Assembly: GCA_019058445.1 (NCBI GenBank)
Contig: JAHPZA010000010.1
Span: forward strand, 576,001 to 640,000
Reading direction: 5' to 3'
Length of the DNA: 64,000 nucleotides
Source of the DNA: Promethearchaeota archaeon
GTDB taxonomy: Archaea; Asgardarchaeota; Lokiarchaeia; Sigyniarchaeales; SOKP01
In this document: positions 1-64,000 of the stretch, piece by piece
How positions within the stretch are numbered: position 1 is the stretch's first letter
Layout of the letters: the number at the start of each line of letters is the position of its first letter
Position numbers and translations under genes: made by a program
Notes under the pieces: generated by a model
Database searches by the model: none
What the model saw: the letters and a program-made list of their open reading frames with translations, nothing else
Told to the model about the DNA's origin: nothing

Positions 1-906
1 ACCTATCATTGCCCCATTATCTCCGGCAAATTTCAATGGAACTGCAGCAAACTTAGCATTATGTTCATTACTGATATATTCAATCATTTCCTGTAAACGT
101 TTATTGGCAGCAACCCCTCCCGTTAATAAAACTTCTGTTTTTTCCGTATGTGCTAAAGCACGTTCAGTAACTTCAGTTAACATTGCAAAACACGTTTCTT
201 GTACTGAATTAGAAACATCATTTAAGCTATATTTGACTCCAAAATCTTTAGATTCAATCAATTTCTTTGCTGCAGTGTAAAGACCGGAAAAAGACAAATC
301 CATCCCTTTTACTACATAGGGTAAAGAGAGATATTTCGTTGAGGTTAGGGCTAATTTCTCGATCTTAGGGCCTCCTGGATGAGATAACCCCGCATCACGA
401 GCAAAAGAATCGATCATATTTCCAATTGGTAGATCCAAGGTTTCTCCAAAAATTTGATATCTGCTAGATTCAAAAGCGCTAACAATTGTATTCCCTCCAG
501 ACACATATAAAGTGAGGGGATCCTCAACATTACACATCAAACGACCAATTTCAATATGGGCAACACAATGATTTACTCCAACAATCGGAATTTTTAATAT
601 TTGACTAATCATTCGGGCAACTAATGCCCCGATTTTTAGCACAGGTCCTAAACCGGGGCTTTGACTAAAAGCAATTAAATCTATATCCCTAATTGAAAAG
701 TTCGCCTCTGATAATGCCTTTTCAATTACTTCATAAAAATGATTTACATGTTGCTCTTTTACCTGAACAGGATGCAGACCTCCTTTTTCGGGAACGTATA
801 TATCATTAACAATACTATAAACCTTCCCCTCAAAATCAACAATCCCAACTCCAAAAGTATGGGCAGTACTTTCTATTCCAAGGCAGATTTTTTTATTGAA
901 TTTCAT
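1..906 (-). CDS. kae1: KEOPS complex N6-threonylcarbamoyltransferase Kae1/TsaD (3' end runs off the window)
   Basis: Manual translation from ATG at 906: MKFNKKICLGIESTAHTFGVG...PGLGP...VNHCVAHIE...LYVSGGNT...GETLD...GGVAANKRL...GDNGAMIG. Absent from the ORF track because it is truncated. Confidence 0.95.
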   Translation of the reverse strand, partial: MKFNKKICLGIESTAHTFGVGIVDFEGKVYSIVNDIYVPEKGGLHPVQVKEQHVNHFYEVIEKALSEANFSIRDIDLIAFSQSPGLGPVLKIGALVARMISQILKIPIVGVNHCVAHIEIGRLMCNVEDPLTLYVSGGNTIVSAFESSRYQIFGETLDLPIGNMIDSFARDAGLSHPGGPKIEKLALTSTKYLSLPYVVKGMDLSFSGLYTAAKKLIESKDFGVKYSLNDVSNSVQETCFAMLTEVTERALAHTEKTEVLLTGGVAANKRLQEMIEYISNEHNAKFAAVPLKFAGDNGAMIG

Positions 907-1016
907 ATGTTTTCTCAGTTTAGATAAGTAAAGAGGATTTTTATTTTTAGAAGGAGAATGAGATTACTTATAGAGAAATAAAAGAAATATAAATTTACAC
1001 TCGTATTCTTCAGAGC

Positions 1017-1247
1017 CTACATTGATTTAGTGCGCTTTCGGGGTGTTCTCTTTTTAGCACCCCTAGGCCCTGAGGCACCAGCACCTTTCTTTCCCTTTCT
1101 TTTGAATACAGTGTAGCCACATTTTCCACAAGACGATCTATCATAATGGTTTGCAAGAAAATATCCGACACCGCATTTCGGACATGTCCTATGGGTTCTT
1201 ATTAATTTATCTCCCTCAATGGTATAATATTTTGAAGCATCAGTCAT
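1017..1247 (-). CDS. rps27ae: 30S ribosomal protein S27ae (eS31)
   Basis: CPKCG...[17 protein letters not shown] zinc finger; canonical position after rps24e. Confidence 0.95.
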
Positions 1248-1276
1248 AAAATATCATCAAATATGAATTTATTTTT

Positions 1277-1630
1277 TTATTCATTAAAAAGATGTTTATA
1301 GGCTTCTTTCTTCCTTTTTAAGTTATATATCTCAGTTCGCTTATCTTTAGGTAGATTTCTGACTCTAATGTGGAAGGGCTCAAAAAATTCAAGATCTTTT
1401 TGATTATTATATATATAAACTTTGCCTATATCTTCAGTAGCACCAAAATGGGTCTTGATTTTTTTAATGATGGTAAGATTTTCATCTGAGGTTTTCAACC
1501 CGGCAACTTTCTTTTTAAGATCAAGTCGATTAGGGGTCCCCTTTCCAAAATGATTAATTTTGATTTGTAACTCAAGTCGATCTATCAATGGATTCTTTTT
1601 TTCTTGTAAAATTTCAATATCGAAAGACAT
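1277..1630 (-). CDS. rps24e: 30S ribosomal protein S24e (eS24)
   Basis: KNPLIDRLE...H.GKGTPNR...KTHFG motifs; conserved gene order. Confidence 0.92.
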   Translation of the reverse strand: MSFDIEILQEKKNPLIDRLELQIKINHFGKGTPNRLDLKKKVAGLKTSDENLTIIKKIKTHFGATEDIGKVYIYNNQKDLEFFEPFHIRVRNLPKDKRTEIYNLKRKKEAYKHLFNE

Positions 1631-1716
1631 CGTAAACCTATAAAATTTTAATTACACTTATCTAAATTAAAGGAAGATTCAAAATAAAATTTTGCTTTTT
1701 AGATTCATACTTTAGT

Positions 1717-2313
1717 CTACGATTTTTCCATTAACTCAATGTATTTTTTAACGCCCTGTTGTATAGTCTTATTAACTCTTACCATTACTATTCCTTCTGG
1801 AATCGTATGTTTTGAATCTGTTATTGGAGGTTGCCCATAAAACACAAAATTTTTTATGTTTTTCTCAGGTGAAATTTCTAATACAAGGGGAAGAACTAAG
1901 AGATCCTCTTCACCTTCTGTTATTTTAAGCACCGTTCTTTTGTTAGACAACACAATTTTACGTAATAGGGTCCAACTTTCTTTAGGTATGCTCCCTGTCG
2001 GGCTTTGAAACTCAATAATCTCTTCAAAAAAATCCTCATATTCAAGATTAATGCGATTTCTTTGCGTTTTTTCATCTATAATACACAGTTTAATAAAAGG
2101 CTTTAAGAAAGAGTTTGCCAAGAAATCTTGAGTTACGATATCTCCTACTAAATAAACATTGATTAGAGAGCTTTTTCTTACGAGAGCTTTAAAATAGGTT
2201 TCAATTTCTAATATTGTGTCCTCTCTTTTACCGGCAATTAATTTGCCTAGTGGTTGAGAGAATTCATGTCTCTTGTTCTCTGGAAGGCTTAGATTATCAT
2301 CCATGTTTTCCAA
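1717..2313 (-). CDS. GTP-dependent dephospho-CoA kinase (DUF359 family)
   Basis: PLG, VGDIVT, IIDEKTQR, GEEDLLVLP, YGQP motifs; usual position between spt4 and rps24e. Confidence 0.88.
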   Translation of the reverse strand: MENMDDNLSLPENKRHEFSQPLGKLIAGKREDTILEIETYFKALVRKSSLINVYLVGDIVTQDFLANSFLKPFIKLCIIDEKTQRNRINLEYEDFFEEIIEFQSPTGSIPKESWTLLRKIVLSNKRTVLKITEGEEDLLVLPLVLEISPEKNIKNFVFYGQPPITDSKHTIPEGIVMVRVNKTIQQGVKKYIELMEKS

Positions 2314-2339
2314 TATTAGGATATATCTTTAAAAATAAA

Positions 2340-2531
2340 TTAACGAACTCGTAGTGCATATTTTCCTGGGACTCCAACCTTTAGATATTCTGCAATCTTT
2401 GACATCTGAGGTTTGAGGATAATAACTTCACCGTGGTAATCATCACTTAAAGTATGAGTTTTACACTTGGGGCAGATAGTATCGTTTTTCGTAATAATAT
2501 GGCAGGTTTTACATGCTTTTTCCTTTGTCAC
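2340..2531 (-). CDS. spt4: Transcription elongation factor Spt4 (RpoE2)
   Basis: ACKTCH...CPKC...SKIAE...PGKYALRVR. Confidence 0.95.
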   Translation of the reverse strand: MTKEKACKTCHIITKNDTICPKCKTHTLSDDYHGEVIILKPQMSKIAEYLKVGVPGKYALRVR

Positions 2532-2554
2532 TTAACTCACCTCTGAATTTTAAT

Positions 2555-3154
2555 TTAGCTTTTCTTCTTACTATCCTTTTTTGTGGTATCATCATCTTCA
2601 TCAGCTGATAAATCATCTTCAAGATCTTGTTCAATCCAATCATATTTTCCCAAAAATTTCTGCCTCATTGTCAATCCAAGCTTACCGCTACGACCAGTTC
2701 CTAATGACACAGCTATTACTCTTGCTCTTACAAGATCATTTACCTCGAGAATTTTTCCTGTCTCTTTTCCAATAAACCTATTCCCTACAGCCTCATAGGC
2801 AATATAGTCATCACAAATCTGAGAAACGTGAACCAATCCATCCAGTGGACCAAGACGGATGAATGCGCCGAAATCAACTATTTCCACAATATCACCCTCT
2901 ATCACTTCAGAAATTGACGGTTTGAAAGCAAGAATTGTAAATTCACAATTATGGAATGTATTGGCATTCCCAGGAATGATCACACCAGGTCCAACGTCAA
3001 GAACATCAACCACAGCTATGATAAATCCATATTCCTTAGTGATAATCCCCTCATAATCTTCAGCTAATATTATCCTAGCGCTTACGGTCTTAGGCTGATC
3101 AAATAAGAAAGGCGGGATTTCAATACGTCCTTCGATGGTTATCAGCTTAAACAT
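2555..3154 (-). CDS. rpoE1: DNA-directed RNA polymerase subunit E' (Rpo7)
   Basis: IPP..F, EVIEG.IVEIVDFGAFIRLGPLDGLVHVSQI (S1 domain), LTMRQKFLGK. Confidence 0.96.
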   Translation of the reverse strand: MFKLITIEGRIEIPPFLFDQPKTVSARIILAEDYEGIITKEYGFIIAVVDVLDVGPGVIIPGNANTFHNCEFTILAFKPSISEVIEGDIVEIVDFGAFIRLGPLDGLVHVSQICDDYIAYEAVGNRFIGKETGKILEVNDLVRARVIAVSLGTGRSGKLGLTMRQKFLGKYDWIEQDLEDDLSADEDDDTTKKDSKKKS

Positions 3155-3309
3155 TTTATATCAGTTCCTTGTTCTGAGCGTTTTACTCAAAATTTACTTA
3201 TTTAATTTAAATCTAATAGAATTTAAAATTTAGATATAGTTGAAAATGCATAATAGAATTAATATTTTGTGGTTTTTCTAATTACTTTAAGTCAAAAAGG
3301 GAGGATAAC

Positions 3310-3678
3310 TTAAATTAATTTTGCTATTTTTTCACAAGTCCTTTTACAATCTAAGAATATCAGACCGAGTCTCACATCCTTTGTAGTTGAAACTGTTAAA
3401 ACTGCATTTTGACCTGCTGATAAAACAAGTAAATACCCATTAGATCCTCTTACATATACTTGTTCAAATTCTCCTTTACTCATCTCGAGTGCAGCCCTTT
3501 CTGCTAAACTTAGAAGCGCAGCAGTCATGGCAGCTATTCTGGTTTCATCAACATCTTGGGGTAATGCTGAAGCAATGGGTAAGCCTTCCACAGATACAAT
3601 TGCGGCAGCTTTTACTTCTGGAATTGCAGCTAATAATTTTTTAAGAATAGTATCTAAAGACTCGGGAGTTGACTCCAT
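3310..3678 (-). CDS. Roadblock/LC7 domain protein
   Basis: AAAIVSVEGLPIASALP...IAAMTAALLSLAERA...LGLIFLD signature. Confidence 0.92.
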   Translation of the reverse strand: MESTPESLDTILKKLLAAIPEVKAAAIVSVEGLPIASALPQDVDETRIAAMTAALLSLAERAALEMSKGEFEQVYVRGSNGYLLVLSAGQNAVLTVSTTKDVRLGLIFLDCKRTCEKIAKLI

Positions 3679-3857
3679 AGTAAGGTCTTACTCACAAATT
3701 AATTTGGGATAGTAAATATATTTTTTTATTGTTTATAATACTTTTAATTTTTTACCTTTTATTTAATTAATTCTAAAATTAATCATATTTAATTTTTTAG
3801 CTTTTTTATTTTAAAGTTTTTATTGATGATTTAACAATAATCATAATCTAATCATAG

Positions 3858-4976
3858 CTACTTTTTATGTTTATTTTTATGGGGTTTCATCATTTCTTCG
3901 CCAGTAGTATCTGGTAAATCTTCTACAGCTTCAATATCAACTTCTGCTTTCTTATATGATATCGAGGGTTTTGATTCATCAAAAGGTGCATTACACACCC
4001 AACAAGCATTTTCTAAGTTTGTTAACGCCTCCACACATTTTTTACAATAGCGTACATCACATTTAGAACAAGTAAATATATTAAACCTAGTTAATTTTCC
4101 TTTACAAACAATGCAAATTCTCTGTTCGCGAAATAGTAATATTTCTTCGGGGCTAATTTCCAATGGCCTAGATTTGGATAACGTCTCAATAAATGAAATT
4201 CGAGCATCCATATCCCTAAGTTTCACTCTTTGTTCTCTTTTAAATTTAATTTCTTCTCTTTCTGATACTTCTTCTTCTTTTAATCCGATATACCATAACC
4301 AAAAACAGATAATTAAGGTAAATCGAATTATAACCAATGCAATGTGCAAAGAAATATACGTTTCTAAAACAAAACAGGTAACATAAGTGAGGTATCCTAT
4401 TGATAGTAATAAGAATTTTCTCCGGATCATTCCAGTTGATTGAATACTTTTGAATAAATATCCAAGACCATTGAAAATTAACAATGAGAAAAGAAAAATA
4501 ATTGATATTAAAAATAGTGGGGTTCCATAATTCACTTGGGTATCGATTACATCTTCACCAGGTTTATCGGGATAAGTAAAAGTAAAAGAACTCATGGGGC
4601 CTAAGAAGAGGAGTATTTCCCATAAAACTCCTAAAACTATAAACACCGAAACGAGATACCATTTTTTTTTGGGGATCAAAAGTTCTGCTCCTACATATAG
4701 TCCAAAGATGGTAGCTGGAGCCGCACTAAAACCACTTAATTTCCCAACTAAAGCATAACGATTATCTAAATTTCTGCCAGTTAGAATAATACTTAAGAAA
4801 TCACAACATGGTCCCAAAATAAGAAGTCCTGCAAAAAATATCGTTAATCCCATGTGTGTTAGGAGCGGAGCTTTCAATTTTCGAGATCTATAAACAATTA
4901 TTAGTCCAAAAGAACAACCAAAAATCGTATATCCTAAAGCACTCATGCCATTTAGCCAACCTGAAAAAGACAACAA
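3858..4976 (-). CDS. Multi-pass membrane protein with C-terminal RING-like Cys8 zinc finger
   Basis: About 7 hydrophobic segments, then CIVC-x11-CSKC-x4-CKKC-x10-CWVC. Confidence 0.7.
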   Translation of the reverse strand: MLSFSGWLNGMSALGYTIFGCSFGLIIVYRSRKLKAPLLTHMGLTIFFAGLLILGPCCDFLSIILTGRNLDNRYALVGKLSGFSAAPATIFGLYVGAELLIPKKKWYLVSVFIVLGVLWEILLFLGPMSSFTFTYPDKPGEDVIDTQVNYGTPLFLISIIFLFSLLIFNGLGYLFKSIQSTGMIRRKFLLLSIGYLTYVTCFVLETYISLHIALVIIRFTLIICFWLWYIGLKEEEVSEREEIKFKREQRVKLRDMDARISFIETLSKSRPLEISPEEILLFREQRICIVCKGKLTRFNIFTCSKCDVRYCKKCVEALTNLENACWVCNAPFDESKPSISYKKAEVDIEAVEDLPDTTGEEMMKPHKNKHKK

Positions 4977-5258
4977 TTAAAATTCACGTCTAATTGGATA
5001 AATTTGTAAAATTTCGCCTTAATGAATTATAGTACTAAATATATTTTATAATTATGATCAAGACAATTTTAGTTAATTAATACATAATTCCTACATATAA
5101 ATGTATTTAGTGATCTTTTAAAAGACTTAAATTCTATAACATGTCATTAATACCTAACCAATGAGTAGTTATTTGATAAAATTTAATATTTATCGATATT
5201 TTTCAAAAGAAATAAAATAACTATAGATTCGGTAATAACAATCACATATTTCGAGTTT

Positions 5259-6395
5259 TTGATTTTTTTTTATGATTTGATTTTTACACTTTTTTTCTTT
5301 ATCCTAGCTTTTTGTATGTTTTTTATAGGATTCAAAGGTCATAAGGTCCAAAATCATTATGGTGGTATATCTACAATTATTTGTGGAATCTTACTTATTT
5401 TGATGGGATTATATCATCATTTTTTTGGATTATTTTTATATCCCTACATTGGCTTTACTGTATGGTGGATTGGAATAATACTTAGCCTCAATTTAATTTT
5501 TGGATTCATTGTTAGAGGGGAATTAAAAAAAATGGAGGTTAAAAATCAAAAAGAAGATAATGGAGAAACCCAAGCTACTCGAAAAACATCGTTACAGAAA
5601 TTTATTGTAATGATGACTCAGGAAAATCCCTATCAAGATAATATTTCTCTTAAAATGGAAGCTGTTAGAAAAAGCTTTCATTTATGGGGTATTTTATTTA
5701 TACTCGCTTATTTTGGATTCTTTTTTATACTCCCATTAGCTGATATGACTAATCGAAATGTAATTGATTTTATTAAAGAAACTGAATGGCTCTATAACAT
5801 AATATGGGGAGATATAGATCAATATCCTTATACAAAAAAAGATTTTCAAGCAGTTATTGATATTACTATGTGGGCTTTAGTGAGTGCCTTATTTTTCACT
5901 ATTATTCCAGACATAATTCGAGTGGTATGGGGGCCAGAATATTCATTTTTAAATTTTGTAACAAAGCCAGTTCTAAGAAATAAAGAACATAATTCAATTG
6001 GTCCTCAGATCTTTTTACTTATAGGAGTTTCATTTTCATATATGCTCTATATCATGGGACTCGTCAATGTCTTAGTGGTATTTACCGGAATATTAATTGC
6101 CTGTTTTTCAGATGCATTAGCAGCAATAGCGGGGAGGTTTTATGGAAATCATAAGGTGAAATGTATTGGCGGGGATATCAAATCGGTTGAAGGTTTTATA
6201 GCAGGCACTTTTAGTGCTTTTTTAATTGGCTTGATTTTAGTGGGTCCTATCTATGCTCTATTAGCAGCCCTTATTTTTTTCTTATTGGATTTCTTTCCTA
6301 CTTATATTGCAGATAATATTTTAAATCCTATTATAATAGTGTTGGCCATTCATTTTGGGATTTTATTATTGGGAATTCCTATTGGATGGCACTAA
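5259..6395 (+). CDS. Dolichol/phytol kinase-like membrane protein (CTP transferase family)
   Basis: RKSFH, SDALAAIAGRFYG, KSVEG, DN motifs. Confidence 0.8.
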   Translation: MIFFYDLIFTLFFFILAFCMFFIGFKGHKVQNHYGGISTIICGILLILMGLYHHFFGLFLYPYIGFTVWWIGIILSLNLIFGFIVRGELKKMEVKNQKEDNGETQATRKTSLQKFIVMMTQENPYQDNISLKMEAVRKSFHLWGILFILAYFGFFFILPLADMTNRNVIDFIKETEWLYNIIWGDIDQYPYTKKDFQAVIDITMWALVSALFFTIIPDIIRVVWGPEYSFLNFVTKPVLRNKEHNSIGPQIFLLIGVSFSYMLYIMGLVNVLVVFTGILIACFSDALAAIAGRFYGNHKVKCIGGDIKSVEGFIAGTFSAFLIGLILVGPIYALLAALIFFLLDFFPTYIADNILNPIIIVLAIHFGILLLGIPIGWH

Positions 6396-6461
6396 ATCAC
6401 TATTAAAATATAACTTAAGATAATACAAAAAGATATATATTATATCTTCAAAAGTTGTATT

Positions 6462-7589
6462 ATGGCGAATAATAATTCTGATCAATCACCTACAATCCCT
6501 CCAGAACTCTTGTGGATGGAAAATTGGTGGGCAAATGATCACAAGATGCAGAGGTTTCCAATTCCCTATCCCAAAAAGGAAGTATTTCGATGGTTTATTA
6601 ATCATATATTTGGTCCCTCAAAAAGACGTAAAAAAAAATATAGTTTCATACCATATAAATCCACTTTAAATGAAATATCGACAGTCAATTATAGGATTGG
6701 TTTTGTGGGTGATATTATGAAAATGTTTCAATATGACCTTATATTCGACCAACCGGTAATAGATTTTTTTAAACCAGTTGATTTACTTGTAGGAAATTTA
6801 GAAGGAATAATAACATTACAACCAGGATTCATTGCTGCCCAAAGACATAACAAAGAAATAATTCAACAATTAGAAACGGTAAAACCCGCTAATAAATGGC
6901 TTTTATGCTTGAGTAATAATCATAGTGGTGATTTTGGTCTTGCAGATTTTGTATTACATTTAGATCGATTGCGACTTAACGGTTTTAATGTATTTGGACG
7001 AAAAGATAAGCCAAATTATATCCATGAAAATAGATTAAATTTTGTCTCTGGAACGATGTGGACAAATCAGAATGGTTGTAAATATGTTGCTTGTTTTGAA
7101 GAGATAGAAGACCACTATCTTAACAATCCTGGTGTGTTTAACATTTTATATCCACATTGGTATTATGAATATGAGCTATATCCTCGAATAAAAATTAAAA
7201 ATGGAGCAGAAAAGCTCCTTGAAACATGGGATTTAATTTGTGGACACCATCCTCATGTGGTACAGCCCATAACAAAAGTAAAGAAAGCAAATATCAATAA
7301 GTTATTGGCGTATTCGGCTGGTAATTTTGCTGCGGGTCTTGAAGTGAATGCCCATAAATATGGGTTGATAATGAAATGTGAAATTGGACCATTACAATCA
7401 GATTCTTCAAAATTAGCTGTTGGAAAAGTTGAGTGGAAGTTTACTTTTAATGATAATGATATTGATGAAAATAAAGAAAAATATGTAAAGTTCAAAAAAA
7501 ACATGCCTAAACCTGAAGAAGGCCCCGTTATGTTAGTGAAGATTGTAGAGGAAAATGAATTTTTTCCACATATAAATTTTATGGATTAA
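6462..7589 (+). CDS. CapA/PGA_cap family metallophosphatase-fold protein
   Basis: VGDIM, GNLEG, NNHSGDFG, HW..E, GHHPHVVQP, YSAGNF. Confidence 0.85.
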   Translation: MANNNSDQSPTIPPELLWMENWWANDHKMQRFPIPYPKKEVFRWFINHIFGPSKRRKKKYSFIPYKSTLNEISTVNYRIGFVGDIMKMFQYDLIFDQPVIDFFKPVDLLVGNLEGIITLQPGFIAAQRHNKEIIQQLETVKPANKWLLCLSNNHSGDFGLADFVLHLDRLRLNGFNVFGRKDKPNYIHENRLNFVSGTMWTNQNGCKYVACFEEIEDHYLNNPGVFNILYPHWYYEYELYPRIKIKNGAEKLLETWDLICGHHPHVVQPITKVKKANINKLLAYSAGNFAAGLEVNAHKYGLIMKCEIGPLQSDSSKLAVGKVEWKFTFNDNDIDENKEKYVKFKKNMPKPEEGPVMLVKIVEENEFFPHINFMD

Positions 7590-7678
7590 ATCATCCTTTA
7601 TTTTATTTCTTATTTAACATTTTAGCGCATCCTTGAAAACTAAAGCAATAAAAACCATTCTTTATTACTTTATACAAG

Positions 7679-8527
7679 ATGAGAGAATTAATCGATGAAT
7701 TAAAGAATATTAAACTAGCAATTTTTGATTTAGATGGAGTAATTTATCGTGGTCAAAGTTTAATTCCAAATGTTGATTTGATTTTAGAAGAGCTGAGAGA
7801 TTTATCGATTAAAGTAGTATTTAATTCCAACAATTCTACCATTACACGTGAAATGTACGTAGAAAGATTGAAAAACTTCAATATCCCCAGTAAATATTCA
7901 GACTTTTACACGAGTGCTTCTATTACTTCATCAGAAATTACGAAAATAAAAAAGAATGCCAATATTTTCGTGATTGGTGAAATTGGTTTAAGAGAAGAAT
8001 TGAAATCAGAAGGGCACACGATATTGACTAATCCTTCCAACTGTGATGACGTTGATTTTGTAATTGTAGGACTTGATAGAGATTTTAAATATGATAATTT
8101 AGCTATTGCTCAAAGGTGTATTTTAGAGGGAAACGCCCGATTTTATGCGACGAATACAGACCCAACTTTACCTGTTGCAAGAGGCTTCTTACCAGGCGCG
8201 GGAGTCATGGTCAATGCTTTAGAGACTTGCACTTCAAAAAAACCAATTAAAATCTTTGGAAAACCCCACCCTCATGGTATAAACATGATATTAAATGATT
8301 TAAACATTCCCGCTAAGCAAGCATGTATTTTTGGTGATAGATTAAACACCGACATTTTGGCTGGTAATCGTGCGGGAATATTTACTGTTGCGGTTTTAAC
8401 TGGAGTCACTTCAAAAGAGTATATTGAAGAGTCAAAGAAAAAAGCTAATAATTTGGATTGCAATGATAATGATTTAATACCAGACTTAGTCCTTAATTCC
8501 CTAGATGAAATTTTCAAAGAAAATTGA
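7679..8527 (+). CDS. HAD subfamily IIA hydrolase (NagD-like)
   Basis: FDLDGVIY, SNNS, TNTD, GKP, GDRLNTDI, VLTG. Confidence 0.92.
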   Translation: MRELIDELKNIKLAIFDLDGVIYRGQSLIPNVDLILEELRDLSIKVVFNSNNSTITREMYVERLKNFNIPSKYSDFYTSASITSSEITKIKKNANIFVIGEIGLREELKSEGHTILTNPSNCDDVDFVIVGLDRDFKYDNLAIAQRCILEGNARFYATNTDPTLPVARGFLPGAGVMVNALETCTSKKPIKIFGKPHPHGINMILNDLNIPAKQACIFGDRLNTDILAGNRAGIFTVAVLTGVTSKEYIEESKKKANNLDCNDNDLIPDLVLNSLDEIFKEN

Positions 8528-8615
8528 TAAAGGAAATTTCGGGGATAATCTTATCTTATTCTATTATTCTTACTATAAATTACGACATACTTAGATATTT
8601 TAACCTTGCTGTTAA

Positions 8616-9827
8616 TTAACTATTGGACAAATCTACCAGAAATTTATCAATATCATTAATTTCGAATGAATCTAATATCTCAGGATTGATTTTATAAAGG
8701 TGTTGAAGAATTTTTTTTAATTTTGAATTGTCAAGTCCATGATAATGTGTGTTATAGAACCCATTGCAAATAGCAATAAAGTTCTTTTTATTTATAATAT
8801 CAAAACCTTTACCAATTATACTTGCTAAAAGTTTAGAAATTTCGATATAAGAGAAATTTATTGAAATTAGTGATGATAATATACTGTAATCAAATCTCCC
8901 ATTTGAAAATTCATTACGTAAGAGGAATCCTAATCTTTTTAGGTTAATGATTGAATTATCTATTAAATACTTAAATGCTTCAGCTAATACTGGCTTAGCA
9001 TTATTCTTTATAATTAAATTAATTATATGAAAAATGGATTTACTTTCATATAAGTAGTTTGAAATAATAATTGATAACCCAGTAGCCTGATCACTTATGT
9101 AAGTTGGATCAGTTAGGAATTTTAAATCAGGGTATTTTAAATTTAAAATTTTTTCATAAATAATTTTTCCAACATTAGAAGAAGAAAGTGCTCTATTAGT
9201 ACCAATCATTATCTCTGAGATTTGTTTAATATTTAAATTTAAAGCAGAACTTATGGACTGAATCAGTTCTATAACCACGGTAACTTTTAGTATATTGAAT
9301 TCTATTAATATTCCTAAAAATCTTCCAACTCTCACGTAACTGGCATAACTATGCAATATAATTTTTTGCAATATATTCTCTATGTCTTGCATACCAATGA
9401 GAGCGTTTTCTAAAAGATAATCAATAACTCCAGAAAGTTGATAACTCATATCTCCCTCATGATCAAGTTGAAGAAAACCACCAATTATTTTTTCTATCTC
9501 AAATTTCCTTTCCTTCAATTTAGATAACGATAAAGCTGGCAAAATCACATAATTTCTTTCGTATTCTTCACTCCCGTAATGTTCAAGAGCTCTTAAACCA
9601 AAGACTTCCATAAAAAAAATAGAGATTAATCGTGAATTAAGATCATGAAATTCCTGTGTGATGAAGGAAGAGAAACATTCGACAAAAGCTTCAATTTCGT
9701 ATTGCGATGAGATTTTTTGAAAAAAGTTTATTACCATTTCTAATTTTTCTTCAATAGACTGATTTAAATCTAATATTTCGTTTAATTCATTATCATCCTC
9801 ATTGCTGAGAAAATCCTTCCATACCAT
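8616..9827 (-). CDS. Hypothetical helical protein
   Basis: 403-aa open frame, no motif recognised. Confidence 0.6.
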   Translation of the reverse strand: MVWKDFLSNEDDNELNEILDLNQSIEEKLEMVINFFQKISSQYEIEAFVECFSSFITQEFHDLNSRLISIFFMEVFGLRALEHYGSEEYERNYVILPALSLSKLKERKFEIEKIIGGFLQLDHEGDMSYQLSGVIDYLLENALIGMQDIENILQKIILHSYASYVRVGRFLGILIEFNILKVTVVIELIQSISSALNLNIKQISEIMIGTNRALSSSNVGKIIYEKILNLKYPDLKFLTDPTYISDQATGLSIIISNYLYESKSIFHIINLIIKNNAKPVLAEAFKYLIDNSIINLKRLGFLLRNEFSNGRFDYSILSSLISINFSYIEISKLLASIIGKGFDIINKKNFIAICNGFYNTHYHGLDNSKLKKILQHLYKINPEILDSFEINDIDKFLVDLSNS

Positions 9828-9966
9828 AAGCTCGAATTTTTTTGTTATTAATTACAAAAATTCTCAATTACTTAATTAAAAGCTAATAAATTTTAATATT
9901 TTCAACATTATATATGTAAGTGTTAAGACATTTATAGTTAAAAATATACTAAGACTTCAAAGAAAA

Positions 9967-12816
9967 ATGGAAGACTTACTTAAATCGCTGATAAATAATT
10001 ATATAAGACATTCAAAAAATATTTTAGGTGTAATAATTAGTGATAGAAACGGAAACATAATTGTTACAAAAATAAAAGATGAAATCACTCAAGAATCTTT
10101 ATTAGATTTTATATCAAACTCGCTTTACAAGAAACTGGATGAATTTATTATCAAATACAAAGCTGAAAATTCATTTTTTAAAATCAAGGCAACACCCGAT
10201 ATAAAATATTCTGTTTGTTCATTCGGTAAATGCTTACTTATTACAATTGCAAAAAATTCTATTTCTGATACCGAATTAAAAATTTATTCTATAAATATTA
10301 CAGAAAAAGTAGAATTGATATATGAAGGTCAAAAGGAAATATCTTTAGAGATCCCCGAAGTTATGAAGATTTTTTCTAAGACAAAAGATAAAAGATTCCC
10401 TCAGGGAGAACATTCGATTAAGATTATTGTGGTTGGGGATTTTAAAGCTGGTAAGTCCTCTGTTATAAAAAGAATAATAGAAGACAAATATATTGAAGCT
10501 CATAATCCGACTGTCGGATTTCATATTTCAAAGAAAATTCTTACGATTGAAGATACTAACATTCGATTTAGTATCTGGGACACTGGTGGTCTGGTTAGTC
10601 AAATATCTCCCACAAAAGATAAAATTTATAATCATGCTGATGCAGCCTTAATAATTGTTGATAGAACTAGACCTACCAATATAAAAAGCATTAAAAAATG
10701 GTATAATGATATTAATAACTCTGTTTCAAAAAAAATACCAATCATTATTATAGGTACTAAAATTGATAAAACCTCCGACATCAAACTAAGGGAAGAAGAT
10801 ATAAAAACCCTAGCAAAAGAATATGAAATCCCTTTTATCCCTACGTCTGCTAAAACAGGGAAAAACATCAATCGGGCCTTTATTAATCTCACTTATAGAA
10901 TCATTGATGAGTTAACAAAATTAGAACCCTATGAACTCAAAAGTAAATACAAAAGCTATTACTTAAGTTCTGAAGAAACTAAAGCACTAGAGGATTTAGA
11001 GAATTTAATAGTAGAAAATGCAGATAAATCTTTCAATATAACATTTCGTTATGATTTAAAAAGGCTAAAAGTTAGAGGTTTTCCATTTATCCATGAGATA
11101 AGTGAAACTTCGTATGGGATTGAAATCCAAAATGGAAGTATCGTTGGAATTGGTCTGTTTAATTGTGGATTAACAAGACTTCCAGATTCTTTTAGTATTT
11201 TTAAGTCACTTAAAAGATTATCTTTAAGATCTAATCCTCTTAAATCATTTCCAGAACCAATTTGTAAATTAAAAAATCTTGAAATATTAGATCTTTCACT
11301 CACAAATTTGAGTCAAGTACCATCTATCATTGGTAACCTACATAATCTCAAGGAACTTCATTTGGAAAATAATTGGCTAAGAACTCTTCCTGAATCATTT
11401 GGTCAGCTAAATTCGCTTAGAATATTAAACTTGGAGAATAATCCAATTGATCATTTACCTAAATCTTTTGGAAATTTGAAATCTCTTAAAAAATTGTTGT
11501 TAGAGTCATCTCCCTTTGAGCAAAGCGGATATATGATAAATCTACCTAAAAATTTTGGTAATCTGCAATTTCTTCAAGAATTAGATTTAAGTTCTCATAA
11601 ATTAAAGATACTTCCAGAATCATTTGGAGATCTAAAGTCATTAAAGATCCTTGATTTGTTCAATAATAGATTTAAAACGCTTCCCAATTACTTTGGAAAT
11701 CTACAAGCACTTGAGGAATTAAATTTGGAAAGAAATTTAATACAATTTTTTCCAAAAGCTTTTGGTAATTTGTCAAGTTTAAAATCTGTTAATTTAAAAA
11801 ATAATATTATCACAAAAAAGGAAGCATCTAAAAGATTTAAAGCACTCGCTTTTAAGTCTATTGGAAATGATTATGATAGATGGATAAAAATCGCGGGGTC
11901 AATGGAAAACCACGAAGATCAGATGCAAATAATTAGACCGGATCTAAAAGAGAATATGATTTTAAAAAATATAATCACTCCGTTTATTTATGCGTGTTCC
12001 ATTGCTTTTATCGGATTGGTTACATTCCTCACTACAGATATAGAATCTTTAAAGCTCAATGTTAGCATTATATGGATCCTTTTCTTAGGAGCCTTAATAA
12101 TAAACCTTCTCATTGGTACATCAATTATATCAACAATTTCGACATATTTTAAATTTTCAATCTCAACGTTTGGGATTACGGCTCAAAAAACGGTTCTTAA
12201 ATTTTTTGATGTCCTTGTAGCAGTATTATTAGTTTGGGCCATAAGAGCTGCTGTTTTAGCTGCTATACGAATCGAATTGATTCCTGCGGTTAATTTTTTC
12301 TTTGATTTTTCAATTCCACAATGGATTTTAAATATACTGGTACTTTTCGGATATAATATAGATTTAACATTCTTGGAAAACATTGACCTTTTTTTAGGGC
12401 ATTTTTACTTAAAATTATTTAGTGCCGCATTAGTTTTTTGGGCTTTATATCGAAATGGCTTAAGTTATATTAAAAAAACTGCCTTTGATGAGACTGAGAA
12501 TAAAAATATATGGGCATTTTTAGTGATAGGATTATTTGGAGCGTTTTGGCTTGCGATTATGGATTATAGCAATCTAAAACCAATGTTGAGCATAGGTTAT
12601 TATATAGGGGTGTCTTTAGGTGCATTTGTCTTTATATGGGAAAAAAATAAAGAAAATAAAGTCATATTTTATCTCTATTGCTTCATTTTTGGGCTCGGAA
12701 TTTTAACAGTATGGTTGCTTTCTCTATGGAATTTAATGATTTCATTCTTAATGGGAATTATATTTATTATTCTATTTTTTATATTACGATGGAAATCCCA
12801 TAACATTCCACTATAA
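9967..12816 (+). CDS. Multidomain protein: Roadblock-like + Rab-like GTPase + leucine-rich repeats + multi-TM domain
   Basis: ILGVIISDRNG; GDFKAGKSS / PTVG / WDTGG / TKID / TSAKTG; repeated LPESFG.L.SL..L.L..N; hydrophobic C-terminal ~280 aa. Confidence 0.85.
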   Translation: MEDLLKSLINNYIRHSKNILGVIISDRNGNIIVTKIKDEITQESLLDFISNSLYKKLDEFIIKYKAENSFFKIKATPDIKYSVCSFGKCLLITIAKNSISDTELKIYSINITEKVELIYEGQKEISLEIPEVMKIFSKTKDKRFPQGEHSIKIIVVGDFKAGKSSVIKRIIEDKYIEAHNPTVGFHISKKILTIEDTNIRFSIWDTGGLVSQISPTKDKIYNHADAALIIVDRTRPTNIKSIKKWYNDINNSVSKKIPIIIIGTKIDKTSDIKLREEDIKTLAKEYEIPFIPTSAKTGKNINRAFINLTYRIIDELTKLEPYELKSKYKSYYLSSEETKALEDLENLIVENADKSFNITFRYDLKRLKVRGFPFIHEISETSYGIEIQNGSIVGIGLFNCGLTRLPDSFSIFKSLKRLSLRSNPLKSFPEPICKLKNLEILDLSLTNLSQVPSIIGNLHNLKELHLENNWLRTLPESFGQLNSLRILNLENNPIDHLPKSFGNLKSLKKLLLESSPFEQSGYMINLPKNFGNLQFLQELDLSSHKLKILPESFGDLKSLKILDLFNNRFKTLPNYFGNLQALEELNLERNLIQFFPKAFGNLSSLKSVNLKNNIITKKEASKRFKALAFKSIGNDYDRWIKIAGSMENHEDQMQIIRPDLKENMILKNIITPFIYACSIAFIGLVTFLTTDIESLKLNVSIIWILFLGALIINLLIGTSIISTISTYFKFSISTFGITAQKTVLKFFDVLVAVLLVWAIRAAVLAAIRIELIPAVNFFFDFSIPQWILNILVLFGYNIDLTFLENIDLFLGHFYLKLFSAALVFWALYRNGLSYIKKTAFDETENKNIWAFLVIGLFGAFWLAIMDYSNLKPMLSIGYYIGVSLGAFVFIWEKNKENKVIFYLYCFIFGLGILTVWLLSLWNLMISFLMGIIFIILFFILRWKSHNIPL

Positions 12817-13665
12817 GGAATTTTCCTTCTTTTTTCAGTAAGAAGAGAGAAATTTTTAATCCATAAATATTTGTGGATTTAACTTTAAAATCTTTTTTAG
12901 AAACATTCTTACAAAGTGTGATGTTGGAACCATATCTAATTCTTCTTAAGTCATCTATAACGTATAAATTAGTTGCATCTAACTTAACTAATAAATAAAT
13001 GTTTTACATATTTCACAATTTTATTTAATACTCCTTGATGTAGTCCAAAATTATTGTTCAATTGAATACACTCACTGATATTAGATTATTCATTTAGAGG
13101 GATAAGAATTATTTGTATGAACAAGATTATTGAACAAGTTTTATGAGCTTGGGTATTAAATGAAATATTTTTTTCCAATATATTCCCACCAATTTCCCAT
13201 TATTAAGCAGTTAACATGCTTTATTACCCCATTGATAGACTGATTTTATAAAGTAACAATCATATTTGTTCTAGATCTCACTTTTCAATCGAATTTATAA
13301 AGCGTTTAACTTCTTATTTATACAGCTTGTATTAAAGAGGATTCAAAACTATCGCAAATAGGTTGAAATGAAATATTGGTGAACTAGATCTCTGTTAAAT
13401 CGCCGACAAATTATGGCTTTCTTCTTTGCATTCAAGCTTTGTTTTTTGAAATGCTCACTAAGAAAGAGTTTGAAATTCTAATTATAAACTATAAACTCTA
13501 TTCTTATAAATAAGAATTAGATTTTTGAGAGGAATAAATCAATAAAATCTTTGTTTCTATCCATAAAATTCATTAATAGATTTGCGAAAATACATATTAA
13601 TCCATATTAAGAGATTAATAAAGATAAAAAAATGCTTAAAAAAAGGATAAAAAGAGAGAAACTAA

Positions 13666-14247
13666 CTACTTTAAATATTGTGCTATTTCTAACATTCTCT
13701 CCGAAATGCCCTTAAATAATTCTTCTATATTTTCTCCTGTTTTAGAAGAACATTCAATAAACTCATAAAAATTATATTTTTTTGCCATTTCATTTCCTTC
13801 TTCAGTCGAAATTACCCGTTTTTCTTCTAAATCCTTTTTTCCTCCTACCATAATAAGAGGTATATCAATAAACCTACTTTCGAAACTCTTCTTAAAAACT
13901 TCTAGCCATTTTTCCATATTTTCTATGCTTGAATGTCGAGTAATATCGTACATAAAGATCCCTCCAGAAGAACCTGAAGCATATGTCGGAAGCAAAAATC
14001 GAAACTTGTCTTCACCCGCGAAGTCCCAAATCTGCAATGTTATTGCTTTATCGCCTATATCCAGCTTTTTAATATAGAAATCTGCACCAATCGTTATTTT
14101 ATAGTCACCTTTGAACGTTCCAGTGAGATAACGATTCACCAATGTGGTTTTACCAACACCTCCATCCCCAAATACGCAGACTTTAAATTTTGCATATGGC
14201 ATAATTATTTCCTCAGCATCTATAATCTTAACATAAATTTCTCCCAA
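13666..14247 (-). CDS. Rab-like small GTPase (tandem copy 4)
   Basis: GDGGVGKT, TIGADF, WDFAGE, GGKKD, CSSKTG; true start may be the internal ATG (MPYAKF). Confidence 0.92.
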   Translation of the reverse strand: MGEIYVKIIDAEEIIMPYAKFKVCVFGDGGVGKTTLVNRYLTGTFKGDYKITIGADFYIKKLDIGDKAITLQIWDFAGEDKFRFLLPTYASGSSGGIFMYDITRHSSIENMEKWLEVFKKSFESRFIDIPLIMVGGKKDLEEKRVISTEEGNEMAKKYNFYEFIECSSKTGENIEELFKGISERMLEIAQYLK

Positions 14248-14317
14248 TTAATAAGCTTAATATCATGAATTTTATTTAAATTTTTTAATTTTTGGATCAA
14301 AAAAATAGTATCCGTAC

Positions 14318-14854
14318 TTAAAGGATATTTTGTCTTTTCATCATCAATTCAGCAAGTTTTTCAAAGGTTAAAAGAACATTTTCGCCCGTTTTGGCGGAAC
14401 ATTCGATATATTCAAAAATTCCATCATAAGACTCAACTATCGCTCTGGCATCTTCGTAGGAAACTGCTCTTTTATAATCTAGATCTTTTTTGCTCCCGAC
14501 CATTAAGAGAGGAATCTGAACTTCATTTCTTTTACTCCCTTCCTCAAAAACTTCCATCCAACTATTAAAATTTCTGAAGCTGGAAAATCTGGTGATGTCA
14601 TACATAAAAATTGCGCCAGAAGCACCAAGTAAATAGCTCGGTAGGATGAAACGGAATCTATCCTCTCCCGCGAAGTCCCATATCTGTAAAGTCACAATCC
14701 CTCCTTCGAAATCAAGCTTTTTAACATAGAAATTCACACCTATAGTAATTTTTAGATGATCCTTAAAAACACCAGTCAAGTAGCGATTAACTAGAGTTGT
14801 TTTACCTACTCCCCCGTCACCGAGAATACAGATCTTATAAATCGTTTGTGTCAT
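14318..14854 (-). CDS. Rab-like small GTPase (tandem copy 3)
   Basis: GDGGVGKT, TIGVNF, WDFAGE, GSKKD, CSAKTG. Confidence 0.92.
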   Translation of the reverse strand: MTQTIYKICILGDGGVGKTTLVNRYLTGVFKDHLKITIGVNFYVKKLDFEGGIVTLQIWDFAGEDRFRFILPSYLLGASGAIFMYDITRFSSFRNFNSWMEVFEEGSKRNEVQIPLLMVGSKKDLDYKRAVSYEDARAIVESYDGIFEYIECSAKTGENVLLTFEKLAELMMKRQNIL

Positions 14855-15009
14855 TTATGAGTGCCTAACTTAAAAAAAAATGCTTCATTCTTTAAAATCT
14901 AATAAACTGATTACTTATAATTTTTTTTGATTGATATTCTTTAAATACTAATATGATTAAAAAATTTTTAAATTCGTCAGAACAACCTTAGAATATTATA
15001 AAAATAAGT

Positions 15010-15543
15010 TCATTCAAAATTTATATTTTCCAGCATTATTTTAGTAATGCTCTCGAAAATTTCATTTATATTTTCTCCTGTTTTAGATGAGCATTCCACG
15101 TAATGAGAAAAATTATGTTTTTTAGAAAATTCAATTGCATGTTCACTCATGACAGATCGTTTATGATCTAAGTCTAATTTTCCTCCAACCATTATTAATG
15201 GAATTTCTTTATCATAATTTTTTGTTCCTTTGTGAAATACTTCCATCCAATCGGTCAAATTTTTAATACTTGAATATCTAGTAAGATCAAACATAAATAT
15301 ACAGCCTGAACTTCCTATTATATAACTAGGTAAAATAAATTTGAAACGATCTTCTCCAGCAAAATCCCAAATTTGTAAGGTTACTGTTGATCCATTTATA
15401 TTTATTCTCTTCACAAAAAAATCTGCCCCGATAGTTATCTTATAATGCTCCTGAAATACACCAGTGAGATATCGGTTCACAAGAGATGTTTTTCCAACCC
15501 CGCCATCCCCAAATATGCAGATTTTAAACTTTTCCGGCTTCAT
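15010..15543 (-). CDS. Rab-like small GTPase (tandem copy 2)
   Basis: GDGGVGKT, TIGADF, WDFAGE, GGKLD, CSSKTG. Confidence 0.92.
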   Translation of the reverse strand: MKPEKFKICIFGDGGVGKTSLVNRYLTGVFQEHYKITIGADFFVKRININGSTVTLQIWDFAGEDRFKFILPSYIIGSSGCIFMFDLTRYSSIKNLTDWMEVFHKGTKNYDKEIPLIMVGGKLDLDHKRSVMSEHAIEFSKKHNFSHYVECSSKTGENINEIFESITKIMLENINFE

Positions 15544-15712
15544 TTTGAGATTTAATACTTTTAGTCATTTGAAATTCTAATAGACTTATTATTTATAATT
15601 TTATTTTTTCCGAAAGTCTAATACTAAATATTCTACAAAAAGCTATATAAAAAAATACAAATTTCTATTTTTTCCAAATGAGAGTTTTATTTTTCCCCAA
15701 AATTTTAGAAAG

Positions 15713-16246
15713 TTAGATAAGATTGACCCGTTTGCTTAGTTCTAATGCCAATTTATAGAAAATTAATTCTACATTTTCACCTGTTTTTGCAGAGCATTCA
15801 ATATAATCTAAAAGTTCATACTGTTTTGCCAGATCAACAGCATCTTTACTATATACTGATCTTCTGTCGTGTAAATCTAATTTTCCTCCAACCATAATTA
15901 TAGGTACGTCAATATTCATATCTACTGTTCCTTGCTTAAATATTTCAAGCCAATCGCCAAAGTTTCGTAAACTTGTGCGCCTCGTGATATCAAACATAAA
16001 TACTCCGCCAGAGGCACCTTTAACATAACCTGGGAGTAGAAATCTAAAGCGATCTTCTCCAGCAAAATCCCATATCTGCAAAGATACTCGTTTAGCATGA
16101 AATTCAAATTTTTTCATATGAAAATCCACACCAAGCGTCATGCTAGAATCTCCAGTAAATAATCCAGTAAGGTACCTCTTAACAAGAGAAGTCTTACCTA
16201 CACCTCCATCTCCGAAAATGCATACTTTAAAAAGTGCATCCTGCAT
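15713..16246 (-). CDS. Rab-like small GTPase (tandem copy 1)
   Basis: GDGGVGKT, TLGVDF, WDFAGE, GGKLD, CSAKTG. Confidence 0.92.
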   Translation of the reverse strand: MQDALFKVCIFGDGGVGKTSLVKRYLTGLFTGDSSMTLGVDFHMKKFEFHAKRVSLQIWDFAGEDRFRFLLPGYVKGASGGVFMFDITRRTSLRNFGDWLEIFKQGTVDMNIDVPIIMVGGKLDLHDRRSVYSKDAVDLAKQYELLDYIECSAKTGENVELIFYKLALELSKRVNLI

Positions 16247-16434
16247 TGTATTCTCCCATGGAACTTTGCTTATGTTTAGAAATTTATTATAAGATATTTA
16301 TTTATATTACCTTAATAAATTATTTATGAATCTCACTTAATTATAAATATTTTTTTATTTAATATTTTTAGTTGGAGATATTAATGAGAGAATTTTGAAC
16401 AATAAGGATAATGGGGCAAATAGGATTAAAAATG

Positions 16435-17490
16435 CTATATAAGATAAAAAGTCTCATTTTTCTTTTCTAAGTTTCCAACCGTTTTTAATACTTTATCCAC
16501 TATACGCCTTTGTTTTAAATTTATCTCAGGGAGTTCATACCCAAATGATAAATTATACTCGTCCTTAATTACAATCCAGTGAAAGTGTTCAAATAACTTT
16601 AAAATACTTAATTTTAAATCCTTTTTAGATGCAAATTTTCTTAAATTTTCGATAAAGGAATTTATCCATTCTAAGGCAGAAACTTCATTCTTAAAATCTA
16701 CAATTATATCCTTATTCTTTGACAAGAAAATCCATAGATGCTTTGTTTTATCGTTGATCATATTGTAATGATTAAAAAATTTCTCCATATTTTCATGAAC
16801 AAGATTTCTGATATCTTTTTTGTTAATTTCTTTTGTTGCGAATAGCGGAGTAGTTTCGAATATCATTTTAACTTCTTTTTCTTCTAATCCTTCGAAAAGA
16901 TCTGAATTAATTAGCTTTAAACCCATAACACTTGCTCCAATTACTAAACCCTTTGTTTGTTCATAGTGGATATTACGATAATGCCCATTATATTCTATTA
17001 TGAATTTATTATTCTCAATTTTGACCTTGAATTTGCTTATTAAATTATTTTTAATGAGAATTGTATGAAATCTCTTAGAGAGCTCTATTAAACCGGATTC
17101 TTTTAGTTTCGATTCCTTGATAATAAATTCACGATATTTTTGATAAGAATCCAATAGAAAATCAAGATTATCGAAGTTATACTTATTTAATTCTACTGCC
17201 TGCTCAAAAAGTGGAATAAATGCTTTAAAGGTATGAGTCTCATAAAATTTTGATATTTTAGCATCAACAAAATTTTCTAAATCATCTAGACCTTTACCAG
17301 ATCTAAAAATCTCCATATTTTTTTCCATAACAAAATTATAAAAAGCAGATATGCTTTTGAATCTCTGATCTTTAGGATTTTTTCTCGCTTCTAATTTTAT
17401 ATATCTATTTATCCAATCTTTAAGATAAGGAGAAATTGATATATTTTGAGTAGCAGTCTTTTTTTTTGACAGATTTCTACTGGACAACAT
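16435..17490 (-). CDS. Hypothetical protein, possible N-terminal ribbon-helix-helix DNA-binding element
   Basis: 351-aa ORF; N-terminal TQNISISPYLKDWI...SISAF pattern loosely resembles RHH (inference). Confidence 0.5.
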   Translation of the reverse strand: MLSSRNLSKKKTATQNISISPYLKDWINRYIKLEARKNPKDQRFKSISAFYNFVMEKNMEIFRSGKGLDDLENFVDAKISKFYETHTFKAFIPLFEQAVELNKYNFDNLDFLLDSYQKYREFIIKESKLKESGLIELSKRFHTILIKNNLISKFKVKIENNKFIIEYNGHYRNIHYEQTKGLVIGASVMGLKLINSDLFEGLEEKEVKMIFETTPLFATKEINKKDIRNLVHENMEKFFNHYNMINDKTKHLWIFLSKNKDIIVDFKNEVSALEWINSFIENLRKFASKKDLKLSILKLFEHFHWIVIKDEYNLSFGYELPEINLKQRRIVDKVLKTVGNLEKKNETFYLI

Positions 17491-17922
17491 AGTATAAACT
17501 ATATTAGTTTGTATTAAAATATTGTCATATTTGATCTTTTTTTATAAAGCTAAATAACCAAAAAACTTCTATATAATTGATCATATTAGTATAATTCTAA
17601 GTGTTAAAATAATGATTTTGGCAAGATTGGCTTAAATTTCTATTTTAATTGTTATTGAAAGGAAATTTTACCCTACATGAGAGAAGAATAAATTTTCAAA
17701 AAAGTATATAAATAAACTAATAAAAATAATAAAGGAGAAATTTAGAGTCTCACTTACTATCAACAAAGCAGAGAATTAAACTCCAACATCACTTCTGAAA
17801 AAAATTTTTTTAGGGGAAGGAGTGATAGAATCGGTATGCAAGAATAAAGATGCGTTTAATTTTTAAACTTTTGAAAAAATTTGTGGTGAAATCTGATATT
17901 GGATGAGTAGGGTAATTATTCC

Positions 17923-19341
17923 CTACTTTTTATTATTTTCTTCTTCTAACATATCATAATAGTTGGTTAAAAAATAGTAATTTGATAATCTCGTATTGAG
18001 AATTGAATCTATTTGAACAAATTCATTTGGAGCATGAGCAAACCCCCCAATGCCTAATCCTCCAACAATAAAATTCAATCCTAATTCTTTTTGAATTTTA
18101 CTCAATGGTGCTGCCGCTGCACTTAAAGGCCAAACTTCTGTGTGAACATTAAGAAGATCAAAGCTTTTTATTAAACTTTTCACTAAAAATGAATCTTTAT
18201 TAACTCTGGATCCCTCATAACCGAGATTTTTCGTCAACTCAATATGCGCTTTAGATTGCTGAGTAAAATTTTCTATTTTTTCTTCGATTTCTTTAAGAAT
18301 TTTTTCAGTTGAGATGTTATGAGCAAATCTAATATCAATATTACATAGAGCCTGATTGGCAACCATATTTTTTGTTCCCTTCTCTAGAAAGCCAGATTTG
18401 AGGGTTGAAATATTAAAAGTTGGTTTAAATAAATAATTGATAAACGCTTTTTTCGGGTCATCCTCAATTGTTTCAATTATACCTGCTTTTTTTTTAATTT
18501 GTTCAATATTTAATTGTTTTATCAAATTAATTATGATATCTTGTTCTTCCGTTGTTAATTTATAGGGTTCTTTCAAACAATTGAGCTGAAATTCATTATT
18601 AGAATATAATGTACTAAGAAGTGAAATTAATTCTGTAGCTGGATTTGGAATCATTGCACTAAATGCGGAGTGTGTTTCTTTATTTTTTGTAAAAATTTTA
18701 AGTGTCAGTGAAACGATCCCTTTATAACCTAATTTTAGAACGGAAGTTCCACTAATATCTTGTTTAATTGAGGGATAAAACGCATTGCCACATAACTTAA
18801 GAGGTTTTTTTTGAGTTTCCAGAAAATTTATTAAAGTGGGAGAGCCGATTTCTTCCTCTCCATCAAATAAAAGATATAAAGATAAAGGGAGGGAATTATA
18901 TTCTTTCATTAGGTTTACAATATTTAAAAAGCACATTAAGGGTGTTTTTGAATTGTATGCGCCTCTTGCAATAATACATTTTCCAAGGGAATCTAATGGG
19001 GGTAAAAGCGTCTTTTCTTCAGCTTCAAAAGGATCACTTATCCATAACTCATTTTTATTAACCGGTTGAGTATCATACATCATATAAATGAGTAATGACT
19101 CCTTAGAAACTCCTTTAATCGTAGCCAAGAGTAAAGGGTTTATTTCCCCCTTAATTTCTTTAAGTTCATCACAAAATCCTGAAAGATATGATTTAATAAA
19201 GTCTACAGCTGTTTCAATTCCTTCTTTATTAAGGGTATTGCTTGGAATCCTTAAAAAGGGTTTCAACTCATTCTCAATGAATTCTGCATTTGTCTGTTTA
19301 ATGATATCCTTCATGTTAGATATTGAATTTTCATGAGACAT
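17923..19341 (-). CDS. M20/M25/M40 family metallopeptidase/dipeptidase
   Basis: YDTQP, ARGA, GEEEIGSP, HS, DIR, AHAPNE; several usual metal ligands look substituted. Confidence 0.82.
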   Translation of the reverse strand: MSHENSISNMKDIIKQTNAEFIENELKPFLRIPSNTLNKEGIETAVDFIKSYLSGFCDELKEIKGEINPLLLATIKGVSKESLLIYMMYDTQPVNKNELWISDPFEAEEKTLLPPLDSLGKCIIARGAYNSKTPLMCFLNIVNLMKEYNSLPLSLYLLFDGEEEIGSPTLINFLETQKKPLKLCGNAFYPSIKQDISGTSVLKLGYKGIVSLTLKIFTKNKETHSAFSAMIPNPATELISLLSTLYSNNEFQLNCLKEPYKLTTEEQDIIINLIKQLNIEQIKKKAGIIETIEDDPKKAFINYLFKPTFNISTLKSGFLEKGTKNMVANQALCNIDIRFAHNISTEKILKEIEEKIENFTQQSKAHIELTKNLGYEGSRVNKDSFLVKSLIKSFDLLNVHTEVWPLSAAAAPLSKIQKELGLNFIVGGLGIGGFAHAPNEFVQIDSILNTRLSNYYFLTNYYDMLEEENNKK

Positions 19342-19412
19342 ATATAGATATAATAGTTAAATTGAATTAATTAATTATCATAATTATCCTAAATTATCAT
19401 ATTATAACAAAA

Positions 19413-19805
19413 ATGAATCAGGAATCATCTTCAAGTTCTAGAAATCCGGGCCAAATAAATGAAATATTGAATGAAATCAAATTAGAAGGCAACCTTAAAG
19501 GAGTAGTACTTGCAAACCGTAATGGAGATCTTATAGCAGAAAATATTGCATTAGATAATTTTGATGGTACAACCTTTGCTGCGATGTGTGCTTCTGTTTT
19601 AGAGAGTGCGGATGGGCTGAGAAAAAACTTAGGGTCTAAAAAAGTTTTTAAAATTATTACAGAATTAGAAAGCGGTAAAATAATAATAATCATTGAACTG
19701 GATAAAAAGAGATTCTATTCTTTTATATTGGGCAAGGAATCTAAGATGGATTCTATATTAAATAATCTAGACCAATATAATCAAAAATTATCTGAAGCCT
19801 GTTAA
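19413..19805 (+). CDS. Roadblock/LC7 domain protein
   Basis: GVVLANRNGDLIA...FAAMCASV. Confidence 0.8.
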   Translation: MNQESSSSSRNPGQINEILNEIKLEGNLKGVVLANRNGDLIAENIALDNFDGTTFAAMCASVLESADGLRKNLGSKKVFKIITELESGKIIIIIELDKKRFYSFILGKESKMDSILNNLDQYNQKLSEAC

Positions 19806-19826
19806 AGATCAAAAAAAAAGAGGAAT

Positions 19827-21095
19827 TTATTGAGATTTATCAATATATTTTAGATATTCTAAGCAGATATGCAAGACTTGTCCTAACGCTTCTTTTTCAA
19901 CAACTTCTGGTGTGTCTAATCTTGTATGATAAGAAGGAGCTAATTCTTCTTTTAAATTAAGACCTCCAATTGAGGTAGCAGAAATATTTTCTTTGCTAAA
20001 AGCTGCTCCATCTGTTGCACCAAAGGGAAGTGCAGATATTTTTATTCCAATATTCAAATTATTTGCAATTTTGAATAAACGTTCATAGATGTCCGGATCG
20101 TGGTTTGCTCCAATTCCAGATTCCTTATTATGAATAATTAACTGATCTTTTTTGGATATACCATCCATATTTACAACTTTAGTTTGAGCTTCTACTAATT
20201 CATTATAATGTGCTTCTACATATCGTTTAGCACCTCTAAGTCCAGACTCTTCTCCGGCAAAAGAAATTAGATAAATTTTTGTATGAGTCGGATACACTTC
20301 CTTATTACTTTTATTTTCAGCTAAGTATTTTCCAATACCTAAAACTACTGATACTCCTGATAAATTGTCCATTGCTCCTGGAACTGGTTTATAACTATGA
20401 AAAAACATATAAATTATTATAATTGGGACAAATACTAAAAAGATAATTCCAAACACAATAAAAAGAATTACAAATTCAATTGAAAGGAGGTAGAAGATAA
20501 GTTTTAATAAAATCCCAATTAGAACTATCCCAACTCCTAAATATCCTAGATTAATAATAATTTGTCCAAATCGTTTCAAGTAATAAAAAGTATTGAACTC
20601 AAAAGCAGAATCATGATGCGCCGAGAAGATAAGAGTATTTTTTACGTCACTTGAAGGATTTAAAGTTCCAATTATATTTTTTGACATCTTTTTTGGGAAT
20701 AGAAAATCAAATACTTCATGATATTTCATTACTTCTAAGATAAAATAGCTTACTGTAATTAAGATCAGAATAATTGCTATTAGTAAGAAAATTAGGCTGA
20801 AGAAGGCCTCTACTTGGATCATTTTAAGGTCAATCAATAGCGTAATCCAATAAAATATAATTGCAACAAATACAAGAAAGGATCCAAATCTTATACCCCC
20901 TAGAAATGCATGTGGACTACTTATATATTCTTCTTGATGTGTTTCATCGCAGAATTTTTTTAATTCTTCTTCAATTCGATTACCGCACTGTATTTCTTGG
21001 TCTGTTCCAGATTCTCGTGGCCCTATCTCATTGCATATCTCTTCAATAAATTTATGCATATAACTTTCTAAGTTCTTATCAACCATTATGCCCAT
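19827..21095 (-). CDS. M28 family peptidase with transmembrane inserts
   Basis: GPR..G, SAHHDS, GAMDNLSG, GEESGLRG, TD, YHTRLD. Confidence 0.88.
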   Translation of the reverse strand: MGIMVDKNLESYMHKFIEEICNEIGPRESGTDQEIQCGNRIEEELKKFCDETHQEEYISSPHAFLGGIRFGSFLVFVAIIFYWITLLIDLKMIQVEAFFSLIFLLIAIILILITVSYFILEVMKYHEVFDFLFPKKMSKNIIGTLNPSSDVKNTLIFSAHHDSAFEFNTFYYLKRFGQIIINLGYLGVGIVLIGILLKLIFYLLSIEFVILFIVFGIIFLVFVPIIIIYMFFHSYKPVPGAMDNLSGVSVVLGIGKYLAENKSNKEVYPTHTKIYLISFAGEESGLRGAKRYVEAHYNELVEAQTKVVNMDGISKKDQLIIHNKESGIGANHDPDIYERLFKIANNLNIGIKISALPFGATDGAAFSKENISATSIGGLNLKEELAPSYHTRLDTPEVVEKEALGQVLHICLEYLKYIDKSQ

Positions 21096-21250
21096 TTTTG
21101 TTTTTTAGATTTTACAAATTTAGTGTTATTTGAGCAAAATCTGGGATACCATAATAATTCTTTTAATGGTTAAAATTGCTCTTAGATGGTCTAATAGAGA
21201 TAGGTTTAATGAGAAAATAAAAAAAAATTTAAAAAATAATAGTTACATAA

Positions 21251-22447
21251 TTATTTCTGGCTATCGACTAATTCTACAAAATGCAGGGCGATTTTCGTAG
21301 CTTTTGCAATAGATTCTCCTGAAAGATTTTCTGGAATATCGTTTACCGTATGCCAATCAGTCGGGGTTCCCTTCTTTGAAATACCAAACATAGTTGCGGC
21401 ATGAAGCCCTTTTCGTGAGAAATTTGCTGCGTCACTACCAGCAAATTTTAAAGGACCAATTTCGACTGGAACTTCTAAGTCGTCCGCTGCTTTTTTAGCT
21501 ATTTGGATCACTTTAGTTGAATGTTTTGCTAAAAACATTGTTTCTGCTGTAGCTAATAAAAAAGAATCTGCACTTAGACACTCCAAATTAAACAACATAG
21601 CTTCGCGATCACTAAGTTCTTGTTTATATTTTGATACAAATCGTTTTGACCCTCTCATATGCTCTTCGCCGGCAAAACTTACAATCCATAATTCCGTTTC
21701 TTTTAGTTTGTTATTGGCAAAATACTTACCACATTCAAGTGCAGCTGCCACAGCTGTTAAATTATCGTTAGCACCCATAACAACTGTATTTGAACGTAAA
21801 AATTTTGCTAAAATTAGTATTAATACACTTCCAATCGCAAATAGTATATATTGAAAGAGATCTATTGACAAAAGCATGCTCTGGGAAAATCCAATAATAA
21901 CAAAGACAGTTTTAACTATTCCCAATATGATATTCAATAAAGCAATAATCAAAACCAGAATTATTAAAATCGCAGATTTGCTACCAAGCTTACTCAATAT
22001 GGGGAATGTGTAAGCTGAATCATGATGACCTGCCAGTAAAACTAAATTTTTGGGAGTTGTTTGGGGTTTAATTTTTCCAATAACATGAAATGACTTTTTT
22101 TTTGGAAAAAGAAAATCAACTACTTCCATTAACAGAATTTGTTGGATAAAAAAGATAGCAATTCCTAAAAATATTAAAACACTCGAAAGAAGAGGAATAA
22201 AAAAGTAGCTTATTACCCCTAAAATATATAATACTGCGGTTACCCAGATCCAATCTAAAAATCCTCCAGGGTGGCATTCAAACTCAAGTCTTTCTACACC
22301 ATCACAAAATGTAGCCATTGTGTCAAAAATAATGTTTCCTGCTTTACTTTCAGCTTCAGAACCTCCTATTCTTGGACCTGCTTCATCACAAATCATTTGA
22401 ATGAACTTCAACATGTCTTTTCCTGATGGATCAATCTTTTCTACCAT
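21251..22447 (-). CDS. M28 family peptidase with transmembrane inserts (paralog)
   Basis: GPRIGG, GHHDS, GANDNLT, GEEH, GSD, WHT..D. Confidence 0.88.
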   Translation of the reverse strand: MVEKIDPSGKDMLKFIQMICDEAGPRIGGSEAESKAGNIIFDTMATFCDGVERLEFECHPGGFLDWIWVTAVLYILGVISYFFIPLLSSVLIFLGIAIFFIQQILLMEVVDFLFPKKKSFHVIGKIKPQTTPKNLVLLAGHHDSAYTFPILSKLGSKSAILIILVLIIALLNIILGIVKTVFVIIGFSQSMLLSIDLFQYILFAIGSVLILILAKFLRSNTVVMGANDNLTAVAAALECGKYFANNKLKETELWIVSFAGEEHMRGSKRFVSKYKQELSDREAMLFNLECLSADSFLLATAETMFLAKHSTKVIQIAKKAADDLEVPVEIGPLKFAGSDAANFSRKGLHAATMFGISKKGTPTDWHTVNDIPENLSGESIAKATKIALHFVELVDSQK

Positions 22448-22550
22448 ATTCTTTATCTCATTTTATAATATTATTTTTAATAAAATTATAATTATGACAC
22501 ATTTTAGATTGTTATTGATGATAAAAAATCTTTTTTTTTTCTTTTTGAAT

Positions 22551-23990
22551 TTAACCATTATGTATAACTCTACGTTCAAGCAGATTATTAAGATAATTTT
22601 CTAACAATTCCTGGAGCACAGAATTATAAGAAGGTTCTTTTACAAGATTAGTTAATTCATTAGGATCTTCTTTTAGATCATATAACTCTGAAGGTCTGCG
22701 ATTATTGGATTTTACTGCCAATTTATAACGTTTGGTACGAACCATAGAAAACCCGTGAACTTCACTAAATATGGCATCTTTTCCTCTTTGAACATCATGT
22801 CCATTAGGGCCCTCCTCAATTTGAGGAATAAGAGTACGACCATCACTTTTATTTAAAGTTTTAGCTCCAGCGATATCGATGAGAGATGCTGCGATATCAA
22901 GGTGATCAGTTAGTATATTACATTTCCAGCCTTTAATACCTCCGGGAGGTCGGAAAATACATGGAATACGTAATGCTCCTTCATAGAAGACTATTTTATG
23001 ACTCATCATATGGTCACCAAGCATTTCCCCATGATCCGAATTATAAATTATCCATGTATTATCAAGTAAACCCTTTTCTTCCAAACTTTTCATAATTTTT
23101 CCAATATATTCATCAATTAAAGTGATTTTAGCATAGTAAAAAGTTTTAAGAAGCTGATTTTGGGCTGGTGTCATTCCTTTCAGTCCACTCCATTTAAGTA
23201 CCATTCTACTATTGGAAGGAATAGGTTTTTGTGGCCATTCTAAAATTCCTACCGGCATATCTTCAGGGTTATAGAGGGCTCTATATTTTGCTGGAGAATC
23301 AAATGGATCATGTGGTCCAGGAAATAATATTTGAAGATAAAATGGTTTTTTACTATTATAATTTTGGATCCATTCCACGGCTTTTCTCCCAGTATAGCTA
23401 TCTAGATGATCCTCAGCAGGTAACGGACATGGTGGTTCCTCCCAAGGCTTAGCTTGCCCCCGAGACCATTGAGTAAAATAATTAATCATGTATTTTCTAT
23501 GGGTTCTTAATAATCCCTTTTCTTTTAGATAATCAGTATAAGGTGAATCATTCACAATGGTTGCGATAGGTCCGGTCAACTCATGTGTATCTACAAAACC
23601 CCAATCTTCTAATATTCCGATTTTATCTTTAGTGTGTCGTGAATTTTGACGCCTTTCCCCCCTTTCTCCATGGACCCAAAGATGAGTTTTGCCAATAAGA
23701 GCCGTATGATATCCTGCATCACGAATATTGCGCACATGACTAGGTCCACAAGGATTCGCTTCAAGAAAATTCGTCCATACTCCGTGTTCATTGACATATT
23801 TTCCAGTCATCATGGATGCTCTGGCAGGCATACAAAGAGGAGAATTAGTACAACATCGAGTAAAATTAACTCCTTCAGAAGCTAATTTATCCAAATTTGG
23901 AGTTATAACTGCAGGATGTCCTACTGAACCTAAAGTGTCGCCGCGATGCTGATCTGAAAAAATATAAATGATATTTGGTTTTTCTGCCAT
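22551..23990 (-). CDS. Sulfatase (formylglycine-dependent, choline-sulfatase-like)
   Basis: PNII.IFSDQHR, CMPARAS (CxPxR), GKTH, PHDPF, SDHGEMLGDH, ELYDL..DPNE. Confidence 0.93.
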   Translation of the reverse strand: MAEKPNIIYIFSDQHRGDTLGSVGHPAVITPNLDKLASEGVNFTRCCTNSPLCMPARASMMTGKYVNEHGVWTNFLEANPCGPSHVRNIRDAGYHTALIGKTHLWVHGERGERRQNSRHTKDKIGILEDWGFVDTHELTGPIATIVNDSPYTDYLKEKGLLRTHRKYMINYFTQWSRGQAKPWEEPPCPLPAEDHLDSYTGRKAVEWIQNYNSKKPFYLQILFPGPHDPFDSPAKYRALYNPEDMPVGILEWPQKPIPSNSRMVLKWSGLKGMTPAQNQLLKTFYYAKITLIDEYIGKIMKSLEEKGLLDNTWIIYNSDHGEMLGDHMMSHKIVFYEGALRIPCIFRPPGGIKGWKCNILTDHLDIAASLIDIAGAKTLNKSDGRTLIPQIEEGPNGHDVQRGKDAIFSEVHGFSMVRTKRYKLAVKSNNRRPSELYDLKEDPNELTNLVKEPSYNSVLQELLENYLNNLLERRVIHNG

Positions 23991-24207
23991 AATTTATCAA
24001 ACGTTGTACAATATTTTTTTGCACTAAGTAAATTAAAATTACAGTATATTTTGAATTAATGAATTAAGAAAGATAAAAAAGAATTTAGCACTCAAAGGGT
24101 TAAAAGAATCTCATGACATCTATTTATAATACAATCCAACTCTAAAATAATAGTAAACACATATACTGATTTTTAAAGTAGAAAAAATACGTAATATCTC
24201 ATTTTTA

Positions 24208-27132
24208 TCAAAAAGAGATTTCAAAAGAACAGATTTCAAATTTTCCAATTTCAAAGGTTAAAATACCGCTACTTTGATTCCAATCAAGATTATCTTCAAT
24301 TTTCCTTTCTAATAAATCAATCGCTTTAATTTTAGATATTTTATTTGAATAGTTTTCATTAAATTTCACTTTAACGTTTGAAGAAACTCCAGAAACTTCA
24401 ATAAATCTAGCAATGATAGTTTCATTTTTGTCCCATTCGTTCTTTTTTAATGCCCCTAAAAACACATTTGGAGTTAAGATTTCTAAAATTGGGTTACTTG
24501 AATTTATGTTACTCTTCTGGTTTTCATTTGTGTTTTTTCCAGGAATGATCATAACTGGTTTGTTAAATTCTTCGGCTTTTTTTTTAACACTTAAGTTAGG
24601 AGTTCCATCTGAATTTACTAATGCTCCTCCATGATGTGGGAATAGGGCATAACGGCATTTAAACGGTCCAAGACCACTATATTCGGGAACTTTATGGTTA
24701 AATAATCTTTCATTTTCAGTTCTTTCTAAATTTACCCATGCTTCTGGTGCGGGAAGGGGATATCGACAAGCACGCAACATGGTAAGCCTCATATCACCGC
24801 CATTTACATCAAAGGCATATTTACCCTCATTGAGTAATGCTAAACCCCATTTGTTATCAGGAGTACTAATATCAAAATACTTATGGCAGATTTTTTCATA
24901 ACGCGCCTTATCACATGGAATCTCTGGATTAGTTTTAAATTGAATGGCACAATACATGCCATCAGCAGTAGCAATTTCTGCGTTTACAGAAGTGCTATAT
25001 AATATCTTTAGCATAATATCTTTTTGTTTCCAATCTGTTATGTATTCTAAGAAAATTTCTTTACAATCCTTAAATAATGTTATTTTTTGGACAACGGGGC
25101 TAATACCTAATGTCCTAGAAATCTCTAAAGTGCAAAATATAGGGCCTACTTCAGAAATCATTATTTTAACATTTTTCTCATTTGAGAGATCTATTGGATG
25201 TTCCCAATATTGAGGAAATAAATTCCAGGCATGACGCGTAATATGTTCATTATCAAGATAACCAAATGTTAGATTTGAGAATTCACCTTTAAATAAGTTT
25301 CTTCCATTATTTATGCTCTTAGTGATTAGTTTGATGATAGCTCCGGTTTTTGGATTGAGTTCAATGGTAATATTCTGATTTGACATCGAGTGCTTCGAAA
25401 CGGTAAAAGGATTCTTAATCTCTAGTTCCTTGCTTGATGTATCGGATAAAATCGTTAATTTTGCCTTCGTTAAACTTAAAGGCTTCAACTTAATTATAGT
25501 CCACCATCCTGCAGGTATTTGGTCGATTGACTCTTTTTGTTCGGCAGCAATTGGTTGGCAAATATATTCATTAGATTCACCATTTAATATTTTTAATCTG
25601 GCATAATTTGGTTTGCCATCTTTGCTCCTTATGAGGTTTTCTTTAAAAACACTAATAGGAATAAAGACTTTTGATTTTCTTTCCCATGAAACCGGATTAA
25701 AAAGATAAATCTCCACAGTATTTTGGACACGTTCAGAAGGAGGATTTGCTACTAAATGTTCTCCAATATTATCTATTATACTTTCGATAATTTTTTCTTG
25801 CTCATTCCAATCATCCCACACCTCATCATATACCTCAGGAATAGAACTACCAGGTAAAACATCGTGAAATTGATTTTTAAGAGTTATTTTCCATAATGAT
25901 TCTAATTTATTTAATGGATATTTATATTTCGGATTTAGTAAGGATGTTAAAACCGAGAGACTTTCTAGGGAAACAATAATATTTTCATACTTTCGATTAA
26001 GTCTTTTTACTTCTGCATGATTTGAAAAACACCCTCTATGAGTTTCTAAATAAAGCTCATCATTCCAAACAGGAAAGTCTTTTGAGCATTTTTCAAGTTC
26101 TTCGAAAAACTCCTTTACTGTACTCCATTTAAACACAGGATGTTTGGCAAATTCATTAGCAGTTGCTACTTCTTTATGAGTAGGACCGTGTCCTCCATCA
26201 CTTAACCCCAAAAAACATCCTACATGTGGACAAATTTCATCTGATACATGGTCCTCTAATTTACTATAATCTTTAGTATAATCCCAAACTTTTCTTCCAT
26301 TTTTTGTAAGTAAATGTCTTCCAATTTGGTATTTTTCCCATGTTTCAAGGACTAGTAAAATTATTTGACAATAATCGAAATTCGAAGAAATTATTTGTGT
26401 TCCATCTGGTCCCTGCCACCAAAAGTTTACAAATGGAAAGACAGTGATTTGATTCCAAGTAAGCTTAGTTGTCCAGAAAAATTTCGCTCCAGATTTTACT
26501 AAAATCTGTGGTAATCCATAGTTGTAACCAAAAGAATCCAAGAACCATTCTACTGAAGGTAGTTTTCCAAAGTTATCTCGATAAAATCGCATACCATATA
26601 GCCGTTGTCTTATCATGGCTTCTCCAGAAGGCATCAGGCAATCGGGTTCAACATAAGATCCACCAACGAGTTCGATATTGCCCTTCTTAACTAATTCTTT
26701 AATTTGGTTAAATAACTCGGGATTATCTAGTTTAATCCATTCCAAAAGTAACGGTTCACTTAGGGCAAAATGAAAATCATCAGGGAACATTTTGGAGTGT
26801 AAAACTGCCTTAGCAAACGTCACTTGTGCTTTTTTTCTTGTTTGTTCAAATCTCCACATCCATGCACAATCAATATGGGATTGCCCTATTATATGAACTT
26901 GAATTTTATTAGGATCAGTGGTTTTTGAAATTTTACTTAAATAACGATTCAGCTTTTTATCTATTCTAATCTCCCTTTTTCCGCCAAGCCACTTTTCTAA
27001 AGTCTTTTCATTATCAAATTTAGGTTCTTCTAAGCCTGAGGTATCTAATCTTCTATTTCCTGAATAATGTCCAATTTTGTCGATAAAGTTATAGTCCATT
27101 TTCACCATTACTCCTAGATAATTTTTAGACAA
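24208..27132 (-). CDS. Alpha-mannosidase, glycoside hydrolase family 38
   Basis: SHIDCAWMW, W..DSFG, DGGHGPT, ELYLETHRG, QFHDVLPGSSI. Confidence 0.93.
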   Translation of the reverse strand: MSKNYLGVMVKMDYNFIDKIGHYSGNRRLDTSGLEEPKFDNEKTLEKWLGGKREIRIDKKLNRYLSKISKTTDPNKIQVHIIGQSHIDCAWMWRFEQTRKKAQVTFAKAVLHSKMFPDDFHFALSEPLLLEWIKLDNPELFNQIKELVKKGNIELVGGSYVEPDCLMPSGEAMIRQRLYGMRFYRDNFGKLPSVEWFLDSFGYNYGLPQILVKSGAKFFWTTKLTWNQITVFPFVNFWWQGPDGTQIISSNFDYCQIILLVLETWEKYQIGRHLLTKNGRKVWDYTKDYSKLEDHVSDEICPHVGCFLGLSDGGHGPTHKEVATANEFAKHPVFKWSTVKEFFEELEKCSKDFPVWNDELYLETHRGCFSNHAEVKRLNRKYENIIVSLESLSVLTSLLNPKYKYPLNKLESLWKITLKNQFHDVLPGSSIPEVYDEVWDDWNEQEKIIESIIDNIGEHLVANPPSERVQNTVEIYLFNPVSWERKSKVFIPISVFKENLIRSKDGKPNYARLKILNGESNEYICQPIAAEQKESIDQIPAGWWTIIKLKPLSLTKAKLTILSDTSSKELEIKNPFTVSKHSMSNQNITIELNPKTGAIIKLITKSINNGRNLFKGEFSNLTFGYLDNEHITRHAWNLFPQYWEHPIDLSNEKNVKIMISEVGPIFCTLEISRTLGISPVVQKITLFKDCKEIFLEYITDWKQKDIMLKILYSTSVNAEIATADGMYCAIQFKTNPEIPCDKARYEKICHKYFDISTPDNKWGLALLNEGKYAFDVNGGDMRLTMLRACRYPLPAPEAWVNLERTENERLFNHKVPEYSGLGPFKCRYALFPHHGGALVNSDGTPNLSVKKKAEEFNKPVMIIPGKNTNENQKSNINSSNPILEILTPNVFLGALKKNEWDKNETIIARFIEVSGVSSNVKVKFNENYSNKISKIKAIDLLERKIEDNLDWNQSSGILTFEIGKFEICSFEISF

Positions 27133-27332
27133 TAAATTGTTTCTTTTTATTATATTCTAAAAATTAAAATTAAGGAAATAAATTAAAAATTAAGCATTTA
27201 AGCATTTAATAAAAATCAATCTTTTAAAATGAAATAAGATTATACAATATCCTTATTAAAAATAAAGAGGATTGTTATAGAATATTGAAAAAGTGAAAAA
27301 TAAAATAACACCTTTAATTTATTAAAACTTGA

Positions 27333-28799
27333 ATGAGCATGTCGACTAAGGAAAAAATCATTAATCAGTTAAGAAAGGGATATTCCCCTATTGAGGCAGG
27401 TCCTAAGGAAAATATAAATAAAATTTATAAGAACTTTTTCAAGCCACGTGTCGATAAAAAGGATTTGGACTTTTTTTTCGAACTTTTTGATACTAATGAA
27501 TCAATTTTGAGAGCATGGGGTTTTTTGGGTATTCAAAACATACTAAAAGATTCGATCGTTTACGATGACGAAAAAAAAATGAAAGTTAAGAACGCTATTA
27601 TAGACTTGTTGAATGATAGAAGTGAAATTGATTATTTTGGGGGCTCAACTGAAATTCATACACCATTAAGAGAACATCATGTAAGAAGACTTTGTGAATT
27701 AGACCCCACTTTAATTTTTGAGCCTGTGTATGAGTATGTTCAATCGACAAAAGGTAAAATGGATGTCGTTATTGGAGATTTGCTGGAAAGAGTATTAGCA
27801 AAGGTTCCAAACTCACGAGTAGAGTCCTTGCTTTTAGAACAAACTAAAAATATAGATCGGAAAGATTTTGCATTAAAATCTACTATAATTAACGCTTTTG
27901 AAAATCTAGGTGAAACTCAACCAATTAAAAATAAGGAGGCAGTATTAACCATAATTAAAACCTACTTAAAAGATATTGAAGAAGAAATATTACAAGAAGG
28001 GAACAGCGAAGAAAAGAGAAAATTAGAAAAACTTCGGGAGAATTTTTTTAAAGTTGCTGCTGTATTAGACCTTAATTTAGAAAAAGAAACATTAGAGTTT
28101 TTAGATACTTTAACTCATCCTTATGCAGATCTGCCTATAATCGTTACTAAGTATAAAAATAATGATAAAATTAAATCAATCCTTTTAAATAAATTAAGCA
28201 ATACAAAAAATCCTAATTTTGTTAAAGATATTCTCTTATCAATTCTCGTCATAAAAGAAAAGATTGAGAATTGGAAAGATCTCGTTATAGATAGCATAAA
28301 TAAATATCAAATTATTGATGGGGATCTGATTGTAGAGATGGAAAAGGTTGATATCTATAATGAGGATATGTTAATTGAGTTCTTGAATAAAGGAGATAAA
28401 TGGCAGCTTGAATTTATTAGGGAATTTCTTGTGAATAATCCAGAAAAGCTTGATAATTGGTCAAAATTTCGTAATGAATTTATTTCTGTGCTAAAAACAT
28501 TTAAGGACCCTGAAGAAAGTTGGAGTATATATCCTAACCTCAAAGAGAAAAAGGAATTAGCCTTAAAAGTTCTTATTGATTTAGAGAAAAGAGATTTGAT
28601 TGAATATAGCCTCGAAAACTTTAAAAATCTAGAGGATGACAAATTAAGAAAACTCGCTTTATTTACGATTATAAAATTTGGTAAAGATGATGTCTTACTC
28701 CAATTGAAAAAATATTTAGAAACTGATAAAGAATCCTCTGATTTTTTTAAAAAGTTTTGGAGAAGTTTAGAAATCCGCGATATGCAATTCTACTATTAA
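27333..28799 (+). CDS. Hypothetical alpha-helical (HEAT-like) repeat protein
   Basis: 488-aa charged helical ORF; LRAWGFLG and LRKLALFTI HEAT-like segments. Confidence 0.55.
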   Translation: MSMSTKEKIINQLRKGYSPIEAGPKENINKIYKNFFKPRVDKKDLDFFFELFDTNESILRAWGFLGIQNILKDSIVYDDEKKMKVKNAIIDLLNDRSEIDYFGGSTEIHTPLREHHVRRLCELDPTLIFEPVYEYVQSTKGKMDVVIGDLLERVLAKVPNSRVESLLLEQTKNIDRKDFALKSTIINAFENLGETQPIKNKEAVLTIIKTYLKDIEEEILQEGNSEEKRKLEKLRENFFKVAAVLDLNLEKETLEFLDTLTHPYADLPIIVTKYKNNDKIKSILLNKLSNTKNPNFVKDILLSILVIKEKIENWKDLVIDSINKYQIIDGDLIVEMEKVDIYNEDMLIEFLNKGDKWQLEFIREFLVNNPEKLDNWSKFRNEFISVLKTFKDPEESWSIYPNLKEKKELALKVLIDLEKRDLIEYSLENFKNLEDDKLRKLALFTIIKFGKDDVLLQLKKYLETDKESSDFFKKFWRSLEIRDMQFYY

Positions 28800-28822
28800 A
28801 GCCAGATATTTTTTCTTAATTA

Positions 28823-29932
28823 TTGAAAATTATGAAATCTTTCAGAGATTTAATTAAAGAGGTTCATCAAAAAGGGATTTGTCAACAATGTGGAGGATGT
28901 GTAAGTTTTTGCAATTCTATTGAGCATGAAGTTATAGGATTTAAAAACCCTAACAAGCCTCCAGTTTATTTAAATAAGAATAAATGCCTTAGATGCGCAT
29001 TATGTTATTTAATTTGTCCACAAACTCATGCATTAGAAGCGGAAATCAATAAAACTTATAAATTTTCAAACTTTACGACAATGCCTTTAGGATCTTTCTT
29101 TAATTTATACTCTTGCCAATCTACAGATAAAGATTTTCTGCAATATGGCACTGATGGAGGAGTAGTAAACACAATAATCTATTATTTATTAGAAAAAGAA
29201 GTGATTGATGGTGCAATTGTTGCGAGGACGTTAGGCCCCTTTTCCAGAGAAGCTATAATTGCAGAAAATAAAGAAGATTTAATAAAAGCCTCCAGAATAA
29301 AATTAGATATATCCCCCCAGTTGGAAGAAATTCAAAAATTCCATACCTATACAAATTCACTTCCCAAATTGAATCAATATCGATTTAAAAAATTAGCTGT
29401 AGTTGGCACTCCGTGCCAAATTTATACTATTAGATGTATGCAGAACTTAGGAATTATGCCTTCTGAAAATATTGAGTTTTGTTTAGGACTTTTCTGTTAT
29501 GAAAACTTTTTTTTTGATAAAGCCCAAGTAGAGAATTTTGAAAAGGCTTTTAATGTGAAATTTAGGGATATTGAAAAAATAAACATCAAGGAAGATTTAA
29601 TTCTCAGTATAAAAGATACAGATTCTAGGAGTAGAAGTATCCATATTCCTTTTAATCAGCTAAATAAATATATGCGTGTAGCTTGCAATGCGTGTAATGA
29701 TTTTACTAATATATATGCAGATATATCCTTTGGGGGATTAGGTTCTCCCGATAAATATACTACAATCCTAACTCGATCTGAAAAAGGGAGAAGCATCATA
29801 TTAAAAGCGATAAAAGCAAAAAAAATAAAGTGTACTCATTTAAAGACTTCTGTCAAAGATAATGTGAAAGAACTAATTACTAAATATTCTATAAAAAAAG
29901 TTAAAAGAAGGGAGAATTTTTTTAAGTATTAA
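28823..29932 (+). CDS. Coenzyme F420 hydrogenase/dehydrogenase beta subunit family (FrhB/FdhB-like) with N-terminal ferredoxin
   Basis: CQQCGGCVSFC, CLRCALCYLICP, DGGVV, VGTPCQ, GLFC.ENF, C..C.DF...ADISFGG.GS. Confidence 0.9.
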   Translation: MKIMKSFRDLIKEVHQKGICQQCGGCVSFCNSIEHEVIGFKNPNKPPVYLNKNKCLRCALCYLICPQTHALEAEINKTYKFSNFTTMPLGSFFNLYSCQSTDKDFLQYGTDGGVVNTIIYYLLEKEVIDGAIVARTLGPFSREAIIAENKEDLIKASRIKLDISPQLEEIQKFHTYTNSLPKLNQYRFKKLAVVGTPCQIYTIRCMQNLGIMPSENIEFCLGLFCYENFFFDKAQVENFEKAFNVKFRDIEKINIKEDLILSIKDTDSRSRSIHIPFNQLNKYMRVACNACNDFTNIYADISFGGLGSPDKYTTILTRSEKGRSIILKAIKAKKIKCTHLKTSVKDNVKELITKYSIKKVKRRENFFKY

Positions 29933-29982
29933 AATCAGAGAGAAAAGATTACCATTAAAAATAAGATCGAAGAAGTTTTGTT

Positions 29983-30981
29983 ATGGTTCAATCAAAATTT
30001 AAGTTTTTTAATTGGAGAAAAAAAAACCAAAGTAAATTAAAAATTATCTTTCTAATTATAATCATTATAATTGGAACATCTATTGGGATATTGCTCATAT
30101 TATATTATTTAATTAATTATAAAAGACCTGAATTTGAGTTAGCCGATGAAAAAATTGATGACTTTGCTTATTGGATTGATGAAATTGATAAAAAACAGAT
30201 TAAAGACTCCAAATATGATTTAATTATTATTGACTATTCCGCAGATGGTTCTGAAGATGAAGAGTTTTCTGAAGATGATGTACAGTATATGAAATCCTCA
30301 GGAGATAAAAAAAAGTTGCTTTTATCATATATCAGTATAGGTGAAGCAGAGGATTATAGATTTTATTGGGAAGATTCATGGGATAATGATGAAGATGGTG
30401 AACCAGATAGCGGTGCTCCTGCTTGGTTAGATGAAGAAAATCCTGATTGGGGAGGGAATTATAAAGTAAAGTATTGGATGCAAGGCTGGCAAGACATTAT
30501 TTATGATTATTTAGATCGTATTATTGACGCCGAATTTGATGGAATATATATGGATCTTATTGATGCATATGAATATTATGAGGATGATTTTCCGAATTCC
30601 GATTGGTTAATGATTGACTTAGTTAGGAACATTTCTGATTATATTAAGTCATATCAAGGTAAAGATCTCTTGGTATTTGTGCAGAATGGTGAAAATTTGT
30701 TAAAAAACTCAATATATTTAGATCATATTGATGGAATTGGACGTGAGGATTTATTTTATGACGATGATGATATAACAGAAGAGGATGATCGTGAAGATTG
30801 TATTAAAAATCTAAATAAAGCTTTAAAGGAAGACAAAACAGTACTTATTATTGATTATCCAACTAATTGGATATACATTTATGATTTCTATCAAAATTGT
30901 GTTAATAATGGTTTTTTAGGTTATGCCACAAATAGGGAATTAGATAGCTTATATGAACATTGGTGTTTCCCCGCAACATAA
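29983..30981 (+). CDS. Membrane-anchored GH114-like endo-alpha-1,4-polygalactosaminidase (MJ1477/TM1410 family)
   Basis: N-terminal TM helix; SYISIGEAEDYRFYW, ENPDW.GNY.VKYW, FDGIYMD, QNG. Confidence 0.88.
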   Translation: MVQSKFKFFNWRKKNQSKLKIIFLIIIIIIGTSIGILLILYYLINYKRPEFELADEKIDDFAYWIDEIDKKQIKDSKYDLIIIDYSADGSEDEEFSEDDVQYMKSSGDKKKLLLSYISIGEAEDYRFYWEDSWDNDEDGEPDSGAPAWLDEENPDWGGNYKVKYWMQGWQDIIYDYLDRIIDAEFDGIYMDLIDAYEYYEDDFPNSDWLMIDLVRNISDYIKSYQGKDLLVFVQNGENLLKNSIYLDHIDGIGREDLFYDDDDITEEDDREDCIKNLNKALKEDKTVLIIDYPTNWIYIYDFYQNCVNNGFLGYATNRELDSLYEHWCFPAT

Positions 30982-31023
30982 CATAACCTCAAGGTTTAGA
31001 TATTTATTTGATAAATGAAGTTT

Positions 31024-31161
31024 TTATATAGCTATTTGAACCGCATATTGATGGATTTCTTTTTCTTCATTTAGATCCTTATCCTCATCAATAACATCAT
31101 AATCCATAAAATAACTTATTGGAACAAAAATAATATTCCTTATTATATCAAACAATAACAT
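31024..31161 (-). CDS. Putative small protein (45 aa)
   Basis: MLLFDIIRNIIFVPISYFMDYDVIDEDKDLNEEKEIHQYAVQIAI*, preceded by AAGGAGGG purine tract; below the ORF-track length cutoff. Confidence 0.45.
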   Translation of the reverse strand: MLLFDIIRNIIFVPISYFMDYDVIDEDKDLNEEKEIHQYAVQIAI

Positions 31162-31281
31162 TTCTTTCCCTCCTTGACTATTTTTTTGAATTTTAATATA
31201 ATTTAAAATTAAGTTTGATTTATTTACCTAAGATATAGCAAATGAGTAAAAAAAGCAGATTAATTCCTAATTAATAAAAAA

Positions 31282-32004
31282 TTGTTATTTTCTTATGTTA
31301 TTAAACATATTATAAATATAATGATAAATTCGGACAGGATTAAAGAGATTTTAACAAAAAAAGGAGCAGATCTTTGTGGCATAGCTCCTGTAGCTAGGTT
31401 TAAAGACGCTCCTAGTGGTTTTCACCCCCTTGATGTCTTTCCTGATTGCAAATCTGTCATCGTTTTCGCTTCATATTTTCCTTTAAGTACCCTTCAAGCT
31501 AAAACTAATTCACCTTATACTTTTATAAGAAATATGATGGTAGATAAATTAGACAAAATTTCTTTCCAATTATCTATAGAATTAGAAAAAGAAGGTGTTA
31601 TAGCAATTCCCATCCCATCCTCGGAACCTTACGATTATTGGGATTATGAGCGACAACATGGGAGGGGAATTATCTCCTTAAAACATGCAGGATTTCTCGC
31701 AGGACTTGGAATACTTGGCAAAAATACTCTTCTGATAAATGATGAATACGGAACTATGATATGGTTAGGAGCTAATCTTGTATCTATTGATCTTGAACCT
31801 GATCTTATCGCAACCTATCAGGCTTGTGTTTCTAAATGTACTTTATGCATTGATTCATGCCCTCAAAATGCGCTTGATGGATTAACTATTAATCAAAAAG
31901 CTTGTAGAGAAAAAATGTTTACATATTCTGAAGGTGGTGGTTTGGTTCTTTCATGCAATATCTGCAGAAAAGTATGTCCCCATCATGCGGGGCTCTACAA
32001 ATAA
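31282..32004 (+). CDS. Epoxyqueuosine-reductase-like / reductive dehalogenase-like 4Fe-4S protein
   Basis: GADLCGIA, SLKHA..LAGLG..GKN, C..C..CIDSCP, C.ICRKVCP; true start probably ATG at 31321. Confidence 0.8.
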   Translation: MLFSYVIKHIINIMINSDRIKEILTKKGADLCGIAPVARFKDAPSGFHPLDVFPDCKSVIVFASYFPLSTLQAKTNSPYTFIRNMMVDKLDKISFQLSIELEKEGVIAIPIPSSEPYDYWDYERQHGRGIISLKHAGFLAGLGILGKNTLLINDEYGTMIWLGANLVSIDLEPDLIATYQACVSKCTLCIDSCPQNALDGLTINQKACREKMFTYSEGGGLVLSCNICRKVCPHHAGLYK

Positions 32005-32150
32005 GAATTCAATAATTATTTTACCCAATATCAATTTTTTTCCAATTTTTACCGTACTTAGAGATAATGGATAAAAAAATTTAGATTTAAAAATTAAATG
32101 TTCACTCTATTTCTATATCCATTTTTTCGCATCACGCGGGAAACAATCGA

Positions 32151-32696
32151 CTAAGCATGAGTCAGAAGTGAAGATTTTTCTAAAATTTCTACAGCCAATT
32201 CATTAAAAGCTTTTTCTACATTAACACTTGTTTTAGCAGAAGTTATAATCAATTCCATATTATTTTTTTCTGCAAATTCTTTCGCTTCTTGTTCGTCTAT
32301 TTTTATCTCGTTTTTTAAATCTACTTTATTTCCAACCAAATATAATGGTTCTTCTCCCCGAATTTCTTTGAAACTTTGTATCCATTCATCGAGTTTCTCA
32401 AAAGACTCTCTGTTTGTGAGGTCAAAAACGACTAAAGCACCCCTACTTCCCTCAAGATATAATTTTCGAAGTGTTTTGAATTCTTCTTGACCTCCGAGAT
32501 CCCAGATCTGCAGGCCTATTAACCCATGATTTTTCAATTCAAAATTCTTTGTTAAAATATTTACTCCCAAAGTTATCTTATAATCTCCACTGAATTTATC
32601 CTCAATGAACCTATAAATTAATGAAGTTTTCCCTACCCTCGGTTCTCCAAGAATGCAAATTTTAAATTTAAAGCTTGTTTCGGTCATAATTATCAA
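32151..32696 (-). CDS. Rab-like small GTPase with canonical motifs
   Basis: GEPRVGKT, TLGV, WDLGGQ, GNKVD, TSAKT. Confidence 0.93.
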   Translation of the reverse strand: MIIMTETSFKFKICILGEPRVGKTSLIYRFIEDKFSGDYKITLGVNILTKNFELKNHGLIGLQIWDLGGQEEFKTLRKLYLEGSRGALVVFDLTNRESFEKLDEWIQSFKEIRGEEPLYLVGNKVDLKNEIKIDEQEAKEFAEKNNMELIITSAKTSVNVEKAFNELAVEILEKSSLLTHA

Positions 32697-33001
32697 ATTG
32701 ATTTGTATTTTTAAAATTTGAATATCTCACTATTAATGGATTATTTCTATTAATAAATTTATTGTTTTTCTCAATACAAATAAAAATTCTTCAATACATT
32801 TTACAATTTATAGGATGATTCAAATTTGTCATAATTGTCAAGAATAATATGTTCTAATATTGGTCTATAATTAACTATAATTTTTGTACATTTCTGTTAA
32901 TTAGTTAGCCCAAATTTTCGCTTATGAAGAACTAATTAAGAATATTTAAAAAAGATCGAATATGAATAATAGTTATCGTTTTTACATTCACGGCGAATAA
33001 A

Positions 33002-35851
33002 ATGAAATCTAATTTAAAAATAAAAATTACGATCCTTTTAGGATTTTTACTCTTATTATCGAGCAATATTGTGAATTATAATGCACAATTAAATAACAGA
33101 AATGTTAGCGAAACCAATAATAATGATTATACAAAAACTCCAAATTCAGCAGGATATTGGGAACTTTCTTACATTCACGTCGATGATAATTGGACTGCTG
33201 CTGCCGGTGAGGAATGGTGTACCTTTGAAAATGGGGTTTATCTTATTGAAAATATTACTCTACAAGGATCAGGAATGGGGATAAGTGTTTTAATTGAGAA
33301 TACAGATGAGTCTTTTATAATTAGGAATTGTAGTATTAAACAATATTCAATCGGAATTCAACTTGAAAATGCAAGTAACGGTTTAATAACAAACTGTAAC
33401 ATTTCTAATATAGATAATGTTGCGATTTTATTGTCAGATTCCGATAATAACACTATTTCTTACAATTTAATTGATGATGTAAATGGTGTAGATGGTATTG
33501 ATGGTGGAGCAGGAGCTAATGGATCTGAAGGTACAGATATATTTGGATTGTTTATTACGAATTGTAGTAAAATAAAGATTGAAAAGAATAATTTTACAAA
33601 TATAATTGGCGGAAATGGAGGTATGGGTGGTTCAGGTATAAGTGGAAATCCCGGTCAAGCAGGTGGAAAAGGGGGTGATGGCGGAAATGCATACGGTATT
33701 TATATTAGAGAAGCAAATGGAATTAATTTAACTTCCAATAAAGTGTCATATATCCAAGGTGGAAGTGGAGGAATTGGTGGATTAGGAGGAAGTGGCCTAA
33801 CAGGGTCAGATGGAAGTGATGGTGGTCTTGGTGAAAATGGTGAAAATGGTGGAGATGGTGGCAATGGGGGTAATGGAGGAGATAGTGGAAATGGAGGTTG
33901 GGCAATAGGTATTTATTATGAAAATGGATCGAATTTGTTTAATGAAAAAAATCAGATCCATTACATTAAAAGTGGAGGAACTGGAGCAGGAGGAAATGGA
34001 GGCATAGGAGGAGATGGTGGTCTTGGTGGGGATGGTGGTGATAGTAATCCCCCAACATCATACAGCGGAATTGGAGGTAGTGGAGGTAACGGAGGAGACG
34101 GTGGAATTGGAGGAGCTGCTGGGGAAGGGGGAAAGTCAATCGGTATCTTCTACAATGATTCATTAATAATTTTGAATGTCGAAAATAATATTTCCAATAT
34201 CGAAGGGGGAAATGGAGGAAATGGAGGACTTGGTGGTAATGGAGGTGATGGAGGACTTGGTGGTAATGGAGGAAATGGTGCGGATTTAACTTTTATGGAA
34301 GGAGGAGATGGTGGAATTGGAGGTTCCGGTGGAGAAGGTGGTAAAGGAGGAAATGGAGGAATAGGAGGTGCAGCATTCGGGATGTATTATAGAAATGTTT
34401 CAGATATAACAAATCAAAAAAATAATATTTCAGCTATAATAAGTGGTCACGGAGGAACTGGAGGAAGTGGAGGAAGTGGAATGTATGGGGGTGATGGCGG
34501 ATTAGGGGGAAATGGAGGAGACAACATTATGACAAATGCGGGAGATGGTGGTGATGGAGGAAATGGAGGAATAGGAGGAAATAGTGGTTTTGGTGGAAAT
34601 GGTGCTGAAGGGGGTTTAGTATCAGGATTATTTTTTGAAAATGCTTCATTTATAGTTAATCAAGAAAATAAGATTACTGAAATATATTGTGGTAACGGTG
34701 GAGCGGGTGGCCAAGGTAGTTTGGCATTTGATGGTGGTGATGGAGGAAATGGAGGTGACGGAGGAACCTCAACCTATGCTATGGATGGTTATGATGGGAA
34801 TGGCGGAAATGGGGGAAATGGAGGAAATGGTGGGAATGGAGGAAATGGAGTTAATGGAAATAATGCTTATGGTATTTATCTTTTTAATATTTCAGATATT
34901 TCAAATATTCAAAATAATATTTCAATAATTCAAGGAGGCCAAGCTGGGAATGGCGGAAATGGGGGAAATGGAGGAGATGGCGGAAATGGGGGAAATGGAT
35001 TTACTCAAGGAGATGATGGGAACGGGGGAAATGGAGGAGATGGAGGAGATGGAGAAAACGGGGGAGAAGCCATTGGTATGTTTTTCAAAGAGATATTTTA
35101 TGGATCAAACCAGATAAATCAAATATCAAGGATTTTTGAAGGGAATTCTGGGAGTGGGGGATTGCAAGGTAACCCAGGATCAGGAGAGTCCCAAGGAACT
35201 GCGGGAACCAATGGCATAGCAGGTATAGATGGGATATCTTATGGATTCTTTTTTATCAATTCGCAGTCTATTATCTCCATAATAAATGAAGTATTTTGTG
35301 ATAGCAATTATGATGACGGAATGAAAAATCTATGGGATAATGGAACTATTGGAAACTATTGGAGCTCATATGTAGGAATTGATATGGCCCCGAAAGATGG
35401 AATTGGAGACTCAAATTACATACTATTAGGAGCCTTTGCAAATGATACAAAACCACTCCTGTTTACCTTATTCGATGATGAAGATGGGGATGGATTAGTT
35501 AATTATGAAGAATATATATTAGGTTTAGATGGTTATGCTACCAATGTAACCAATTCTGACTCAGATTACGATGAACTTTCAGATTATTGGGAGTGGCAGA
35601 ACTCCACAAATCCCTGGAACGAAGACACTGATGGAGATGGATACTCTGATAAATGGGAGCTCGATAATGGTCATGATCCATTAGACCCAAACGATCCTCC
35701 AAAGATTATTTCCTCAGGTGGAGGAGGTGGTGGAGGAGGGAGCAGCAGTAATGATAGTAGCGAAACTACAATCCCCGGATATGATATTTTCATTTTGCTT
35801 GGGATGATCAGCGTAATTATAGTTATAATCATTAAAAAGCGATTTAAATAA
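33002..35851 (+). CDS. Secreted/surface protein: beta-helix (NosD/CASH-like) with PGRS-like Gly-rich inserts, Ca-binding DxDxDG repeats and C-terminal IPGY-TM sorting tail
   Basis: Signal-like N-terminus; GI.L..S.N..I..N.I repeats; (GGxGGx)n blocks; [23 protein letters not shown]; IPGY + TM + KKRFK. Confidence 0.82.
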
Positions 35852-36124
35852 CGATTATATATCTTTATCTATTTTTTTCTAAACTTTTTTTTACTAATCT
35901 AAATATATAGAAAAAAATTTTAAACAAATCTAAATGAATTAAATTAATTTTCCTTTAGATTTAGTTAAATCAATTGAATCAAAATGATCTCCAATGTCCT
36001 TAATTTTTTCTGAAAATTTATCGCGTAAATTATCATTTCTAATAAAAAAAATCCAAATATTTAAAAATCATTTAGACTAATTTGTAACATTCCAATTGAT
36101 CAATTAAGAAATTATTAATTAACC

Positions 36125-36770
36125 GTGGAGAAATCTATGGGAATTACTTATGGTTATACCATCCCATCAATTTTCGGTATAATATATATCACATTATCAA
36201 TTTTATTAGGTATACTTCTATTTCTAGCTGGAAGGAGACTAAGTGAAGAAGAAAAAGTATTTAATAATTCATATTTATTCAAGTTAGCTGGTATATTAAT
36301 TATTATAGATACAATTATATTTTTAGCGATTCCCGATATTATAGATTATTCTGAATCCGATTTCCAAGCTGTTTTGTTCTATTATACAACTTTAATGATT
36401 ATAAGTATAATTGTAGGAATAATTATTTTTGGAATCATCTTTATAAAGATTGGATTAGCTAATCCAGAACAGAATGGTAAAATATTATTTTATTCAGGTG
36501 TCTTCTGGCTTATTGGTTATGCAATTAATATTGTCTATTGGATACTCAATTGGACTTTATTTTCAGGTTCAAGAGAAACATATTTAAGATGGAGATATGT
36601 ATTTGTCCTACTTCAATTTAGTTTATTCTTTGTATATATCGTTGCATTTATCTTATTTTTTCCAATTTAGCTTTAAATCTAATGAATCTAACTTAAAAAT
36701 TGCGGCCCTTATCATATTAGCTCAAGAGATAGTTTTTATAATCGAGTCTATAACTTATTCTGTTGTTTAA
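36125..36770 (+). pseudogene. Membrane protein paralog with a +1 frameshift in a T run near the 3' end
   Basis: ORF stops at 36670, but removing one T from the T6 run (36656-36661) gives ...FFQFSFKSNESNLKIAALIILAQ...* to 36770, matching the paralog's FFQFSFASKELNLKTSTLIIFAQ. Confidence 0.65.
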
Positions 36771-36783
36771 ATAAACTTAAAAA

Positions 36784-37428
36784 TTGTGTATTAAATTTAT
36801 GACAATCACATTTGGATATCTCTTCCCATCAATTTTTAGTATTATTTATGCCATTTTAACATTTTTATTAGGTATTTTTCTATACTTAGCTGGAAAGAGC
36901 CTAAATGAGGAAGAAAAGTCATTTAATAATGCGAATTTATTTAAAGTGGCTGCTATGATATGTATTACGTGGGAAATCATCTATTTAGCGATTCCTGATG
37001 TCATAGATTATTCTAATTCGGATTATCTGGCAGTTGTTATATATCGTTATACTTTATTCATTATCGAGCTTCTCATACATATCATTACGATAGGATTGAT
37101 TTTCATTATAATTGGATTAGCTAATCCAGAACAAAATGGCAAAAAATTGTTTTATTCAGGTATATTTTGGATTATTAGTCATACGGCTTATATATTTTAC
37201 ACAATATTCTATTTGATTTTATATTCAACTCCAGAAAATTCATATTCAATGATATGGAGTATTACTATTTTATGTTCTCTTACATTTTTTTATACTTATA
37301 TTGTTGCATTTATTCTATTCTTTCAATTTAGCTTTGCATCAAAAGAATTAAATCTTAAGACCTCTACTCTTATTATTTTTGCTCAAATGATAAATTTTAT
37401 AATTAGGTTAACACAACATCTTATTTAA
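36784..37428 (+). CDS. Multi-pass membrane protein, tandem paralog of 36125 gene
   Basis: Shared PSIF.IIY, EEEK.FNN..LFK, LAIPD.IDYS, IGLANPEQNGK..FYSG. Confidence 0.75.
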   Translation: MCIKFMTITFGYLFPSIFSIIYAILTFLLGIFLYLAGKSLNEEEKSFNNANLFKVAAMICITWEIIYLAIPDVIDYSNSDYLAVVIYRYTLFIIELLIHIITIGLIFIIIGLANPEQNGKKLFYSGIFWIISHTAYIFYTIFYLILYSTPENSYSMIWSITILCSLTFFYTYIVAFILFFQFSFASKELNLKTSTLIIFAQMINFIIRLTQHLI

Positions 37429-37479
37429 GCTCTAAATTTTAATAAAAATAGTTAATCAAAAAAAAAAGAAAAAAAAGAT

Positions 37480-37737
37480 TTAGCCTATTTCTACATCCAT
37501 TTTCTTACGCTCTTCAAGGAGATCGTCAACTACAGATGGATCGGCTAAGGTTGTGACATTTCCAATATCAGTACCAGATGCGATAGCTTTTAAAATTCGA
37601 CGCATAATTTTACCACTTCTGGTTTTTGGAAGGGCATCTGCAAATTGAACGACATCTGGTTGAAAGACTGGTCCGATCTCTTGTCGAAAATGCATTTTAA
37701 TGTCGTGTTTCAAATCTACAAATTTTTCAATTCTCAT
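37480..37737 (-). pseudogene. acs: Duplicated 3'-terminal fragment of acetyl-CoA synthetase
   Basis: Last ~65 aa (EIGPVFQPD...[14 protein letters not shown]...MDVEIG*) identical to the C-terminus of the 45051 gene; no upstream acs sequence. Confidence 0.85.
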
Positions 37738-37831
37738 AAATATTATTATAACTCTGTTTATTTTGTTTTAATCCATAATTTTTTATAACCCTAACTCAAT
37801 ATATTTAAATTAAAGATTATTAAGCAAAACT

Positions 37832-38422
37832 ATGCCAAAATGGGAAAAAGATAATATTAGAGGGAAAGAAATCTATAGGAACAAGCCAGTTAAACCTGAA
37901 TATTGCTTAGTTTATTTATTACTGGTTATATCGTTAATATTTATCCCCTTTATGATTGTTGCCACATATGAGCATTACTTTTCTCTTGAATTGTTTACTA
38001 TTCTTGTTATTATCTCTATTATTCTCCTTTTATTTATTATTCGGATGTTTTTTTCCTATATAACATTCTATGATAAAGGTGTGCTTCTGAGATCAAGAAT
38101 CCCAATTCTTAACTTCTTTCCTAAATTTTATCCGTGGGAGGAAATTGTTGGATGCAAAATTATAAACTTTATTGTAAAAGGAGGTATGGGCGCGGGTAAA
38201 CATAAAATGCTTACAATATATTTTTCGAATCAACACACTTATGAAATGGATGTTACACAATGTCCTGATTTTGAGAAAATATATGAATTAATTCAAAATT
38301 ATAAAAAAGGAAAGGGTGAAATTCCCCAAGAAATCATATTCTGTCCGAGATGTGGGGCAGGAAATTACTATTTTAAGGATAATATCTGCATTATGTGTGG
38401 AACTAAAGTACTTGATTCTTAA
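37832..38422 (+). CDS. Two-TM membrane protein with PH-like domain and C-terminal zinc ribbon
   Basis: 2 TM helices, YDKGVLLRS...WEEI, CPRCG...CIMCG. Confidence 0.6.
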   Translation: MPKWEKDNIRGKEIYRNKPVKPEYCLVYLLLVISLIFIPFMIVATYEHYFSLELFTILVIISIILLLFIIRMFFSYITFYDKGVLLRSRIPILNFFPKFYPWEEIVGCKIINFIVKGGMGAGKHKMLTIYFSNQHTYEMDVTQCPDFEKIYELIQNYKKGKGEIPQEIIFCPRCGAGNYYFKDNICIMCGTKVLDS

Positions 38423-39366
38423 TTATTTTTATTTAAATTAGGAAAATACCATTTCTCACCTTTTAAATAGGAACCCACTTTTTTAGCCAAATTTTTATTT
38501 TCTAAAAATTTCAAGGTTCTTTCTATTCTATAATGATCCCATGACTTTTCAGATATAATATCATCATAGGTAATATAATCTTTTTTTGCAGCTATTTCTA
38601 AAATTGCTTTAATATCTGAGGAAAGTTCACTTGGTATAAATTCAACAATAATAATATTGCCCTCGTCAAGATTCTTAATACCCTCAATTAATTTATTTTT
38701 TTCTAATTTTTTTAAGGAGTCAACTATGTCAGTTGGTTTTCCGTCGAAAGATGGATAATTAGATTTAATATATGAATACAATTCTAAAATTGAAATAACT
38801 CCACCAGTATTAATAATTAATGTATTTCCAATTTCTAATAAAAAAGATTGTAAAACTTCATCATAATTAGCGTCATCTGTTTTTGGAACTTTAGGAATAT
38901 GCCTTTTTTTAATTTGAATTTCTTTTAATTCCTCTTCTTTTAATTTCTTAACTTTTTCTTCAAAAATTTCACTTGTGACATCAATCATTTCTGAATTTAA
39001 CATCTTATCATTCATTTTTTCTGCTTTCTCTAAAAATTTCTGAGCCTTTTTACTACCTAAGATACTGGCTCGATGAAAACTAAAATATGCTCTTCCATCA
39101 TCATTTAATTGGAAATAATTAGCTGCTAAATTCAACCAAGCTTTCTTATCATGCTGATTTATTTTTATCGCTTCTTTACAACATTCTATTGAATCTTGAT
39201 ATGATTTTAATTGAAAATATTCTGCAGCCAAATTGCTCCATGCTTTGTAATGATATGGATTTTTAGCGACACATTTCTCATAACAATTTATAGCATTTCT
39301 CGAATTATTTAGACTGGAATGATATTTGCCTAATTCGAACCAATCTTCAGCATTTTCTTCTGTCAA
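38419..39366 (-). CDS. TPR protein fused to an EAP30/Vps22/Vps36-like (ESCRT-II) winged-helix region
   Basis: Three TPRs (AWSNLAAEY, AWLNLAANY); C-terminal GGVISILELY...DIVDSLKKL...PSELSSD...ILEIA...YIT...W...R.E.TL..L...WYFP resembles Vps22/SNF8. Confidence 0.7.
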   Translation of the reverse strand: MTEENAEDWFELGKYHSSLNNSRNAINCYEKCVAKNPYHYKAWSNLAAEYFQLKSYQDSIECCKEAIKINQHDKKAWLNLAANYFQLNDDGRAYFSFHRASILGSKKAQKFLEKAEKMNDKMLNSEMIDVTSEIFEEKVKKLKEEELKEIQIKKRHIPKVPKTDDANYDEVLQSFLLEIGNTLIINTGGVISILELYSYIKSNYPSFDGKPTDIVDSLKKLEKNKLIEGIKNLDEGNIIIVEFIPSELSSDIKAILEIAAKKDYITYDDIISEKSWDHYRIERTLKFLENKNLAKKVGSYLKGEKWYFPNLNKNN

Positions 39367-39377
39367 GGATTAAGTAC

Positions 39378-41444
39378 TTACCTCTTAAGTTGTTCTCCAC
39401 AGTAGGGACAAATTTTATAATCTTCTGAAAATGATTTCTTGCATAAGGGACAAGTTGGTTTCTTTATTTCTATATACTTTCTTTTAGGAGTTATAACAAT
39501 CGGCTGATTAGGAATAATTTTTAATCCTATTTTATTCTTTTTAAAAATATTTATAAATTTACCTAAGAATTTAGGAGTTCGGTACATGATTTCTTCTTCG
39601 GTCTTTTTATTATAAATGATGATAAATTTGTCAGTATTTTTATTTATTACAAACACTCTAATTTGACGATTTTCACCCATTTTGATTTTCTGTTGATTTA
39701 AAGGAATTTTATATTTTTTTCTCTTAATAGATAACTCTATTATTTCAGTAGTTTTTGGTAGAATAAATTCTGGTAGTTCTAATTTAGCTTTATTATTTCT
39801 TATAAAATTATAGAATTTTTCTCTCGAGGCTAATGAACATGTACTACAAATCTTTTTCTTTATAGATATATGATTTCTACAATATATTTCATGACAAGAT
39901 CTACATTCAAAAGTATCCTCAGAACAATAAGTATTCTCACAATATGTACAAATAACTGAATGTTCAACGCAAGTGTAACGATTACAAATTTTACATTCAA
40001 TTCCACAATTATTATTATTTCTACAAATTTCCTTTCCACACGTTAGGCAATATGCTCCACATTCAGGACATAAATTTTTACCGCATTCTTCGCAAATTAA
40101 CAAGTGAATCTTGCAAATCCACTTATTTATTCTTCCAAGTTTTTTACAATTCTCACATTCATAAGAATGCTCAGCACACATAGGTAATCCACACGCAGAA
40201 CAGAAATTCATATTACAAGAATCACATATTTCATTATTACATTCATAGCATTGATAGGAGCATTTTAATCTTGAAAGATGAAGATTTTGACAAACTTTTC
40301 CTTGTAATATTGGTTTTCCACAAGAACACTTAATAGGGATAAGCCGATTATTGAATATATCATATTCGAATTTTTTTTCTAAAATCCCATAATCAGAAGT
40401 TATTTTACAATTAAAATAAAAAATAGCTGGAACATATATCATTGATGCTCCAATTAAATCATATATTGAATTGATTTGATAAATGTTTTTATACTCATTA
40501 ATTTTGAAATCTCTTTCCTTTTTAATCATTTCAAACTCTGTTTTCAATTCAATTAATGTTTCCTTTTTATTCCTTTCATTAGCAGATATAATTCTTGCTT
40601 GAATGTCCTCGATTCTTTGTTTGTAATAATTTTCAACGATATCGAGTTCCTTTCTTAATACTTCGTTCAATCTCCCCATTACTATAGTTTTTTGCTTTCT
40701 AGTAGATAATTCAATATCCGATATTGTTTTATGGATTAAATTAGCAAAGGTCTTTTCATTTACTTCCAATATTTCACCTTTAATTGGCATTTTGTTTGTT
40801 AAATCTGGATTAAGCTTATCAAAATATTTTATTAGTTGATTTTTATAATGATTAACATCAAAATTTATATTTTCTCTGTCAGGATCTATAAGAGGAATAA
40901 TAGGTTTTTCTATAAAAGCAATAGATTCTATGGATTTGATTTGAACTTTTAGTAAGAAAATTAAAAAAGGAATATATTTAATATAATAACCTAAAGATTC
41001 AATTTCTCCATTGATTACATATTTCTTACTTGAGATTTTAAAGAATTCAAAGAAATTATTAAACATTTCATCAAATGAGTGTATAGGATCAAATTCGAAA
41101 GGAATAAAAGCTTTAGCAATTCGTCCCTTTTTAGATATTTCATTTATGAAATATTCTAGTTTTTTATTATTATAAGTTATTAATTCTGCTTCAGGATATC
41201 TTAGAGATGATTTGTGATCAAAAACATATTTGAATTCAGGATATAATGAATTCGGTTTATAAATTTCTAACAATCCTTCCGTTTCTCTTACTATAAATCC
41301 TAAATAATTATAATATCTTTTGACTAGATCACTTAAATTATTTTTTTTATACCCCAACATTTCAGAAAATTGATCTAGGTTCTTTTCTATATTTAACTCC
41401 TTAGAGTTTTTATTATAGTTGATATAATCCTTATTTCTCTTCAT
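39378..41444 (-). CDS. YqhG-like protein with coiled coil and long Cys/His-rich zinc-binding array
   Basis: Coiled coil ELDIVENYYKQRI; many CxxC...CxxH/C units; terminal double zinc ribbon; directly downstream of the SNF2 gene. Confidence 0.6.
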   Translation of the reverse strand: MKRNKDYINYNKNSKELNIEKNLDQFSEMLGYKKNNLSDLVKRYYNYLGFIVRETEGLLEIYKPNSLYPEFKYVFDHKSSLRYPEAELITYNNKKLEYFINEISKKGRIAKAFIPFEFDPIHSFDEMFNNFFEFFKISSKKYVINGEIESLGYYIKYIPFLIFLLKVQIKSIESIAFIEKPIIPLIDPDRENINFDVNHYKNQLIKYFDKLNPDLTNKMPIKGEILEVNEKTFANLIHKTISDIELSTRKQKTIVMGRLNEVLRKELDIVENYYKQRIEDIQARIISANERNKKETLIELKTEFEMIKKERDFKINEYKNIYQINSIYDLIGASMIYVPAIFYFNCKITSDYGILEKKFEYDIFNNRLIPIKCSCGKPILQGKVCQNLHLSRLKCSYQCYECNNEICDSCNMNFCSACGLPMCAEHSYECENCKKLGRINKWICKIHLLICEECGKNLCPECGAYCLTCGKEICRNNNNCGIECKICNRYTCVEHSVICTYCENTYCSEDTFECRSCHEIYCRNHISIKKKICSTCSLASREKFYNFIRNNKAKLELPEFILPKTTEIIELSIKRKKYKIPLNQQKIKMGENRQIRVFVINKNTDKFIIIYNKKTEEEIMYRTPKFLGKFINIFKKNKIGLKIIPNQPIVITPKRKYIEIKKPTCPLCKKSFSEDYKICPYCGEQLKR

Positions 41445-41458
41445 TATTAAAACTTTAT

Positions 41459-43291
41459 TTAATATTTTTCTATTAAAGATTCAACATCTAGTACTTTTTC
41501 TGATATTTCTCCTTGCAATTCAATTTTATCTACAACAGGGTTGATTAATTTTTCGAGTTCGTTCCTTAATTTCTCGGAATGTCCATATTTAACAAAATAT
41601 TTCATTATCTCTCCTTCCAACTTTGTACTTCTTCCATCAGCGTTAGATTTTATTAGACTTCCTAAAATATGATTTAAATCCCCAAGAATTGTACGAAACA
41701 CGCCAATTTTTTTATAAAGAAGATCTAATACGTATTGTTCTATAGTATTCTTTGTTGTTAGATTAAATATATAGACTTTCTTTGATTTTTGAGTTAATCG
41801 ATAAACCCTTCCAATACGTTGTTCTATTCTCATGGGATTCCATGGCAAATCAAAATTTATGATTGTATTTGCAACTTGTAAGTTGATTCCCTCTGATCCG
41901 GCATCAGTACTCAGCATGATATCTTTTTCATCCCAGAATTTCTTCATTACTTCTGCTCTTTTTGTAGATGAGAGTTCGCCGCTGAATTTAATGAACGAAT
42001 AATCCTCTGATTTTAAATGATCTGAAATATAATCTAATGAATCTCTAAATTCTGTGAAAATAACACATTTATGAGGAATTTGATCTAAAATCTTTTTAAG
42101 ATTTATTAATTTGGAACTTTCTCGTTTATTGAGAATAACAGCCAAGTTATGAAATGCTTCTAAGATTTGAATACTTGCGGTATCAAATTTATTTGTTTTT
42201 CTTGAACTAATCATTTTTAAGATTGTGTTATCAGCCGCCACGGTACTTGAACAAATTCTTCGCTGCAATAACATGAGTGTGAATTTATGCAACCATAATT
42301 TTCTATTGAAATATCGCTTTGAAGGTATACTATATTTGTTGATGAGCTTACTTTTAGCTTCTTTATATTCAATATTATTCTTATCAGTTCCTTTTTCCAA
42401 CTCATCATAGGAAGTACAAATATAATCACAAACAGTATTATAAAATTTCCATTCTGCCTCATCCATCTCAAATTGAATAGTATTTGCAACTCGTTCAGGA
42501 AAGAAAATCCCCTTAATTTCATCTCTTTTCCTTCTTATCATAATCTGATTTAATTCCCTACGTAATTGTAAAGGATTATTACATGCTCTTTTATCATTTG
42601 GAACAGCATATTCTTTTTTGAATTGTTTATAACTTCCAAAAATAGGTTTCATTAAAGTTACCAGACTAAAAATATCTTTTAGATAATTCTCCATTGGTGT
42701 TGCTGTTAATAGAAGCATATATTTCTTTCTTAATTGATTTAAAAATTTCCACCCTTTTGATTTCCGATTCTTTACTCTATGCGCCTCATCAATAATAACC
42801 ATATCCCAAGGTTTAGATAAGATCTTATCTGAATAACGGGTTGCTAAATTAATAGTTGTTATATATTGACTTTGATTAAAATTTCCTCTTCCGGTAGCAA
42901 TGACAGGTATTTCTAAATTAAATTTTTCAATAAGTTCATTATGCCACTGATTAATTAAAGAAGAGGGAGTTACAATAATGAATGAATTAACTAAATTCCT
43001 TATTTTCAGCTCAGATAAAATTGTTAGTGCTATTATTGTTTTACCTAACCCAACTTCATCTGCCAATAACGCACTTCCTTGCATGTTTTGAAGTACTTGT
43101 AAAACTGCTTTCTCCTGATGAGGAAAAAGGGAAAAATTAAAATCTTCTGTTGAAAGCAAAAATTGAAATCCACTAATAAGTGAAACCCTCTGAGCAAGTT
43201 CCAATAGAAAAAACCATTCAGAATTCCCAAATTTTGAATTTTGAACATTTTTAAAAAGTTCTAAAACTTGTTTTTCTAATTCTTCAGGCAT
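41459..43291 (-). CDS. SNF2-family DEAD/DEAH helicase (YqhH-like)
   Basis: LADEVGLGKT, IIDEAH, LLTATP..N, STDAGSEGINLQ, DLPWNPMRIEQRIGRVYR. Confidence 0.92.
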   Translation of the reverse strand: MPEELEKQVLELFKNVQNSKFGNSEWFFLLELAQRVSLISGFQFLLSTEDFNFSLFPHQEKAVLQVLQNMQGSALLADEVGLGKTIIALTILSELKIRNLVNSFIIVTPSSLINQWHNELIEKFNLEIPVIATGRGNFNQSQYITTINLATRYSDKILSKPWDMVIIDEAHRVKNRKSKGWKFLNQLRKKYMLLLTATPMENYLKDIFSLVTLMKPIFGSYKQFKKEYAVPNDKRACNNPLQLRRELNQIMIRRKRDEIKGIFFPERVANTIQFEMDEAEWKFYNTVCDYICTSYDELEKGTDKNNIEYKEAKSKLINKYSIPSKRYFNRKLWLHKFTLMLLQRRICSSTVAADNTILKMISSRKTNKFDTASIQILEAFHNLAVILNKRESSKLINLKKILDQIPHKCVIFTEFRDSLDYISDHLKSEDYSFIKFSGELSSTKRAEVMKKFWDEKDIMLSTDAGSEGINLQVANTIINFDLPWNPMRIEQRIGRVYRLTQKSKKVYIFNLTTKNTIEQYVLDLLYKKIGVFRTILGDLNHILGSLIKSNADGRSTKLEGEIMKYFVKYGHSEKLRNELEKLINPVVDKIELQGEISEKVLDVESLIEKY

Positions 43292-43313
43292 CTATCTAAG
43301 ATCTCCGGTATTT

Positions 43314-43754
43314 TTATATATGATTTAATTGTTCATTCAGAAAAATAGCGTCAAATACCGAAATTACACTCACTAGTTGATCCCCATCACATACCGCAAG
43401 TGTAAGTAACCCATTATCTATGATCCGGTTTATAGCATCCCTAACCTCCTCATGAATACTACAACATATAGGAGGTTTCATAATATCTTTCGCTTTTAAA
43501 ACTTTCGCATCATTCCCCTTTATTATTACTTTATTTATTATATCCTCTTCATAAATGACTCCAATAGGCTTTCCATCTTCAATAACATAAGCTGCTAATA
43601 TTGGTATACAGATTAAATCCTCACTCTCGGTTTCACAAGATCTTTCTTTTCGAATATCTTTTAGGTTTTTTGCGATTTCAAATACTGAGTCATCTTTTTT
43701 CACTCTTATAAATTCATCTTCTATATCAATATTCTTTACATTTTTTATTAACAT
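43314..43754 (-). CDS. CBS domain protein
   Basis: GKPIGVI...DI, AKDIM.P, LVSVIS..D. Confidence 0.8.
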   Translation of the reverse strand: MLIKNVKNIDIEDEFIRVKKDDSVFEIAKNLKDIRKERSCETESEDLICIPILAAYVIEDGKPIGVIYEEDIINKVIIKGNDAKVLKAKDIMKPPICCSIHEEVRDAINRIIDNGLLTLAVCDGDQLVSVISVFDAIFLNEQLNHI

Positions 43755-43926
43755 AGTTCTCTAAATTTCGAATTTTTCTCCTTATAATTGATCATCACCT
43801 CAACAAATTATATATTTTTAGTTTTTCAAAATTACCCATGGCTTTCCTAAAATGTCATCTATAAAAATTTAAATTTTACAGAGAATATAAGTAAAATACC
43901 TTCATTTAAATAACAATTTTCTAAAT

Positions 43927-44409
43927 ATGAAGAAAAATAGAGGAAAGGAACTACTAAGAAGTAGAGTCAACAAAGCACTGTTTCTTAAATCTATTATCTA
44001 TTTTCCAATTTTTTGTGTGTTAATAATATTGGCTTTATTTGGAACTGTGTTTTTAATTTTACTTCTATTAGCTTTTTTATTGTACTTATTATGGGTAATT
44101 GATTCCTATATTCCTTATCTTATTATCTATGAAGAGGGAATTTTAATTAGATCGAAGAAAAGTGCTACGCTTTGGTTCTTGCGTAAGTTCATTCCGTTTG
44201 AACAAATTATAGATGCCAAAATAACAAACAAGATTGTAAAAGTAAAGAGGACTGCGAGAAGAGTCTATAATCCACCCATTGAAATTGAAATAAATGAACT
44301 GGTAATAGATGTAAAAGATCATAAATCTTATATAATAGATAAAAGATTTTTGGCACATATATCTAAAAAAGCACTTAGTTTGATTTTAAAATATAAAAAA
44401 GGTCAATAA
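43927..44409 (+). CDS. Two-TM membrane protein with PH-like domain, related to the 37832 gene
   Basis: IYEEGILIRS...FIPFEQI..KI matches FYDKGVLLRS...FYPWEEI..CKI. Confidence 0.55.
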   Translation: MKKNRGKELLRSRVNKALFLKSIIYFPIFCVLIILALFGTVFLILLLLAFLLYLLWVIDSYIPYLIIYEEGILIRSKKSATLWFLRKFIPFEQIIDAKITNKIVKVKRTARRVYNPPIEIEINELVIDVKDHKSYIIDKRFLAHISKKALSLILKYKKGQ

Positions 44410-44484
44410 CTCTTTGAGTACATAGCTCTAAAAGATGTAATAAATAATATAATAATAAAATATAATTATTAAAGAAATGGAATT

Positions 44485-45021
44485 ATGCCAATAGTTAGTT
44501 CAATACCAATCGCGATTTTTTATTATATTTTACTGTTTTTAGGCACTATAGTCTGCATAATTGTGTTATTTATGGGAAATGGAGATATAACAAATATTTT
44601 TGGTTATTTTTTTATCTCAGGAACTGGATTAGTTTGTCATCTTATATTAGTAGGGGATCTTTTTGATAACCAGGATATAGATTATCCCTATAGAACTTAC
44701 ATTTGCATAATTTTAATTGGAGTTTTCTTTTATTTGGTCGCAATTTTTTATGGTTTGTTTATAATTCTACTTCTCTTTTATCAGGTTTCAAAAAGTACTT
44801 TTGCATTTTTCAATTTTATATCCTTTGCAATATTATGGATTCTTGTCATAAGTGTTTCTTTATATAGCATCTTTATATATTCAGTTAAAGAAGAAGAAAA
44901 ATTAAGAGACAGACTAATTGAGAAAAAAAGGAGAGCCAGACAAAAAAAGAAAGAACTACGAGATAAAATGGAAGAGTATCTACAATGGAAAGCTAGGGAA
45001 AAACCAGACCAACAAAGTTAA
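44485..45021 (+). CDS. Four-TM membrane protein with charged C-terminal tail
   Basis: Hydrophobic segments then a K/R/E-rich helix. Confidence 0.6.
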   Translation: MPIVSSIPIAIFYYILLFLGTIVCIIVLFMGNGDITNIFGYFFISGTGLVCHLILVGDLFDNQDIDYPYRTYICIILIGVFFYLVAIFYGLFIILLLFYQVSKSTFAFFNFISFAILWILVISVSLYSIFIYSVKEEEKLRDRLIEKKRRARQKKKELRDKMEEYLQWKAREKPDQQS

Positions 45022-45050
45022 TTAAAAAAAAAAGTAAAAATTGATTTAAT

Positions 45051-47185
45051 TTAGCCTATTTCAACATCCATCTTCTTACGCTCTTCAAGGAGATCGTCAA
45101 CTACAGATGGATCGGCTAAGGTTGTGACATTTCCAATATCAGTTCCAGATGCGATAGCTTTTAAAATTCGACGCATGATTTTACCGCTTCTGGTTTTTGG
45201 GAGAGCATCGGCAAATTGAACGACATCAGGTTGAAATACTGGTCCTATTTCTTTTCGAACATGATTTTTAATATCTCTCTTCAACTCAACTGATTTATCA
45301 ACGCCTTGCATTAAAGTAACAAAACTCCAAATGGCTTGACCCTTAATTTTGTGGGGAAAAGGAGCTACTGCAGCTTCAGCTACCTTCGGATGACTCACTA
45401 TTGCTGATTCGACTTCCATGGTTCCAATTCGGTGGCCTGAAACCTTAATCACATCATCTAATCTGCCTAAAATCCAATAATAACCATCTTCGTCTCGACG
45501 TGCTCCATCTCCAGTATAGTAACATCCCGGATACCTTTCGAGATAAGTCGATTTGAATCGTTCGGTGTCACCCCACACATCTCTTAACATACCAGGCCAT
45601 GGTTGAGCCATACAAAAATATCCTCCTTCATGGGCTTCAGTTACCTCGTCTCCTTCTAAATCAAAAATTATCGGTTTGATTCCTAAGAATGGTAAGCAAC
45701 ATGAACCTGGTTTTGTGGGTGTAGCGGTCGCTATCGGCGTCATTATAAAGCCCCCCGTTTCTGTTAGCTAATGAGTGCGAATTGCAATCATCTTTTGCCA
45801 GTATGTATCAACGATGGGGCATTTTTCCTTTCCTACAATTCTGTGATACCACGTCCATGCCTCAGGGTTTTTCCCAAACTACGCATAAGTTGCATAATTT
45901 ATTGGTTCCCCTACAGTACCTAAGACGCGGATAGAGCTGAGATCATGTTTATTCACAGGCTCATCACCATATCGCATTAACGCTCTTATTGCCGTCGGAG
46001 CTGTATAAAACTGTGTAACCTTGTGTCGCTCAACAATATCCCAAAAGCGGTCCACATTTCCCCCATATGAAGAAATTTCAATTTTTCCTAAAGAATTAGG
46101 ATTTTTAATTTGTATGACTGGGTATGTAGGCACGCTTTCAAACATAAGTGTTGTAGCGCCATTTGCTAATGGTCCATATACAATATAACTATGTCCGGTA
46201 ATCCAACCTATATTTCAGCTAAGCTAAGCGAGTTGCTTTAACTTTCTGCTGTACAATACCAGACATCGCCATCCTTATAATTAAACACCACTCTATGTGT
46301 AAATGAAGTGTAAAGGATATAACCTGCTGTGGTATGTTTCACCCCTTTAGGTTTACCAGTAGTTCCGCTTGTATATAGGATGAATAAGGTGTCTTCAGAA
46401 TCCATTTCTTCACAATCACAATCCTCATTCATACCATCAATGAAATCATGATACCAGATATCCTTGTTGGTGCTTGGAACTTCATTTCCCGTACGCTTTA
46501 CTATTATAACATGCTCTATGGTAGGTACGTCATCGATAATTTGAGCGACATCTGCCATTTTTGGATAGGTTTTTCCCGCTCTAAAGGTCTCATCGCTAGT
46601 AAACAACAATCTCGAATCAGAATCCTCAATCCTATCTTTTACTGCTTCTTTTGAAAATCCGCCAAATACAATAGAATGAATTATTCCAAGTCGAGCGCAG
46701 GCTAACATAATAATTGCCAATTCAGGCAACATAGGGAGCCAAATGGTGACCCTATCTCCTTTTTTGAGCCCAAATTTTTTCATGCCGTTGGCAACTTTAC
46801 ACACTTCTTTTTTTAGCTCGCTAAATGTGAATTTTCTCACTTCTCCGGGTTCATCAGCCTCCCAGATTAGAGCGGTATGGTCGCCTTTCCCTTTTTTGAT
46901 ATGGCGATCGATACAATTATAGCATACGTTTAATTTTCCGCCAACAAACCATTTTCCGGGAAATAAGTCCGTTTTTTCCCAAACTTTATCGTAAGGTTTG
47001 AACCAGTCTAAAGATTTAGCTTGCTCGCCCCAAAACCCCTCCATATCATCAATACTTTGCTGCCACAGTTTTTTATATTCTTCGAAAGACATCCCGGTCT
47101 TTGCATAATCAGGATTTAAATTAACCGGATTGAAAACACGTGTTTCTGTAAGAATCGATTCCATTTTTTTATCTTCTTCTGACAT
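45051..47185 (-). CDS. acs: Acetyl-CoA synthetase (AMP-forming), 5 exons / 4 putative BHB introns; exons 46246-47185, 46118-46213, 45901-46057, 45794-45870, 45051-45763; spliced product 660 aa
   Basis: [68 protein letters not shown]. Exon sum is 1983 nt (661 codons) with no internal stops after splicing. Confidence 0.9.
45764..45793 (-). other. acs intron 4, 30 nt, BHB-type, contains in-frame UAG
   Basis: mRNA: CU GGCA AA|A GAUGA...UCAUU AGCU AA|C AG; removal gives UGG CAA ACA GAA (WQTETGG). Confidence 0.85.
45871..45900 (-). other. acs intron 3, 30 nt, BHB-type, contains in-frame UAG
   Basis: mRNA: ACCA AU|A AAUUAUGCA-ACUUA-UGCGUAGUU UGGG AA|A; removal gives GEPINPEAW. Confidence 0.85.
46058..46117 (-). 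other. acs intron 2, 60 nt, relaxed BHB-type, in-frame with no stop
   Basis: mRNA: ACCC AG|U CAUA...UAUG GGGG AA|A UGUGG; removal gives CCA GAU GUG GAC CGC (YPDVDRFW). Confidence 0.75.
46214..46245 (-). other. acs intron 1, 32 nt, BHB-type
   Basis: mRNA: UGUA CAGC AG|A ...hairpin... GCUG AA|A UAUA; removal gives GCA GAU AUA GGU UGG (ADIGW). Confidence 0.85.
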
Positions 47186-47191
47186 AAATTA

Positions 47192-47231
47192 TCACCAAAT
47201 TTGATACTTGAATAGAATATTTTTTTATATA
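47192..47231 (-). promoter_or_regulatory. Putative SD (GGTGA) and TATA-like box upstream of acs
   Basis: Minus strand reads TATATAAAA about 40 nt upstream and GGTGA 6 nt before the ATG. Confidence 0.4.
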
Positions 47232-47341
47232 GAAATTTTCTTAATCACATGAATTCAATAACAGTTTTAAACATTTTATATAAATTTTATAAATAATTAT
47301 ATACTTAGAGAACGAAATTATTTTGTACTTGAGGGGTTAAA

Positions 47342-49249
47342 ATGGAAAGAATTGATTTATTAGATAAAGACTGGAGAGAGAAATGGAAAAATAAGGAAAT
47401 AACACCCAAAGAGGCAATAGGGAAGATTATTCCTGGAAATCGGGTATTTATTGATACTGGGTGTAGTGAACCGCAGGCATTAACAGATGAATTAATCAAA
47501 CAATCTGAAAAATTGATAGATACTGAGTTAATTCACTTTCTCACAATTTATCCTCAAAAATATTTCAAAGATAAGGCAGAAGATTTGTTTAGGCATAATG
47601 CGTTTTTTATAGGGAAAGCTCTCAGAGAGGAAATAAATAAAGGACAAGCAGATTATACACCTATAATAGCCAGTGAAATTCCTTCATTATTTCTTTCAGG
47701 TCGTAAATATTGTGATGTTGCCTTAATTCAAGTAACTCCCCCGGATCGATATGGTTTTTGCTCATTTGGAGTTAATGTTGATGTTGCTAAGCCAATTGCC
47801 CAATCAGCGTACATTACTATTGCCGAGATAAATCCCCAAATGCCCAGAACATTGGGAAATAGCTTCATCCACATGAAAGAAATTGATCATTTTGTGTATA
47901 ACGACACACCTCTCATAGAATTCCAGTTTAAGGAAAAGAATGAGATTATTGAGAGAATAGGAAAAAATGTAGCAGGTATCATTCAAAATAAATCAACAAT
48001 CCATATTGGTAATGGATATATTCCGAATGCTTGTTTAAATTACTTATTTGAAAAAAGAGATCTTGGAATGCACTCTCATTTTATAACTGATAATATCATA
48101 CATTTAATAGAAAACACTGTTTTAACATGTAGGAAAAAGAACTTCCATCCTGAAAAGATTATTACTAGCTACGCGTTAGGAACAAAAAAGCTATTTGATT
48201 TTATCAATAATAATCCTTACATTGAGTTTTATCCAACAGATTACATCTGCAATCCCCGATATATCGCAATGAATAAAAACATGGTTTCAATAAATCAAGC
48301 ATTACAAATCGATTTAACAGGCCAAGTAAATACTTCAACAAAAGGATACAAATTTCATACTGGAATTGGAGATACTGTGGATTTTATGAGAGGGGCAGCG
48401 CTTTCTAAGGGTGGAAAGCCAATAATTGTTTTACCTTCAACAAGAAAAGAGGGAACGGAATCAACCATAGTTCCCCATTTAGACGAGGGAGCGGGAATAA
48501 TTCTTTCTCGAGCAGATATTCACTATGTTGTAACCGAATGGGGAGTAGCATATCTTCATGGAAGGACAATTCGAGAAAGAGCCTTAGAATTAATATCTAT
48601 TGCCCATCCTGATTTTAGACAGTCTTTATTAGATCAAGCGAAAATATTGAACTACATTTACTCTGATCAATTATTACCCTGCGATGAGGAAGGAAATATT
48701 TGTATTTATCCAAAACACTATGAGACCTATTTTGTGACTAGAGCTGAAGAAAAAGTTATTGTACGCCCGGTAAGGACAACTGACGAACCTCTCTTGAAAA
48801 AATTGTATTATTCTTTAGATGAAAGAGATAGATATTTGAGGTTCTTTGAGGTGAAAAAGGAATTTACACATTCAAAAACACAACATGAGGTTAATATTGA
48901 TTATGAGAATATCTTTTCAATTGGAGCTTTTGTAGGAGATATTACAAATCAGGAAATGGTGGGAAACGCATCTTATTACTATAATCCCCGAAATAATATG
49001 GCAGAATACAGCTTTTTAGTTCGAGAAGATTATAGAGGTAAAGGAGTGGGCTCTTTTCTCTATCACCACTTAATCATCATAGCAAAAGAAAGGGGAATAA
49101 AAGGATTTTATGGAACTATTCACATCCAAAATAAACAGACGGTACAGATCATAAGGAAAGGAGGGTACACAAAAATTACACCTCCAGAAGCAGGAGAAAA
49201 AGAATTATTTTATGAAGTTTTTTTTGATAAAGACAATTCAAATGAATAA
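47342..49249 (+). CDS. Acetyl-CoA hydrolase/CoA-transferase fused to a C-terminal GNAT N-acetyltransferase
   Basis: DVALIQV.PPD..G.CS.G, EIN..MPRT.G, ID.TGQ, G.GD..DF.RGA..S.GG, VVTEWG.A.L.G; GNAT: YLRFF, AEYSFLV..DYRGKGVG. Confidence 0.9.
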   Translation: MERIDLLDKDWREKWKNKEITPKEAIGKIIPGNRVFIDTGCSEPQALTDELIKQSEKLIDTELIHFLTIYPQKYFKDKAEDLFRHNAFFIGKALREEINKGQADYTPIIASEIPSLFLSGRKYCDVALIQVTPPDRYGFCSFGVNVDVAKPIAQSAYITIAEINPQMPRTLGNSFIHMKEIDHFVYNDTPLIEFQFKEKNEIIERIGKNVAGIIQNKSTIHIGNGYIPNACLNYLFEKRDLGMHSHFITDNIIHLIENTVLTCRKKNFHPEKIITSYALGTKKLFDFINNNPYIEFYPTDYICNPRYIAMNKNMVSINQALQIDLTGQVNTSTKGYKFHTGIGDTVDFMRGAALSKGGKPIIVLPSTRKEGTESTIVPHLDEGAGIILSRADIHYVVTEWGVAYLHGRTIRERALELISIAHPDFRQSLLDQAKILNYIYSDQLLPCDEEGNICIYPKHYETYFVTRAEEKVIVRPVRTTDEPLLKKLYYSLDERDRYLRFFEVKKEFTHSKTQHEVNIDYENIFSIGAFVGDITNQEMVGNASYYYNPRNNMAEYSFLVREDYRGKGVGSFLYHHLIIIAKERGIKGFYGTIHIQNKQTVQIIRKGGYTKITPPEAGEKELFYEVFFDKDNSNE

Positions 49250-49333
49250 ATTAATAAAGAATTCTTCCAAAAAATCATTAAAGCTTTTTAAAAAGAATAT
49301 TAAACAATAAAATAAAAATTTAGGTGTTAAAAA

Positions 49334-50008
49334 ATAATTCAAATTGTATTTTTAATAGTATTTTTTATTGTAACAGTCGCAAATTTATTCTCATGTATAA
49401 AAGGGAATAAGAAATTGGAGCATATCTCAAAACCTTTGTTAATGCCCGTTTTAGCCTTGTACTTTATATTTGCTACATTCACTGATGGAACTAACTGGCT
49501 TATAGTTTTAGCACTGTTATTTGGATGTATCGGGGATATTTTTTTAATGTTAGAAAACGAAGAAAAATGGTTCATATTTGGAATGGTAGGATTTCTAATA
49601 GGACATATATTTTATATAATTGCGTTCTTGCTCTCGATTGGAGGTCAACTCACGTCTTTCCCATTTTGGGGGATTCTTATGATTGTTCCAGTTATAATAA
49701 TTCTATTGTTAACGTTCCCAAGATTCAAGGATCATATGGGCGAGTTAAAAATACCTGTATATGTCTACATGGCAACAATTTTATTAATGCATTTATCCGC
49801 AATTTTAAGATTAGCTGTACTTGATGTTTTTTGTCCATGTTTTTTACTCGTTTGGATAGGCTCAATTTTATTTATATTATCTGACTCTTTAATAGCTGTT
49901 GATACATTCAATGAGAATATAGAAATTCCTAATTTCTATATCATGTTGACTTACATTTTCGGTCAGTTTTTCATCGCTCAAGGAATAATAATGACAATTT
50001 TAATGTAG
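49334..50008 (+). CDS. Lysoplasmalogenase / YhhN family membrane protein
   Basis: SKPLLMP, GDIFL, FLIGH..Y, PVYVY, F.LSDS, TY...Q. Frame is open upstream of the TTG at 49415 back to 49331, adding a TM helix; start uncertain. Confidence 0.85.
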   Translation: MIQIVFLIVFFIVTVANLFSCIKGNKKLEHISKPLLMPVLALYFIFATFTDGTNWLIVLALLFGCIGDIFLMLENEEKWFIFGMVGFLIGHIFYIIAFLLSIGGQLTSFPFWGILMIVPVIIILLLTFPRFKDHMGELKIPVYVYMATILLMHLSAILRLAVLDVFCPCFLLVWIGSILFILSDSLIAVDTFNENIEIPNFYIMLTYIFGQFFIAQGIIMTILM

Positions 50009-50086
50009 AGGATTTATTAGAGATTATAAAATCATTAATAATCACTAGTTTTATTTCTTTTTTTTAATTTTTAAATTTATAGAAAT

Positions 50087-50881
50087 ATGAAATTTAAATA
50101 CACTGATTACCACGTTCATACTAAATGGAGCCATGATATAAAGGAATTTGGTCCATCATTTGAAGATTATTTGGATATTGCAGAAAGAAATAATATTAAT
50201 CTCTGTTTTTTGGATCATTATGAGTTATACTACATTGAAAATGATGAGACATATCCCTTTTATGATGGTAAAATAGAGCAATATTTAGAAGAAATTGATA
50301 ATGTAAAAGCGACATATGATTTTGTGCTAAGTGGTCTTGAAGTAGACTATTATCTGGATTATGAAATAAAGCTTCGAGAATTTATGGATGACTATGGAAA
50401 GGACTTCAATTTTATAGCAGGTACTCTCCATGAACCACATATTGGTTTACCTGTAACTAGTAGGGATTTATTAATCGAGCTTCTAGGAAAAAAAGATGTG
50501 AAACAAGTTGTTGATGACTTCTTTAGACAATCAGAAATGATGATTAAATCTCAAATTTTCCAGAATATTTGTCACTTGGATACAATCTTTCGATATATCA
50601 ATATAAGAGATTTAAAACCAACTTCCGATACAGATGTTTCAGATGACCGAGTGTTAAATTTAGGAAGACTTTGTATAAAAAATAATATAAATATAGAATA
50701 TAATCTTTCAGGATTAAAATTTCCCATCAATAGACCATTTCCGTCTACGGCTGTAATTACTCAATTAAAAAGAGAGGGAGCTAAAATTTTTGTAGGATCT
50801 GATAGCCACTCTATTAATTACTTTCAAACGAGTATTTCCAAAGTAAAGAAAGCCTATAAGTTTTTAAAAAAGATTGGCTAA
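50087..50881 (+). CDS. PHP-family phosphatase (HisJ/HisK-like histidinol phosphatase)
   Basis: DYHVHT..S, LDH, GLEVDY, H, CHLD, GSDSH. Confidence 0.85.
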   Translation: MKFKYTDYHVHTKWSHDIKEFGPSFEDYLDIAERNNINLCFLDHYELYYIENDETYPFYDGKIEQYLEEIDNVKATYDFVLSGLEVDYYLDYEIKLREFMDDYGKDFNFIAGTLHEPHIGLPVTSRDLLIELLGKKDVKQVVDDFFRQSEMMIKSQIFQNICHLDTIFRYINIRDLKPTSDTDVSDDRVLNLGRLCIKNNINIEYNLSGLKFPINRPFPSTAVITQLKREGAKIFVGSDSHSINYFQTSISKVKKAYKFLKKIG

Positions 50882-50907
50882 CAAGACTTATTAAAGAATA
50901 TTAAAGA

Positions 50908-52176
50908 TTATAGGTCTAAACTTCTTTTTTTTGCAAATAAATTTTTTAATTCATCGAGGACTTGGGATCTAGCACCTGCTCCTCCTCTATTTACTTCTAT
51001 AACTTCAGGACTTTTAATTTCTATTGGTACTCCAGATTGAACAGATTTTAATTGAAAAGCTTCGTAAGCTCCACTTTCTATTGCTGCTAATCTATTTTCA
51101 ATATTATTAATTTGAGTAGAAATACTTTCTGACAAACGTATAACGGCATTCATTGTCTCCTCTAATATTTTTCCTAATCCTTCCACTTTATTAATTGTAG
51201 GATCTGTAAGATCATAATGTGTCTTCATTACCTCTTTCAGAAACTTAGCAAATTTGGGTTCCCTGGATAAAAGAGAAAATATTGACGTTAAATATATCTC
51301 ATAATCAAAAGCAGAATCTTTTCTTTCTTGAAAGATTTCTTTTAATGAGGTTTTTAAAGATTCGACATTTAATAAAATAGCTGGATCATTTCTTAAATCT
51401 GGATCATACTTGTGAATAAAAATTAAAAAGTAAGGTTTTTCCTCTAATGCTATTAAAATATCAAGGATATCCTTAAAATATCTAATTGAGCTTTCAAATC
51501 TATCTGAATCTTGAACATCAATAACATAAATTAATAGGTCAATTTGCATAAAATATTTCTCTGGATCTTCAAAATATCTTTTTCTAAATAATTCTTGACC
51601 TCCAAAATCCCATATAAATAAATCTAATGTGTCAGTTTTTATATGCTTGCGTTCGATTCCTTTAGTAGGTTTCAAAGATGCTAAATCATTTATTCCTAAA
51701 TGTCCGCCGAACTTAGAGAGAATTGCAGTTTTACCAGCATTATCTAATCCAACAACAGTAATTTTTTGCTCTCGTTTTTTCTCTACAATTGATTCTTCTT
51801 TAATGCTTTTAATTATAGAACTTATTCTAACTGTTTTTTTTAATTTTTCTTCAAAATTAGGATATTTTTCTCTGATATTTTGGATTTTAGATTGTAGATT
51901 TTCTTCTTCTTCTTTAGCTTTTTTAGATTCATCCACTCTATCAAGTTCCATTAAGATATTGAGGTGAGTAAAAGGATCTTCTTTATTTAATTCTGCGGCT
52001 TCGTTGATTTTAGTTACTTTAAAAAGATCAGCTATCTCTGCAATTTCTTCTTCGTTTAAAAACTTAAAAGCAGAAATAGGTAAATTTAGAATGTCCTTTA
52101 TACTTTTTACTTTTTTACTTATTTCTGGGTTCAAAAATTTTGAGAATAATTTAATTACTGAGACTTCAGGTGTCAT
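50908..52176 (-). CDS. Extended Arf/Rag-like GTPase (tandem copy 3)
   Basis: GLDNAGKT, PTKG, WDFGGQ, HKYD, TSIF. Confidence 0.88.
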   Translation of the reverse strand: MTPEVSVIKLFSKFLNPEISKKVKSIKDILNLPISAFKFLNEEEIAEIADLFKVTKINEAAELNKEDPFTHLNILMELDRVDESKKAKEEEENLQSKIQNIREKYPNFEEKLKKTVRISSIIKSIKEESIVEKKREQKITVVGLDNAGKTAILSKFGGHLGINDLASLKPTKGIERKHIKTDTLDLFIWDFGGQELFRKRYFEDPEKYFMQIDLLIYVIDVQDSDRFESSIRYFKDILDILIALEEKPYFLIFIHKYDPDLRNDPAILLNVESLKTSLKEIFQERKDSAFDYEIYLTSIFSLLSREPKFAKFLKEVMKTHYDLTDPTINKVEGLGKILEETMNAVIRLSESISTQINNIENRLAAIESGAYEAFQLKSVQSGVPIEIKSPEVIEVNRGGAGARSQVLDELKNLFAKKRSLDL

Positions 52177-52367
52177 CGTATTTATTTTTTTCTTTTAATA
52201 CTATATAAAAAAACTTATTATTATTCTTTGTTATCTTATTAAAAGTACTATTACACAATTAAGAAAAGAATGACTCTTAAAAGTAGCATTAATTCGATAT
52301 TATTTAATGAATTAGGTATATTTCTATCATTATACTGTTTGAAATTTATAAAAAAAAGTTATCTCAA

Positions 52368-53609
52368 TTAATCGATATTAAGATTTTTTCTCTTATCTAA
52401 TAATTCTTTTAATTCTGAAATTATAGTCTCTTTTAATTCAGGTTTTCCTGATAGATGTGATGGATTAACAGAACTTGAGGGTTGTGCAAATAATGGCGGC
52501 AAACCACTAGAGGTATATTCAGGTGAGGGTAAAAAACCTTTGGGTTGACTAGAAAGCTTTATTCCATTTTCATATTCTCTAAACCGCCTTTCTAGATTCA
52601 TTACACTTTCAGATAATTGAATTACTGCATTTAAAGTATTTTCGATTATACTACTTAAACCTTCTATTTTACGCATTGTCGGATTCTCTAAAGTTGCTTC
52701 CTCTTGCATAATTTTTTTTATGAATTTGGAAAACTTTGGCTCGTTAGCTATCATAGAATATATTGAACTTAAATAAATATCATATTCAAGATTTTTATCT
52801 ATAAAAACGGACTTTATGAGATCCTTAATTAATTCAATATTTAGTAGGATTTCAGTATCATCCCTTAAATCAGGATCATACTTGTGTATGAAAATTAGAA
52901 CATAGGGATTTTCTTCTAACCTTACAACAGTGTCTATAATTTTTTCGAAATAATTGATACTTTCATCAAATTTATCATGAGCTTGGATATCAATAACATA
53001 TATAATTAAATCGACATCTAAAAAATATCTTTCTGGTTTTCTGAGATAGTTATCTCTGAAATCTTTCTGACCTCCAAAATCCCAAATAGATAAAGCCATA
53101 TTACGTGTGCTTATCTCTTTTCGATCGATTCCTTTAGTGGGTTTCAGTCTAGAAAGTTCTTTTATTCCTATACGACCTCCAAACTTAGATAAAATTGTTG
53201 TTTTTCCAGCATTATTTAAACCAACAACAATAATTTTTTGCTCTTTTTTTGTAAGAGGAAGAATTTCTTCTTTAATTCTCTGTATTATTAAACTTAAAGT
53301 GATGGCTTTTCTTAATTTTTCTTCAATATCAGGGTCAATTTGTAAAACTTGTTCTATTTCTCGGCTTTTTTTTTCGGATTTCTTAATTAAAAAATCAAAA
53401 GGATGTTCTTGATCCAATAAAGAAAATTGCCCAATTTTTGTAATTTTAAACAATTTTTTTATCAATAAAACATCTGATTCTTCTAGAAATTTAAATGCTG
53501 ATGTGGGTAATTTAATAATATCATTGATGTCTTCTATAGCTTCAAGATTTACGTTTGGATCTAAGAATCTGGCGATTATTTCAATTTTATCATAAGTCTT
53601 TTTTGGCAA
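52368..53609 (-). CDS. Extended Arf/Rag-like GTPase (tandem copy 2)
   Basis: GLNNAGKT, PTKG, WDFGGQ, HKYD, SSIY. Confidence 0.88.
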   Translation of the reverse strand: MPKKTYDKIEIIARFLDPNVNLEAIEDINDIIKLPTSAFKFLEESDVLLIKKLFKITKIGQFSLLDQEHPFDFLIKKSEKKSREIEQVLQIDPDIEEKLRKAITLSLIIQRIKEEILPLTKKEQKIIVVGLNNAGKTTILSKFGGRIGIKELSRLKPTKGIDRKEISTRNMALSIWDFGGQKDFRDNYLRKPERYFLDVDLIIYVIDIQAHDKFDESINYFEKIIDTVVRLEENPYVLIFIHKYDPDLRDDTEILLNIELIKDLIKSVFIDKNLEYDIYLSSIYSMIANEPKFSKFIKKIMQEEATLENPTMRKIEGLSSIIENTLNAVIQLSESVMNLERRFREYENGIKLSSQPKGFLPSPEYTSSGLPPLFAQPSSSVNPSHLSGKPELKETIISELKELLDKRKNLNID

Positions 53610-53763
53610 TTTGAATCATACTAATCTTTTTATTCTTTTTAATTTTTACATTTTTAACAAAATTAGAGAAATTAAACATTTTTATATTTAAACTCTTTTT
53701 TGTTTCAATGATTATTAAATGAGAATTTAAGTGTAGAGAATTATATAAAAAAAGAAAAGATAA

Positions 53764-55020
53764 TTATAAATCTAAACTCTTTTTTTTAGCAAATAAATCT
53801 TTTAATTCATTAAGAACTTGAGATCTAGCATTTTCCTCTCCTCTTTTTACTTCTACCGCTTCAGGACTTTGAATTTCTATTGGTACTCCTGATTGAATAG
53901 ATTTTATTTGAAAAGCTTGAAAAGCTCCACTTTCAATAGCCCCAAGTCGATTTTCTATATTATTAATTTGATTAGATATACTTTCTGACAAACGAACAAT
54001 CACATTCATGGTTTCCTCTAATATCTTTCCCAAACCTTCCACCTTTGATATTGTAGGATCTGTTAGAGCATAATTTGTTTTCATTACCTCTTTTATATAT
54101 TTAGCGAATTTGGGTTCATTTGATATTAGAGAAAATATTGACGTTAAATATATTTCGCAATCAAATTCATTTCTTTCTTGAAAAATTTCTTTTAGATTCT
54201 CTTTTAAAAATTCTATATTTAATAGAATTTCAGGTTTATTTTTAATATCTGGATCATATTTATGAATATAAATCATTATATAAGGAAATTCTTCCAACAA
54301 AATTAATAACTCAATGATGTCCTTAAAATAACCTAATGATTCTTCAAATCTTTCTGGATCTTGAACATCAACTACATATATTAATAAATCTATTTGAAGA
54401 AAATACCTTTCAGGATTTTGGAAATATTTTTTTCGGAGTTCTTCTTGTCCACCAAAATCCCAAATATAAAGATCCAATGTTTCGGTTATAATATGATCTC
54501 TTTTAATACCCTTGGTTGGTTTTAGTGAAGCTAAATCGCTAATTCCTAAACGACCTCCAAACTTAGTTACAATTGCAGTTTTTCCAGCATTATCTAATCC
54601 AACTACAATAACTTTTTGGTCTTTCTTCTCATCTAAATTTTCTTTTTTAACTTTTTTTATGAGGGAACTAATGGTAGCAGTTTTCATTAATTTTTTTTCA
54701 AGGTCAGGAAATTTTAGTCTAATATCTTCAATTTTCAATTCTTCTTGACTTGTCTCATAAGATGCAATAAAATCATTAATGTTCTCCAGATCAATTGGTA
54801 GTTTAAGGGGCAAGTTTTTACCTAATTTAGTAGCATCTTTAATATTATTAATCCCAAAAATTTCTCCTAAAATAGTAGCCTCTTCATTATCTAAGAAGTT
54901 ATAGGCATGAATAGGGAGGTTTAATATATCATCAATCTTTTTTATATTGTTGATATCATTAAATTCAGGATCCAAAAATTTTGAAAATATATTAACTACA
55001 CTAGATAGTTCCGACGGCAT
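53764..55020 (-). CDS. Extended Arf/Rag-like GTPase (tandem copy 1)
   Basis: GLDNAGKT, PTKG, WDFGGQ, HKYD, TSIF. Confidence 0.88.
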   Translation of the reverse strand: MPSELSSVVNIFSKFLDPEFNDINNIKKIDDILNLPIHAYNFLDNEEATILGEIFGINNIKDATKLGKNLPLKLPIDLENINDFIASYETSQEELKIEDIRLKFPDLEKKLMKTATISSLIKKVKKENLDEKKDQKVIVVGLDNAGKTAIVTKFGGRLGISDLASLKPTKGIKRDHIITETLDLYIWDFGGQEELRKKYFQNPERYFLQIDLLIYVVDVQDPERFEESLGYFKDIIELLILLEEFPYIMIYIHKYDPDIKNKPEILLNIEFLKENLKEIFQERNEFDCEIYLTSIFSLISNEPKFAKYIKEVMKTNYALTDPTISKVEGLGKILEETMNVIVRLSESISNQINNIENRLGAIESGAFQAFQIKSIQSGVPIEIQSPEAVEVKRGEENARSQVLNELKDLFAKKKSLDL

Positions 55021-55307
55021 TGTAATTTCTTATATTCTTTTTTATTAATAATATAATATTAATATAAGGTATATAATTTTTTATTAGGTTTCTTAAAAAA
55101 ATGCTATAATAGAACATTTTATTTGATGTTATTTTACTAAATTTTCTTTAGTTGTATTTCATTGGACTTTTCTGTTAAAAACAAGAAGACATTTAGTTAA
55201 CTGAGATATGAATATTACGTGCTTCTTGTAATCGTCTTATTTCTTTTTGGGATAGTTTTATATAGGTTATTAATCATAATAATATAAATAAAATCCAAAA
55301 GTCCATT

Positions 55308-56234
55308 ATGTCCCCCGATAAACAGCCCTTTAAAAATAGCGATGGATTTTTTGAAGAAGAAACGGAAGAGTGTTGTGATTCACCCAAAATATCGGAGGAA
55401 GATGGATTTTATGTTTGTTTAAATTGTGGCTATGTTCACAGCAGAATATTAGATACATCTCCTAGAAGGGCCTTCACGGCAGAGGAAATCCAGAAAAGAA
55501 AAACAAATGAAAGGGTTTATAGCCCAATTGGACCGCGTACGATTATCCGAGGTAGCCGTGATGCACGAGGGACACTTTTAAGCCCAAAATATAAATCAAA
55601 ATTTAATCGTCTTGCGAAAATTCATAGGAGTTTAACAACTAGCTATGAGCGAAATTTATGGATCGCGTTACCAAACTTACAACGATTACAAAAGAGATTA
55701 GGAATTCCGGATACTGTTGCAGAGGATGCACTGCGAATATACACACAAACAGTAAAAAAGAAATTAACAATGGGAAGAAGTATTGATACTTTGCTTTCAG
55801 CTTCCATTTTTGCCGCACTACGAATACATGGAATTCCTCGAACAGTTGAAGAAATAACAAAAGTCGCCCAAATTCCTAAAAAAAAAGTAATTAAAAGTTT
55901 CAGGTTAATCTTAATGGAAATTTTGCCTAATCTTAACCTAAAAGTGCAGCATTTTCAGGCAGATCGCTACGTAGATAAATTTAATGATGAGTTAGGATTA
56001 TCAATGCAATGTAGAAATATTGCTGTCAAATTAATTGAGAGTGCAAAAGAAAATGGGTTTAATACGGCAGGAAAAGACCCAAAAGGGATAGCAGCTGCCG
56101 CAATATATCTTGGATCCAAGATTTGTAATGAAAATAGGACACAGAAGGAAATTTCTAAGCTGGCAAAGGTCACAGAGGTCACACTCAGGATGCGTGTCAA
56201 AGACTTGCAGAAATTTGCGAAGATAATTAAGTAA
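55308..56234 (+). CDS. tfb: Transcription initiation factor IIB (TFB paralog)
   Basis: Zn ribbon VCLNCG, ERNL..A, GRS, PRT..EI, GKDPKGIAAAAIY, TQKEI...AKVTEVTLR. Confidence 0.92.
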   Translation: MSPDKQPFKNSDGFFEEETEECCDSPKISEEDGFYVCLNCGYVHSRILDTSPRRAFTAEEIQKRKTNERVYSPIGPRTIIRGSRDARGTLLSPKYKSKFNRLAKIHRSLTTSYERNLWIALPNLQRLQKRLGIPDTVAEDALRIYTQTVKKKLTMGRSIDTLLSASIFAALRIHGIPRTVEEITKVAQIPKKKVIKSFRLILMEILPNLNLKVQHFQADRYVDKFNDELGLSMQCRNIAVKLIESAKENGFNTAGKDPKGIAAAAIYLGSKICNENRTQKEISKLAKVTEVTLRMRVKDLQKFAKIIK

Positions 56235-56246
56235 TTTTTAAGGAAA

Positions 56247-59200
56247 TTAGAGTTTAGTTAAAACTTTCTCTTCCTCAAATAGAGGTAATACTTTTAAAAA
56301 AGAGTTAATCTTTGTCTTATGTGTTTCTAAGTTTTCAGTTAACACATCCAATATTAATAGCAATAGCGAAACATAAAAAGTCTCTACGATTAATGCTTTC
56401 CCCATTCCAAGATTATTTAAGTAAGAATCAACGTTTGTTTTAATTTCTTTCGGGGGTTTTTGCGTTTTTAATAATGAAAGTCCATACAATAAAATAAGAA
56501 GAGCGCTTGTCTGATAATCTTTCCTTTTAATAAAATTACCAGCTAAATCCAAATAATTTTTAGAGGCGTCTTCAAACGCTTCTCCATTTAAAAGCTCTAA
56601 AATTTCCTTATAATATCGTCTTTTCATAGCTGTTCTTTTTTTTATCACATCAACACTTTCAGTTTTAACATCTCCCATTCTTTGTTGCAGGACTGCAATA
56701 GTTTGATCTAATTTTACTTTAAACTTAGACATTTCACCGCGTTCCTTTCTTGTAATATCTTCCTTCTTTTTATCTTCTTTAATCTCTTCACCCGCCAAAG
56801 CAATTAAGAATTCTGTTTCTGGTTCGAAGAGCATTAGTTTTTCTGAAAGATGGGTTAAAGTCAATTTAATTAATTCTTGAATATAATTTTCAAACGATAA
56901 AAATACATAATTCATAAATTGTATTTCTGGTAATGATTCTAGTTCCTCCTTTAAGGTTCTTAATTTTTTCAAGCTATTTTCAAAAATTGTTTGAGCGTTA
57001 AAGAAATCCTTTGCTTTAATTAAAATCAACGATCCGAGGATTAATCCAATAGCAGCATGTTTATAGAATTTCTTATCTACTAGTTTATCAAATGATTCGA
57101 GATAAATTGAAGATGCTTCTAACAAATTATTTTTTGATAATTCTTCAATAGCTTTGTTCCAATAATCTCTCCTCATCATTTTTCTTTTGGCTAATTCTTG
57201 TTTATCGATTTTAAGTTTTTTTGCGAGTTTATTGATCTCACTTCTAACTTTAGCAATCTCACCAATACCAATCTCGAATTCTAAAATTTCCTCCTCTTCC
57301 TTATATTCTTTACCTAATACGTCATAGAGAACGCGGATTTCTTCTTCGAATAATGGGAGATTTTCTAGATAAGACAGTGCTTCCTTAAGTTTTGGTTCAT
57401 CTTGTAATTTTTCCATTTCTAAGATATATTCAATTAAAGTAACTGGAAAGGTTTCAGAAAATAATTTTCCTGAGCTAGAGAAGTCTTTTTTAATTTTATT
57501 AAAGAAGTTTGTCATTTCTGTGATTTTATTATTTTTAAAAAATAATAAGCAAACCACTGCTAAAGATACACCTGATAAATTGTATTTCTTTATTCTTTCC
57601 AACCTAATGATACTCTCATTATAGGCTTCAATTGCTTTTTCAAATTCTTGGTTTTTAACATAATTCAATGCATCTACTAAATAAGCTCTTTTCAGTCCTT
57701 TTCTCTGTTTTAATTCATTTTTTCTATCATGAAGTGCATCTTGAGATTTCTTTTTGATAATGGAAAGTTTTTCTTTTAAAATTTCTCCTCTAACCGTTTC
57801 CTCGGCCATTCTCGATTCAAGCGCACTTTTATATGCCTCCAATTTCTCAAGTTGCTTATTTAATTTTGATTTGTATTCAGGATTTTCAATTTTATCGATA
57901 ATAGTTTGAGCAGAAGGGTAATCTTCATGGGTAATATAAATTTCAGCTATTTTTTTATATAATTTATTGAATGTAATCTTTTCTTTTTCTTTATCTAAAT
58001 AAGCTGTAAAGATGGTATCTACTTTTTTTATAAGCTGAGTTGCTTTATTAATTCCAGTTTCATTTTCTTCACTTTCAACAATTCTTAAAGCTTCATTTTT
58101 AATAACTTTAATAAATAATCTACTAATTTTTCTGGATTCCTCATAAAGCATTAAATTCCTAAATATTTTATTGGACATTTCAAAGAATTTTTCATTATTC
58201 TCAAAGTTTTCTTCTTCTTTTGATTCCTTTAGTTTTTCGAAATACTTAGGAAAAATCCGAATTAAATATTCTTTTCCCATATCTTCTGATAAATCTGAGA
58301 AATTTTTGAAAAAACTATCAAATTGTTTCGCATCAATTAAAATATCTAATGACTTGGTTAAAATCTGATTTGCGATCTCTTCCTTTCCAATACTAGTAAG
58401 GAAAACAGACTGATTTCTTAAGATCTTTGCAGCGTTCAGGTATTCTTTTTTCTCCTTAAAGCTATCGGCTTCCTTTAATATTTGAGAATTTAATTCAGCA
58501 ATGATATTAATTTCGGCATTAATAAATTCTTTTAGTATATCAACACCTTTTTGAACATTTTGTTCATATTCTTTTTTTCTAGATGCTTTTTCCCCCTCTT
58601 CTACTTTGATACTTAGATCAGTTAACTTTTGTTTTAATTTAAAGGAATCTAATTTATTAATTAAAGTCGAAGCCATTCCAAAATTTAATTCATCAAGTAG
58701 AAGTTTAATCATTTCTTCTAAATATTTATCCATATTACCTTTCTTTAATTTATAACTTTCCCATAGATTTTCTATCTCATCATACGCGTTTTTCGCTAAA
58801 TAAACCTCTTTTTCTTGTATTTTTTTATCAAGTATTTTTATTAAAACCTCAATCTGCTTATTGGTAAATTTTTTTAAATTATCAAAAAGACCTTCTTGTT
58901 GATAAACATGAATACTATAATATAACTGATCTTTAGCAGCATCTAATTCTCCTTTTGAAACTAAGAAATTGGCGGCGTTAATAATTTTCTCGGTAATTTC
59001 TTCTAAAATTGGTAAAACCTGTTCATGAGGTAATCTTTCCAAAACTTTAAATGCTTTATCACATTTACAAGCCGAAATCCAAGAAGTTATCGCTAGTTCA
59101 AAACTCTTTTGAACTAACTCTTGATTATCTAATTCTATAGAAGCCCATTGACCCGCATTTTCATATAGAAGTGCAGCATCTTCATAATTTGTATTATTAA

Positions 59201-59993
59201 ATAGCTTATTACCCTCTAATATCATCGCATCGTGATAAGAATGCCTAAATTCTTTATATTTTCTTTGATCAACATTTTCTAAAATTTTTGATGCTACAAG
59301 ATAAAGCTCTCTCTGTGAAAAAGCGATCTGAGAAAAAAGATAGGCTGCCTGTTCGCTATGAATATAATACTCATCACTGTTATATATTTCTGAGATTGTG
59401 GCGGCCTTTCTCATTGCTTGAGCAGCATAAAAGTATTGTTCTTGCTTAAAATATATATTAGCTAATTGTATAAATATAGGAAATCGCATCCATGCATTTT
59501 CTATATTCAATGGAGTCTCACCCGAAATCATCGCAAGACAGAGACATTGAAGTGGTTGATGAAACAAATTCGGGGAAAGATTTACGAAAACTTCAAGTTC
59601 GGGATAATTTACCCAGATATTTTCTAATAATTCATTGATTGATATTGGGATAATCCCTGAAGGATCATAATATACGATTAAAGTGGGAATATTACGTTTA
59701 ACAAATTTAATAATTGAATAATACATTTCAAAGAGTTCCATTTCTTCTTGTTCTAAGGGATTTAAAAAAAAGATGATCCCATCAACCATCGGAATCAATT
59801 CGTCGAAATCTGTAGAAATAATGTCTGTGATCACATCAACCTCTAAATCACAAACATTATCTAATGCGTTGATTTCTGCATACCACTCATTATAAGTTTC
59901 TTTAAATTCACCTGAATCTATAAATGCTCTCGCCACATATTCAAGCGTAGATGAAGGTTCTCCCAAAATCAAGATTTTAAACACGTAACGCAT
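56247..59993 (-). CDS. Large alpha-solenoid (TPR/SNAP-like) protein with N-terminal degenerate small-GTPase-like domain
   Basis: N-terminal YVFKILILGE...DGIIFFLNP; AA..Y..A helical repeats; three C-terminal repeats ending LPLFEEE / LMLFEPE / LPLFEEE. Confidence 0.65.
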   Translation of the reverse strand: MRYVFKILILGEPSSTLEYVARAFIDSGEFKETYNEWYAEINALDNVCDLEVDVITDIISTDFDELIPMVDGIIFFLNPLEQEEMELFEMYYSIIKFVKRNIPTLIVYYDPSGIIPISINELLENIWVNYPELEVFVNLSPNLFHQPLQCLCLAMISGETPLNIENAWMRFPIFIQLANIYFKQEQYFYAAQAMRKAATISEIYNSDEYYIHSEQAAYLFSQIAFSQRELYLVASKILENVDQRKYKEFRHSYHDAMILEGNKLFNNTNYEDAALLYENAGQWASIELDNQELVQKSFELAITSWISACKCDKAFKVLERLPHEQVLPILEEITEKIINAANFLVSKGELDAAKDQLYYSIHVYQQEGLFDNLKKFTNKQIEVLIKILDKKIQEKEVYLAKNAYDEIENLWESYKLKKGNMDKYLEEMIKLLLDELNFGMASTLINKLDSFKLKQKLTDLSIKVEEGEKASRKKEYEQNVQKGVDILKEFINAEINIIAELNSQILKEADSFKEKKEYLNAAKILRNQSVFLTSIGKEEIANQILTKSLDILIDAKQFDSFFKNFSDLSEDMGKEYLIRIFPKYFEKLKESKEEENFENNEKFFEMSNKIFRNLMLYEESRKISRLFIKVIKNEALRIVESEENETGINKATQLIKKVDTIFTAYLDKEKEKITFNKLYKKIAEIYITHEDYPSAQTIIDKIENPEYKSKLNKQLEKLEAYKSALESRMAEETVRGEILKEKLSIIKKKSQDALHDRKNELKQRKGLKRAYLVDALNYVKNQEFEKAIEAYNESIIRLERIKKYNLSGVSLAVVCLLFFKNNKITEMTNFFNKIKKDFSSSGKLFSETFPVTLIEYILEMEKLQDEPKLKEALSYLENLPLFEEEIRVLYDVLGKEYKEEEEILEFEIGIGEIAKVRSEINKLAKKLKIDKQELAKRKMMRRDYWNKAIEELSKNNLLEASSIYLESFDKLVDKKFYKHAAIGLILGSLILIKAKDFFNAQTIFENSLKKLRTLKEELESLPEIQFMNYVFLSFENYIQELIKLTLTHLSEKLMLFEPETEFLIALAGEEIKEDKKKEDITRKERGEMSKFKVKLDQTIAVLQQRMGDVKTESVDVIKKRTAMKRRYYKEILELLNGEAFEDASKNYLDLAGNFIKRKDYQTSALLILLYGLSLLKTQKPPKEIKTNVDSYLNNLGMGKALIVETFYVSLLLLILDVLTENLETHKTKINSFLKVLPLFEEEKVLTKL

Positions 59994-60004
59994 TAAAATT
60001 CACA

Positions 60005-60075
60005 AAAAATCATAGGATTATTGTTATCAAAATTTTTAAATTAAATCTAAAAATCATAAGATTATTATTATCAAA
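60005..60075. repeat. 27-bp imperfect direct repeat in a divergent intergenic region
   Basis: aaaaatcataggattattgttatcaaa (60005-60031) and aaaaatcataagattattattatcaaa (60049-60075). Confidence 0.7.
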
Positions 60076-60144
60076 TAATTTAGGGAATTTTTATATTTTT
60101 TTAAATGTTCTATAAATTATCACATCGTGAGCTGAGACACTGAG

Positions 60145-60810
60145 TTGGAACATGAATACATAGAAAGGAATTACAATATCTTACAAAATAAAATGATTGA
60201 AGAGATGGATTTAGCTCTTGATTTCGGAAAAAAATTAGTAGACTCAGAATTAGATGCGGGAATTTTTAACTTTGTGGTAAAGCCGATTATAAAATCATTT
60301 TATAGTTATTGGAGTGTCCATGATGCCAGAACTGGTACTTTAAAACAAATTGAAATTGCTTTAGATTGTGGAAAACAGCTATATAAAAATGGAGCTAGCC
60401 AAGAAGATTTTAATCGTGTGATTAACGAGAATTTTCCAAACTACTTCCAAAATGATCAAATCTATAGACAATGCAGGAAAACCCATAAAGAATTCAAAAG
60501 ATTAAAAGAAGTTACAAAAGAGACCTTTATTACTCAAGTCAAGGAAGTAATAACCTTTCTGGGAATCAAAGAAAATGTAAGCGATTATAATGCATTAGTC
60601 AGAGCTGCTTTTAATTCAAAAGAAGAAGCATATAAATCGTTAATTATTCAATTAGATTTCAATGATAAATGTATAAAGATTGTAGAAAAACATCCCTCAA
60701 TCCTGAAAATCCCGACAGGAAAAAATATTATAATTAATGTTCTAAGAAAAGGATTTATTAAAACAAAAGAATATTTAATAAATGGATTGGACGAGATTTA
60801 TGGGATTTAA
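60145..60810 (+). CDS. Hypothetical protein
   Basis: 221-aa ORF, no motif recognised. Confidence 0.6.
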   Translation: MEHEYIERNYNILQNKMIEEMDLALDFGKKLVDSELDAGIFNFVVKPIIKSFYSYWSVHDARTGTLKQIEIALDCGKQLYKNGASQEDFNRVINENFPNYFQNDQIYRQCRKTHKEFKRLKEVTKETFITQVKEVITFLGIKENVSDYNALVRAAFNSKEEAYKSLIIQLDFNDKCIKIVEKHPSILKIPTGKNIIINVLRKGFIKTKEYLINGLDEIYGI

Positions 60811-60849
60811 TAGTTTCTTCCTTGTTTTAAGCTATTTTTAGAAATATGA

Positions 60850-62004
60850 ATGGAGTTTAATTTGAATAGTTCTTCCGCACAGCAAAAAACGCATCTTTTA
60901 CGGAAAGTTTTCTTAAATCTATTTATAAGTGCATTTATTATTATATGCTATTTCTATGTATCAGAGGTTTTCGGTTCAATTTCAGCCCCCTATCAAAAAA
61001 ACTCCAAGTTTTTAGTTCAATTTGGATTCACTTTATTGCTTTTTACATTTTTTTCAGTATTAGCAGGTCCTTATCATGGTTTTATAGCCGGATTTATAGG
61101 AGAATATCTTTATCAATTAGCTTATTACAAATCGATTTATCTTGATTGGTGTTTATTAATCGCATTCTGGGGATTTTTATGTGGAATCTATAAATATAAA
61201 CCACTAAAATATCAAGAAATAAAGAATGTGATTTATACTATTCTTCTTTTTGTTTTCAATTCACTAATTTTAATGTTATTACTTATATACATTCAAAAAC
61301 AGTACTATTTAATTAATGAAAAGATACAATTCATCTTTTTAAATTATGGACTCACATTTTTCTTTCAATCTTTAATTACAATTATATTTTTAGTCCCAAT
61401 TCTTTTAATTTTATATGATAAGGCCTTAGCTACACAGGAACGATATTGGTATTTTATGATATTAACACATCATCCCGTTTCGGCAAGTGATCATACTTTT
61501 TATTTAAAGTTTGGGAAGACTTATGTTTATTTCTGTTCTAGGTGTTCAGGTGTAATTATAGGAGGTATGATTGCAGCATTTTTTACACATTTAATAGAAA
61601 GGATTTATAACACAGAATTTAATCCCGAACTGGCTGTATTATTATGCATTATTTTACCAATACCCGGTTTGATCGATTGGGGCACTCAAAGAATGTTATT
61701 GCGAAAAAGTACAACTGAAACAAGACTTCTTACGGGATCAATAATTGGAAGCGCACTCCATCTTATGTCTTTTACAACGCCATATTATAACTTTATGTTA
61801 TTCTTGTTGGTTTTATACTTTTCCATTCTATTCTTACTTATGTTTTTTGGACATCGTAAAGAAATGAAATTACAAAAAAAAGAATCTGAAGACCATTTTC
61901 CATCTAATAAGGAATATCAAATCAATAAAAAATTTTTTATTTACGATAAAAATGTCAAATATTATTTTCATTCATGGTTTGGAAAGTTCTGGCCAAGGTT
62001 TTAA
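60850..62004 (+). CDS. ECF S-component-like membrane domain fused to a DUF2085-like domain
   Basis: AGPYHGFIAGFIG (S-component-like); HH...HT...FCSRCSG...IDWGTQ...RLLTG (DUF2085-like). Confidence 0.65.
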   Translation: MEFNLNSSSAQQKTHLLRKVFLNLFISAFIIICYFYVSEVFGSISAPYQKNSKFLVQFGFTLLLFTFFSVLAGPYHGFIAGFIGEYLYQLAYYKSIYLDWCLLIAFWGFLCGIYKYKPLKYQEIKNVIYTILLFVFNSLILMLLLIYIQKQYYLINEKIQFIFLNYGLTFFFQSLITIIFLVPILLILYDKALATQERYWYFMILTHHPVSASDHTFYLKFGKTYVYFCSRCSGVIIGGMIAAFFTHLIERIYNTEFNPELAVLLCIILPIPGLIDWGTQRMLLRKSTTETRLLTGSIIGSALHLMSFTTPYYNFMLFLLVLYFSILFLLMFFGHRKEMKLQKKESEDHFPSNKEYQINKKFFIYDKNVKYYFHSWFGKFWPRF

Positions 62005-62467
62005 AGGTCAATTATTTAAAAAAGTTCTGCCAGGAATTTTAACGCCTGATTTTAGAGCATATACCCCCAATATTTCTTATAAAGATTTATTAAGAGAAAG
62101 AATGGCACAACTATATAAAATCTTGAAGAAAAATAAGAAATGGATTTTGATCGGCTCGAGTCTTGGGGGTTTAATGGGAGCCTTATATACTTGTCAATTT
62201 CCAAACAAAGTATCTCTGTTAATTTTACTCGCTCCTGTTTTATCAACTCCATATCTAAATCCTATTAAATTTCAGCCTATTGATATTCCAGTCATAGTAT
62301 TTCATGGTAGGAATGACCAAGTTGTTCCATTAAAATCATCCCGGTCTCGAGCAGAAAAGTTGTTTACTAATCTAACCTATAACGTAGTTGATGATGATCA
62401 CATGCTACACTCCACCGTGTTAAAAATAAACTGGCCCCATTTGACAAGAATTTCAAACTCAATTTAA
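61952..62467 (+). CDS. Alpha/beta hydrolase (YqiA/UPF0227-like esterase)
   Basis: FIHGLES, GSSLGG, HG..D.VVP, DDH. Confidence 0.88.
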   Translation: MSNIIFIHGLESSGQGFKGQLFKKVLPGILTPDFRAYTPNISYKDLLRERMAQLYKILKKNKKWILIGSSLGGLMGALYTCQFPNKVSLLILLAPVLSTPYLNPIKFQPIDIPVIVFHGRNDQVVPLKSSRSRAEKLFTNLTYNVVDDDHMLHSTVLKINWPHLTRISNSI

Positions 62468-62624
62468 AGTTAAACTATATAGTATAAGATGTCCTTAAAA
62501 ACTGGACTCCAACTAATTTTTAATTGAGTATTAGTAGATTTTAATTGAGAGAATGTGATCATATATTTCTCTAAAATCATAAAAAATAAAAAAAATAAAA
62601 AAAATCACTAATATAAGGGAAAAA

Positions 62625-64000
62625 ATGTCAAAAAAAATTTATGTTTGCAGAAATTGTGGAAATACTTTCCCAGATGAGTTATCTCACCTTATTGAGAGTA
62701 AAACTCGGGTTTTCTGTGAACGGTGCGGAAGTCCATTTACCTTAGAGGGTATTAAATTTAAAGAACCCGAAATACAACGTAAAGAAAAAGAAAAAAAACC
62801 CCGGAAAACGTCTGAAGAAGAAACATCCCCCTTAGAGAGTATTATAAATGTATTAAATATTATCTCATGGATTCCAATACTTATTGTATCGATTGTACTG
62901 TTATTTATACCATTCCGTTTCCCTATGGGGATAGCGGGGATAATGATATCGCTTTATGATAAAAAATTCATTGCTAAAAGAGTAAAAGAGAAAAGATATG
63001 ATCGGATTTTTGTGGATTCTATTGGCCTTGGAATTTTGGGTTGTATTATTTTTGGTACTGGCGCCATACTGGTACTTAAAGGAGTTTTTATTTTTATTTA
63101 TGAAATAAGTAATTCACAAGATCAAACATTTTACGAATTTGGACTTAAAATCAAGACCTCGTTAAATAATTTTTCCGCTTTAGGTGCTATCATAATATTT
63201 CTCTTTGTAATCAATGCTTTCATTAACTTCAATATTTTTCCCGAATTTCCAACTGGAGTGTTTGTTGTATCCACTATATTTTTGATAAGTGCAATAATTG
63301 TAGATTTAAGATTAAGAAGTAAAATTAAAGAAAAAATTAAATTTTCTTTTGAATACGCTCTAATCTTGATTTTTTTTGGCATCATCGGATTATTTATGGG
63401 TGCGGCAGGTATTTTTATCTTGTTAAAAGGGGTAGTAATTCTTATTTTAGTATTTGGAAAGCCACCAGAAAGTAAAGAAATTGAGGTTGGCGAAGAATCA
63501 CCAATTGAAGATAAAAGAGAATTTAAAGAGATTGAACAACCTGCATATAAAGAACGGGATAAAGAGCTATCTATTCCAACTAAAAAGATAGATAAAGAAG
63601 AGCTGGAAATTCCAACTTCAGAAGAAGTTCCTGCAAGCAAAATTCCTAAAGAAAAACCAATAGAAAAAGCAGAAGATATTGCATTTAAGGAACAAATTAG
63701 CAAAGAGAAAGAAAAACCTAGAATTGATGAAGAAATAGAGATGGAAACCAGACTTCATGAATCTCTTTTGCCAATCAAGGATGATAAAGATAAAAAACTT
63801 GTTAAACAATATTTTTCAAAAATATTTACGGTCCTGTCAAAGGATATAAGGAAACAAATCAAAGATTTAGACATTCCGAATAAAGAAAAAAAAGATTTAT
63901 TACAAGAACTAGCATATCTCACAAAGGAAGAACAGATCAAATATATCGAGGCGATCGTCAATTTGTACTTAGAAAGATTACCAATTAAATTAATAGAACG
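62625..64000 (+). CDS. Zinc-ribbon + multi-TM + charged-tail hypothetical protein (runs off the window)
   Basis: Manual translation MSKKIYVCRNCG...FCERCG..., then hydrophobic helices and an E/K-rich region; not in the ORF track. Confidence 0.7.
   Translation, partial: MSKKIYVCRNCGNTFPDELSHLIESKTRVFCERCGSPFTLEGIKFKEPEIQRKEKEKKPRKTSEEETSPLESIINVLNIISWIPILIVSIVLLFIPFRFPMGIAGIMISLYDKKFIAKRVKEKRYDRIFVDSIGLGILGCIIFGTGAILVLKGVFIFIYEISNSQDQTFYEFGLKIKTSLNNFSALGAIIIFLFVINAFINFNIFPEFPTGVFVVSTIFLISAIIVDLRLRSKIKEKIKFSFEYALILIFFGIIGLFMGAAGIFILLKGVVILILVFGKPPESKEIEVGEESPIEDKREFKEIEQPAYKERDKELSIPTKKIDKEELEIPTSEEVPASKIPKEKPIEKAEDIAFKEQISKEKEKPRIDEEIEMETRLHESLLPIKDDKDKKLVKQYFSKIFTVLSKDIRKQIKDLDIPNKEKKDLLQELAYLTKEEQIKYIEAIVNLYLERLPIKLIE

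Follow-up and report, generated by a model that had tools for sequence, protein, structure and literature searches.

Four short inserts in the acetyl-CoA synthetase gene of an Asgard archaeon: probable BHB-type introns in an mRNA

Introduction

In Crenarchaeota, the pre-mRNA of the pseudouridine synthase gene cbf5 contains a bulge-helix-bulge (BHB) intron (Watanabe 2002; Yokobori 2009, PMC2738675). This intron is spliced by the hetero-oligomeric type of tRNA endonuclease, and it resembles the inserts described here in being a short sequence with a BHB fold that lies within protein-coding sequence and has been gained and lost among lineages. The two cases also differ. cbf5 has one intron per gene, is an RNA-modification gene of thermophilic Crenarchaeota, and has had its splicing proven experimentally, whereas the gene that we analyze, acs, has four putative introns (up to seven in relatives), is a metabolic gene of Asgard archaea, includes a stereotyped 30-nt insert class, and is only predicted to be spliced.

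Two other archaeal systems are close to this one. Asgard tRNA genes contain multiple BHB introns (PMC11291895; bioRxiv 10.64898/2026.10.13.758758), which share with the acs inserts the lineage group, the motif, the presence of several per gene, the non-canonical positions, and the repeated gains. Those papers, however, deal exclusively with tRNA genes (the word mRNA is absent from the preprint), whereas the host here is protein coding and an unspliced copy would yield a truncated protein. In Haloferax volcanii, the HVO_1309 mRNA carries a BHB intron in its 5' untranslated region (UTR) (PMC7714728) and is likewise a message on which the archaeal splicing endonuclease acts, but that intron is single, sits in an untranslated leader, and does not interrupt codons. 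The background given with the original prediction for the locus, that crenarchaeal cbf5 supplies most known cases of BHB introns in mRNA, agrees with these reports (PMC2738675, PMC7714728): in the published literature that we found, cbf5 is the only case of endonuclease-spliced introns in archaeal coding sequences, to which the Haloferax 5' UTR example is added. Our literature search found no paper describing acs or similar genes with multiple BHB introns.

Short hairpin-containing segments in messages are also known outside the archaea. In eukaryotes, the HAC1/XBP1 mRNA is spliced by the IRE1 endonuclease together with tRNA ligase or RtcB. As would be the case for acs, the intron is non-spliceosomal and very short, stem-loops are recognized, a tRNA-type ligase is used, and the frame or the product is altered; the endonuclease and its recognition motif are different, however, and each genome has a single intron of this kind, which is regulated and linked to a stress response. 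Translational bypass elements, found in phage T4 gene 60 and as the byp elements of Magnusiomyces (yeast) mitochondria, are hairpin inserts of tens of nucleotides within coding sequences that likewise resemble gene breaks. They are not removed from the mRNA, and they depend on take-off and landing codons that match, whereas the acs inserts split codons and have borders that follow the BHB rule.

Results

Five exons and four inserts make up acs

The window, a 64,000-nucleotide stretch of a Promethearchaeota genome (assembly GCA_019058445.1), carries acs, the gene for AMP-forming acetyl-CoA synthetase, on the minus strand at positions 45051 to 47185. Four inserts, numbered introns 1 to 4, separate five exons. 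Exon 1 (46246 to 47185; 940 nt) ends in codon phase 1 and is followed by intron 1 (46214 to 46245; 32 nt), which contains a TAA and shifts the frame. Exon 2 (46118 to 46213; 96 nt) precedes intron 2 (46058 to 46117; 60 nt), which is open in frame, and exon 3 (45901 to 46057; 157 nt) precedes intron 3 (45871 to 45900; 30 nt), which has an in-frame TAG. Exon 4 (45794 to 45870; 77 nt) is followed by intron 4 (45764 to 45793; 30 nt), again with an in-frame TAG, and by exon 5 (45051 to 45763; 713 nt with the stop codon), in which the PKTRSGK lysine motif of Acs is kept. The joined exons amount to 1983 nt and form an open reading frame (ORF) of 660 amino acids plus stop, with no other lesion. The original prediction thus holds as to the positions of the four insertions, the stops in three of them with a frameshift in one of these three, and the otherwise intact state of the gene.

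The junctions of the joined exons read GCAG|ATATAGG, CCAG|ATGTGG, CCAAT|AAACCC, and GCAAA|CAGAA, and introns 1 and 2 each split a GAT codon as G|AT (the Asp of TADIGW and the Asp of YPDVD, respectively). The conceptual product contains the Acs motifs TADIGW, GEPINPEAW, WQTETGG, and PKTRSGK. Scored as separate exon pieces rather than as one spliced protein, the gene matched the NCBIfam acetate--CoA ligase model NF001208 (TIGR02188) with 393 bits over model positions 4 to 306 (exon 1) and 317 bits over positions 424 to 647 (exon 5), the model ranges being contiguous. By family model and conserved motifs, the predicted spliced product is an AMP-forming acetyl-CoA synthetase. A genome search returned acs as the sole Acs-type gene, and Rfam gave zero matches in positions 44800 to 47400. 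The neighboring divergent Pat-like gene is intact.

Insert borders follow a BHB register

Do the inserts have the structure expected of substrates of the tRNA-splicing endonuclease? We scored a BHB register in which the central helix pairs exon positions i-5 to i-2 with intron positions j-5 to j-2, the bulges span i-1 to i+1 and j-1 to j+1, and cleavage is placed behind the second nucleotide of the bulge. The central helices of introns 1 to 4 had 4/4, 3/4, 3/4, and 3/4 pairs, in line with the predicted geometry of at most one central mismatch, and the inner helix begins directly after the bulge. Intron 1 has a fully paired central helix (CAGC/GCTG), bulges AGA and AAA, and a 5-bp outer exon-exon helix; its inner stem, with 7/10 pairs, is weak here, compared with 9 to 10 of 10 pairs in two other genomes. 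Intron 2 has an ACCC/GGGG central helix (3/4), a long interrupted hairpin inside, and a border without register ambiguity, and at the same site the relative L036 carries a 42-nt intron with a 4/4 central helix. Introns 3 and 4 (3/4 each) consist of stems of 9 bp and 8/9 bp, respectively, each with a 5-nt loop, the 30-nt class being stereotyped as a 9-bp stem plus a 5-nt loop. The odd position in the central helices of introns 2 to 4 is a single A.G or A.A, so that these helices are of a relaxed, non-canonical BHB form. In the strict register, the outer exon-exon helices of introns 1 to 4 comprise 5, 0, 0, and 2 bp; when introns 2 and 3 are folded without constraints, shifted outer helices appear.

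The same register recurs beyond this genome. Counting orthologues, all 24 acs inserts have 3 or 4 of the 4 central pairs, and the true register of these 24 distinct inserts averages 11.1 pairs in the central and inner helices, versus 2.5 when it is slid by 1 to 12 nt. The BHB register at the acs inserts therefore exceeds chance. Alignment with insert-free orthologues independently places the borders at the same points as the BHB cuts, which coincide with the frame-restoring borders at all four acs sites and in 24/24 orthologous inserts. For intron 2, and in L039 and L133 for site 4, the register is unambiguous, and no cut other than that of the BHB restores the frame. Cutting after the second bulge nucleotide does restore Acs at all four sites, as had been proposed, with borders equal to those of the protein alignment.

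Relatives carry unrelated inserts at the same sites and conserve their fold

Alignment to intronless Lokiarchaeia acs genes, suggested with the original prediction, revealed about 80 insert-free Promethearchaeota (Loki) orthologues. Among them is that of a same-genus genome, here G002, whose product is 94.7% identical in amino acids to that of the genome under study (G000). The absence of inserts in close relatives is precise and falls at the same borders. Ten other genomes have inserts at the same acs sites, which brings the total to 24 distinct inserts, spread over 7 sites and 11 genomes, with the most per gene in L036 (seven) and L052 (six). In every insert-bearing genome, removal of the inserts leaves a stop-free acs ORF. 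Site 3 is also occupied in four other genomes and site 4 in ten others (10 distinct sequences), and the inserts that distant relatives carry at a shared site have unrelated sequences. Sites 1, 3, and 4 are common to three genomes with unrelated intron sequences, and the closest relatives lack them. A metagenome scan for further acs orthologues yielded nine Loki-type loci, one of them with two inserts. A test of whether the inserts favor the most conserved nucleotides gave a mixed picture: the top decile contains sites 1 and 3 but none of the others, and three of the positions are approximate.

Within shared sites, the sequences drift apart but compensatory changes preserve the fold. At site 4, 88.9% of cells were paired, versus 30 to 47% in slid registers, six stem pairs had changed on both sides, and the covariation score was reached by 0/500 shuffles. 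At site 3, 90.4% were paired, versus 21 to 44% when slid, and 8 of 13 tested pairs had changed on both sides, namely, seven of nine stem pairs and one exon-intron central-helix pair (A-T to G-C).

This covariation bears on whether the inserts are removed from RNA by machinery other than the splicing endonuclease EndA and the RNA ligase RtcB, or are hairpin DNA elements of the REP or MITE kind that spread and are tolerated. Such a reading would fit the highly stereotyped 30-nt class, with its 9-bp stem and 5-nt loop, as well as the imperfect central helices of acs. A DNA hairpin element, however, has no need of the exon-intron helix that covaries here, and the cut positions of all 24 inserts follow the BHB rule. 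No second copy of any of the four acs inserts is present in the genome, where the best off-target matches are at most 17 nt, and same-site inserts of different genomes are not related in sequence. In addition, a self-splicing intron would have to be far longer than 30 nt. These data make other machinery or a DNA element improbable in our view.

Could the inserts instead stay in the mRNA, to be skipped by the ribosome or translated as extra peptide loops? Most are multiples of three and form hairpins as bypass elements do, 8 of the 24 are open in frame, intron 2 could in principle be translated, and the take-off/landing pair AAT/AAC is formally possible at site 3. Of the remaining inserts, however, 13 have in-frame stops and 3 shift the frame. 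Among those of in-frame length, 8/21 are open, close to the chance expectation, which indicates that the inserts are free of coding selection. Moreover, sites 1, 2, and 4 lack matching take-off and landing codons, and the Asp codons split by introns 1 and 2 are not contiguous anywhere and can be regained only by RNA joining. We regard retention of the inserts in the mRNA as very unlikely, and BHB introns remain the reading that we favor.

acs exons are under purifying selection, and the inserts are present in DNA

Standard gene callers would report acs as fragments of 315, 88, and 230 amino acids, as they might for a decaying pseudogene that had acquired four insertions. The exons do not have the signature of decay. 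Between G000 and G002, pS was 0.67 and pN was 0.029, giving a dN/dS of ∼0.017, far from the value near 1 expected of a decaying gene, with nearly saturated synonymous sites and no acceleration on the G000 branch. These data place the acs exons under strong purifying selection. The 1983 nt free of other lesions, the status of acs as the genome's only copy, the intact Pat-like neighbor, and the ten other genomes that retain same-site inserts with compensatory changes and intact exons likewise argue against a pseudogene, for which we see very little probability.

The genome is a metagenome-assembled draft (10 contigs, 4.6 Mb, 92.6% complete, 31% G+C), so an artefact of assembly or binning has to be weighed. 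The sequencing data, to which the original prediction had looked for support, contain the inserts: DNA contigs of four runs carry them, a 28-kb contig of depth 26 covers all four with zero differences, and short contigs of three further runs bridge intron 1 (X3 and X4) and intron 4 (X2). In the contigs of the four runs, there was no insert-free DNA joint at acs. Metagenome-assembled genomes (MAGs) from other studies hold orthologous inserts. An artefact is, on these data, extremely improbable. Traces of splicing were sought as well: a search for RNA runs with acs or its central part returned none, and a pattern requiring both junctions 3 and 4 to be spliced, at the exon 4 spacing of this strain, was absent from metagenome contigs.

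RtcB and a beta-like EndA are encoded in the genome

RtcB is intact in this genome. The only EndA gene that we found, at C9:770313-770918, carries Phe in place of the catalytic Tyr and Ser in place of the catalytic His and is thus beta-like. A catalytic alpha EndA was not found in the 92.6%-complete assembly, in which tblastn with the alpha subunit of a relative recovered only the beta-like gene. This gap would favor removal by other machinery or a DNA element; a catalytic alpha EndA is present, however, in 9/9 same-genus genomes, the EndA of the genus being an alpha+beta pair. In G002, the alpha gene lies at L216:1171-1770. EndA of the alpha+beta type has been linked to relaxed BHB motifs and pre-mRNA splicing (PMC5829648). 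ARAGORN identified only 5 uninterrupted tRNA genes in the 4.6-Mb genome, which suggests that BHB splicing is heavily used here. A weak match considered as a second EndA subunit (C3:126738) was rejected, as the genes at that position encode a methyltransferase-like protein and a Cys-rich protein.

Similar inserts interrupt other genes

Inserts similar to those of the 30-nt class break the single gyrB gene, an EF-2 paralogue, a Sir2 gene, and others, and HMM matches run through the inserts of these three genes. Inserts of this kind are present in at least six genes of the genome besides acs; only six further cases are individually convincing, by the conserved motifs restored. The EF-2 paralogue is a weaker case, since another aEF-2-like gene, free of interruption, is present in the genome. 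In a chelatase gene with an insert, the PF17863 domain lies downstream of the insert, making a PF17863 search uninformative.

How many genes are interrupted in this way? The BHB motif alone, in its 30-nt architecture, gave ∼6,250 matches in the genome versus ∼5,100 in shuffled sequence, and is therefore too permissive in a 31% G+C genome; it also fires repeatedly within uninterrupted coding sequence, including the acs exons. When ORF restoration was required as well, we obtained 10 matches versus 5.4 expected with flanks of at least 80 codons and, with flanks of at least 30 codons, 24 versus 13.8 at random positions and 21 with mirrored geometry. Given this small excess over the controls, the scan cannot size the phenomenon. 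The genome-wide search for split genes proposed earlier thus supplied six convincing further cases, while its 24 matches stood a little above the mirrored control. The accompanying idea of routine tRNA-type splicing of mRNAs gains limited support from the additional genes with inserts, the single gyrB included. Interrupted genes in this genome more likely number dozens or fewer than hundreds.

Discussion

Our results indicate that the four acs inserts are, in all likelihood, archaeal BHB (tRNA-type) introns in the acs pre-mRNA. In the mechanism that we propose, the exon bases just upstream of each insert would pair with those at the insert's 3' end to form the four-position central helix, flanked by a 3-nt bulge on each strand, with the body of the insert folded as a hairpin (9 bp plus a 5-nt loop in the 30-nt class). 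EndA would cut after the second nucleotide of each bulge, and RtcB would join the exons and probably circularize the excised piece. Only an mRNA freed of all four inserts would encode the 660-amino-acid enzyme, and splicing is accordingly expected to run ahead of translation. Judging from gene structure and conservation, these cells very probably splice ordinary mRNAs with their tRNA-splicing enzymes.

The distribution among relatives raises a further possibility, which we put forward tentatively as about as easily wrong as right, and perhaps slightly more so: that ∼30-nt hairpin introns are actively invading protein-coding genes in some Loki-type Asgard lineages, entering the same sites repeatedly in separate lineages and reaching housekeeping genes such as gyrB. 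If so, these genomes would display gain-and-loss dynamics of mRNA introns, and splicing would have to precede translation without a nucleus. Shared sites with unrelated intron sequences offer a tractable system for the study of BHB intron gain.

There are practical consequences for annotation. Such genes will appear in gene-caller output as fragments or pseudogenes, the latter being the outcome that had been anticipated for them, and metabolic reconstructions from Asgard MAGs would then mistakenly list acs, gyrB, and other genes as missing or broken. More broadly, the Asgard archaea are the closest archaeal relatives of eukaryotes, and a metabolic gene that would need four splicing events there suggests that protein genes may be split, and the splicing of their mRNAs obligatory, in a cell without a nucleus; it also bears directly on the old question of how cells avoid translating unspliced messages.

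Anatomy of the acs inserts

The reading frame of the AMP-forming acetyl-CoA synthetase gene (acs; 45051-47185, minus strand) begins at 47185 and meets a stop after 315 codons, and the remainder continues in pieces. The first exon piece matched model positions 4 to 306 of the NCBIfam acetate--CoA ligase model NF001208, and the last matched positions 424 to 647. Four inserts on the same strand separate the five exons: intron 1 (46214-46245; 32 nt), which carries an in-frame stop and shifts the frame; intron 2 (46058-46117; 60 nt), which is open in frame; and introns 3 (45871-45900) and 4 (45764-45793), each of 30 nt with an in-frame stop. Removal of all four leaves 1,983 nt encoding a 660-amino-acid protein without a stop, in which the Acs motifs TADIGW, YPDVDRFW, GEPINPEAW, WQTETGG, and PKTRSGK are present. 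The insert coordinates, junction strings, and counts of the original prediction were all correct.

Can these inserts be drawn as bulge-helix-bulge (BHB) motifs? In the rule that we used, exon positions i-5 to i-2 pair with intron positions j-5 to j-2, the bulges span i-1 to i+1 and j-1 to j+1, each strand is cut after the second bulge base, and the inner helix begins at i+2/j-6; this layout was checked against the canonical tRNA intron at 37/38. The central helix forms 4 of 4 pairs at intron 1 and 3 of 4 at introns 2, 3, and 4. Introns 3 and 4 have the same architecture (1 nt, a 9-bp stem around a 5-nt loop, then 4 and 2 nt, 30 nt in total). Intron 1 follows it with a 10-bp stem that is weak in this genome (7 of 10 pairs), and intron 2 has a longer, interrupted hairpin. 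Outer exon-exon pairing amounts to 5 bp for intron 1 and 2 bp for intron 4; introns 2 and 3 lack this helix in strict register, and shifted versions appear in their unconstrained folds. Given these central and outer helices, the inserts are best described as putative relaxed BHB motifs.

Inserts in orthologous acs genes

The closest orthologous acs loci belong to Promethearchaeota/Promethearchaeia metagenome-assembled genomes (MAGs), the Loki-type Asgard group. In about 80 of about 97 such loci, some of them representing the same genome twice, acs is uninterrupted. The acs of a same-genus genome, G002 (94.7% amino acid identity), has no inserts, and its sequence closes exactly at all four borders. 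Inserts interrupt acs in ten genomes besides the one under study (G000). All ten have one at site 4, four have one at site 3, two at site 1, and one at site 2, and three additional sites were found. Overall, the insert-bearing genes hold 24 distinct inserts at 7 sites, and removing them yields a stop-free frame in every genome. Two Promethearchaeota MAGs have seven (L036:3425-3948) and six (L052:3425-3939) inserts of 30 to 42 nt each; both share sites 1, 3, and 4 with G000, with unrelated intron sequences. In the acs tree, L052 is closest to L074, which has the site-4 intron only.

All 24 inserts fit the BHB register, with 3 or 4 of the 4 central pairs plus the adjoining stem, and the mean number of pairs was 11.1 in the true register versus 2.5 in slid registers. 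Inserts sharing a site often have unrelated sequences yet preserve the hairpin. The 9 distinct rows at site 4 were paired in 88.9% of cells, compared to 30 to 47% when the 3' partner was slid; both sides had changed in six stem pairs, and the covariation score was matched by 0 of 500 shuffles. At site 3 (4 distinct rows), the corresponding values were 90.4% and 21 to 44%, with both-side changes in eight pairs. One of these belongs to the central helix: the exon carries a synonymous CCA-to-CCG change, and the intron a matching change of T to C. Because the rows are related by descent, the shuffle counts should not be read as probabilities; the case for covariation is made more strongly by the slid controls and by how many pairs changed on both sides. 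The inserts are unlikely to represent a repeated DNA hairpin element: they differ between genomes at one site and covary with the exon, and those of acs have no other copies in G000.

Selection, DNA support, and probable removal from RNA

Comparison of acs between G000 and G002 gave a pN of 0.029 and a pS of 0.67, with synonymous sites near saturation, and thus a dN/dS of ∼0.017. With G003, a relative's genome, as the outgroup, the G000 branch (∼0.012) was no longer than that of G002 (∼0.017). These selection data contradict, and exclude, the reading of acs as a pseudogene. The interrupted gene is also the only Acs-type gene in G000; its two parts scored 501 and 369 bits, compared to 173 bits for the next-best ligase.

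An artefact is likewise excluded, both by the orthologous inserts in other genomes and by insert-bearing DNA contigs. A 28-kb contig of depth 26 spans 45147-47185 with zero differences. Three further runs from the same study yielded short contigs that bridge intron 1 (X3 and X4) and intron 4 (X2). No joining across an acs insert was seen in the contigs examined, this support resting on assembled contigs rather than raw reads.

Could the inserts instead be kept in the mRNA, by translational bypass or as translated loops? This explanation fails: 16 of the 24 inserts introduce a stop or a frameshift, and introns 1 and 2 each interrupt a GAT codon (G|AT), so that only RNA joining brings back the conserved Asp. 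Among inserts with a length divisible by three, 8 of 21 are open in frame, which is about the chance level for sequence of 31% G+C; they are therefore not under coding selection. RNA-level removal by something other than the splicing endonuclease EndA and the RNA ligase RtcB is a possibility.

Splicing machinery and tRNA genes

RtcB is present and intact in G000. The only EndA-family gene in the assembly (L209:1501-2106, G000:C9:770313-770918, plus strand) looks like a structural beta subunit, since, in an alignment to the Methanocaldococcus jannaschii enzyme, the catalytic Tyr and His are replaced by Phe and Ser. Same-genus genomes have the beta-like gene and a second EndA gene with the Tyr/His/Lys triad intact; this catalytic alpha gene occurs in 9 of 9 of them (e.g., L216:1171-1770), and their enzyme is predicted to be of the alpha+beta type. 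Such an EndA has been published for Asgard archaea and tied to relaxed BHB recognition (PMC5829648). The alpha gene was not found in the G000 assembly (92.6% complete), which we provisionally treat as an assembly gap.

ARAGORN found only 5 uninterrupted tRNA genes in G000 (4.6 Mb); allowing one canonical intron raised the number to 23. It follows that most tRNA genes of G000 must have interruptions of kinds that the program cannot model. These counts fit the intron-rich tRNA sets published for some Asgard groups in work on Asgard tRNA introns (PMC11291895; bioRxiv 10.64898/2026.10.13.758758).

Neighbourhood of acs

An 85-amino-acid open reading frame (ORF) at 37480-37737 (minus strand) is a stand-alone partial acs copy, 7.3 kb from the gene. 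Its final 66 residues are identical to the Acs C terminus, including the PKTRSGK lysine, with only silent differences within them; DNA identity is ∼93% over 272 aligned columns (37470-37740 versus 45040-45310). Any part that it plays in Acs acetylation, as a decoy or a regulator, is conjecture. Divergent from acs lies an intact, Pat-like gene of 635 codons (47342-49249, plus strand), in which an N-terminal CoA-transferase/acetyl-CoA-hydrolase-like part is fused to a GNAT domain.

Inserts in other genes

A scan of G000 for BHB motifs with ORF restoration revealed six additional inserts of the 30-nt class that restore well-known motifs. In gyrB, a single gene, the insert (L211:3445-3474, G000:C9:608302-608331, minus strand; 30 nt) contains two TAA codons and lies between GLEGV and RKRPAMYIG; its central helix has 4 of 4 pairs and its stem 8 of 9 around a 5-nt loop, and the HMM match (model positions 1 to 639) runs across both TAA codons. 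The insert in an EF-2 paralogue (aEF-2-like; L114:3517-3546, G000:C10:684116-684145, minus strand; 30 nt, in-frame TAG, before EQERGITI) is a textbook BHB, with 9 of 9 stem and 4 of 4 central pairs; a second aEF-2-like gene (C9:663619-665790) is uninterrupted. A Sir2 gene has a 30-nt insert after ELHG (L227:1767-1796, G000:C9:775863-775892, minus strand), and its HMM match spans two stops. The others, also of 30 nt, lie inside MNPEEGELRPQ of a ChlI/ChlD-type chelatase (C9:269043-269072), in an alpha/beta hydrolase (C2:158336-158365; HPHPQ|FGGNMYNN), and in a dehydrogenase-like gene (C6:563114-563143; Q|GHSGHG).

Four acyl-CoA ligase paralogues (L124, C6:861976-863748; L125, C6:220650-222302; C10:295477-296580; and C6:876338-877153) contain 1 to 3 TAA codons within otherwise continuous HMM matches. 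These stops are probably more inserts of the 30-nt BHB kind; one 29-nt candidate lies at C6:862249-862277. The scan is weak as a census because its 24 ORF-restoring matches compare with 13.8 expected at random positions and 21 with mirrored geometry. From these sequences we can say that candidate mRNA inserts of the BHB kind are not confined to acs.

By 2020, cbf5 supplied the one mRNA intron listed in a paper on EndA substrates, which added its own 5'-untranslated-region case (PMC7714728); according to the cbf5 paper, splicing had been confirmed for no other gene (PMC2738675). Full-text searches, which covered few subscription journals, turned up papers on tRNA introns of Asgard archaea and none on BHB introns in Asgard coding sequences, a negative result that does not prove that no such description exists. 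The acs gene would add several introns within one coding sequence and a set of sites common across lineages.

Follow-up and report, generated by a model that had tools for sequence, protein, structure and literature searches.

A Probable tRNA-Type Intron in the Coding Region of the Acetate–CoA Ligase Gene of a Lokiarchaeon

Introduction

In the literature searched, cbf5 of Crenarchaeota is the only archaeal gene for which BHB introns within the coding region have been confirmed (PMC2738675). The cbf5 pre-mRNA intron has a length of 16–44 nt and is located inside the coding region (Watanabe et al., 2002; Yokobori et al., 2009, PMC2738675). Cleavage between the second and third bulge nucleotide is the rule confirmed for this gene (PMC2738675). 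The same search yielded one further archaeal mRNA substrate of the splicing endonuclease, a BHB intron located in the 5′-UTR of the HVO_1309 mRNA from Haloferax volcanii (PMC7714728). Non-canonical tRNA introns of Asgard and TACK archaea, where intron loads are very heavy, contain the same hBHBh′/relaxed BHB element and are presumably processed by EndA and RtcB (PMC5829648; bioRxiv 10.64898/2026.10.13.758758). The Asgard EndA was reported to be an (alpha-beta)2 enzyme with a specificity-broadening L1 loop (PMC5829648). For Asgard protein genes, no BHB introns were found in the literature searched.

A more distant parallel is the splicing of HAC1 and XBP1 in eukaryotes, in which a short mRNA intron is removed by an endonuclease and a tRNA-type ligase without the spliceosome, changing the frame of the product. 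In that case, Ire1 recognizes two stem-loops instead of a BHB, and the system is a regulated stress response. A role of RtcB in HAC1 splicing is among the works cited in the reference list of PMC5829648.

The insert described here lies in acs, an AcsA-type acetate–CoA ligase gene of a Lokiarchaeon (assembly G000), within an analyzed stretch of 64,000 nucleotides, hereafter the window. It has the features of the cbf5 type, namely a short BHB intron in an open reading frame, a disrupted conserved motif and a host gene under selection. Like the cbf5 intron, it is short, interrupts one codon of a conserved functional motif in the coding region, has predicted cuts between bulge nucleotides 2 and 3 and has a distribution that shows gain and loss among relatives. 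A hetero-oligomeric EndA with relaxed specificity, as in the cbf5 hosts, is also reported for Asgard archaea. The two differ in the host gene, which is a metabolic enzyme here, and in the lineage (Lokiarchaeia within the Asgard archaea instead of Crenarchaeota). Furthermore, the acs intron is one of four in its gene with a uniform 30/32-nt build, and its splicing is predicted, whereas cbf5 splicing was confirmed by cDNA. The Asgard/TACK tRNA introns occur in the same lineages; in contrast to these, the acs intron constrains synonymous sites. The HVO_1309 intron differs in its position, a 5′-UTR instead of the coding region, and does not gate a reading frame.

Results and Discussion

Structure of the Host Gene

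The acs gene is located on the minus strand (45051–47185 of the window) and consists of five exons, which amount to 1,983 nt or 660 amino acids once four inserts are removed. Its pieces cover the family models TIGR02188 and NF001208 from end to end, and the spliced protein is 94.7% identical over 660 of 660 amino acids to the uninterrupted ortholog of a relative from the same genus (L013). The frame has no disruptions other than the four inserts. A second AcsA-type gene was not found in the genome.

The exons are under strong purifying selection, with dN/dS values from 0.017 (G000 versus L033) to 0.08. On the branch leading to G000, 113 synonymous and 7 non-synonymous codon changes were counted, which is no worse than in intron-less sisters.

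Insert 1, the subject of this study, is discussed below. Insert 2 (46058–46117, minus strand) has 60 nt, is in frame and contains no stop codon; its central helix H has 3 of 4 pairs and its intron helix h′ 4 bp. Apart from G000, it was found only in L036, where its length is 42 nt. Inserts 3 (45871–45900) and 4 (45764–45793), both on the minus strand, are 30 nt long and contain a UAG. The former is also present in L036, L052 and L097/L023 with a different stem sequence in each, the latter in 7 other species-representative orthologs. In L037 and L039, a 30-nt insert was placed by the alignment 2 nt beyond the site of insert 4. The acs mini-introns are all of one uniform 30/32-nt build, and other alleles carry up to about seven per gene. 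An internal stop in G007/L032 was also suspected to mark an intron, but turned out to be a simple GAA>TAA substitution on a contig of low coverage.

Sequence and Predicted Fold of Insert 1

Insert 1 comprises 32 nt (46214–46245, minus strand) and interrupts the Asp codon of the sequence C-T-A-D-I-G-W. The mRNA reads UUGUA-CAGC-AG↓A-(25-nt hairpin)-GCUG-AA↓A-UAUAG, where the arrows mark the predicted cuts. Removal between G46246 and A46245 and between A46214 and A46213 yields ACA GCA GAU AUA GGU (T-A-D-I-G). In the unspliced mRNA, the insert causes a frameshift followed two codons later by a UAA (46238–46240), so that the open reading frame (46238–47185) ends after 315 amino acids. A first-pass annotation of this DNA had claimed the split Asp codon, the frameshift and the truncation to 315 residues, and the sequence reads accordingly.

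The 5′ strand of the central helix, CAGC (46248–46251), belongs to exon 1 (codons aCA GCa) and forms 4 of 4 pairs with the intron sequence GCUG (46216–46219), as had been proposed. The helix is bordered by two opposed 3-nt bulges, AG↓A on the 5′ side (46245–46247, cut at 46246/46245) and AA↓A on the 3′ side (46213–46215, cut at 46214/46213). Predicted cuts between their second and third nucleotides take out precisely 32 nt and restore the frame together with the Asp codon GAU. The exon helix h, given as UGUA/UAUA in the first-pass annotation, extends to 5 bp between UUGUA in exon 1 (46252–46256) and UAUAG in exon 2 (46208–46212; codons gAU AUA Gg), two of which are G-U pairs. With the intron helix h′ of 9–10 bp (46220–46244) and its 5-nt loop AACUC (46230–46234), all elements of the BHB class, that is, the central helix, the opposed bulges and both flanking helices, are present at the insert.

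Two of the earlier descriptions hold in part. A hairpin of about 9 bp exists, but it is not a continuous stem: AAGUU-A-AAGC pairs with GCUU-AGCUU as 5 bp, a bulged A and 4 bp. The motif is likewise confirmed, while the term "canonical" slightly overstates the copy in G000. Its predicted structure is a near-canonical hBHBh′, since A46220 is unpaired between h′ and the central helix. The 5′ bulge is thereby opposite a 1-nt bulge, and in a strictly canonical register 7 of 10 stem positions are paired. The copies of L036 and L052 are canonical by their predicted fold.

Two cut registers restore the same protein. One of them gives the BHB motif (H 4/4, h 5 bp, h′ 7 bp) and the other none of its elements. 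Among random positions of the genome, a motif of this quality (H 4/4, h of at least 4 bp, h′ of at least 5 bp) has a frequency of 2.45e-5 per register. Folding of the reverse complement of 46200–46260, which had been suggested as a check, recovered the hairpin, but the folding energy did not differ significantly from that of shuffled sequences (MFE z-score −1.0, and −0.67 for 46202–46257). The significance of the motif thus lies in where it occurs, at a site that protein homology defines independently, and not in thermodynamics alone.

Distribution and Covariation

Insert 1 is absent from 78 of the 81 species-representative orthologs, in which the site is contiguous, and same-site copies were identified in L036 and L052. 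Besides G000, these two Promethearchaeota MAGs and 15 contigs from metagenomes carry the 32-nt insert at this site. In total, the insert has 12 distinct sequences from several clades and habitats, although the carriers are not fully independent samples, since the intron-bearing segment may be shared by recombination. In four metagenome alleles, insert 1 is the sole lesion of acs. A search for sequencing runs that cover the acs stretch yielded no RNA run.

Under the canonical hBHBh′ structure, 92.1% of the cells in the alignment of the 12 copies are paired, compared to 26–42% with slid partners, and neither the observed pairing nor the covariation score was reached in any of 500 shuffles. In h′, 9 of 10 stem pairs vary on both sides in a compensatory manner, while A, U and C of the loop do not vary. 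The exon helix is paired in 96.7% of the cells. The GCUG strand and both bulges are invariant; the central helix is paired in 12 of 12 copies, in one of them through an A>G change that gives a G-U pair. RNAalifold favors a 3-bp helix CAG/CUG, shifted by 3 nt, over the 4-bp helix CAGC/GCUG; covariation cannot decide the register of H, since its exon strand is almost invariant.

The exon parts of the motif are constrained at synonymous sites. All 12 intron-bearing copies have ACA or ACG, GCA and AUA, whereas in the intron-less orthologs (n = 78) an A was found at these third positions in 22%, 38% and 33% (Ile AUA), respectively. Synonymous exon sites within the motif are fixed only in intron-bearing alleles.

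Splicing Machinery

An intact RtcB is encoded in G000 (PF01139 match of 574 bits, open frame of 492 amino acids, C1:114713–116020). The sole EndA homolog of the assembly, at C9:770313–770918, has F and D at the positions of the catalytic Tyr115 and His125 of M. jannaschii EndA and, due to these replacements, looks like a non-catalytic beta subunit. Relatives of the same genus possess both the alpha and the beta paralog, with alpha present in 9 of 9, for instance as an open reading frame at L151:1171–1773. Searches of the G000 assembly with the Pfam model, with an alpha protein from the same genus, by tblastn and with the alpha loci (3.2 kb) from three relatives gave no catalytic alpha subunit. 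The neighbors of the alpha locus are likewise absent from the assembly. As the assembly is 92.6% complete, a gap is the likely, though not proven, cause.

Interpretation and Alternative Explanations

The insert at 46214–46245 is best explained as an archaeal BHB (tRNA-type) intron within the coding sequence of the sole AcsA-type gene of this Lokiarchaeon, with predicted cleavage by EndA and joining by RtcB, to which we assign a probability of roughly 0.85. The BHB shape, together with its maintenance by compensating changes in other genomes, makes a real protein-gene intron very probable. In the proposed mechanism, CAGC of exon 1 would pair with the intron sequence GCUG to form the 4-bp central helix with AG↓A and AA↓A bulging on opposite strands, flanked by the exon-exon helix UUGUA/UAUAG and the 9–10-bp intron hairpin. 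EndA would cut each bulge between nucleotides two and three, and RtcB would ligate the exons, which would restore the frame and the split Asp codon (G↓AU) in C-T-A-D-I-G-W. Any acs mRNA left unspliced would yield the 315-residue fragment only. The sequences show the insert, the motif with its register, a fold conserved with covariation and the selection on the exons; the roles of EndA in cleavage and of RtcB in ligation are inferred from these, and a regulatory function of the intron would be a further inference. That precise excision would be the only route to the full-length enzyme, as claimed in the first-pass annotation, is supported by the covariation among 12 alleles, the selection on the exons, the lack of a second AcsA-type gene and the fixed synonymous sites of the motif.

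Removal from the RNA by another endonuclease and ligase, or by a factor of a different kind that reads the hairpin and its A-N-Y-U-C loop instead of the BHB cuts, is unlikely. It would account for the missing catalytic EndA subunit in the assembly, for the uniform build common to all acs mini-introns and for the constancy of A, U and C in the loop, which is not needed for a BHB and persists in 12 copies despite the turnover of the stem. Against it, the only register bearing a BHB is one that restores the protein, the letters of the central helix and the bulges are invariant, and both EndA paralogs exist in relatives. Another archaeal system that would splice mRNA in such a way is not known (PMC7714728). 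The missing catalytic EndA is also compatible with acs being a decaying pseudogene whose insert is disabling and never removed, as are the frameshift, the early stop and the three additional inserts. However, this is very unlikely considering the frame that is intact outside the four inserts, the dN/dS values of 0.017–0.08, the 113 synonymous versus 7 non-synonymous changes on the G000 branch and the retention of the insert at one site with compensatory stem changes in 12 alleles of several clades and habitats. In addition, acs is the only AcsA-type gene of the genome, and the sole gyrB carries an insert of the same kind.

Elements that are bypassed by ribosomes bear a superficial likeness to the acs insert, which is short, forms a hairpin and has a stop codon near its 5′ end. 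Nevertheless, ribosomal bypassing of the type known from T4 gene 60 and from mitochondrial byp elements is extremely improbable here, as is a shift of the reading frame. The split of the codon as G↓AU means that no codon-wise hop can rebuild the Asp codon; matching take-off and landing codons are absent, landing on GAA (46214–46216) would lead out of frame to AUA UAG, and a single frameshift cannot both pass the UAA and drop 32 nt. Least credible of all is that the insert stems from an error of the assembly or is a mobile DNA element, such as a small MITE-like palindromic repeat. Apart from the inverted repeat inside the insert, the data speak against it, as the insert occurs once in the genome even with 6 substitutions allowed, its stem contains G-U pairs with arms that co-change at the RNA level, and the contigs of three samples from one study (X1, X3, X4) cross it without differences. 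A search of the region 45000–47300 against Rfam (E ≤ 1) gave no match. A self-splicing group I or II intron or another known RNA family was rejected as well, based on this result and the length of only 32 nt.

Similar Inserts in the Genome

Besides acs, the sole gyrB of G000 contains a same-kind insert of 30 nt with two UAA codons, located between LEGV and RKRP, and same-kind inserts were detected in two acyl-CoA synthetase paralogs. A genome census using a loose BHB template and the merging of open frames showed no excess of frame-restoring hits (4,762 compared to 5,233 and 5,413 in frame-shifted controls), and neither did a tight 29–33-nt mini-intron template (94 loci compared to 87 and 104 in the controls). 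The signal of these censuses is swamped by hairpins at ordinary gene junctions, and genes with several introns fail the open-frame filter. ARAGORN predicted only 23 tRNA genes in G000, 19 of which contain introns, and no tRNA in the window.

In Lokiarchaeia, uniform mini-introns of 30/32 nt may occur as a class throughout the genome in protein genes (acs, gyrB, acyl-CoA synthetases). They would be spliced by the tRNA machinery and would spread or be lost between alleles by recombination of intron-bearing segments. This reading is tentative, and we regard its chances as slightly below even. The build of such a mini-intron would be one nucleotide, a 9–10-bp stem closed by a pentaloop that starts with A, four nucleotides of helix strand and AA.

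Implications

The acs insert is very probably a BHB intron in an Asgard protein gene and, judged from sequence evidence, would take this intron type beyond cbf5. A central metabolic enzyme of an Asgard archaeon would then need the removal of intron 1 and of three more introns for its expression. Automated gene prediction will break such genes apart or shorten them, so that metabolic reconstructions from Asgard MAGs can miss acs, gyrB and others. The acs insert is also a clean minisubstrate for the specificity of the Asgard EndA, and it bears on the question of how split protein genes could predate the spliceosome. If the genome-wide class is true, the closest prokaryotic relatives of the eukaryotes would depend on routine mRNA splicing to express genes of central metabolism and replication.

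A Predicted Intron (Intron 1) Interrupts the acs Reading Frame

The acs gene, encoding an AcsA-type acetate-CoA ligase, is located at 45051-47185 on the minus strand, and its pieces match TIGR02188 and NF001208 end to end. The unspliced frame starts at 47185 and runs for 315 codons to a UAA (46238-46240) within intron 1 (46214-46245, minus strand; 32 nt), beyond which the AcsA sequence resumes in a different frame as I-G-W-I-T-G-H-S-Y. Excision of intron 1 joins G46246 to A46213 and restores the protein frame, giving ACA GCA GAU AUA GGU (T-A-D-I-G). Three further inserts (46058-46117, 45871-45900 and 45764-45793, all minus strand) interrupt acs. With all four removed, the gene has 1983 nt and encodes 660 aa with no further lesion; this protein and the uninterrupted ortholog L013, from a genome of the same genus, are 94.7% identical over 660/660 residues. 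The coordinates, split Asp codon, frameshift and early UAA described in the first-pass annotation were borne out by ORF reading and spliced translation.

A fragment of the AcsA C-terminus (last ~80 residues) is repeated at 37513-37746 (minus strand), ~7.5 kb downstream of acs, and matches the 3′ end of the gene (45051-45272, minus strand). One contig of the source sample links 45272 back to 45051 across 7349 intervening nt, which would be consistent with insertion of a ~7.3-kb element at the 3′ end of acs and duplication of its target.

Bulge-Helix-Bulge Motif at the Intron Boundaries

Protein homology fixes the boundaries of intron 1 only to within 1 nt, since two registers yield the same mRNA. 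In the register G↓A...A↓A (arrows mark the boundaries), a central helix CAGC/GCUG with 4/4 Watson-Crick pairs was found between bulges of 3 nt each (AG↓A and AA↓A), together with an exon helix of 5 bp (UUGUA/UAUAG) and 7 consecutive base pairs of the intron helix. No central helix, bulges, exon helix or intron-helix run could be identified in the other protein-compatible register. A cut between bulge nucleotides 2 and 3 is the rule confirmed by cDNA for cbf5 (PMC2738675). With the span set to 32 nt, motifs of this quality occurred at 49 of 2,000,000 random genome positions (2.45e-5).

The intron had been called a canonical bulge-helix-bulge (BHB). The perfect CAGC/GCUG helix is present in that one register, but the motif is not strictly canonical: the stem is AAGUU-A-AAGC/GCUU-AGCUU, and A46220 is unpaired beside the central helix. 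Folding of the region 46200-46260, proposed as a check, gave a hairpin with a bulged A at an energy no better than that of shuffles (z -1.0). For intron 1 of the source genome alone, the folding energy was not significant (z -1.0 and -0.67).

Conservation and Covariation of Intron 1

The relatives are MAGs named Promethearchaeota or Promethearchaeia, i.e. Lokiarchaeia. The intron 1 site is uninterrupted in 78 of 81 species-representative orthologs, and an insert of exactly 32 nt is present at the exact same acs site in two relatives' loci, L036 and L052 (3441-3472 in both). A pattern scan identified 15 more acs genes with intron 1 on metagenome contigs, resulting in 12 distinct sequences in total, which were aligned.

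In this alignment little or no variation is seen in the exon flanks, the two bulges or GCUG, and the 20 stem positions differ almost wholly among three sequence types. Pairing under the canonical hBHBh′ arrangement (exon helix, BHB with central helix, intron helix) was found in 92.1% of cells, vs. 26-42% with the 3′ partners slid by 1-3 columns. Both sides had changed in 9 of 10 intron-stem pairs, and none of 500 shuffles scored as high as the real alignment for pairing or for covariation. The stem of L036 and L052 runs directly into the central helix, which is the canonical hBHBh′ form. The stem type of the source genome, which has a bulged A inside it as well as the unpaired A, is also found in two further copies (L130 and L144) with compensatory changes of their own, so its register is no accident of one sequence. 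For the central helix, RNAalifold favours CAG/CUG, shifted by 3 nt; covariation does not decide this register because the exon strand scarcely varies. Its sole variation is an A>G change in L052, where the pair is kept as G-U in the BHB register.

In the exon half of the motif, the third codon positions of the intron-bearing copies (n = 12) are ACA (11) or ACG (1), GCA (12) and AUA (12). A is found there in 22%, 38% and 33% of the intron-less orthologs (n = 78). Such fixed positions are what structural constraint on the exon strand would predict, at a weight reduced by the shared ancestry of the carriers.

Within the five-base loop (46230-46234; alignment columns 24-28), A, U and C of A-N-Y-U-C are invariant in 12/12 copies despite the stem turnover. 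These letters are not demanded by the BHB model.

Similar Inserts in acs and Other Genes

Inserts were found at eight acs sites and share one build: 1 nt, a 9- or 10-bp stem, a 4-nt helix strand and 2 nt, mostly AA. The stem loop always has five bases, of which the first is A; among the other acs mini-introns, AAUUC, AACUC and AUUUC are frequent loop sequences. Alleles richer in mini-introns than that of the source genome are L036 (CAZWEM010000025.1), L052 (JAHLWP010000038.1), L124, L139, L142 and L146, and additional sites in other alleles correspond to source gene positions 1134, 1176 and 1583.

The sole gyrB of the source genome (contig C9, 606358-608376, minus strand) is interrupted within L-E-G-V↓R-K-R-P by a 30-nt insert that includes two UAA; the 4-bp central helix of this insert is GGCG/CGCU, and its bulges are UA↓A and AA↓A. 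An acyl-CoA synthetase paralog (contig C6, 876338-877992, minus strand) carries a 29-nt insert near G-W-T-Q with central helix CCUG/CAGG and a 5-bp exon helix. A second paralog (C6, 861976-863748, minus strand) has the same kind of insert (27 or 30 nt) near G-W-T-Q. Intron 1 probably belongs to a wider class of mini-introns. Two attempts at a genome-wide count in the source genome did not rise above background.

Distribution Among acs Alleles

In the acs tree, the three species-level carriers of intron 1 fall into three different clades, and each has sisters that lack the intron. Exons between introns and exon 1 give conflicting relationships: L036 is closest to the source gene in the intron-rich part (nt 940-1400), not in exon 1, and L052 shares 92-99% identity with the relatives' loci L066/L074 in its first 1000 nt, falling to ~80% across the 200 nt that follow. 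This pattern is suggestive of a mosaic gene in which intron-bearing (or intron-free) segments may have been exchanged by recombination.

The ortholog of another relative (L032; genome G007, CAZRKO010000219.1), otherwise 94% identical, has a plain GAA>TAA nonsense change at codon 36, which may be a sequencing error (contig coverage <5) or a real loss.

Candidate Splicing Machinery

The RtcB ligase of the source genome is intact. Its sole homolog of the splicing endonuclease EndA (202 aa; C9, 770313-770918; L030, 1219-1827; PF01974 and PF02778) has F and D at the positions of catalytic Tyr115 and His125 of M. jannaschii EndA, and therefore looks like a structural beta subunit. A higher-scoring (alpha) paralog was found in 9/9 same-genus relatives searched, 8 of which also have the beta-like paralog; Y, H and K are all present in the alpha copy of one relative (G002). 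The alpha gene and its neighbours are absent from the source assembly (ten contigs, 92.6% complete). An assembly gap is the likely reason, but the missing gene is a genuine weakness of the argument. Asgard archaea have been assigned an (alpha-beta)2 EndA with an L1 loop conferring broad specificity (PMC5829648).

ARAGORN detected only 23 tRNA genes in the source genome (4.6 Mb, 92.6% complete), 19 of them with introns; most tRNA genes probably contain too many interruptions for detection. These counts are in line with the large number of tRNA introns reported in Asgard archaea (bioRxiv 10.64898/2026.10.13.758758).

Alternative Explanations

One alternative is that acs is a decaying pseudogene whose insert is never removed. 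The source genome has no second AcsA-type gene, the next-best matches being distant acyl-CoA ligases (≤173 bits). The dN/dS was 0.017 (source genome vs. L033), 0.035 (vs. L052) and 0.05-0.08 (L052 vs. near relatives). On the source-specific branch, 113 codon changes were synonymous and 7 were non-synonymous, a non-synonymous fraction not above that of intron-less sister branches. Intron 1 is the only insert in four otherwise full-length metagenome alleles (L125, L127, L128 and L138), and other metagenome alleles contain up to 223 extra nt. Selection on the exons, the single AcsA gene and these intact alleles therefore make a pseudogene very unlikely.

A MITE or an assembly error was ruled out by the single copy of the 32-mer in the source genome, even with six substitutions allowed, by the RNA-type covariation, and by independent contigs of three samples from one study that span the insert with zero differences. 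No Rfam match was found for intron 1. Translational bypass or frameshifting cannot rebuild the split codon G↓AU, and matching take-off and landing codons are lacking. Excision by a route other than EndA is the main residual alternative, together with the invariance of the loop letters, for which the BHB model does not account. Judging from the sequence evidence, the probability that intron 1 is a BHB intron, i.e. a predicted EndA-type splice substrate, is put at about 0.85.

Relation to Known BHB Introns

In the literature searched, cbf5 is the only gene with confirmed BHB introns in its coding region (PMC2738675), and none was found in Asgard protein genes. One 5′-UTR case was described in Haloferax (PMC7714728), whereas intron 1 is located in a coding region. 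Intron 1 shares the predicted cut position with the cbf5 intron, but acs carries several introns. The acs intron would therefore represent a new gene and a new lineage for BHB introns.

Follow-up and report, generated by a model that had tools for sequence, protein, structure and literature searches.

A stop-free 60-nt insert in an Asgard acetyl-CoA synthetase gene is very probably a bulge-helix-bulge mRNA intron

Does a short insert that keeps the reading frame of a gene and contains no stop codon belong to the protein, or is it an intron that open reading frame prediction overlooks? The question is raised by acs, the gene for AMP-forming acetyl-CoA synthetase, in the window, a 64,000-nt stretch of contig JAHPZA010000010.1 from a Promethearchaeota (Lokiarchaeia) metagenome-assembled genome (MAG; GCA_019058445.1). 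The gene lies on the minus strand, where it is broken into several ORFs. Alignment with orthologues resolves it into five exons separated by four inserts of 32, 60, 30 and 30 nt, whose boundaries were set with 15 intron-less orthologues from the same genus and family (Table 1). Introns 1, 3 and 4 are untranslatable through, each containing a frameshift or a stop codon: intron 1 both shifts the frame and introduces a stop, and the other two have in-frame stops. Intron 2 can be translated without interruption as 20 amino acids. From the features described below we infer four candidate introns of the bulge-helix-bulge (BHB) type within 330 nt of one metabolic gene of an Asgard archaeon. Positions 46058-46117, the subject of this analysis, are very likely to be an mRNA intron that would be spliced by the tRNA splicing endonuclease EndA and the ligase RtcB, and that stays in frame by chance.

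Table 1. Exons, candidate introns and structural elements of the acs gene in the window (the arrow marks a predicted cut).
Feature	Position	Strand	Description
acs, five exons	45051..47185	-	AMP-forming acetyl-CoA synthetase; removal of four inserts gives 1983 nt / 660 aa
Exon 1	46246..47185	-	940 nt
Intron 1	46214..46245	-	32 nt, canonical hBHBh' (UGUA CAGC AG↓A ... GCUG AA↓A UAUA)
Exon 2	46118..46213	-	96 nt
Intron 2	46058..46117	-	60 nt, phase 1, in frame, stop-free
Exon 3	45901..46057	-	157 nt
Intron 3	45871..45900	-	30 nt, in-frame UAG, relaxed BHB (ACCA AU↓A ... UGGG AA↓A)
Exon 4	45794..45870	-	77 nt
Intron 4	45764..45793	-	30 nt, in-frame UAG, inside DTYWQ↓TETGG
Exon 5	45051..45763	-	713 nt, stop included
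Intron 2, exon-exon helix, 5' strand	46125..46142	-	proximal CC[U/C]ACA 46125-46129, distal UUUGAAAGCG.G 46131-46142
Intron 2, H-a (ACCC)	46120..46123	-	exon half of central helix; then 5' bulge AG↓U 46119-46117
Intron 2, h'-a (CAUA)	46113..46116	-	pairs with h'-b UAUG 46064-46067
Intron 2, internal hairpin 1	46086..46101	-	UCCUAA UUCU UUAGGA
Intron 2, internal hairpin 2	46068..46080	-	UGAA AUUUC UUCA
Intron 2, H-b (GGGG)	46060..46063	-	intron half of central helix; then 3' bulge AA↓A 46059-46057
Intron 2, exon-exon helix, 3' strand	46040..46056	-	UGUGG A CCGCUUUUGGG

Purifying selection on the acs exons is strong (dN/dS 0.017 in comparison with the orthologue in genome G002), and thus the gene is live and its splicing is required at least at introns 1, 3 and 4. 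A search of the whole genome found no second close Acs match in this MAG, which is 92.6% complete, 4.6 Mb long and about 31% GC. Such a source leaves room for an artefact of assembly or binning, or for a chimeric contig, and the best-matching sequencing run may be the source of this very DNA. Against this stand an identical 28-kb contig that spans the insert at depth 26, a contig of the same study, from a different sample, that covers 44 nt of it, and homologous inserts in independent ENA, JGI and Logan assemblies. The last of these effectively refute an artefact, which is hardly credible as an explanation of the insert.

Intron 2 (minus strand, 46117 to 46058) reads UCAUACAAAUUAAAAAUCCUAAUUCUUUAGGAAAAAUUGAAAUUUCUUCAUAUGGGGGAA. 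The first-pass annotation had described it as an AT-rich, in-frame, stop-free insert, and both its coordinates and its composition proved exact, the GC content being 25% as against 40.7% in the acs exons. It is stop-free solely in the frame of acs, the other two frames containing one and three stops. Excision would give CCAG↓AUGUGG, that is YPDVD, reading on as YPDVDRFW, with the predicted spliced junction ...UACCCAG↓AUGUGGAC...; the cut positions are unambiguous, since the bases flanking the two cuts differ. The same cuts had been said to restore the consensus YPD of acetyl-CoA synthetases, and this is borne out by the 120 closest full-length homologues, 100 of which have DVD at the site.

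Other identities of the 60-nt segment were considered as well. Copies of it elsewhere in the genome amount to chance AT-rich matches only, and its origin as a repeat or mobile-element copy is thereby ruled out. Rfam gave no match at gathering level for the region; a sub-threshold match to HIV_FE (E 0.65) was taken as chance. No C/D-box-like motifs were seen by eye within the intron. A twintron (60 = 2 x 30) was also rejected, no convincing inner BHB of about 30 nt being found.

The predicted RNA structure places both ends of the insert in the two bulges of a BHB motif, in a register that agrees with the boundaries obtained independently from the orthologue alignment. The motif consists of the exon helix h, CC[U]ACA(U), the strand ACCC of the central helix H, the bulge AG↓U, the intron helix h' CAUA...UAUG, the strand GGGG of H, the bulge AA↓A and the second strand of h, UGUGG. 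The exon helix has 5-6 bp and a 10-bp distal extension (pair probability 0.98-1.0). The intron helix has 4 bp (pair probability 0.6-0.7) and closes a 45-nt loop with two hairpins, making the intron twice the usual 30-nt size. The central helix is formed by three C-G pairs, the same in all four alleles described below, with the outer A.G unpaired; the BHB of intron 2 is of the relaxed rather than the strict form. The UCCUAA/UUAGGA hairpin and the CAUA/UAUG closing stem, both pointed out in the first reading of the sequence, are present in the MFE and centroid folds alike. The thermodynamic ensemble and the MFE favour a register slipped by one G, because five Gs are present. When pairs of sites separated by 60 nt are drawn at random from this genome, a fraction of 4.2e-5 have a motif of this quality (H with three or more Watson-Crick pairs, h' with four or more, h with five or more).

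Homologues of the insert were sought with the 88-aa ORF that contains the 20-aa segment as a query. Three public gene calls (P0001-P0003), of the same length as the query, carry a variant 20-aa segment, and no longer protein bearing the insert peptide was found in the protein search. At the DNA level, the 60-nt insert occurs in three further acs alleles, namely L192-L195 (one allele in four records from ENA, JGI and Logan), L196 and L197/L198. Of the distinct acs loci of Promethearchaeota that were aligned to the spliced reference, 49 in all, 4 have it and 45 are without it. All four insert-bearing alleles also carry introns 1, 3 and 4 at matching positions. The protein collection contains no near-identical full-length Acs product, spliced or intron-less, the best match being 89% identical. 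Exactly three residues separate YP from RFW in 118 of the 120 nearest full-length Acs, whose total lengths are 656-661 aa. More distant Acs homologues have 4-13 extra residues in this loop, so that its length is not absolutely fixed and an insertion is not structurally excluded.

Comparison of the four alleles shows which parts of the intron are kept. Fourteen of the 60 positions vary, 12 of them at intron positions 6-37, the other two being located in the loop of hairpin 2 (position 43) and at a wobble position of h' (52). The 5' UCAUA is unchanged, and the last 23 nt, comprising hairpin 2, h'-b, H-b and the bulge, contain one loop change and one A-to-G change in h' that keeps a U.G pair. The exon-exon helix has 16/16 standard pairs in all four alleles. 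The inner four pairs of internal hairpin 1 are kept, while its outer pair is changed from U-A to A-U in one allele and lost in two; the stem of internal hairpin 2 shows no change. Covariation within the intron is sparse, with one double change (in the inner hairpin) and one wobble change among four alleles.

These alleles also make it possible to weigh a lineage-specific surface loop of 20 aa, an ordinary coding insertion that is never excised and whose BHB-like fold is fortuitous, helped by complementarity of the exons. Its open frame and the constant 60 nt in four alleles would agree with such a loop, as would a folding z-score of only -1.57 for the whole region. In addition, exon-exon complementarity at the site is already high in intron-less alleles, with a median of about 12 of the 16 pairs and 16/16 in L017. 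The substitution pattern points the other way. Treated as codons, the insert has pN of 0.08-0.16 and pS of 0-0.25 in pairs of the four alleles, a pN/pS of about 1 or more, whereas the acs exons of the same pairs have pN of 0.013-0.044 and pS of 0.44-0.67. The ratio of synonymous to nonsynonymous change differs between insert and exons in 5 of 6 pairs (Fisher p from 6e-7 to 0.005; the pairs are not independent). Relative to the exons, the nominally synonymous positions of the insert are 3-10 times more conserved, far above what the exons show (p as low as 3e-6 genome-gene wide and 2e-4 locally), and nominally nonsynonymous change is 3-5 times faster.

Variable sites of the insert fall at codon positions 2, 3 and 1 in the proportion 7:5:2, and its divergence, 6-10 of 60 positions, is the same as for introns 1, 3 and 4 when these pairs are compared. 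Alleles with about 97% identity in the flanking exons differ from one another at 4-8 of the 20 insert residues. Purifying selection on the amino acids together with neutral synonymous sites, as expected of a protein-coding segment, is thus not observed. The first-pass annotation had named conservation of the insert as protein in related Acs enzymes as the finding that would speak against an intron; the insert does occur in relatives, and it is not conserved as a protein there. Codon-blind change combined with conserved synonymous sites indicates that the constraint acts at the nucleotide level and is centred on the BHB elements, which are the constant parts of the insert. Its restriction to alleles that also bear introns 1, 3 and 4, its low GC content and the rarity of the motif at random sites argue against a coding insertion too, and we consider this explanation very unlikely.

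An intron that is removed only in part presents a different case, for then the open frame could have a use. If intron 2 were retained while introns 1, 3 and 4 were spliced, a second Acs isoform of 680 aa would result, with a 20-aa loop that may be regulatory. Several features are compatible with retention: in each of the four alleles the length is a multiple of three and the frame contains no stop, the intron helix h' is short, register slippage is possible in the central helix, and the corresponding loop is longer in some distant Acs homologues. So is the position of the site between a predicted strand and a helix; the AlphaFold model of an intron-less orthologue, which is poor (mean pLDDT 44.5), weakly suggests that the site belongs to a strand-loop-helix turn. 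The isoform is nevertheless unlikely. The insert lacks constraint at the protein level, as described above, and the three-residue loop is kept in almost all close homologues. Constancy of length is also seen in introns 1, 3 and 4, and by helix counts introns 3 and 4 do not have a better BHB than intron 2. Nor does the open frame call for a selective explanation. Shuffling the composition of intron 2 leaves the frame open in 13.6% of cases, a chance of about 0.14 at the start, and by a per-substitution estimate the chance that the frame survived about 16 later substitutions across the four alleles is 0.22-0.27.

The sequences thus lend the retention isoform no support. The stronger proposal, that the open frame was itself selected, with incomplete removal by EndA yielding isoforms of 660 and 680 aa in a ratio set by splicing activity, appears slightly less probable still. 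If true, an Asgard archaeon would be using its tRNA-splicing machinery for alternative splicing. We therefore return to an intron that is open by accident as the preferred reading, and consider it in the context of the other introns of this gene.

The other mini-introns of acs, 29-33 nt long, share the bulges AG↓N and AA↓N with intron 2. Introns 1 and 4 have its phase, and intron 3 has the same central helix of 3 bp with an A.G. At twice their length, intron 2 differs in that its 4-bp h' closes two hairpins, as compared to the single 9-bp hairpin of the mini-introns. The BHB of intron 2 had been called the least perfect of the gene, and this is not borne out. The A.G with a 3-bp central helix is seen again in intron 3 at five loci, and also in the neighbouring intron of L050. 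By helix counts, the exon helix beside the bulge is much shorter in intron 4 (2 vs 5 pairs), though intron 2 does have the shortest h' (4 bp).

Similar introns are found in the acs genes of relatives. An intron is also present at the intron 1 site in L048, L192, L196 and L197, and homologues of intron 3 occur in L015, L032, L046, L048, L192, L196 and L197, with a change of a pair in H from A-U to G-C. BHB mini-introns were found in relatives at reference positions 940, 1042, 1084, 1193, 1270, 1431 and about 1513; two metagenome contigs, L048 and L050, have seven and five of them. Both of these loci contain, 6 nt downstream of the intron 2 site, a 33-nt in-frame and stop-free intron with a nearly canonical BHB. 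Nine aligned loci have the intron at position 1270, which lies inside DTYWQ↓TETGG; 7 of the 9 pairs of its h' hairpin change on both sides, with 91% of hairpin cells paired. This intron contains a stop in five of these loci and is stop-free in four, all with a common covarying hairpin, and hence the absence of a stop is incidental in this class of introns. Several acs clades have introns at positions 1193 and 1270, whereas intron 2 is confined to four alleles.

The history of these alleles is one of recombination. In the tree of the whole gene, the intron-less alleles of genomes G002 and G007 are nested among the intron bearers, the G007 allele (L003) being placed with L192, an allele that has the introns, and monophyly of the bearers is rejected by the AU test (p 0.0006). 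However, L003 is a mosaic. Through most of its first 500 nt it barely differs from the L192 type (1-4 differences per 90 nt), and from reference position 900 on it shows species-level divergence (11-19 differences). For the intron-bearing segment alone, monophyly of the bearers is not rejected (p 0.18). Intron loss through reverse-transcribed cDNA was considered as well, but the pattern is that of recombination between alleles and gives no evidence for it. The recombinant G007 allele, taken together with the segment monophyly, indicates that the four introns are passed on jointly, on a segment that recombines.

The genome encodes one EndA of 202 aa with both the catalytic and the N-terminal domain (PF01974 and PF02778), and it also encodes RtcB. 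EndA enzymes known for broad specificity, those of the (alpha-beta)2 type, have a second subunit. Searches of this MAG with phmmer and Pfam found no second EndA subunit. According to a recent preprint, most Asgard genomes have two EndA paralogues.

Based on these data, we suggest the following course of splicing. The upstream exon segment CC[U/C]ACA...ACCC would pair with UGUGG of the downstream exon and with GGGG at the 3' end of the intron, and the intron would close on itself through CAUA/UAUG. Two 3-nt bulges, AG↓U and AA↓A, would thereby be presented across a central helix of 3 bp and an A.G. EndA may then cut both bulges, and RtcB would ligate the exons to yield ...PTYP-D-VDRFW... in the protein, by analogy with cbf5 (PMC2738675) and with the HVO_1309 leader of Haloferax (PMC7714728). 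The length of 3n and the lack of a stop codon, both accidents, cause ORF tracks and public gene calls to show intron 2 as 20 additional amino acids.

The closest known counterpart is the BHB intron in the cbf5 pre-mRNA of Crenarchaeota (Watanabe 2002; Yoshinari 2006; Yokobori 2009, PMC2738675). Like the acs introns, it is short and interrupts a coding gene; it is removed by the tRNA splicing endonuclease and ligase, and its distribution among relatives is likewise patchy. The two cases differ in several respects. The cbf5 gene is informational, belongs to thermophilic Crenarchaeota and has one intron, whereas acs is a metabolic gene with four, and with up to seven in a relative. Splicing of cbf5 has been shown experimentally, while that of acs intron 2, an in-frame and stop-free intron, is predicted. 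A 2020 paper names cbf5 as the sole example in a coding region (PMC7714728), and in the searchable literature EndA-type splicing within an archaeal coding region is documented for cbf5 only.

The same publication describes a 46-nt BHB intron in HVO_1309 of Haloferax volcanii (PMC7714728), likewise an EndA substrate in an mRNA and close in size to the 60 nt of acs intron 2. Both circRNA-seq and cleavage in vitro confirmed it, and, being located in the 5' UTR, it interrupts no reading frame. Non-canonical tRNA introns of Asgard archaea and Thermoproteales (Marck and Grosjean 2003; bioRxiv 10.64898/2026.10.13.758758) have the same motif as those of acs and presumably depend on the same enzymes. 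They also resemble the acs introns in their relaxed BHB forms, in their repeated gains and in that many were missed by annotation. In tRNAs, however, the exon part of the motif is provided by the tRNA fold, whereas in acs the exon helices are made of codons, using synonymous positions.

The prediction of the first-pass annotation that stop-free BHB introns escape annotation is confirmed by the public records. Catalogues list the translated insert as an AMP-binding fragment (the gene calls P0001-P0003), and the 573-aa proteins P0178 and P0222 include the translation of four in-frame introns of relatives and terminate in the frameshift that a fifth introduces. Such introns cannot be counted here by a simple motif scan: a strict canonical BHB scan of the whole genome for lengths of 24-39 nt gave 448 matches, as compared to 460 in the reversed-sequence control. 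A hidden intron can instead be tested for with no need of RNA, by the combination of codon-blind substitution and a constant BHB core.

Thus, a central metabolic gene of an Asgard archaeon has four candidate introns, one of which is invisible to every ORF-based screen. As the common length of mini-introns, 30 nt, is a multiple of three and about half of AT-rich sequences of this kind contain no stop, a large share of such introns must be hidden. The intron counts of Asgard archaea would then be underestimates, and public protein catalogues would contain false insertions. These observations bear on how the archaeal relatives of eukaryotes could have intron-rich protein genes with a splicing machinery unrelated to the spliceosome.

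The exon strands around intron 2 of acs, the AMP-forming acetyl-CoA synthetase gene, form a helix in which 16 of 16 positions pair in all four intron-bearing alleles, where the Arg and Tyr codons of the helix are CGC and TAC. The majority of intron-less alleles carry AGA or AGG and TAT at these codons, with about 12 of the 16 pairs. One intron-less allele, L017, also has 16/16 pairs, so intron 2 may have entered a proto-splice site that was already in place.

Coordinates of the features discussed
Feature	Location	Strand or contig
635-aa gene, acetyl-CoA hydrolase/transferase domains fused with a GNAT acetyltransferase	window 47342-49249	(+)
Exon-exon helix strands at intron 2	window 46040-46056 and 46125-46142	(-)
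acs region singled out in L048	L048:2518-2570	contig Ga0180438_10030581

Judging from sequence, the acs genes of two relatives' metagenome contigs, L048 (Ga0180438_10030581) and L050 (Ga0180438_10056895), contain seven and five candidate bulge-helix-bulge (BHB) mini-introns, respectively, at ref (spliced acs) positions 940, 1042, 1084, 1193, 1270, 1431, and ~1513. The majority are 30 or 33 nt long, stop-free, and in frame; a 33-nt candidate with a nearly canonical BHB lies just 6 nt 3' of the intron 2 site. Two public gene calls from relatives, P0178 and P0222 (573 aa each), translate four in-frame BHB introns as protein, and both predictions end at the frameshift of a 32-nt intron. Their flanks are almost identical, whereas the insert peptides are strongly divergent.

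The whole G000 genome, the MAG containing the window, was scanned with a strict canonical BHB pattern (24-39 nt), yielding no excess over the reversed-sequence control (448 versus 460 matches). Its mini-introns are not countable from the motif alone, because they are too relaxed or too few. Just one homolog of the splicing endonuclease EndA (202 aa, G000:C9:770310-770918) is detectable in this MAG, although relaxed BHB introns are numerous there. Either a partner subunit has diverged beyond detection, or its gene falls within the ~7% of the genome that the MAG lacks.

The fusion gene, transcribed divergently from acs, also adjoins it in L192 and L193, contigs with one four-intron allele, so this acetate-metabolism gene pair is conserved. 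Compared with L192 over ref 0-1154, the intron-less acs of G007 (L003, G007:C219) is mosaic. Most of its first 500 nt show 1-4 differences per 90 nt, a patch at ref 495-630 is nearer to G002, another intron-less relative, and from ref 900 on the count rises to 11-19 per 90 nt, in a stretch that lacks introns 1 and 2. Such a similarity pattern points to recombination between intron-less and intron-bearing acs alleles.

Follow-up and report, generated by a model that had tools for sequence, protein, structure and literature searches.

The window, a 64,000-nt stretch of a Promethearchaeota archaeon genome, carries on its minus strand an acetyl-CoA synthetase (acs) gene whose coding sequence is interrupted four times. 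The third of these inserts, intron 3 (45871..45900), is very probably a BHB-type intron that acts at the RNA level and would be removed by the tRNA-splicing enzymes. Judged from the sequences compared, an RNA-level BHB hairpin intron is supported as the only reading that appears to fit all tests run.

The acs gene and its four inserts

The acs gene (45051..47185, minus strand) was delimited by tblastn with an uninterrupted orthologue from the same genus (L003, 662 aa), which revealed five exons and four extra segments in the window gene. Removal of these segments (46214-46245, 46058-46117, 45871-45900, and 45764-45793) leaves 1983 nt, corresponding to 660 amino acids and a stop codon, without any other lesion. 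In the ORF list of the region, acs appears only as three long fragments of 315, 88, and 230 aa, the middle one of which matches solved Acs structures (e.g., 8rpk, E 6e-20). When acs-like sequences were searched genome-wide, only one acs-type match was found in this genome. Among named organisms, the gene has its closest relatives in Promethearchaeota and Hermodarchaeota MAGs; the phylum Promethearchaeota belongs to the kingdom Promethearchaeati, the NCBI name for the Asgard archaea.

As is established for BHB introns, and as the anticodon-intron pair rule describes for pre-tRNA, each 3-nt bulge is cleaved behind its second base, so both cuts fall two bases 3' of the respective strand of the 4-bp helix. 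The same rule fits acs introns 1, 2, and 4 (32, 60, and 30 nt, respectively) and yields the intact 660-aa ORF. Intron 1 (46214..46245, minus strand) shifts the reading frame and has the strict, canonical hBHBh' motif (UGUA-CAGC-[AGA]-hairpin-GCUG-[AAA]-UAUA); cutting by the rule restores CTAD|IGW, and orthologous inserts are present in L037, L038, and L039. Intron 2 (46058..46117, minus strand; ACCC-[AGU]-...-GGGG-[AAA]) is in frame and free of stop codons, and its removal restores TYP-D-VDRFW. Its orthologue in L039 comprises 42 nt and has a perfect ACCC/GGGU helix. Intron 4 (45764..45793, minus strand; GGCA-[AAA]...NGCU-[AAC]) contains an in-frame UAG and has a 1+23+4+2 build like that of intron 3; its removal restores YWQ|TETGG, and its boundaries may slide by 1–2 nt inside an A run. 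Among ten orthologues compared at this site, 88.7% of the pair cells are paired and six pairs have changes on both sides. The predicted junctions are GGGGAACCAAU|AAACCCUGAGGC at site 3 and CAGCAG|AUAUAGG, CCCAG|AUGUGG, and UGGCAAA|CAGAAAC at the other sites, and all four predicted splices lie within 480 nt.

Other intron classes and gene arrangements were considered and set aside. Spliceosomal, group I, and group II introns, which are marked by GU..AG borders or by a catalytic RNA core hundreds of bases long, do not agree with borders of the type A..A and a length of only 30 nt, and neither Rfam families nor tRNAs (ARAGORN) were found within the window. Removal of a GU..AG segment at site 1 gives AESW rather than ADIGW. 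If acs were read as a split gene, the fragments would lose IGWITGHSY....

Sequence and predicted structure of intron 3

All features of intron 3 lie on the minus strand, where positions 45900..45871 read A-AAUUAUGCA-ACUUA-UGCGUAGUU-UGGG-AA. The 30 nt are composed of one nucleotide that is the third base of the 5' bulge, a 23-nt hairpin, four nucleotides that form the 3' strand of the central helix, and two final nucleotides; exactly these 30 nt are absent from intron-less alleles. The first-pass annotation had placed the insert within the GEPINP motif, and indeed it separates GEPIN from PEAW, and the intact L003 lacks exactly these 10 codons. It had likewise correctly described an in-frame UAG, which is located at 45881-45879 and terminates the ORF 46145..45879, and a 9-bp stem with two U-G pairs that closes the 5-nt loop ACUUA. 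This hairpin (h', 45877..45899; stem 45899-45891 with 45885-45877, loop 45890-45886) is backed by covariation.

The proposed surroundings of the hairpin stood only in part. The central helix (H) had been given as four pairs, ACCA/UGGG, between an exon-side strand at 45903..45906 and an intron-side strand at 45873..45876, the latter placed by alignment. Three of these are standard pairs (CCA/UGG), one of which (pair 12-39 of the alignment described below) covaries, but at the fourth position the outer A faces a G. The 5' bulge AUA (45900..45902) is a canonical 3-nt bulge, and a cut after its second base, between 45901 and 45900, would end exon 3 in ...CCAAU. The AAA on the 3' side (45870..45872), in contrast, lies within a run of five A and is not a clean 3-nt bulge, being part of a 2x5 internal loop. 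The exon helix (h), annotated as AGGG/CCCU, exists as GGG/CCC (3' strand at 45865..45867, partner at 45909-45911), continues with A-U and U-G pairs, and also contains a covarying pair (6-48). Two mismatches (A.A and G.A), however, lie between it and the AAA bulge, so that the 3' cut would fall inside an A-rich, asymmetric internal loop of 5–6 nt. Intron 3 thus departs from the strict hBHBh' motif, with a canonical 5' half and a central helix of three pairs and an invariant A.G, and corresponds to the relaxed (HBh'-type) BHB motif known from cbf5 and from many tRNA introns of Crenarchaeota and Asgard archaea, which has at least one canonical helix-bulge-helix half and a second cut site in a loop at the symmetric position; here symmetric cuts remove 30 nt and restore GEPIN|PEAW. 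Applied in the register of the first-pass annotation, the cut rule gives CCAAU|A and GGGAA|A, the latter between 45871 and 45870, and hence 1+23+4+2 = 30 nt. At the sequence level it also reproduces the previously predicted junction CCAAU|AAACCCUGAG, with a 3' exon starting AAACCC. Shifting the site-3 cuts by 1–3 bases in the 3' direction leaves the mature sequence unchanged.

Single-sequence folding gave an only moderately unusual MFE of -18.4 kcal/mol (z = -2.18), and 6 of 200 shuffled sequences folded equally well. For the window's own sequence the BHB-like fold has -13.7 kcal/mol versus an MFE of -17.4 kcal/mol, and the pairing probability of the central helix is about 0.15–0.18; the possible extension of the hairpin to 11 bp accounts for this gap of approximately 4 kcal/mol. 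In four of the five other orthologues folded, the bulged helix-hairpin fold is the MFE structure. The case for a structure beyond chance in intron 3 rests on covariation, not on folding energy.

In the proposed mechanism, the acs transcript would fold such that the exon ACCA pairs with the intron UGGG to form a short central helix whose outer side is closed by A.G. The inner side of this helix would lead through the 3-nt bulge AUA into the 9-bp intron hairpin, and its outer side through the A-rich loop into the GGG/CCC exon helix. The tRNA-splicing endonuclease EndA would then cleave both bulges behind their second base (CCAAU|A and GGGAA|A), and RtcB would ligate the exons and probably also circularize the 30-nt intron. 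The outcome would be a restored ...GEPIN-PEAW... from which the in-frame UAG is gone. The roles of EndA as nuclease and RtcB as ligase for the acs introns are predictions from this model, and we infer that splicing would take place in vivo and before translation.

Covariation among orthologous site-3 inserts

The intact region was used as query to search 154 genomes of the same order, and interrupted matches were then compared. Inserts at site 3 were found in one further genome of the same genus (G005), in two of a second genus (G142 and G148), and in one of a third (G061). Three further distinct variants came from metagenome contigs scanned by pattern, so that the resulting alignment contains eight sequences, from five genomes of at least three genera and the three metagenome contig variants. 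No new site-3 inserts were found among the acs-related loci of named genome records.

Standard pairs account for 99.2% of the 120 pair cells in this alignment (98.6% for the stem), and 9 of the 15 pairs have changes on both sides: seven of the nine stem pairs, one pair of the central helix, and one of the exon helix. The latter two, 12-39 and 6-48, each occur as GC in six sequences, AU in one, and GU in one. Covariation in orthologous introns, which had been proposed as a check, is hence seen in all three helices. In a shuffle control, none of 500 alignments reached the observed values for pairing and covariation, and when the partners were slid by 1–3 columns, pairing amounted to only 21–53%. 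G-U pairs make up 12 of the 120 cells, where the other strand would have A.C; therefore the structure belongs to the sense-strand RNA, which bears out the earlier argument that G-U pairs favor an RNA-level structure over a DNA palindrome.

RNAalifold independently predicts the hairpin, the central helix, and the exon helix, with the central helix in the register CCRA/UYGG, which differs from the ACCA/UGGG of the first-pass annotation. This alternative register was set aside, because symmetric cuts in it would take out 28 nt and so disrupt the frame, and the register closed by A.G was kept; we flag the register as ambiguous. The two columns forming the A.G closure (9, A; 42, G) are invariant in all eight sequences.

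The peptides that the site-3 inserts would encode are not conserved (YATYA*FGKN, SYGRTS*FGNN, NIWHSQMFGS, NTWNSQVFGN, and TKNLFVFGKN), and three of the eight inserts (L037, L038, and L039, from the genomes G142, G061, and G148) lack a stop codon. The flanking codons differ between allele types: the Gly codon in the exon helix is GGG in seven of eight intron-bearing alleles versus none of eight intron-less ones, and the Glu codon contributing the A to the A.G pair reads GAA in all eight intron-bearing alleles and GAG in three of eight intron-less ones. This is suggestive of exon wobble positions that follow the intron, an impression weakened by the relatedness among the alleles.

Selection, distribution, and independent assemblies

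In comparison with L003, the acs coding sequence has a dN/dS of 0.017 overall (dS ~1.7), of 0.013 after the frameshifting intron 1, and of 0.014 after intron 4, with dS at ~1.7–2.1 across these comparisons. Such low values past the frameshift and the stops indicate that the downstream exons are read in the spliced frame. Neither relaxed selection nor unrelated lesions, the hallmarks of a pseudogene, were found, the four structured inserts being the only lesions.

Intron-bearing alleles are scattered in the exon-protein tree, where the acs of the window clusters with the allele that has the most interruptions (L039, from G148), namely six inserts and an interruption at site 1. A clade with 100/100 support combines L015, with introns 3 and 4, L017, with intron 4 only, and L016, which has none; this exact presence and absence indicates that introns appear or vanish exactly and without scars.

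The presence of the insert in the DNA itself was confirmed: a 28-kb contig assembled independently from the probable source run shows no differences over 45147-47185. Three further samples of that study supplied short contigs that overlap the region in places, introns 1 and 4 among them, again without differences.

Inserts in other genes and a genome-wide census

Two further genes of the same genome contain 30-nt inserts, each with a 9-bp stem and a 5-nt loop, to which the same cut rule can be applied. It restores QMTD|SDDEEQERGITI in EF-2 (insert at C10:684116-684145) and THWDRE|WYLTF in a GH38 glycosidase (insert at C9:6926-6955). The instances available for a population of micro-introns are four in the acs of the window, six plus the site-1 interruption in the orthologue from another genus, and one each in EF-2 and GH38.

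In a genome-wide census, four structural scans of the genome (G000) for BHB-like hairpins that restore an ORF on removal gave no excess over a mirror-repeat decoy; the strictest rule at L=30 returned three real candidates versus one decoy. No excess is seen because the AT-richness of the genome (31% GC) and junctions of genes on the same strand swamp the signal. The relaxed acs introns themselves fail the strict filters of the census.

Splicing machinery

The metagenome-assembled draft genome (10 contigs, 4.6 Mb, 31% GC) is 92.6% complete and encodes both enzymes expected in the host of a BHB intron, a splicing endonuclease and an RtcB-type ligase. The 202-aa EndA has N- and C-terminal domains (C9:770313-770918; PF01974 2.9e-18, PF02778 2.5e-6), and RtcB is encoded at C1:114713-116020 (E 2.6e-172). 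A second EndA paralogue was not found in this 92.6% complete genome with PF01974 and PF02778 (both at E up to 10) or the EndA protein as queries. For Asgard endonucleases capable of cutting relaxed motifs, an (alpha-beta)2 heterotetrameric architecture is reported (PMC5829648), and the single EndA gene was counted against the BHB reading with EndA as its nuclease. ARAGORN predicts 23 tRNAs in the whole genome, many of them doubtful.

Alternative explanations

The inserts might be removed from the RNA not by EndA and RtcB but by some other nuclease or ribonucleoprotein, one that recognizes not the bulges but the conserved 23-nt hairpin. This would agree with the hairpin being by far the best-conserved element, with a bulge-helix part that is relaxed and not the MFE fold in the window, and with the finding of one EndA subunit only. 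It appears quite unlikely, however, since the insert ends at the four acs sites and in EF-2 and GH38 match the BHB rule exactly, the exon-intron helix covaries, and intron 1 represents a textbook hBHBh' motif. Covariation and the shared cut rule also bear on programmed translational bypassing, in which translation would take off at AAU, hop the hairpin, and land on AAC 30 nt downstream. Site 3 taken by itself offers the necessary elements, with AAU before the insert and AAC ending it, both coding for Asn, and a hairpin after the take-off site. Matching codons are, however, absent at site 1 (GAA ... AAU, with a 32-nt frameshifting gap) and site 4 (CAA ... CUA), so that the codon signature of a bypass element is possible at site 3 and does not extend across the gene. 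As covarying exon-intron and exon helices are no requirement of bypassing either, and one BHB cut rule accounts for all sites, we consider this mechanism highly improbable.

An insertion at the DNA level, either decaying or tolerated, could take the form of a pseudogene, a small palindromic mobile element, or a translated peptide insert, and we regard this family of explanations as very unlikely. A pseudogene is contradicted by the dN/dS of 0.013–0.017, by the lack of other lesions, and by acs being the sole match of its type in the genome; the in-frame UAG of the window insert and the frameshift caused by intron 1 were also listed against it. Hairpin inserts can be small mobile elements, but the G-U pairs make the structure strand-specific, which argues against a DNA palindrome. 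Read-through would be possible for the three site-3 inserts without a stop (L037, L038, and L039), yet it is base pairing that is conserved and not the inserted peptide, and the Acs motif interrupted by the insert is among the most conserved of the protein. The stop codon and the frameshift likewise contradict an insert that is translated or simply tolerated. An assembly or binning artefact is conceivable in a metagenome-assembled draft of 10 contigs, but the probability of such an error is close to nil given the identical independent assembly over 45147-47185, the agreement of contigs from other samples over parts of the region, and the orthologous inserts in unrelated assemblies. A BHB-type intron removed from the acs transcript consequently remains our preferred reading.

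Significance and comparison with known systems

On the BHB reading, a central metabolic enzyme of an Asgard archaeon would need four splices within 480 nt to be made, and acs would be a prokaryotic protein gene with multiple introns, open to testing, in the lineage nearest to eukaryotes. We consider it evenly balanced whether Promethearchaeota (Loki-type Asgard archaea) carry, more generally, dynamic BHB micro-introns of ~30 nt in ordinary protein-coding genes, several per gene, that are gained and lost precisely and removed by the tRNA-splicing enzymes. If so, the prokaryotes most closely related to eukaryotes would routinely depend on mRNA splicing for their core metabolism and translation, and splicing and translation would have to be either separated or in kinetic competition. 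This raises the questions of the order of splicing relative to coupled translation, of intron gain at the most conserved codons, and of whether Asgard annotation systematically miscalls such genes as broken.

The T4 gene 60 and the mitochondrial byps of Magnusiomyces resemble the acs introns in being short hairpin inserts that are absent from the protein. These inserts, however, stay in the mRNA and need matching codons, which acs sites 1 and 4 do not have. The HAC1/XBP1 introns are similar in that a short intron in a coding sequence (26 nt in XBP1) is defined by RNA stem-loops, excised by a protein endonuclease (Ire1) without a spliceosome, and its exons are joined by a tRNA ligase, Trl1 or RtcB. 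They differ in employing Ire1 instead of Sen/EndA, in having 7-nt loops rather than bulges, and in serving as a regulated stress switch.

Archaeal tRNA and rRNA BHB introns, including those of heavily interrupted Asgard tRNA genes, have the same element as predicted here, consisting of a helix, a 3-nt bulge, a 4-bp helix, a 3-nt bulge, and a helix (Marck and Grosjean, 2003; bioRxiv 10.64898/2026.10.13.758758), and the cut positions and enzymes (EndA and RtcB) are the same as those predicted for acs. Unlike these introns, those of acs reside in an mRNA, where the exon half of the motif consists of codons under protein constraint and where splicing must compete with translation. The literature searched yielded no report of BHB introns in Asgard protein genes or mRNAs; a 2026 preprint on Asgard introns covers tRNA introns only (bioRxiv 10.64898/2026.10.13.758758). 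An mRNA case outside of a coding sequence comes from Haloferax volcanii, where HVO_1309 has a BHB intron in its 5' UTR, likewise an mRNA substrate of the archaeal splicing endonuclease (PMC7714728). Since this intron is situated in an untranslated leader, its removal rebuilds no reading frame, in contrast to acs.

The cbf5 gene is the only archaeal coding sequence with a BHB-type intron reported in the literature searched (PMC2738675). Its pre-mRNA intron in Crenarchaeota is cut by the tRNA-splicing endonuclease (Watanabe et al., 2002; Yoshinari et al., 2006; Yokobori et al., 2009, PMC2738675) and, like the acs introns, is gained and lost among related lineages. It belongs to a different gene and phylum, and there is one intron per gene, whereas acs, a metabolic gene, has four within 480 nt. 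The uniform 30-nt build of 1+23+4+2 and the accumulation of up to six inserts plus a site-1 interruption in L039 also have no counterpart in cbf5. Splicing of cbf5 has been shown experimentally, whereas that of acs is deduced from comparative evidence. The acs case combines an unusual multi-intron context with unusually good comparative support for a kind of intron that is already known.

Further BHB-Like Inserts in the Genome

Outside acs, two further protein-coding genes of the genome to which the window belongs carry a putative bulge-helix-bulge (BHB) insert of 30 nt. The insert in the gene for translation elongation factor EF-2 (contig C10:684116-684145, minus strand), approximately 44 kb past the end of the window, has a canonical BHB build, ACAG-[AUA]-9-bp stem-CUGU-[AGU], and its removal restores the sequence ...AGQLQMTD|SDDEEQERGITI. 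In a gene for a GH38-type glycosidase (contig C9:6926-6955, plus strand), the insert is built as CGUG-[AAA]-hairpin-CACG-[AAU], and the HWDRE|WY signature of the enzyme is restored once these 30 nt are taken out. Moreover, a perfect BHB-shaped element of 30 nt, UGGA-[AAA]-9-bp stem with 5-nt loop-UCCA-[AAA], is located at C10:5858-5887 (plus strand), where it may split a gene; the open frames on either side of it span 49 and 118 codons.

ARAGORN predicted only 23 tRNA genes in the whole 4.6 Mb genome, 19 of which were called intron-containing. Evidently, standard tools miss most tRNA genes of this organism, in line with the heavily interrupted tRNA genes of Asgard archaea (bioRxiv 10.64898/2026.10.13.758758).

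Inserts and Genomic Neighborhood of acs

According to the exon tree, the nearest relative of the window acs allele is L039, an ortholog from another genus (G148:C25:1-950, minus strand; support 95/79). This gene contains six inserts, after reference residues 315, 347, 364, 401, 425, and 479, the first of which appears as a 3-residue gap with a stop where two matched pieces break apart. Positions 364 and 479 are interrupted in L039, but uninterrupted in the window acs. The acs orthologs L035 (genome G143) and L038 (G061) possess an extra in-frame insert of 33 nt after reference residue 350, three codons downstream of the position of intron 2 in the window gene. It lacks a stop, would read as DREFPFSIDGY and DIEFFYSIDGY, respectively, and may represent a shifted or an independent intron. 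Furthermore, the same-genus ortholog L019 (G007:C219) has an in-frame stop at codon ~36 (MSFE*YKK), where the others encode Glu; no insert is present at that place, and possible causes of the stop include a sequencing error and a nonsense mutation.

The divergent neighbor of acs in the window (47342-49249, plus strand) encodes a 635-aa protein in which acetyl-CoA hydrolase/transferase domains are fused to a GNAT acetyltransferase domain. This side-by-side arrangement is reminiscent of the bacterial Pat/Acs pair of acetylation control.

Follow-up and report, generated by a model that had tools for sequence, protein, structure and literature searches.

The acs gene of the window (the whole 64-kb stretch of DNA analysed here, from a Lokiarchaeia-type Asgard archaeon of the Promethearchaeota) very probably carries a bulge-helix-bulge (BHB) intron in its pre-mRNA, one of four in the gene. 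This insert, intron 4, lies in the adenylate-binding motif WQTETGG of the AMP-forming acetyl-CoA synthetase, where it separates the Gln codon from the Thr codon. We regard it as a probable spliced intron because it can adopt a fold like that of tRNA introns, and because this fold has been kept in relatives by compensating mutations; from these observations we infer that the RNA is cleaved and ligated. Translation of the unspliced mRNA would stop at an in-frame UAG (45770-45768) and leave out the final 238 residues, among them the catalytic Lys motif (PKTRSGK); enzyme output would then depend on splicing.

An acs gene with four inserts

Read without cutting, the acs frame of the window consists of stop-to-stop pieces of 316, 111, 36 and 238 residues. 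The Pfam domains ACAS_N, AMP-binding and AMP-binding_C were found on these pieces in the correct order, and TIGR02188 (AcsA) matched the interrupted gene in two parts, of 369 and 501 bits, compared with 900-965 bits for intact orthologues and a cut-off of 725 bits. The gene thus has the three domains of AcsA, together with the WQTETGG motif and the PKTRSGK Lys motif. Alignment with orthologues of the same genus and of the same family revealed four clean insertions and otherwise no lesion (Table 1). Three of the inserts contain stops, and one (intron 1) shifts the frame. Taking out all four gave 1983 nt and 660 residues with no internal stop, and the motifs CTADIGW, YPDVDRFW, GEPINPEAW and WQTETGG were regained. 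The exon 3′ of intron 4 aligns with Salmonella Acs residues 416-647, PKTRSGK included.

Table 1. Features of the interrupted acs gene and same-site inserts in relatives (RNA motifs read on the minus strand; parentheses, bulges; vertical bars, predicted cuts).
Feature	Position	Strand	Description
acs (AMP-forming acetyl-CoA synthetase)	45051..47185	-	five exons and four inserts; 1983 nt / 660 aa once inserts are removed
Intron 1	46214..46245	-	32 nt; frame shifted, UAA inside; [CAGC](AG|A)...[GCUG](AA|A)
Intron 2	46058..46117	-	60 nt; in frame, stop-free; [ACCC](AG|U)...[GGGG](AA|A)
Intron 3	45871..45900	-	30 nt; [ACCA](AU|A)[8-9 bp hairpin][UGGG](AA|A); splits GEPI|NPEAW
Intron 4	45764..45793	-	30 nt; phase 1 of the WQTETGG Thr codon (Thr416 of Salmonella Acs)
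Intron 4, central helix H, exon strand GGCA	45796..45799	-	partner AGCU at 45769-45766
Intron 4, central helix H′, intron strand AGCU	45766..45769	-	partner GGCA
Intron 4, 5′ bulge AA|A	45793..45795	-	predicted cut between 45794 and 45793
Intron 4, 3′ bulge AA|C	45763..45765	-	predicted cut between 45764 and 45763
Intron 4, intron helix h′	45770..45792	-	arms 45792-45784 and 45778-45770; loop AAUUC at 45783-45779
Intron 4, outer exon helix h, 3′ strand AG	45761..45762	-	pairs with CU at 45801-45800; 2 bp (U-A, C-G)
Same-site insert, G003	L016:2181-2210		congener
Same-site insert, G006	L018:2184-2213		congener
Same-site insert, G005	L019:2708-2737		congener
Same-site insert	L114:1532-1561		metagenome contig

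Stops in three inserts and one frameshift are what a decaying pseudogene with random lesions could show, and no unspliced piece alone attains the TIGR02188 cut-off. Such decay is nevertheless highly improbable. The dN/dS ratio between the window gene and that of the congener G002 (L012) was 0.0175, and with G003 as outgroup the window branch had 7 nonsynonymous and 112 synonymous codon changes, much like the 9 and 82 of the branch leading to the intact, intron-less sister. Other lesions are absent, all four inserts match one geometry, and the insert of intron 4 is kept at one site in five lineages with compensatory changes. Because the spliced frame is open over 660 aa and the substitution pattern points to strong purifying selection, the acs gene of the window appears to be a maintained gene and no pseudogene.

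Presence or absence of the insert varies among orthologues within the genus, as might be seen if it were removed at the DNA level or were an artefact of assembly or of a mixed population. However, the region is covered without any difference by a 28-kb contig from the source run, and a 260-nt contig from a second sample bridges the intron. In four sediment metagenome DNA runs the insert was present, and no intron-less DNA joint was seen. The presence of the insert in DNA contigs and the lack of an intron-less joint mean that it is not a product of the assembly and is not excised at the DNA level; diverged copies in independent MAGs and in a metagenome contig also speak against these explanations, which we consider extremely improbable.

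The other three inserts differ in their distribution. Among the aligned acs orthologues, introns 1 and 2 are confined to the window's genome. The central helix of intron 1 is paired at all four positions, and equal pairing was obtained in 2 of 20000 shuffles; the pairing of intron 2 was equalled by 31 of 20000. Intron 3 is common to the window, L019 and L114. In the latter two its inner central pair is G-C, compared with A-U in the window, and their hairpins, of other sequence, are still paired at 9 of 9 positions.

Fold of intron 4 and its conservation

On the minus strand, the region reads ...UAC UGG CAA A | AGAUGAUUGC AAUUC GCACUCAUU AGCU AA | CA GAA ACG GGG. As RNA, it can be written ...ACU[GGCA](AA|A)[GAUGAUUGC]AAUUC[GCACUCAUU][AGCU](AA|C)AG..., i.e. 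[GGCA](AA|A)[9-bp hairpin, 5-nt loop][AGCU](AA|C), which is a BHB arrangement: a central helix, two 3-nt bulges on opposite strands and a flanking helix h′. The GGCA/AGCU helix is made of G-U, G-C and C-G pairs followed by an A.A mismatch, so that 3 of 4 positions pair in the window, and h′ is a 9-bp hairpin containing one U.C mismatch. Its flanking helices would place intron 4 in an HBh′-like class. Two limits of the window copy are its central helix, paired at three of four positions, and its exon helix of only 2 bp. The strict central-helix rule of 10.64898/2026.10.13.758758 classes the copy of L019 as canonical and that of the window as 'relaxed'.

The initial annotation, made from the window sequence, had placed a 30-nt intron at 45764-45793 in WQTETGG, and both its coordinates and its boundaries agree with the orthologue alignment. 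It had described GAUGA/UCAUU and UGC/GCA pairings, which are present and form the single 9-bp hairpin with its U.C mismatch; the AAA and AAC bulges and the GGCA/AGCU helix with an A-A mismatch were likewise found exactly where it had put them. As it had also claimed, the insert carries a UAG in frame, and removal of 45793..45764 restores Q-T-E, within W-Q-T-E-T-G-G and an open frame.

We propose that the last exon bases GGCA would pair with AGCU near the 3′ end of the intron, with the 9-bp intron hairpin stacking on one side and the 2-bp exon helix on the other, leaving the two opposite-strand 3-nt bulges. Each bulge would be cut behind its second base by an (alpha-beta)2 heterotetrameric EndA. 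Ligation of the exons by RtcB, which would probably also close the intron into a circle, would then produce the junction UGGCAAA|CAGAAACG and an intact WQTETGG.

How often such pairing arises by chance was estimated by shuffling the insert. At fixed register, the pairing of intron 4 was equalled by 3 of 20000 shuffles, or by about 5 in 10000 when the three registers yielding the same product were allowed. Single-sequence thermodynamic z-scores were modest in the five lineages (−0.8 to −2.1), folding energy being a poor discriminator for these sequences, although each of the five minimum-energy folds contains the h′ hairpin. On its own, the relaxed BHB class is reported to turn up at many boundaries by chance (10.64898/2026.10.13.758758); the case for intron 4 rests on its hairpin, on covariation and on the restored frame.

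A 30-nt insert occupies the identical acs site in four relatives of the window, three congeners and one metagenome contig. It is absent from all 19 intron-less acs orthologues of the alignment, which include G002 and G009 of the same genus, and it is precisely missing in these two closest sisters (L012 and L014). The same-site inserts diverge at up to half of their positions. Over the five lineages, 89% of the cells expected to be paired are paired, versus 27-51% when the 3′ partners were slid. At 5 of the 9 hairpin pairs both sides have changed (A-U/G-C, A-U/C-G, U-A/A-U and C-G/U-A), a number matched by 8 of 500 shuffles, and the covariation score was 0.44, versus 0.24 in shuffles, for five sequences that are few, related and not independent. 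The first three pairs of the central helix are kept in all five lineages; the fourth is A-U in L019, whose helix is therefore complete. In the exon helix h, 100% of cells are paired across the five lineages (C-G or U-G, and U-A). The Thr codon is ACA in 5 of 5 intron-bearing genes versus 5 of 23 intron-less ones, and the last base of this codon pairs in h; the lineages being related, this preference of intron carriers for ACA is only suggestive.

These comparisons also bear on the register of the cuts. The initial annotation had pointed out that an alternative CUGG/UUAG helix gives the same spliced product, and this is true in the window sequence. Only with the main register do all five lineages regain the conserved Thr. 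The CUGG/UUAG register gives Ser, not the invariant Thr, in L114 and is unpaired in L019; because it fails in these two lineages it was rejected and the main register accepted.

A short element with a hairpin and a stop codon could also be handled by the ribosome, either by bypass, as in T4 gene 60 or mitochondrial byp, or by read-through with a tolerated insertion of 10 residues, and the L114 version of the insert is indeed stop-free and in frame. We find this very unlikely. No matching take-off and landing codons would give Q-T, since CAA is followed by AAG, and CUA precedes ACA. Intron 1, of 32 nt, shifts the frame. Read-through would place the extra residues in the adenylate site itself, separating Gln415 from Thr416. 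In addition, the in-frame translations of the inserts are unrelated between lineages, whereas the RNA pairs, including those made by exon bases, are conserved. Removal at the RNA level as a BHB intron remains our preferred reading.

The distribution of intron 4 on a maximum-likelihood tree of the spliced acs genes is scattered. The window gene and that of intron-less G002 cluster to the exclusion of G003; G006 clusters with intron-less G009 (support 100/99), and G005 lies outside this pair. The well-supported branches force at least three changes of intron gain or loss. Because the introns resemble one another within each tree group, inheritance followed by precise losses in the intron-less sisters would be the simplest reading of these sequences. 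At the DNA level, synteny between the window and five congeners was restricted to acs and its neighbour.

Splicing machinery and tRNA introns

RtcB is encoded in the window's genome (PF01139 at C1:114713-116020, 574 bits). The sole EndA homologue in the window's assembly, which is 92.6% complete, is of the structural beta type: when this protein was aligned to M. jannaschii EndA, the catalytic Tyr was replaced by Phe and the His by Ser. Searches of the assembly with Pfam, TIGRFAM and tblastn did not find a catalytic EndA alpha, nor did tblastx of the flanks of the G003 alpha gene detect a counterpart of this gene and its 3.4-kb neighbourhood. An alpha-type EndA was present in all nine congeners searched, among them the intron 4 carriers G003, G005 and G006. 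Eight of these nine have two EndA paralogues, and G002 (71% complete) has the alpha type alone. The Tyr/His/Lys triad was intact in the five alpha paralogues examined (G002, G003, G005, G006 and G009). That of G003 has its best match in the catalytic alpha subunit of the Aeropyrum pernix enzyme and contains a crenarchaeal-type (CSL-type) loop with Lys, GINKPR compared with VEKPR in Aeropyrum pernix. The missing EndA alpha of the window's genome probably sits in the unassembled ∼7%, i.e. in an assembly gap. Asgard archaea are reported to have an (alpha-beta)2 EndA with an L1 loop that permits relaxed motifs (PMC5829648), and recognition of relaxed motifs outside tRNA has been described as a trait of the heterotetrameric type of EndA (PMC2738675).

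The tRNA genes provided a control for the cutting rule. ARAGORN detected only 5 uninterrupted tRNA genes in the 4.6-Mb genome, which means that the organism must splice heavily, in line with the heavily interrupted tRNA genes of Asgard archaea (10.64898/2026.10.13.758758). A tRNA-Lys gene has a 28-nt insert in the D-loop, at C1:131041-131068, of the form [CGCA](GA|A)[8-bp stem, loop AAUUC][UGCG](UA|A). As a positive control, the rule used for intron 4, a cut behind the second base of either bulge, was applied to this insert and gave a perfect 75-nt tRNA-Lys(UUU).

The absence of the catalytic EndA gene from the window's assembly would fit excision of the RNA by an enzyme system other than EndA and RtcB, or self-cleavage. 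Against this, EndA substrates have exactly this geometry, the same rule restores tRNA-Lys, the alpha subunit is present in 9 of 9 congeners searched, and 30 nt is far below the size of group I and group II ribozymes. We give this possibility very little likelihood, and cutting by EndA stays the favoured route. A group I or group II intron and an intein were excluded as well, given the 30-nt length, the stop codon inside and the lack of any Rfam match within the 64-kb window.

Relation to known systems

The short BHB-type intron of the cbf5 pre-mRNA of Crenarchaeota has been proven experimentally to be spliced (Watanabe et al. 2002; Yokobori et al. 2009, PMC2738675). Like it, intron 4 is short, of BHB type, located in a coding frame and built on a motif that is often relaxed in that class; both belong to lineages with a heterotetrameric EndA, and both show patchy gain and loss among relatives. 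Unlike the cbf5 intron, intron 4 is hosted by a metabolic gene, acs, not by an RNA-modification gene, in the phylum Promethearchaeota; this one gene contains four introns, and further genes of the genome are interrupted. Splicing was demonstrated for cbf5 and is deduced here. A cbf5-type intron of Desulfurococcales or Sulfolobales was considered and set aside: the host is acs, the closest relatives of the window acs are MAGs labelled Promethearchaeota, and the intron is no homologue. With the BHB introns of Asgard tRNAs, intron 4 shares the motif, the size class and the presumed enzyme (10.64898/2026.10.13.758758; PMC5829648), while its host RNA is an mRNA. Judged from its sequence, intron 4 would be of the same mechanistic kind as crenarchaeal cbf5 introns and Asgard tRNA introns.

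According to the papers searched, the coding-region BHB introns reported in archaea are those of cbf5 only, and there is one case in a 5′ UTR, the HVO_1309 mRNA of Haloferax volcanii (PMC7714728). HVO_1309 resembles acs in that an mRNA is the substrate of the tRNA splicing endonuclease, as predicted for acs; in contrast to intron 4, its intron lies in an untranslated leader, and its host is a euryarchaeon with an enzyme of strict specificity. A literature search that omitted many subscription journals found no paper on BHB introns in Asgard protein genes.

If the acs inserts are spliced as proposed, four introns in one metabolic gene, variable among close relatives, would mean that archaea of the lineage closest to eukaryotes can apply tRNA-type splicing to mRNAs on a broad scale. 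This raises the questions of how a cell without a nucleus avoids translating unspliced mRNA, how such introns are gained and precisely lost, and whether intron retention gates enzyme output. It also has a practical side: gene callers split or truncate intron-bearing genes, and metabolic reconstructions from Asgard MAGs would wrongly score them as broken.

In eukaryotes, HAC1/XBP1 mRNA splicing also takes a very short intron, 26 nt long in XBP1, out of a coding frame: the protein endonuclease IRE1 cuts two structured stem-loop sites, RtcB joins the exons, and the resulting change of the protein acts as a stress switch. The very short coding-frame intron, the two structured cut sites and the joining by RtcB proposed for acs are points of likeness. 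The HAC1/XBP1 reaction differs from that expected for intron 4 in using IRE1 and not Sen/EndA, stem-loops and not a BHB, and in being a regulated stress switch.

Other interrupted genes of the genome

Two further protein genes of the window's genome have inserts built like intron 4. In an AMP-binding gene, a 30-nt insert at C6:862879-862908 pairs at all four central positions; an EF-2 paralogue has one of 30 nt at C10:684116-684145, with 4 of 4 central and 9 of 9 hairpin pairs and an in-frame UAG. EF-2 had been considered as an argument from an essential single-copy gene; this was dropped, as a second, uninterrupted EF-2 paralogue is present in the genome.

An ab initio census of the genome for BHB geometry combined with ORF joining did not exceed its slid-register controls at any of three filter settings, with about 8200, 1270 and 630 matches in every cell. 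The census was swamped by the AT-rich background and by gene boundaries, and multi-intron genes fail its ORF-length filter; it is uninformative and provides no evidence that such introns are rare.

Finally, we considered that the acs inserts could belong to a family of BHB micro-introns proliferating in Promethearchaeota and moving between tRNA and protein genes. This is unlikely. If true, it would mean multi-intron protein genes, with splicing free of a spliceosome, in the closest prokaryotic relatives of eukaryotes. The apex motif GCAAYTCGC is not expanded genome-wide: it has 18 copies in the genome, just two of which are in long hairpins. The hints for mobility are the precise-looking losses, the hairpin apex GCAAUUCGC that intron 4 has in common with the tRNA-Lys intron, and the likeness of introns to one another. 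The mutual likeness of introns 1, 3 and 4 was reached by 1, 10 and 81 of 5000 shuffles, which ignore the hairpin constraint.

Likeness among the acs introns and similar inserts in other protein genes

Introns 1, 3 and 4 of acs, the AMP-forming acetyl-CoA synthetase gene, were found to resemble each other more than shuffled sequences did (1, 10 and 81 of 5000 shuffles), and have in common GCAAYUCGC-like apices and UUAGCU..AA tails. This similarity may reflect a common origin, or a shared structural constraint only.

Two other protein genes of the same genome carry a 30-nt insert (see the table; in the builds below, square brackets enclose a central helix strand and parentheses a bulge, cut at the bar). 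The insert of an AMP-binding (acyl-CoA synthetase) gene is flanked by GWTQILI and PNPRD, and its build is [AUAU](UA|A)...[GUAU](AA|A). For the EF-2 paralogue, with QMTD on one side of the insert and SDDEEQERGITI on the other, the bulge-helix-bulge (BHB) geometry is flawless: [ACAG](AU|A), a 9/9 stem, and [CUGU](AG|U). The second of the two EF-2 paralogues of this genome is uninterrupted.

In four genomes of the genus a second Acs-like paralogue has a single in-frame TAA, which is absent in other genera; this codon may mark another conserved intron.

Coordinates of the features discussed
Feature	Coordinates	Strand	Remarks
acs intron 1	window 46214-46245	-
acs intron 3	window 45871-45900	-
acs intron 4	window 45764-45793	-
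AMP-binding gene insert	G000 C6:862879-862908 (L005:2404-2433)	-	in-frame UAA
EF-2 paralogue insert	G000 C10:684116-684145	-	in-frame UAG; 44 kb outside window
Uninterrupted EF-2 paralogue	G000 C9:663619-665790
Second Acs-like paralogue	G001 C9:18462-20330		TAA-bearing
Second Acs-like paralogue	G003 C40:246-2066		TAA-bearing
Second Acs-like paralogue	G005 C1:82943-84802		TAA-bearing
Second Acs-like paralogue	G006 C74:8898-10748		TAA-bearing
tRNA-Lys(UUU) gene	G000 C1:131025-131127	+	28-nt D-loop BHB intron at 131041-131068
EndA homologue	G000 C9:770343-770864 (L029:1219-1827)
AcsA-like stand-alone fragment	window 37513-37746	-	last ~80 AcsA model positions, Pfam AMP-binding_C
Hydrolase/transferase-GNAT fusion	window 47342-49246	+	635 aa; divergent from acs
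Repeat-rich ORF	window 33002-35851	+	949 aa

tRNA genes and the splicing endonuclease

The hairpin apex GCAAUUCGC is identical in acs intron 4 and in the D-loop intron of tRNA-Lys(UUU). With ARAGORN, removal of the latter intron gave a perfect cloverleaf, and the unspliced gene was mis-folded. Over the whole 4.6 Mb genome only 5 uninterrupted tRNA genes were called, and 23, some of them doubtful, when anticodon-loop introns were allowed. In the majority of tRNA genes the interruption must lie at positions other than the anticodon loop.

This assembly has only one homologue of the splicing endonuclease EndA; as the catalytic Tyr and His are missing from it, it is like the structural subunit, beta. 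The catalytic alpha paralogue and its 3.4-kb neighbourhood were not found in the assembly; alpha is present in all congeners searched.

Surroundings of acs

The AcsA-like fragment lies 7.5 kb downstream of the true acs 3′ end, and may be the relic of an insertion into acs. The fusion gene, which joins acetyl-CoA hydrolase/transferase domains to a GNAT acetyltransferase, shows conserved synteny with acs in congeners, and its product may be a partner either in the metabolism of acetate or in Acs acetylation. Numerous 9-nt and 27-nt repeats in the 949-aa ORF, for instance AATGGAGGA, encode Asn-Gly-Gly runs and account for a local rise in GC (0.39) and a GC skew of 0.455.
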